From: Delftia acidovorans NBRC 14950
GTDB lineage: Bacteria; Pseudomonadota; Gammaproteobacteria; Burkholderiales; Burkholderiaceae_C
Assembly (NCBI RefSeq): GCF_001598795.1
Contig: NZ_BCZP01000005.1
Location: forward strand, 90,001 to 122,000
DNA: 32,000 nucleotides
Reading direction: 5' to 3'
Part shown: piece by piece, positions 1 to 32,000 of the stretch
How positions within the stretch are numbered: the stretch's first letter is position 1
Layout of the letters: each line of letters opens with the position of its first letter
The notes under the pieces: model-generated
The model's input: the letters and a program-made list of their open reading frames with translations, nothing else
The model's database searches: none
Told to the model about the DNA's origin: nothing
Translations under genes and position numbers: made by a program

Positions 1-138
1 GCCATCCATGACCGCAGTGAAGATGGTGCCGCCTACGCTGCCGCAGACGACATTCAACCTCGTCTTCAATCCTTCGGATCTCTGAAGATCAATGCCAGGA
101 CGGACTATCAGAGTGACTGTTGTTTCTTCTGTTGCCAT
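1..138 (-). CDS. hypothetical protein, N-terminal fragment (gene continues beyond window start)
   Basis: Hand translation of the minus strand from ATG (138..136) gives MATEETTVTLIVRPGIDLQRSEGLKTRLNVVCGSVGGTIFTAVMDG..., open to position 1. GAGGA lies 6 nt upstream of the ATG. It is co-directional with the amidase gene just upstream. No family recognised. Confidence 0.3.
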   Translation of the reverse strand, partial: MATEETTVTLIVRPGIDLQRSEGLKTRLNVVCGSVGGTIFTAVMDG

Positions 139-226
139 GCTGTGTCCTCGTCGGAATGGCTTCAACCGTCGCTGCACGCGCCTTCCGTAGTTGTGAAGGC
201 GTGGGGAGTCCGCGCTATTAAGGTGT

Positions 227-1105
227 TCAGTATTTGTTGCCCACGTACGTTGAATCCCAGGCTTCGGGAATCACCAGGCCGTCGCCCACGGTGAAGTTCT
301 TGCCACCATCCTGGAGCCCGAACGTGCTCTTTGCCCACAGGCCCAGCGTTTGCCAGATCAACGACCCTGGATCGGATTGGCGATCCTTACTCGACTGCCG
401 ATGAGGGTGGACCGTCTTGATGGCGCCATTCTGGGCCGCGACCGAATCGATGATCCACCTGATCGTCGTCTGGACAGCTATCGTCTGCGCTTTCGGGAGA
501 TTCATGGGCAAGCGCTTGGGGTTCGAGCCGCCAGGTTGCCAGAGTGTCTCCGGCTTCCCCTCTATCCCAGCAAACCAGCCGTCGATCTCGATGCCGACGC
601 TGATCTTGTTGAGGTTTCCTGCATGGTTGCAAACCTCAGTCAGCGCATATAGCTGGTAGATCTTTCCCCCGCGCGTGACGCCGAAATGAATGGGCACGTT
701 GTGCCAGGCTTCTGCCGTTTCCCCGATCTTGGCGGCCGTCTGGTGCAGCACGATCGCGGTGATCGCGGACCAAGGCCTGAACGGATTGGACTTGGAACGC
801 CCTGAGTGTGGGTGCTTGAGTTCTTCGTTAATGATCTCGCTGGGAGCCGGACTCGTGCTCAAGGAGTTGAAGGCCTTGTCCAGTGCGGCTGCTCCGGCCA
901 CGGTGACCGATTTGGGGAGATCATCGGTTGGTGCAAGCAACCCTGCTTCGATCATGAAAGCGGCATACGCAGTCAGCGTTTCATCCCCAAGATCTGCATC
1001 AGCGCCGAAACGAGGCAGAGCATAGCCGAGCGCTAAAAGCTGCTTCTGAATGTTCTCGACCGCAGGCCCCTTGGAGCCGCTCTTCAGTGCACTCAAAATT
1101 GCCAT
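227..1105 (-). CDS. peptidoglycan-binding domain + N-acetylmuramoyl-L-alanine amidase (Amidase_2/PGRP-like)
   Basis: 292-aa ORF. The N-terminus GSKGPAVENIQKQLLALGY...GADADLGDETLTAYAAF looks like a PG_binding_1 repeat. The C-terminal half carries AIVLHQTAA...HFGVTRGGKIYQL...NHAG..NKISVGIEIDG...HPHRQSS..DPG, the Amidase_2 His/His/Asp-type pattern. AAGGAA SD upstream of the ATG at 1105. Confidence 0.85.
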   Translation of the reverse strand: MAILSALKSGSKGPAVENIQKQLLALGYALPRFGADADLGDETLTAYAAFMIEAGLLAPTDDLPKSVTVAGAAALDKAFNSLSTSPAPSEIINEELKHPHSGRSKSNPFRPWSAITAIVLHQTAAKIGETAEAWHNVPIHFGVTRGGKIYQLYALTEVCNHAGNLNKISVGIEIDGWFAGIEGKPETLWQPGGSNPKRLPMNLPKAQTIAVQTTIRWIIDSVAAQNGAIKTVHPHRQSSKDRQSDPGSLIWQTLGLWAKSTFGLQDGGKNFTVGDGLVIPEAWDSTYVGNKY

Positions 1106-1175
1106 GGCAGTTCCTTTTTCCCAGAGTAGTCGCGGAGAGACCAGTAGCGCGTTGGCGCCTCATTGGTCCGTACGG

Positions 1176-1868
1176 TCACTGGATGGCGTCCTCCCCGGTC
1201 ACCACTAAGGTGTCACCGTTGGCAAAGTAGAAGTCCCCTGGTATTAGCTGCTGCGCTCGTTCTTCGATCTGTTCGAGCGTCAGCGCGTTTGGGTTGGCTT
1301 CCAGCTGGGTTAAGACCTCTTGCATGGCTGGAGCCAATGCCGGCAAGCTGTAGTCGGCAGGCCGGGTCCGAAACCCCGTGTCGCCTGTGACCGACTTCAT
1401 CGCGTTGATGCAGTTCTTCCCACAGGCGTTGCCGGCGATGAGCCTGATCCATTTGGGCCCGCCAACCAACACCGCCAAGTACATGGTCTTGGCCTTCGCT
1501 TGGGAAACACCCTGGTCCAGCAGTGCATCGTAGAGCACCCGATGCGTCATCCTCCACGAGCGGACGTGACGGTCGCAGTAGTGATCGTGGATCACAGCTG
1601 CCTTGATGAACCTTGTCTCAAAGGGACTCCCGATGAACGGCTGGAAGACTCCCGGGATTGAGGCACCGTCCGTCTTGAGCCCCGCCTTCGCCTCCCAGAC
1701 CGTTCCAGATGCATCTTTGAAACGCAGAGCCTCCTTGATGATGCATTCCCCAGCGGCCTCGCATCCCTTCGGCCAGAGCACCAAATCGCCACTGAATTGG
1801 GCTGGCGCCAACGTAGGAGTGAGCAGCGCGGCAGCCGTTGCCAGCGTCCGAAACCACGATGGATTCAT
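1176..1868 (-). CDS. secreted DUF1353-family protein
   Basis: 230-aa ORF with a signal peptide (MNPSWFRTLATAAALLTPTLAPAQF). It carries the DUF1353-like core G..TDGASIP......P......AAVIHDHYC. GGAGG lies 7 nt upstream of the ATG at 1868. Confidence 0.8.
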   Translation of the reverse strand: MNPSWFRTLATAAALLTPTLAPAQFSGDLVLWPKGCEAAGECIIKEALRFKDASGTVWEAKAGLKTDGASIPGVFQPFIGSPFETRFIKAAVIHDHYCDRHVRSWRMTHRVLYDALLDQGVSQAKAKTMYLAVLVGGPKWIRLIAGNACGKNCINAMKSVTGDTGFRTRPADYSLPALAPAMQEVLTQLEANPNALTLEQIEERAQQLIPGDFYFANGDTLVVTGEDAIQ

Positions 1869-2472
1869 CTAAAACCTCCGAAAAGGAGTAGCTTGATGCC
1901 AAACGCTGGTGTGCAAAACACGAGCCGACGATGTGCCGCCAGCAACGGCGCATACATTTGCAGTAGTTTCTCGGCGGCAAATGCTTTGTGAGCAGTGCTG
2001 CGGATAGTACGGCATCTGCACGTCATTGGGCAATTGATGGCGCCGATGCCGATTTGAGCCATGTGCCAGAGAAGTGATGAGCGACTTCGCGCAAGCCGAA
2101 GGCCACGCCAGAGGTCGTGCGCTGCCTCATCTTCAAGGCTCAGATCCGCGCCTGCCACAGCAGCCGATCGCCTACAGCGCCGATAAGCTCCGGCATAAGC
2201 GGCTGATTCCGGGTAACGCGGACGAGCCACTTTCGGCGCAAAGCGCTAACTCGCCAACTGCGCGAGCAGCCGGTTGCACGATTTAGCGTTGAGTCGTCTC
2301 TGATTGACCTGTTCCAGGTGCACAGCGTACCGCCGCGCCTGTCGAGAGTCAGTGGCCTCTTTCGCAGGCGACGGTCGCTCAGTTCTGAAATCTCAAAGTC
2401 AGTAGTCAGCTTGCAGTCGTCGTTCGGTAGCGCACTGCGGCTGTCCGCCCCTGGCCGGATTCTGTCCGATGC

Positions 2473-2787
2473 TCAGGCTTCCCGCAGTTGCCCGGCAAGC
2501 ACGACAAAGTTGCTGGTGCCAGCCGTGGATTCGACTCCCGAAGGCTTCGTCGTCGAAGCACTGACCAATGACCGGCCCGCCGCGTCAATCCACTCTGATT
2601 CGACCTCGCAAGCGATAGCGCCTGGCACCGGCAACTGGTCGACAGGTAAGGGGGCGGAACTCACGATGGCATCCTTCTCCACGAACCGATGCGTCCGACC
2701 TTGTGCGTCGACCAGGATGCATTCCACCAGGGGCGGATACGCGCTGTCGTCGACGAGACGTGTGATTTCAACGGAGATAACTTTCAC
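2473..2787 (-). CDS. small hypothetical protein (104 aa)
   Basis: GTG start (2787..2785). Codon third positions look coding. The sequence is MKVISVEITRLVDDSAYPPLVECILVDAQGRTHRFVEKDAIVSS.... It resembles small immunity-like proteins I recall near toxin loci, but I cannot name a family. Confidence 0.55.
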   Translation of the reverse strand: MKVISVEITRLVDDSAYPPLVECILVDAQGRTHRFVEKDAIVSSAPLPVDQLPVPGAIACEVESEWIDAAGRSLVSASTTKPSGVESTAGTSNFVVLAGQLREA

Positions 2788-3131
2788 GAATACCTACTTC
2801 TGCTGTTTGGGCGACCGTCTGCTGTTGGCCGAAGCCGGGCCTAGCTAATGGTGAGTACAGCACCGCAAAGCTGACCTTCGAGGCTGCACCTTGAGCGTCC
2901 GGTTAAGGAGAGGCATTCAACTGGTGCAGGCCGTCGCCAGTCGGCCAAGAGCGGACGCCTACCAAAGAACGCATCAAGGAAGTCTGCCAAACCGTCTCAC
3001 ACTCAAGGAGTGTCGCCGTTGGCAGACTCGAACAACTCGGGGGCTCCAGGCGACTTGCGCACGTATGATTCCCACCAGCCGTTGGCTGCCCGGGCCTGGC
3101 TGGATCCGTTTTCACACCCGCGGGGAGGAAG

Positions 3132-6100
3132 ATGCACAACGTGCAGTTCGAGATTTCGAAACCCACCGAAGATGGGGCCTTCGAAGACATGTGTGCCCGC
3201 ATCTACGGGACTGTCTTCAATGATCCATTGCCGCAGACGAACGGGCGCCGGGGTCAGAAACAAGGCGGCATCGATGTGTTCATCGATGCACCAGAAGGCC
3301 GGCTAGGCGTTCAATGCAAGAGGTACGCAGACGGTGCCCTGAAGCTCAAGCACGTAGAGCATGAGGTCTCAGAAGCAGACAAGGCGAACACCCCAATCGT
3401 ACGCCTCATCGTCTCTACCACTGCCACGAGTGATGCGGTGCTTCTGCGGGAAGTGCAGGACCTGTCCGATGCCAGGGTGGCTAAGGGGAAGTATCCAGTC
3501 AAGATTGAGTTCTGGCAGGACCTCTGCCGGCACATTCGCGGCAGTTCGAAGCTCCAGAACGACTACGCTCCCAATGCACCTGGCGCCGTCTTTCACCGCT
3601 TGGATGAACAGAACTCAGGGATTGAGGCGAACCTGCTCAGCATCAACTCCAAACTGGAAGTTCTGACTGGCCTGCCCAGCGGCCGTGCCGACTCGGTCAA
3701 TAAGTTCCTTACTTCGCAACTTGACGCCGTCAACGATGTGCTTCGAGCCTCAAGGTTCAAGGATGCCTTTGAAGACTTGCAGCGTATCGGCGCGGACATG
3801 TCGCTTTTCGATGCTCACCAGCAGGCACGCTGGTACGTGCAGCGGGGCGTCTGCACGTGGCATCTGGAGAGCGGCGCTGCTGCTGCCCCTGACTTCCTTC
3901 GCGCCTCCGAGCTGTATCCCGACGACGAGAAAATCGCAGCTGCGAAGGTGAGAGGCCTCCTCTTCACTGACAAGGTCGACGAGGCACTGGCCGCAGGACA
4001 TGAGGCACTGGCAAGGTATCCCGTATCAGTCCACGTCTGGATTGCCCATGCCAATGCCAGGATGGTCAAGGGTCACACCCTGGCGCTCGCTGATGCACCG
4101 GCCGCGATGCGCGACGACTGCGATGTGCTGCAGCTCCTTGCTTGGGCGCGGAAGAAGGCCGGAGACCTAGCTGGCGCCGTCGAGCTTAGCGCCAAAGCAT
4201 TGGCCAAGCCGAACGCTGCGTTCTTTGTCAGGAACACGGCGCTGGTGTTGGCACTCGAGGCAGCTGCCTGCGACCCCGTAAAGGTCGCACATGGTCTGGT
4301 GGGCGAAGCAGCAATCGCCGCGCTTAGGCAGGCAGTCGAAGCGCTCACCCCGCGAAAAGACCAGGTTTGGGCGGTGCAATCGCCGGGCTCAGTCGAAGAA
4401 ACGCTGGTGCACCTTGGCTACAGCTACCTTGTGCTGGGTGCGCCTGGTGAGACTTTGGCTCTTATCGAGGAGGCCCGACACGCCGGCGTGCTGCCCCCTC
4501 GGCTGAAACGCGTCGCACTAGAAGCCTATCGTAGACTGGGCCGCTCAGACGAATTGGACCAACTTGGTCGGGAGTGGCTGGAAGATCTGGAGGAAGAGGC
4601 GTTGATTCTGGTCGCGGAGCATGCCGCTGATGTGGGCGATGTTCAGCTGGTCGAGGCAGTGCAAGCCTTGGTGACGCAAAAGGGCTACCAGCAGGCAGAG
4701 GTGCCGCACTTGCTGCTCGCTATGCGGTGGGTCGCTCTTTGGCGCTCGGGCACCGGCAAGCTGCAAGCGCTGACGGAGGTCAAGGCAGCGGATGTTGCGA
4801 ACTCAAACAGCCTCGCCGTCATATGTGGCGGCGCCCGGATACTGCATGCGGATAAAGACGAAGTGACAGCCGATGCCGCGATTGAAAAGGCCTGCACCCT
4901 GGTGTCAAAGGACACTGCTTCGGCAGAGCGACTCTTGCTCGCGGACCTGCTCTTCGCCACGGACAAGCTGGAGTTTGCCGCTCGTCAGTACGAGCTACTC
5001 GCCCCACGCGGCAAGCACTCCGAGCTCCACAACCGGCTGCTTCGCTGCTATGTGCGCACGGGCGCACTCCGCAAGGCGAAGGAACTGATCTTGTCGTTTC
5101 CAGACACCTGGACAAGCGACGAACGAACTTTGAGTCTCGCAATTGACCTAGGACAGCAGGCATCAGACTGGGAGTTTCTGGTTCCCCTTGCTGAGTTGCA
5201 TTGCGAGCGGCGGCCGCAGGAGGCCGGCGGCTGGTTGCTACGTCTCGCGCTCGACCTCAAGATGCGCAAGATGGCCCGATTCCACCATGCGCTTGAGTCG
5301 GTTCCGGCCGACTTGTCAGGGCCACCAAGACTCCTTTCTCAGGTTGCGTCACTTGAACTCCGCTTCGGCCGCAAAGAGACCGGCATGCTGCGGCTGTATG
5401 GCATGTTTCGTCGCAACCTCGACGATGTAGATGCAGCCTCAGCCTACTTCATCGCCCTAGTTGCCGCACCTCAAGAGCTTCCATTCATGGAAGAGGAACT
5501 GACGGAAGTTCAGCCTGGGGTTGCCGTGACGCTCAAGAACGAATTGGGCGAGACGGTGACACTGTCTCTGGACCCGGCGGGTTTGCCGGGCCTCCCAGCT
5601 CGCGAAGGCATGGTCGCTCCGTCCGATGATCTAGCCCGCAGCCTACTGGGCGCGGCCGTGGGCCAGCAAGTCTCTCTGCCCGGACCCTTCGGAACCGAAC
5701 TGCGCTTCGTTGTCGAAGGGGTGACAAGTACCTTCCGGCGGCTGCTTCACATCGCGCAGGCACGGGTCAACTCGCCTGTTGCTTCAAACCTGCCGTTGAT
5801 GTCCGTTCCTGTCCCGAAAACAGACAAAGGGGTCGATTTCAGCCACGTGCACGCCATGCTGAAGCGGCAGTCCGAGCACTCACGCCGCGCGCTTCAAGGC
5901 TACGCGGACAGCCCCATCACGCTGGGAATTTTGGGCAAGCTGCTCGGCCGAAGCGTGATAGACATGGTCGCTGGTTGGCCGTCTGACGCGCCGCCCTTGT
6001 TCGTGTGCGATGGCACCAAGGAGCAACGGGAGGCTGCTGTTGAACTGCTCCAACGGCATGACGTCGAGTATGTTGTTGACGCTGCAACCATTGCCGAACT

Positions 6101-7373
6101 GGCGTCACTTGACTGTCTTGCCGCCCTGGCGGCGTTACCTCGCGTCTATATCTCTACGAAGTCCGTTGAGACTCTCGAAGCTCGACTCGAAGAGGCGAAG
6201 GTCGAACGCTCCGACGGGCAGATGTTTGATGACAACGGCACGATGCGGTTTGTCGAGTACACGACCCAGGACAGGGAGCGGCAGACCGCGTTCATTCAAA
6301 CCATGGTTGACGCCGTCCGACTGCACTGTGTGATGGCTCCTGCTTATGGCCCGGAAGAGATTCCGGCAGACCTGGAGCGAGCGCAGGACGTTCTCGAAGA
6401 CGAGGAACTCGCTGCACTGCTACTGACATCGGAAAAGAACGCAACCCTGTTCACCGTTGACGGGCGACTCGCTCAGTTTGGTCTTGCATCGGCGAAGCTC
6501 AAGTCGGTGTGGCCGCAGGAGGTTCTCCGGTACGCCGGAGAACGAGGGGAACTGACGCCCCAGCAATACACCTACGCTGTCGTTCGGATGTTTCTGCGGA
6601 ATCGCAGCTTCGTCTCGCTAGGCTCGTACGACTTGGTGTTCATGTGCTTGCAAGGAGGCTACGCGCTAACCGAGGGGCTTCAGCGATTCAAGGACTACTT
6701 GGCCTCCGGTTCCACTGAGCTTGTGTCGGCTGTTTCTGTTGCGTTCGAGTTCCTCGAGCTTCAAGCGCAACACCCCACTCAGTTCAAGGCGTTTGCGGAG
6801 CTCATGGGCCACATCGTCGAAGCGAGCCTTCGCCATCCGCACTGCAATCAGGAGGTACTCTTAAAGTTCGCACTTGATTTTGCAAGCGATATGGCACTCA
6901 AGAGCAATGGTACCTTCATACCGTACTCTCTTGCCGAGGGCTACAGGCAGGCGCGCATGCGTGTCTACGCCAAGGTCCTCGGGGATGCGGTTGAGGCCGC
7001 CGAACGGCTAGCCAGTTCACCTCCGCGTCGACGAGCAATCAAGCTGCGTGCGTTGAAGTGTACGCAGCCTCCGTATCTCACGTTCGATGGTGAGGCGAGG
7101 GATCCAGTCGAGCCACCTATCCAGCAAGTGGACGCGGCGCGCGGAGAAGACTTTCAAGCCGAAGGTGTTACGACCACGTTAGGCAGCAGTCAGGCAGTGA
7201 TGCCGCCCCGCGCTGACGAAGCGGATGAACGTGCTGAAGATGCGACAACTAAACAGGAGCCGCAGCGAAGCACAGGGGGCGACTTGACGGTCAACTTCGA
7301 AACGGGCTCCGTTCCCCGAAAGCAGTCAGAACCCGATCCACTAACAATCCTAAAAGTGCCACTGGAAAGCTAA
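3132..7373 (+). CDS. large multidomain protein: N-terminal Mrr-like PD-(D/E)xK nuclease, TPR-like helical repeats, PIN-like module, acidic disordered tail
   Basis: 1413-aa ORF with GGAGGAAG immediately upstream of the ATG. The N-terminus FEDMCARIYG...GQKQGGIDVFIDAPEGRLGVQCKRY...IVRLIVSTTATSDAV follows the Mrr_cat pattern (D48 at 3273-3275, Q-C-K63 at 3312-3320). The Ala/Leu-rich repeat region (~3800-5300) looks TPR-like. EYVVDAATIAEL (D983, 6078-6080), RVYISTKSVETLE and DEELAALLLTSEKNATLFTVDGRLAQ (D1110, 6459-6461) follow the PIN acidic-residue layout. I saw no Walker A motif. Confidence 0.85.
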   Translation: MHNVQFEISKPTEDGAFEDMCARIYGTVFNDPLPQTNGRRGQKQGGIDVFIDAPEGRLGVQCKRYADGALKLKHVEHEVSEADKANTPIVRLIVSTTATSDAVLLREVQDLSDARVAKGKYPVKIEFWQDLCRHIRGSSKLQNDYAPNAPGAVFHRLDEQNSGIEANLLSINSKLEVLTGLPSGRADSVNKFLTSQLDAVNDVLRASRFKDAFEDLQRIGADMSLFDAHQQARWYVQRGVCTWHLESGAAAAPDFLRASELYPDDEKIAAAKVRGLLFTDKVDEALAAGHEALARYPVSVHVWIAHANARMVKGHTLALADAPAAMRDDCDVLQLLAWARKKAGDLAGAVELSAKALAKPNAAFFVRNTALVLALEAAACDPVKVAHGLVGEAAIAALRQAVEALTPRKDQVWAVQSPGSVEETLVHLGYSYLVLGAPGETLALIEEARHAGVLPPRLKRVALEAYRRLGRSDELDQLGREWLEDLEEEALILVAEHAADVGDVQLVEAVQALVTQKGYQQAEVPHLLLAMRWVALWRSGTGKLQALTEVKAADVANSNSLAVICGGARILHADKDEVTADAAIEKACTLVSKDTASAERLLLADLLFATDKLEFAARQYELLAPRGKHSELHNRLLRCYVRTGALRKAKELILSFPDTWTSDERTLSLAIDLGQQASDWEFLVPLAELHCERRPQEAGGWLLRLALDLKMRKMARFHHALESVPADLSGPPRLLSQVASLELRFGRKETGMLRLYGMFRRNLDDVDAASAYFIALVAAPQELPFMEEELTEVQPGVAVTLKNELGETVTLSLDPAGLPGLPAREGMVAPSDDLARSLLGAAVGQQVSLPGPFGTELRFVVEGVTSTFRRLLHIAQARVNSPVASNLPLMSVPVPKTDKGVDFSHVHAMLKRQSEHSRRALQGYADSPITLGILGKLLGRSVIDMVAGWPSDAPPLFVCDGTKEQREAAVELLQRHDVEYVVDAATIAELASLDCLAALAALPRVYISTKSVETLEARLEEAKVERSDGQMFDDNGTMRFVEYTTQDRERQTAFIQTMVDAVRLHCVMAPAYGPEEIPADLERAQDVLEDEELAALLLTSEKNATLFTVDGRLAQFGLASAKLKSVWPQEVLRYAGERGELTPQQYTYAVVRMFLRNRSFVSLGSYDLVFMCLQGGYALTEGLQRFKDYLASGSTELVSAVSVAFEFLELQAQHPTQFKAFAELMGHIVEASLRHPHCNQEVLLKFALDFASDMALKSNGTFIPYSLAEGYRQARMRVYAKVLGDAVEAAERLASSPPRRRAIKLRALKCTQPPYLTFDGEARDPVEPPIQQVDAARGEDFQAEGVTTTLGSSQAVMPPRADEADERAEDATTKQEPQRSTGGDLTVNFETGSVPRKQSEPDPLTILKVPLES

Positions 7374-7464
7374 GACCCAGCCTACTGGTTTAGTTCCGCA
7401 GGTTCCTCTGCGATATTATTACGTTTAGGCGCCGCATCACACACCCTCGATAAAGTGGAGAAGC

Positions 7465-8067
7465 ATGGACTGGCTTACGTTCATCAGCAAGTTAGTTGAC
7501 TCTTTAGCATGGCCAGTGGCAGGAGTTCTTCTGGGCCTCATCTTCCGCAAGAAGCTACTTGACCTGATTCCATTACTCCGCAGGGTGAAGGCGGGTCCAT
7601 TGGAAGCTGAGTTCGAGATCGCAGCAAAGCAAGTACTGGCAAGCACCGCTGAGCTGACCTCGAAGCAGCAGACACCAGATGTTGCCCAAACGGGAACTCA
7701 ACCGAACGAGGGAGACACAGCAGAGAAATTGCTTACAGCAAGATCTGAACCGACCGCAACCATCATCGAGGGTTGGTCAACATTGGACGGAGAGTTGTAT
7801 AAGCTTGGACGTCAGACTGGAATCGTGGTTGATCCACTTGAAAACCAACTCAAGGTGTATCAGGCCGTCATGGATTCAAACGTAATTCCAGTCGAGACAA
7901 GGCAGTTAGTGAAAAACCTTCGGCTGTTGCGAAATCAAGTCGCTCACGCGAAGGTCATTCCCACGCCCGAATCCGCACAGGACTATTTGGTGTCTATCGA
8001 GCGCGTGGTCGAACTCATACGCAACTACCGGAAAAACCTGCCTGGCTACACTGCCGATGTTCGCTAA
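7465..8067 (+). CDS. DUF4145/HEPN-like protein with N-terminal hydrophobic helix
   Basis: 200-aa ORF with GGAGA 5 nt upstream of the ATG. The N-terminal hydrophobic segment is LAWPVAGVLLGLIF. The C-terminus ...TRQLVKNLRLLRNQVAHAKVIPTPESAQDYLVSIERVVELI matches the DUF4145 pattern as I recall it (..lR..gN..aH....t..ea). It contains R-x4-H (RNQVAH, 7930-7947). Confidence 0.8.
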   Translation: MDWLTFISKLVDSLAWPVAGVLLGLIFRKKLLDLIPLLRRVKAGPLEAEFEIAAKQVLASTAELTSKQQTPDVAQTGTQPNEGDTAEKLLTARSEPTATIIEGWSTLDGELYKLGRQTGIVVDPLENQLKVYQAVMDSNVIPVETRQLVKNLRLLRNQVAHAKVIPTPESAQDYLVSIERVVELIRNYRKNLPGYTADVR

Positions 8068-8372
8068 GCACGGGAGCTCCTATGGCAAGCCACTAGGTGA
8101 GATTCGCCTCAAATGTCGAGCATCCGCAGGAGATACCCGTCACCGACCGACGTTAGTCGCGACCCATGGCTGCCGCCCGAAAGGCCGCGTGCCGGCGCGC
8201 GTATTGCTGCGAATGCAGGTCTCGGCTTCCGAAGATCGCATCTTTGCTTACGAGCTGAAGCGGTCATCGCTCATCTTCCTTCAAGTTGAGTATATATTTG
8301 TTACGTAATTAAGACCTCTCCTGCAAGCTAGCGAACCAAGCCAGCTTCTATGGAAGAAGAACCCATGTCAAC

Positions 8373-26661: not shown

Positions 26662-28327
26662 GGGCCACCTCCGCGGCGCGCGAGAGCATGGCGGGCACGG
26701 CGCGCGTCTTGAGCTTGCGCGCAACCACCACGGCCAGCACGGCGCTGGCCAGCATGAACAGGTCCACGCCGGCCACGGGCCAGTAGCCCGCGCCCAGGGT
26801 CTTGAACAGGTGGTCGCCCGTGGTCAGCCAGTTCAGCAGCACGGCCGTGACGGCCATGGCGGCCACGGCCCAGCACTGCTCGCGCCAGGCGGGATTGGGC
26901 AGGCCTTGGGCCACGGGGGCGCTGCGCACAAAGGCGTGGAGCATGGCCAGCAGCCAGGCGGCCCAGAAGAAATAGCGCTCCATGTCGCCCCGGCCCGGCC
27001 AGCCCTGGGGCATGGCCTCGGGCAGCAGGCGGTTGGAAATCAGCATGCCCAGGGCGGCCACCAGCATGCCGGTGACGGTGGTGACGGCCAGGGCATCGAC
27101 CACGCGCGCACCCTGCACGCCCTGTTTGGCGTGCTGCTTCTTGCGCTTTTCCACGAAGAAGACAAAGCCGGTGGCAATGCAGGCGCAGCCGGCCAGGCCA
27201 CCGAGCACGTACAGCCAGCGCAGCAGCCAGTGGCGGAAGTGCTGCAGGTGCAGGCCGGTGAGGAAGGTGTTGAGGCTGTCCACGGCCGTGCGCGGCGGGT
27301 CTTCGCGCAGCAGCGCGCCGGTGCTGGCCTTGAAGTGGATGCCCTCGCCCGTGAGCGCGATGCGGTCGGTGCCGGCGCGGTAGACGCTGACGTAGCCATT
27401 GGCATCGCCCACATGGGTGACGGACAGGAAACCCACGTCGCCGGCCATGCCCTTGGCGGCCCAGCGGCGCTGCGCCTCGGCCACCATGGCGTCCACCGAG
27501 GCCACGGGCGCGGCCACGCCGGCGCGGTCGTGCGGCAGGCCGGTTTCCTCGGCCTCCATTTTTTCGTGCAGCTCGTGCAGCGGCTCCAGCTGGGTGTGGG
27601 TGATGGGGAAGTAGATGCCCGCAAAGATCACCAGCCCCGTGAAGGCGAAGAAGAAGTGGAAGGGCAGCGCCACCACGCCCGTCATGTTGTGCAGGTCCAG
27701 CACGCTGCGCTGGGTGGCCTTCTTCGGGCGGAAGGTGAACAGCTCGCGGAAGATCTTGCGGTGCATGACCACGCCGCTGACCAGGGCCACCAGCATGATG
27801 AGTGCGGCAAAGCCCACGATCCAGTAGCCAAGGCCCATCCAGTTGAGCGTCAGGCTGTAGTGCAGCGGGTAGAAGAACTGGCTGCCGATCTTGAGGTGGT
27901 CGTCCGGCAGGGACTCGCCATTGCGCGGGTCGATGGTGCGCATGGCCCAGATCAGGGTCTCGGGCTTCTTGGCGTTGGCCACCTCGTAGCCGGCAAACAG
28001 GCCCAGCACCGGGTCGCGGTGCGTGGTGTAGGCGCCCCAGCGCTGGGGCGTGTCGAAGCGCTCGGGCAGCGGGCCGTTGACCTCGCCGCGCATGGCCTCG
28101 CGCGCCTGGGCATTGGGCTGCATGGACTCGAAGACCGGCTTGAGGATCTGGTCGTACGAGGGCATGGGCGTGGGCTCGAAGCGCGAAGCCGGAATGGCCC
28201 AGCGGTCGATCTCGCGGTCGAACACCGACAGCGCGCCAAAGAAGAAGGCGGCCATGAGCACGAAGCCGAGCACCAGCCCGAACCAGGTGTGCAGCCAGGC
28301 CATGGAAAGGCGGAAATTCTGGAACAT
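26654..28327 (-). CDS. PepSY-associated TM-helix protein (PiuB/FoxB-like iron-regulated membrane protein)
   Basis: 557 aa. The N-terminus FRLSMAWLHTWFGLVLGFVLMAAFFFGALSVFDREIDRW is the hallmark opening of this family. It has multiple TM segments with conserved His residues (LHLQHF, LDLHNMTG). GGAGA SD. Confidence 0.9.
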   Translation of the reverse strand: MFQNFRLSMAWLHTWFGLVLGFVLMAAFFFGALSVFDREIDRWAIPASRFEPTPMPSYDQILKPVFESMQPNAQAREAMRGEVNGPLPERFDTPQRWGAYTTHRDPVLGLFAGYEVANAKKPETLIWAMRTIDPRNGESLPDDHLKIGSQFFYPLHYSLTLNWMGLGYWIVGFAALIMLVALVSGVVMHRKIFRELFTFRPKKATQRSVLDLHNMTGVVALPFHFFFAFTGLVIFAGIYFPITHTQLEPLHELHEKMEAEETGLPHDRAGVAAPVASVDAMVAEAQRRWAAKGMAGDVGFLSVTHVGDANGYVSVYRAGTDRIALTGEGIHFKASTGALLREDPPRTAVDSLNTFLTGLHLQHFRHWLLRWLYVLGGLAGCACIATGFVFFVEKRKKQHAKQGVQGARVVDALAVTTVTGMLVAALGMLISNRLLPEAMPQGWPGRGDMERYFFWAAWLLAMLHAFVRSAPVAQGLPNPAWREQCWAVAAMAVTAVLLNWLTTGDHLFKTLGAGYWPVAGVDLFMLASAVLAVVVARKLKTRAVPAMLSRAAEVAHV

Positions 28328-28344
28328 GGGAAGCGATCTCCGGA

Positions 28345-28623
28345 TCAGGGCAGCAGCATCTGCTGGAGCAGCGATGCGCAGCCGGTCATGACAATGCCGC
28401 CACCGGCCAGCACGGCCCAGACGCGCGGGAGGCTCTGTGCCGCAAAGGCCCAGAGAAACACCGTCAGAAACACCAGGAAGCCGAGGATGTAGCCCAGATG
28501 CTCGGCATCGTGGAACTCCATTCCGGCGGCAAACATCAGCACCACGCCCAGGGCGATGAAGCCCCAGGTGAAGGCATAGCCGCCGAAGACGGCAGCCGCA
28601 ATGCGAACCAAAATAGTTTTCAT
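28345..28623 (-). CDS. DUF3649-family small membrane protein
   Basis: 92 aa with three TM helices (MKTILVRIAAAVFGGYAFTWGFIALGVVLMFAAG...). The stop is 17 nt before the PepSY-TM start, the usual order for this gene trio. Confidence 0.7.
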   Translation of the reverse strand: MKTILVRIAAAVFGGYAFTWGFIALGVVLMFAAGMEFHDAEHLGYILGFLVFLTVFLWAFAAQSLPRVWAVLAGGGIVMTGCASLLQQMLLP

Positions 28624-28654
28624 TTACACAGAAAAATACAGTTGTGCACCAAGT

Positions 28655-28676
28655 TCTCGGGGCGCATTATCCCCGA
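28655..28676. other. intergenic stem-loop (7-bp GC stem CTCGGGG/CCCCGAG, 8-nt loop)
   Basis: Seen directly in the 94-bp gap between the glutamate-synthase-family gene and the DUF3649 gene. There is no adjacent T-run, so it is not a canonical intrinsic terminator. The loop/stem on the minus strand reads GGGGATAATGCG, which holds only a GATAATG half of a Fur box. Confidence 0.3.
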
Positions 28677-28717
28677 GGGTTGTTAAAACCTGTAATCGGC
28701 TGTGGTCTGTGGCGCCT

Positions 28718-30436
28718 CTATGCAGCCTGGCCTGCCGCGTGCGCCTTGGCCTGCGGCGCAGAAGGCTTGAGCGTGGGCGGCGCGAACTGGAAGGTGTGGG
28801 CGCTGGCGCCCGGCCAGTAGAGCTTGAACACGTTGTGCTGCTTGTCCAGCGGCCCCAGCAGCGCGCCGGGCTCCACGCGCAGGACCAGGTTGGCGAGCTG
28901 GCGCACCTCGGTGTCGGAGATGCGCCGCACGATGTGGTGGGCCGTGATGTCGCAGGGGTGCTCCAGGCCCGCCGCCTGCACCAGCTCCTGCAGCGCATGC
29001 AGGGTCTTGTCATGGAAGTTGGCCACGCGCGTGGCCTTGTCGGGCACGACCAGGGCCTTCTGGCGCGCCGCGTCCTGCGTGGCCACGCCCGTGGGGCAGT
29101 GGCCGGTGTGGCAGTTCTGCGCCTGAATGCAGCCCAGGGCCATCATGAAGCCGCGCCCGGCGTTGCACCAGTCGGCGCCCAGCGCCATCATGCGCGCGAT
29201 GTCGAAGGCCGTGATCACCTTGCCGGCCGCGCCGATCTTGATGCGGTGGCGCAGGCCCACGCCGATCAGCGTGTTGTGCACCAGCAGCAGCCCTTCCTGC
29301 AGCGGCACGCCCACGTGGTCGGTGAACTCCACCGGCGCCGCGCCCGTGCCGCCCTCGGCGCCATCGACCACGATGAAATCCGGCGTGATGTCCGTCTCCT
29401 GCATGGCTTTGACGATGGCGAACCACTCCCAGGGATGGCCAACGCAGAACTTGAACCCCGTGGGCTTGCCGCCCGACTTCTCGCGCAGGCGGGCGATGAA
29501 ATGCATCATCTCCACCGGTGTCTTGAAGGCGCTGTGGCTGGACGGGCTGATGCAGTCCACCCCCACGGGCACGCCGCGCGCGGCGGCGATCTCAGGGGTG
29601 ACCTTGGCGCCCAGCAGCATGCCGCCGTGGCCGGGCTTGGCGCCCTGGCTGAGCTTGATCTCAATGAGCTTGACCTGCGGGTCGGTGGCGTTGGCGATGA
29701 ATTTTTCTTCGTTGAAGCTGCCATCGTCGTTGCGGCAGCCGAAGTAGCCCGAGGCCACCTCCCAGATCAGGTCGCCGCCGTGCACGCGGTGGTGCTGGCT
29801 GATGGAGCCCTCGCCCGTGTCGTGCGCAAAGCCGCCCATCTTCGCGCCCTTGTTCAGCGCCAGGATGGCATTGGCCGACAGCGCGCCGAAGCTCATGGCC
29901 GAGATGTTGAAGATGCTGGCGCTGTAGGGCTGGGTGCAGGGCGAGGTGCCTTCATCGGCACAGCCGATGGTGATGCGGAAGTCATGCGAGGCCAGCTTGG
30001 TGGGCTGCATGGAATGGTTCACCCATTCATAGCCCTGGGCCGTGACATTGAGCTGCGTGCCCAAGGGGCGGCTGTCCGGATCGCCCTTGGCGCGCTGGTA
30101 GACCAGGGAGCGCTGGGCGCGCGAGAACGGCAGCGCCTCATGGTCGGACTCGATGAAGTACTGCCGCATCTCTGGCCGGATGAACTCCAGCAGAAACCGC
30201 AGGTGACCGATGATGGGGTAGTTGCGCAGCACCGAATGGCGCACCTGGGTCATGTCGCGCACGCCCAGCAGCGCCAGCGCGGCGCACACGCCAAAGCCCA
30301 GCCACCACCACAGCCCTCCCCACACCAGCGCCGCCACCAGCAGCCCCGCGCTGCCGACCAGGCTCAGGCAGAACGTGGTGTAGCGCAGCGGCACCCATGC
30401 GGGCAGGCGATGAACCGGGGAGGCAGACGTTGACAT
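28718..30436 (-). CDS. FMN-binding glutamate synthase family protein (GltB domain-2-like) with N-terminal TM anchor
   Basis: The ORF track extends to 30505. I prefer ATG 30436 (MSTSASPVHRLPAW...). Elements:
- N-terminal hydrophobic helices (FCLSLVGSAGLLVAALVWGGLWWWLGFGVCAALALLGV);
- core motifs DTGEGSIS, KLSQGAKPGHGGMLLG, ISPSSHSAF, IVVDGAEGGTGAAP, and the Cys-rich CNAGRGFMMALGCIQAQNCHTGHCPTGVATQD. Confidence 0.9.
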   Translation of the reverse strand: MSTSASPVHRLPAWVPLRYTTFCLSLVGSAGLLVAALVWGGLWWWLGFGVCAALALLGVRDMTQVRHSVLRNYPIIGHLRFLLEFIRPEMRQYFIESDHEALPFSRAQRSLVYQRAKGDPDSRPLGTQLNVTAQGYEWVNHSMQPTKLASHDFRITIGCADEGTSPCTQPYSASIFNISAMSFGALSANAILALNKGAKMGGFAHDTGEGSISQHHRVHGGDLIWEVASGYFGCRNDDGSFNEEKFIANATDPQVKLIEIKLSQGAKPGHGGMLLGAKVTPEIAAARGVPVGVDCISPSSHSAFKTPVEMMHFIARLREKSGGKPTGFKFCVGHPWEWFAIVKAMQETDITPDFIVVDGAEGGTGAAPVEFTDHVGVPLQEGLLLVHNTLIGVGLRHRIKIGAAGKVITAFDIARMMALGADWCNAGRGFMMALGCIQAQNCHTGHCPTGVATQDAARQKALVVPDKATRVANFHDKTLHALQELVQAAGLEHPCDITAHHIVRRISDTEVRQLANLVLRVEPGALLGPLDKQHNVFKLYWPGASAHTFQFAPPTLKPSAPQAKAHAAGQAA

Positions 30437-30524
30437 GGCGTGGGTCCTTGGGGGCGTGTTGACGATCTTGTGCATGCCGCGCCGTCGAGGGCGCGCTGTG
30501 CACAAGGGTAACCCACGATGCGCG

Positions 30525-32000
30525 TCAGCCCTGGCGCGGCCGGGCGCCGGCGCCCGTTGCCTGCGCGGCCGCCGGCAGCACGAACCGGAAGCTCGCCCCC
30601 TGCCCCGGTTGGTCCACCAGTTCGATGCGGCAGCCGTGCAGCTCCAGCATGCGGTGGACGATGCGCAGGCCCAGGCCGCCGCCGCGGCGGGCGCCGCCTA
30701 CGGTGAAGGGCCGCTCGAACAGGCCTTCGCGCAGATCGGCCGAGATGCCGGGGCCGGTGTCGGCCACGGTGACTTCGACGGCGTTGCCCGCTGCCGCCAG
30801 CGCCACCTGGATGCTGCCGCCGCCGGGCGTGTGGCGCAGTGCGTTGTCCAGCAGGTTGCCCAGCACGCGCTCGATCATGCCCAAGTCGGCCTGGACGACG
30901 GGCAGGCGGGGCGGGAAGTCGGCCCGCAGTGCCACCTGGCGCGCCTCGGCACGCAGCTCGAATTTCTGGAACACGTCCTGCACCAGGTCGGGCATGGAAA
31001 ACGGCTCCGGCTCGGGCTGGACAAAGCCGTATTCCAGGCGCGCCAGCTCAAACAGGCTTTGCGCCAGCTCACCCACCTTCTGGCTCTGGGCCAGGGCAAT
31101 GCCCAGGTAGCGGCGGCGTTCGGTGGCGTCGAGCACGGCGTCCTTGAGCAACAGCGTTTCCAGGTAGCCGTGCAGGGACGACAGCGGCGTGCGCAGGTCG
31201 TGCGAGACGTTGGCGATGAGTTCGCGCCGCTCCTGGTCCTGGCGCGTGAGCGCCCGCCACTGCTCGCCGATGCGCGCCACCATGCGGCGGTAGGCCGAGT
31301 CCAGCACGGCGATCTCGTCACGGCTGTCCTGTGCGGCGCCGGGCTGGGGGGCCGGCAGGTCCGGGGGCGCGCCATGGATGTCGAAGCCGGCCACCTCTTC
31401 GGTGAGCCGGCGCAGCGGCCGCGTGATCAGCGCAAAGGCCACCAGGCCCGCCACCAGGCACAGCAGCGCCACCATGCCGATGGACCACAGCGCCGTGCTG
31501 AGCACCGAGTTGGCCGAGCCCTGCGCCACCAGCTGGTCATGCGCCTCGCCCTGCAGCACCACGTAGATGAAGCCCACGTCCTTGCCGTTGACGCGCAGCG
31601 GCGCCGCGCTGAAGACCTTGCGGCCTTCGACGCTGCGCGGGTCGTCGCCCAGGATGGGCAGCGTGCCGCCTTCCAGCAGCCGGTGCACGGGCGCCAGGTC
31701 CACGCGCTCGCGGCGCACGCGGCCGTCGGGGGCGGCATGGCCGGCAATGCGGCCGTCGGCATCCAGCAGGTAGACCTCCACGCTGGGGTTGACCAGCATG
31801 AGCTGGTTGAAGAAGCTGCGCACGGCGCCAGGCATGAGGCCGTTGGCGTCGGTCAGCTGGGCGTCGCGCGCAATGCTTTCGGCCACATCGCGCGACAGGC
31901 CCTGCACCACTTCCAGCTCGTGCATGCGGCTTGCGCGCAGCTGCATCCAGGCCGAGGTGCCGCTGCACACCAGCAGCAGCACGGCAAAGACCAGGGACAG
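30525..32000 (-). CDS. two-component sensor histidine kinase (periplasmic sensor-TM-HAMP-HisKA-HATPase), N-terminus outside window
   Basis: The frame is open to the window edge. H-box NVSHDLRTPLSSL, N box LGNLLDNALRHTP, G boxes DTGPGI and GGLGLRIV. The stop is at 30525. Confidence 0.88.
   Translation of the reverse strand: MSLVFAVLLLVCSGTSAWMQLRASRMHELEVVQGLSRDVAESIARDAQLTDANGLMPGAVRSFFNQLMLVNPSVEVYLLDADGRIAGHAAPDGRVRRERVDLAPVHRLLEGGTLPILGDDPRSVEGRKVFSAAPLRVNGKDVGFIYVVLQGEAHDQLVAQGSANSVLSTALWSIGMVALLCLVAGLVAFALITRPLRRLTEEVAGFDIHGAPPDLPAPQPGAAQDSRDEIAVLDSAYRRMVARIGEQWRALTRQDQERRELIANVSHDLRTPLSSLHGYLETLLLKDAVLDATERRRYLGIALAQSQKVGELAQSLFELARLEYGFVQPEPEPFSMPDLVQDVFQKFELRAEARQVALRADFPPRLPVVQADLGMIERVLGNLLDNALRHTPGGGSIQVALAAAGNAVEVTVADTGPGISADLREGLFERPFTVGGARRGGGLGLRIVHRMLELHGCRIELVDQPGQGASFRFVLPAAAQATGAGARPRQG

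Follow-up and report, generated by a model that had tools for sequence, protein, structure and literature searches.

[quoted passage not shown]

Proteins with the TPR-GreA/B-C-PIN (TGP) architecture were described as predicted conflict systems whose variable N-terminal effectors include REase domains (Kaur et al. 2021, eLife 10:e70394). In the table of that paper REase-type heads make up 906 of 2835 architecture-string occurrences, about a third, and the same core also carries non-nuclease heads (TIR, PNPase and EAD10). Its supplement lists ADX44119.1/Acav_0193 of Paracidovorax avenae as a stand-alone REase+TPR+GreAB-C+PIN protein. Our literature searches found just one TGP system that has been tested experimentally, Agp/Bab. 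Agp, the TGP protein of E. coli ECOR25, protects against phage T5 together with its partner Bab, and protection is lost on mutation of GreA/B-C or on the PIN substitution D762N (bioRxiv 10.1101/2024.11.07.622273). The D762N mutant is also destabilised, so PIN catalysis is unproven even for Agp.

We analysed a gene for a 1413-aa protein in a 32,000-nt stretch of the Delftia acidovorans genome (the window). The open reading frame is a genuine gene, with a Shine-Dalgarno sequence (GGAGG) at 3124-3128 and 87 homologues, most of them full-length. It is the orthologue of Acav_0193 (92% protein identity), and its product almost certainly belongs to the REase-headed subtype of the TGP family. Specifically, a PIN domain of the PF20698 type lies on the C-terminal side, GreA/B-C is just upstream of it and a TPR array precedes GreA/B-C; the variable effector slot holds an Mrr-like head, REase being among the listed effectors, and the gene is of the mostly stand-alone kind with few conserved neighbours. 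Domain order, PIN subfamily, stand-alone gene and variable effector slot are all shared with Acav_0193. The window copy differs in a divergent tail that is 30 aa longer and in its position beside an unrelated reverse transcriptase (RT) module, but the architecture is identical. This architecture is thus already known, having been catalogued in 2021 as a predicted anti-phage family, and no model matched the protein in a PADLOC v2 scan.

Table 1. Coordinates of the TGP gene, its leader and the predicted domains of its product in the window
Feature	Residues	Position (nt)	Strand	Basis
Conserved 5' leader of the TGP gene		2941..3131	+	co-travels with the gene; blastn similarity
Whole gene, REase-TPR-GreA/B-C-PIN (TGP) protein	1413 aa	3132..7373	+	ATG start
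Mrr-like PD-(D/E)xK (REase) effector head	1-150	3132..3581	+	Mrr_cat, AF2, Foldseek
Long connecting helix and linker, head to repeats	151-200	3582..3731	+	AF2 helix 150-174
TPR-like helical repeat array	201-780	3732..5471	+	family profile, composition
GreA/B C-terminal domain	~790-866	5499..5729	+	profile and Foldseek
Conserved, mostly helical connector, GreA/B-C to PIN	881-975	5772..6056	+	AF2
PIN nuclease domain, PF20698 type	976-1135	6057..6536	+	Pfam, conservation, Foldseek
Conserved all-helical C-terminal domain	1136-1310	6537..7061	+	AF2 pLDDT ~90
Acidic, Pro-rich, unconserved tail	1311-1413	7062..7370	+	composition

The first-pass annotation, made from the sequence alone, had recognised the Mrr-like head, the repeats and the PIN module, and these stood; it had missed GreA/B-C and the helical domain at 1136-1310. 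Its reading of the head as an Mrr_cat layout was borne out. The motifs are present as F17-E18, G45-G46-I47-D48-V49, V60-Q61-C62-K63-R64-Y65 and I89...T97. E18, D48, Q61 and K63 are invariant across an alignment of 20 heads (that of the window and 19 homologues) and at least 90% conserved overall, making them candidate catalytic residues. The head alone scored 21.1 bits against Pfam Mrr_cat (cut-off 21), and across the 20 heads Mrr_cat matched 18 and Mrr_cat_2 matched 17. The AF2 model (pLDDT 89) is ordered from about residue 11 (pLDDT at least 91) and has an alpha-beta-beta-beta-alpha-beta core (helices 14-28 and 72-84; strands 49-53, 56-63 and 91-96). Both this core and the E...D...(E/Q)xK signature of the Mrr-like PD-(D/E)xK fold are present. 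The closest structure by Foldseek was Avs4 chain 8dgf_A (presumably its N-terminal Mrr-like domain), and EcoO109I, NucS/EndoMS, Hjc and Can2 were also among the best matches; matches to solved REases were structurally weak (best E=2e-3), and a PDB sequence search with the head returned no significant match. In about 18 of the 64 genomic relatives another N-terminal domain, of roughly 330 aa, precedes the shared TPR-GreA/B-C-PIN core, and these relatives begin to align at about residue 180.

The description of the middle of the protein as Ala/Leu-rich, TPR-like repeats also held. The array spans about 580 aa with 17% Ala and 15% Leu, and the family profile matches consensus TPR proteins with E=3.7e-11; Pfam gave a weak TPR_9 match to the window protein, and TPR matches are recorded for homologues. 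The GreA/B-C region lacks the Gre N-terminal coiled coil. Pfam GreA_GreB is weak for the single window sequence (E=0.064), PF01272 matches are recorded for three homologues, and a profile of this slice matches the whole Gfh1 C-terminal domain (residues 81-155) with E=3e-4. Foldseek assigned a probability of 1.0 to 2pn0, Gfh1, GreA, GreB and 3bmb, and the hallmark residues stay unchanged, or almost so, in homologues as distant as 34% identity. The C-terminal globular fold and the hallmark motif are common to GreA, GreB, Gfh1, Rnk and the window protein. Unlike those factors, the window protein has no coiled coil reaching the polymerase active site, and its domain sits inside a 1413-aa nuclease-bearing protein, where it is a predicted RNA-polymerase-docking module. 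In the connector that follows, D902, Y924, T930, W949 and G961 are invariant.

PF20698, named 'PIN domain associated with the TPR-GreAB-C-PIN system', matches residues 981-1116 with E=8.8e-19 and 68.6 bits (cut-off 27.8). Conservation of catalytic residues was scored over 32 homologues of 34-92% identity. Three members of the acidic quartet proposed earlier, D983, E1092 (in DEE) and D1110, are invariant; the fourth, placed in an S..V..E motif, is unconserved, and E989, six residues past D983, is invariant instead. A predicted insertion between the PIN core strands was confirmed in the model as a beta-hairpin and helix at ~1029-1065. Foldseek matched the region to PAE2754, VapC4 and HARP (probability 0.94-1.0). 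The PIN fold and its conserved acids are shared with VapC toxins and HARP nucleases, from which the window PIN differs in lacking an antitoxin partner, in the inserted hairpin and helix, in the D983/E989/E1092/D1110 pattern and in having its own family. Pfam, AlphaFold and Foldseek thus support two nuclease folds, an Mrr-like REase and a PIN, on one TPR scaffold, and the alignment of homologues shows intact catalytic residues in both.

Beyond the PIN domain, the helical region 1136-1310 has conserved residues (R1158, E1230 and others); Pfam returned no matches to it and Foldseek no convincing fold match. The tail was expected to be acidic and is: D/E make up 19% and Pro 12%, the net charge is -11, column identity is 0.19 and gaps occupy 46%.

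Avs4 has the layout Mrr-like nuclease, STAND ATPase and TPR sensor. It resembles the window protein in that each is a large, TPR-containing scaffold for single-protein defence with a nuclease effector at its N-terminus. However, the window protein has no NTPase: neither a Walker A nor a Walker B regex matched the 1413-aa sequence, in agreement with the first reading of it, and P-loop NTPase families gave no matches in Pfam or PADLOC. GreA/B-C and PIN, in turn, are absent from Avs. The protein is therefore not a STAND protein, and membership of the Avs/antiviral STAND group was rejected for want of the central P-loop NTPase in the regex, Pfam and PADLOC searches. The first-pass annotation had likened the repeats to the phage-protein sensors of Avs proteins. 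GreA/B-C defines the family, and its presence moves the likely mechanism from such sensing to RNA polymerase docking.

Agp/Bab shares the TPR-GreA/B-C-PIN core with the window protein, and in Agp GreA/B-C is needed for protection. Its output runs from an N-terminal BASS11 amyloid motif to Bab, a separate Bell-domain pore protein, whereas the window protein has a fused Mrr-like nuclease at its N-terminus and no conserved partner gene. An Agp/Bab-type amyloid system was rejected on the ordered head of the AF2 model and the absence of a conserved adjacent small gene among relatives.

From the fold and the Agp mutants we infer that GreA/B-C could bind RNA polymerase, docking close to the secondary channel, on the beta' coiled coil. 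The TPR array and C-terminal domain would keep the protein switched off and may sense either a phage protein or an alteration of the transcription complex brought about by phage. PIN would next cleave transcript RNA, and the Mrr-like nuclease, as terminal effector, would cut DNA, probably after release or self-association, so that the phage is stopped or the cell killed (abortive infection). The proposed switch would use no ATP. This particular order of steps, which draws on Kaur et al. 2021 and on the work with Agp, is tentative, and we would put it at somewhat less than an even chance. Membership of the TGP family supports a single-protein, ATP-independent defence reading, in line with the earlier proposal of a stand-alone gene of the anti-phage kind, and a role in anti-phage defence seems fairly probable. 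Overall, we consider it likely that the best explanation of the locus is a REase-headed TGP single-protein conflict system.

Sequence comparisons indicate that this gene transfers alone, as a cassette (2941-~7300) that inserts at unrelated sites. Similarity by blastn is confined to this interval, with unrelated flanks, in at least five named genera (Paracidovorax, Variovorax, Pseudaquabacterium, Rhizobacter and Rhodoferax). It starts anywhere in 2941-3131, depending on the relative, and ends between 7084 and 7300, before the stop codon. The leader, compared by alignment and RNAalifold, contains an inverted repeat, AGTCTGCCA (2981-2989) / TGGCAGACT (3020-3028), and a CTTGC-N-GTATGAT block conserved in the alignment of relatives. 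An Rfam search of 2941..3131 gave no matches, and a consensus sigma-70 site was sought in the leader and not found. Neighbours of relatives are heterogeneous, and no family occurs in more than three of the 140 ORFs examined beside them. Scattered defence genes and transposases occur, but many neighbours are ordinary metabolic genes rather than parts of defence islands, as around the P. avenae orthologue. Relatives are present on 51 plasmid records, conjugative plasmids included, and on no phage records.

These contexts bear on the possibility that the protein serves housekeeping or stress-related, transcription-coupled quality control, docking on stalled RNA polymerase by way of GreA/B-C and using its nucleases to clear RNA or R-loops, with no role against phage. 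GreA/B-C is otherwise found in the transcription factors GreA, GreB, Gfh1 and Rnk, and several relatives lie amid ordinary metabolic genes. We nevertheless regard this as unlikely: the gene has a patchy distribution shaped by horizontal transfer, with unrelated insertion sites; relatives travel on conjugative plasmids; N-terminal domains are swapped among relatives, as is typical of conflict systems; and the family member Agp is a demonstrated anti-phage system.

It is improbable that the protein is a type IV, Mrr-like modification-dependent restriction enzyme in which the head alone acts on incoming DNA and TPR-GreA/B-C-PIN is a mere scaffold or degenerate remnant. The head does match Mrr_cat and Mrr_cat_2, and REase-type heads are frequent among published architectures. 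However, homologues down to 34% identity retain the PIN acids and the GreA/B-C hallmarks with little or no variation, which argues for selection on both domains; the non-nuclease heads noted above occur on this core as well, and Pfam detected none of the DNA-recognition domains that type IV enzymes typically have.

A selfish addiction module, in which a VapC-like PIN toxin auto-inhibited in cis would stabilise the island rather than act against phage, is very improbable, even though VapC-type toxins are the closest match to the PIN fold and mobile-element genes share the variable region in which the gene lies. An adjacent conserved small antitoxin gene is absent, and small ORFs upstream of two relatives show no relationship to one another or to the window. 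The single-gene cassettes are stable in chromosomes, and both the prediction published for the family and the results on Agp favour defence. A VapBC-type pair was likewise rejected, as no small ORF is conserved upstream or downstream among relatives.

The first-pass annotation had also suggested a partnership with the RT cassette (7465-11068). The two would then make up one multi-gene defence system, and the RT product or its partner would control both nucleases; for lack of co-occurrence this reading is largely refuted, and we give it only the slightest chance. The cassette does adjoin the TGP gene on the same strand (91 nt to the next ORF), the arrangement recurs with an identical TGP protein on 7 contigs (3 displayed with genes), and the RT matches the UG36 type of candidate defence RTs (E=6e-207). 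Against this, the 68 loci of TGP relatives, surveyed with up to 10 kb per side, have no relative of any window neighbour (RT, 326-aa ORF, HEPN-like ORF and 83-aa ORF). Conversely, nine metagenome RT loci retain only the 326-aa ORF and the RT, with TGP in none of the nine (only one of which has long flanks). A multi-gene system of the UG36 RT (a candidate DRT) that includes TGP was rejected on these counts. DNA similarity to relatives that stops short of the TGP stop codon, at about 7300, and an orthologue set amid metabolic genes in P. avenae, also stand against it. GC content falls from ~0.60 in the TGP gene to 0.48-0.54 across 7-11 kb, suggesting that TGP and the RT region were acquired separately. 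One sample has an identical TGP protein beside an RT broken into pieces of 167 and 364 aa.

The 1413-aa open reading frame (ORF) reported in the first-pass annotation is real: it is the sole long ORF across its stretch and starts with ATG, with a GGAGG Shine-Dalgarno sequence 5 bases upstream. TGP proteins are defined by a constant TPR-GreA/B-C-PIN core joined to one of 13 alternative N-terminal effectors, including REase (Kaur et al. 2021, eLife 10:e70394). The source-data table of that study lists ADX44119.1 (Acav_0193, 1383 aa, Acidovorax avenae ATCC 19860) as a stand-alone "REase+TPR+GreAB-C+PIN" protein, and by our count REase-headed entries account for 906 of its 2835 architecture-string occurrences, about one third. 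The window protein is 92% identical to ADX44119.1, and its domain order (REase, TPR, GreA/B-C, PIN) is the TGP architecture. Given this published architecture and the listed orthologue, the finding made from raw sequence rediscovers a catalogued family. The domain calls were largely right, save one overlooked domain (GreA/B-C); the family is already known and the locus brings no new architecture. A PADLOC run on the protein returned no match.

The assignment of an Mrr-like nuclease head (residues 1-150), already proposed in the first pass, holds because sequence, conservation, and fold evidence combine, each line alone not being strong. The head motifs picked out earlier lie where they had been placed, and in homologues at 34-92% identity E18, D48, Q61, and K63 show little or no variation. 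These residues give the PD-(D/E)xK pattern E...D...QxK. The isolated head scores 21.1 bits against Pfam Mrr_cat (cut-off 21); among 20 heads, those of the window protein and 19 homologues, 18 match Mrr_cat and 17 match Mrr_cat_2. An AlphaFold2 model of residues 1-175 (pLDDT 89, pTM 0.82) has a core of helix, three strands, helix, and strand. Foldseek against the PDB ranks the Avs4 chain 8dgf_A first for the head, followed by EcoO109I, NucS/EndoMS, Hjc, and the Can2 nuclease domain, with E-values of only ~2e-3 to 1e-1. A search of PDB sequences with the head profile gave nothing beyond chance-level matches to the retron Eco8 RT (E ~0.7-1), dismissed as noise.

Genomic relatives do not all carry this head. 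In ~18 of 64 (among them L020, L023, L029, L032, L035, L037, L039-L041, L048, L051, L053, L054, L057-L059, and L063) it is swapped for a different domain of ~330 aa, to which Pfam assigned no family. The conserved motifs of this domain, 'STGGxGxxFExRVQA', 'TDDL', and 'LQ(V/M)K', look like another D...QxK nuclease signature, and it is possibly of the DUF4365 type.

The Ala/Leu-rich composition of residues 201-780, together with a match of the family profile to consensus TPR proteins (E=3.7e-11), bears out the helical repeat array described earlier. Between the repeats and PIN lies the domain missing from that description, a small beta-rich unit at ~790-866 detected by both profile and Foldseek. 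Pfam GreA_GreB matches the single sequence weakly (E=0.064), and the Gfh1 C-terminal domain is matched over its full length (E=0.0027 with the whole-protein profile, 3e-4 with the domain slice). Residues 772-1325 were modeled with AlphaFold2 (pLDDT 87.5). In Foldseek the GreA/B-C part matches 2pn0, Gfh1, GreA, GreB, and 3bmb, all with probability 1.0, and the domain after it resembles the PIN proteins PAE2754, VapC4, and HARP. Pfam PF20698 ("PIN domain associated with the TPR-GreAB-C-PIN system") covers residues 981-1116 (E=8.8e-19). The invariant acids D983, E1092, and D1110 belong to the PIN quartet suggested in the first pass, but the acid of its 'S..V..E' motif varies, and the fourth invariant acid is E989. 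PIN is followed by a conserved helical domain at 1136-1310, for which Pfam (on the C-terminal 267 aa) and Foldseek found no recognizable relatives. The last 103 residues are Pro-rich, unconserved, and, as had been noted, acidic (net charge -11). Neither a Walker A nor a Walker B motif is present, in agreement with the earlier view that the protein lacks an NTPase.

Blastn similarity between the window and close-relative loci (Paracidovorax, Variovorax, Pseudaquabacterium, Rhizobacter, Rhodoferax, and two Burkholderiales MAGs) is limited to 2941-7300, at 81-93% identity. The mobile unit is therefore the TGP gene plus its ~190-nt leader. The flanks are unrelated; in P. avenae, metabolic genes surround the TGP gene. 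Neighbors in 35 loci are heterogeneous, with any one family in at most 3 of 140 ORFs, and include scattered defense genes (a CBASS cyclase with a SLATT protein, type I methyltransferase, PD-T7-5, bSEFIR, and mad2) alongside transposases and genes of ordinary metabolism. Two relatives have small ORFs upstream (83 and 97 aa), which were rejected as a conserved partner, being mutually unrelated and missing from the window. Plasmid records with TGP relatives number 51, of which 23 are conjugative, and none was found in the phage records and genomes searched. The first pass had named a housekeeping gene in a conserved non-island context as the case against a defense role; the genomic behavior argues against a housekeeping role and fits the published stand-alone, rapidly shuffled conflict gene.

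In addition to an inverted repeat, the leader holds a conserved CTTGC-N-GTATGAT block. Rfam gave no match over 2300-11400 at E up to 1, and a sigma-70 promoter scan of 2700-7700 found no site. Terminator-like sites in the 2700-7700 scan were at chance level. Possible roles of the leader are those of operator, promoter, or structured 5' UTR.

Features of the TGP gene and its surroundings (window coordinates)
Feature	Coordinates	Strand	Remarks
Amidase_2, DUF1353, and Bro-N domain genes around the island	227-1868; 11532-12485	-; +	
Upstream ORF	2318-2848		Pfam: no family
5' leader of TGP gene	2941-3131	+	~190 nt; conserved across genera; travels with gene
Inverted repeat in leader	2981-2989; 3020-3028		AGTCTGCCA and TGGCAGACT; limited covariation
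TGP gene	3132-7373	+	1413 aa
Terminator-like site	7397-7412		just 3' of TGP stop codon
HEPN-like pair	7465-8308	+	200-aa ORF overlapping start of 83-aa ORF; weak HEPN hits
Two-gene RT module	8373-11068	+	326-aa ORF and 572-aa RT; ORF stop overlaps RT start

The TGP family is a large group of predicted immune proteins of bacteria with almost no experiments, and our literature search found none on the REase-headed subtype. Its members are predicted to monitor RNA polymerase, not phage structural proteins, and an ATPase switch is absent; GreA/B-C is predicted to engage the beta' coiled coil at the polymerase secondary channel and PIN to cleave the transcript, with the N-terminal effector unleashed on failure (Kaur et al. 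2021). In Agp/Bab, a TGP system of E. coli ECOR25 active against phage T5, Agp mutations that mimic polymerase-binding-defective GreA mutants abolish T5 resistance, and a PIN active-site mutant also loses it, but is destabilized (bioRxiv 10.1101/2024.11.07.622273). In the window protein, the counterpart of the Agp S628L/L634P site is the GreA/B-C hallmark motif LARSLLG (~834-840). The window protein has the REase, TPR, GreA/B-C, and PIN domains in that order, both nucleases keep their catalytic residues, and there is no NTPase. Under the published model, it would dock on RNA polymerase via GreA/B-C and cleave the transcript via PIN, and the Mrr-like head may be a DNA-cutting terminal effector. 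Whereas GreA/GreB-type factors have their own N-terminal coiled coil, the GreA/B-C domain here has none, so docking could occur without stimulating the polymerase's own cleavage. The head's top structural match is a chain of Avs4, a protein with an Mrr-like nuclease effector activated by oligomerization, which suggests a like release or assembly step.

A bolder proposal, which we consider improbable, is that REase-headed TGP proteins are transcription-coupled restriction devices without a nucleotide switch: on phage-transcribing RNA polymerase, PIN would cut the nascent RNA and the Mrr-like head the template DNA where it is being transcribed. If true, this would be sequence-independent, transcription-targeted DNA restriction, which to our knowledge has been demonstrated for no system. 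In a weaker variant, the leader and its inverted repeat may be a dedicated regulatory element that silences the toxic protein until infection. The segment 2941-7400 is a compact test object: it has the conserved leader, and the sites of both nucleases are intact.

The RT matches PADLOC RT_UG36 (E=6e-207). Its 326-aa partner, shortened to 288 aa by gene callers that choose a later start, has no Pfam family, and Rfam identified no ncRNA near the module. The two genes stay together in 8 of 9 metagenomic loci (59-80% identity), where the directly abutting 326-aa ORF is the sole conserved neighbor of RT. The first-pass suggestion that the TGP protein partners this RT cassette is without support and was rejected both ways: relatives of RT, the 326-aa ORF, the HEPN-like ORF, and the 83-aa ORF occur in 0 of 68 TGP-relative loci, and RT loci keep only the 326-aa ORF. 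L070, the only RT locus whose flanks are long, lacks both a TGP and a HEPN-like gene. That the genes lie side by side is best explained by several independent modules having accumulated in one variable region, an island co-location and no joint system. GC content is ~0.60 in the TGP gene, falls to 0.48-0.54 over 7-11 kb, and is 0.62-0.72 in the right-hand chromosome, which suggests a lower-GC donor for the RT and HEPN-like modules and an acquisition separate from that of the TGP gene. In sequencing run ERR5321934, RT is called as two ORFs of 167 and 364 aa (L079 11821-13538, equivalent to window 9350-11068) next to an identical TGP protein, reflecting either RT decay or assembly error.

The 200-aa ORF weakly matches HEPN_Swt1 (E=0.0019) and PADLOC CARF_HEPN models. 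It and the 83-aa ORF were found in loci of neither TGP nor RT relatives; the pair is therefore likely to be another small module, independent of the other two and perhaps toxin-antitoxin-like. No tRNA was detected in the window, and thus no obvious integration site, and a repeat search gave no convincing island-flanking direct repeats. The island surroundings carry phage- and competition-related genes (Amidase_2, DUF1353, and Bro-N, plus a Tsi6-like gene further right on longer contigs, L078). From ~13.2 kb on, the window consists of ordinary chromosomal sequence, with a Cache/MCP chemoreceptor, hybrid histidine kinases, and an EAL regulator.
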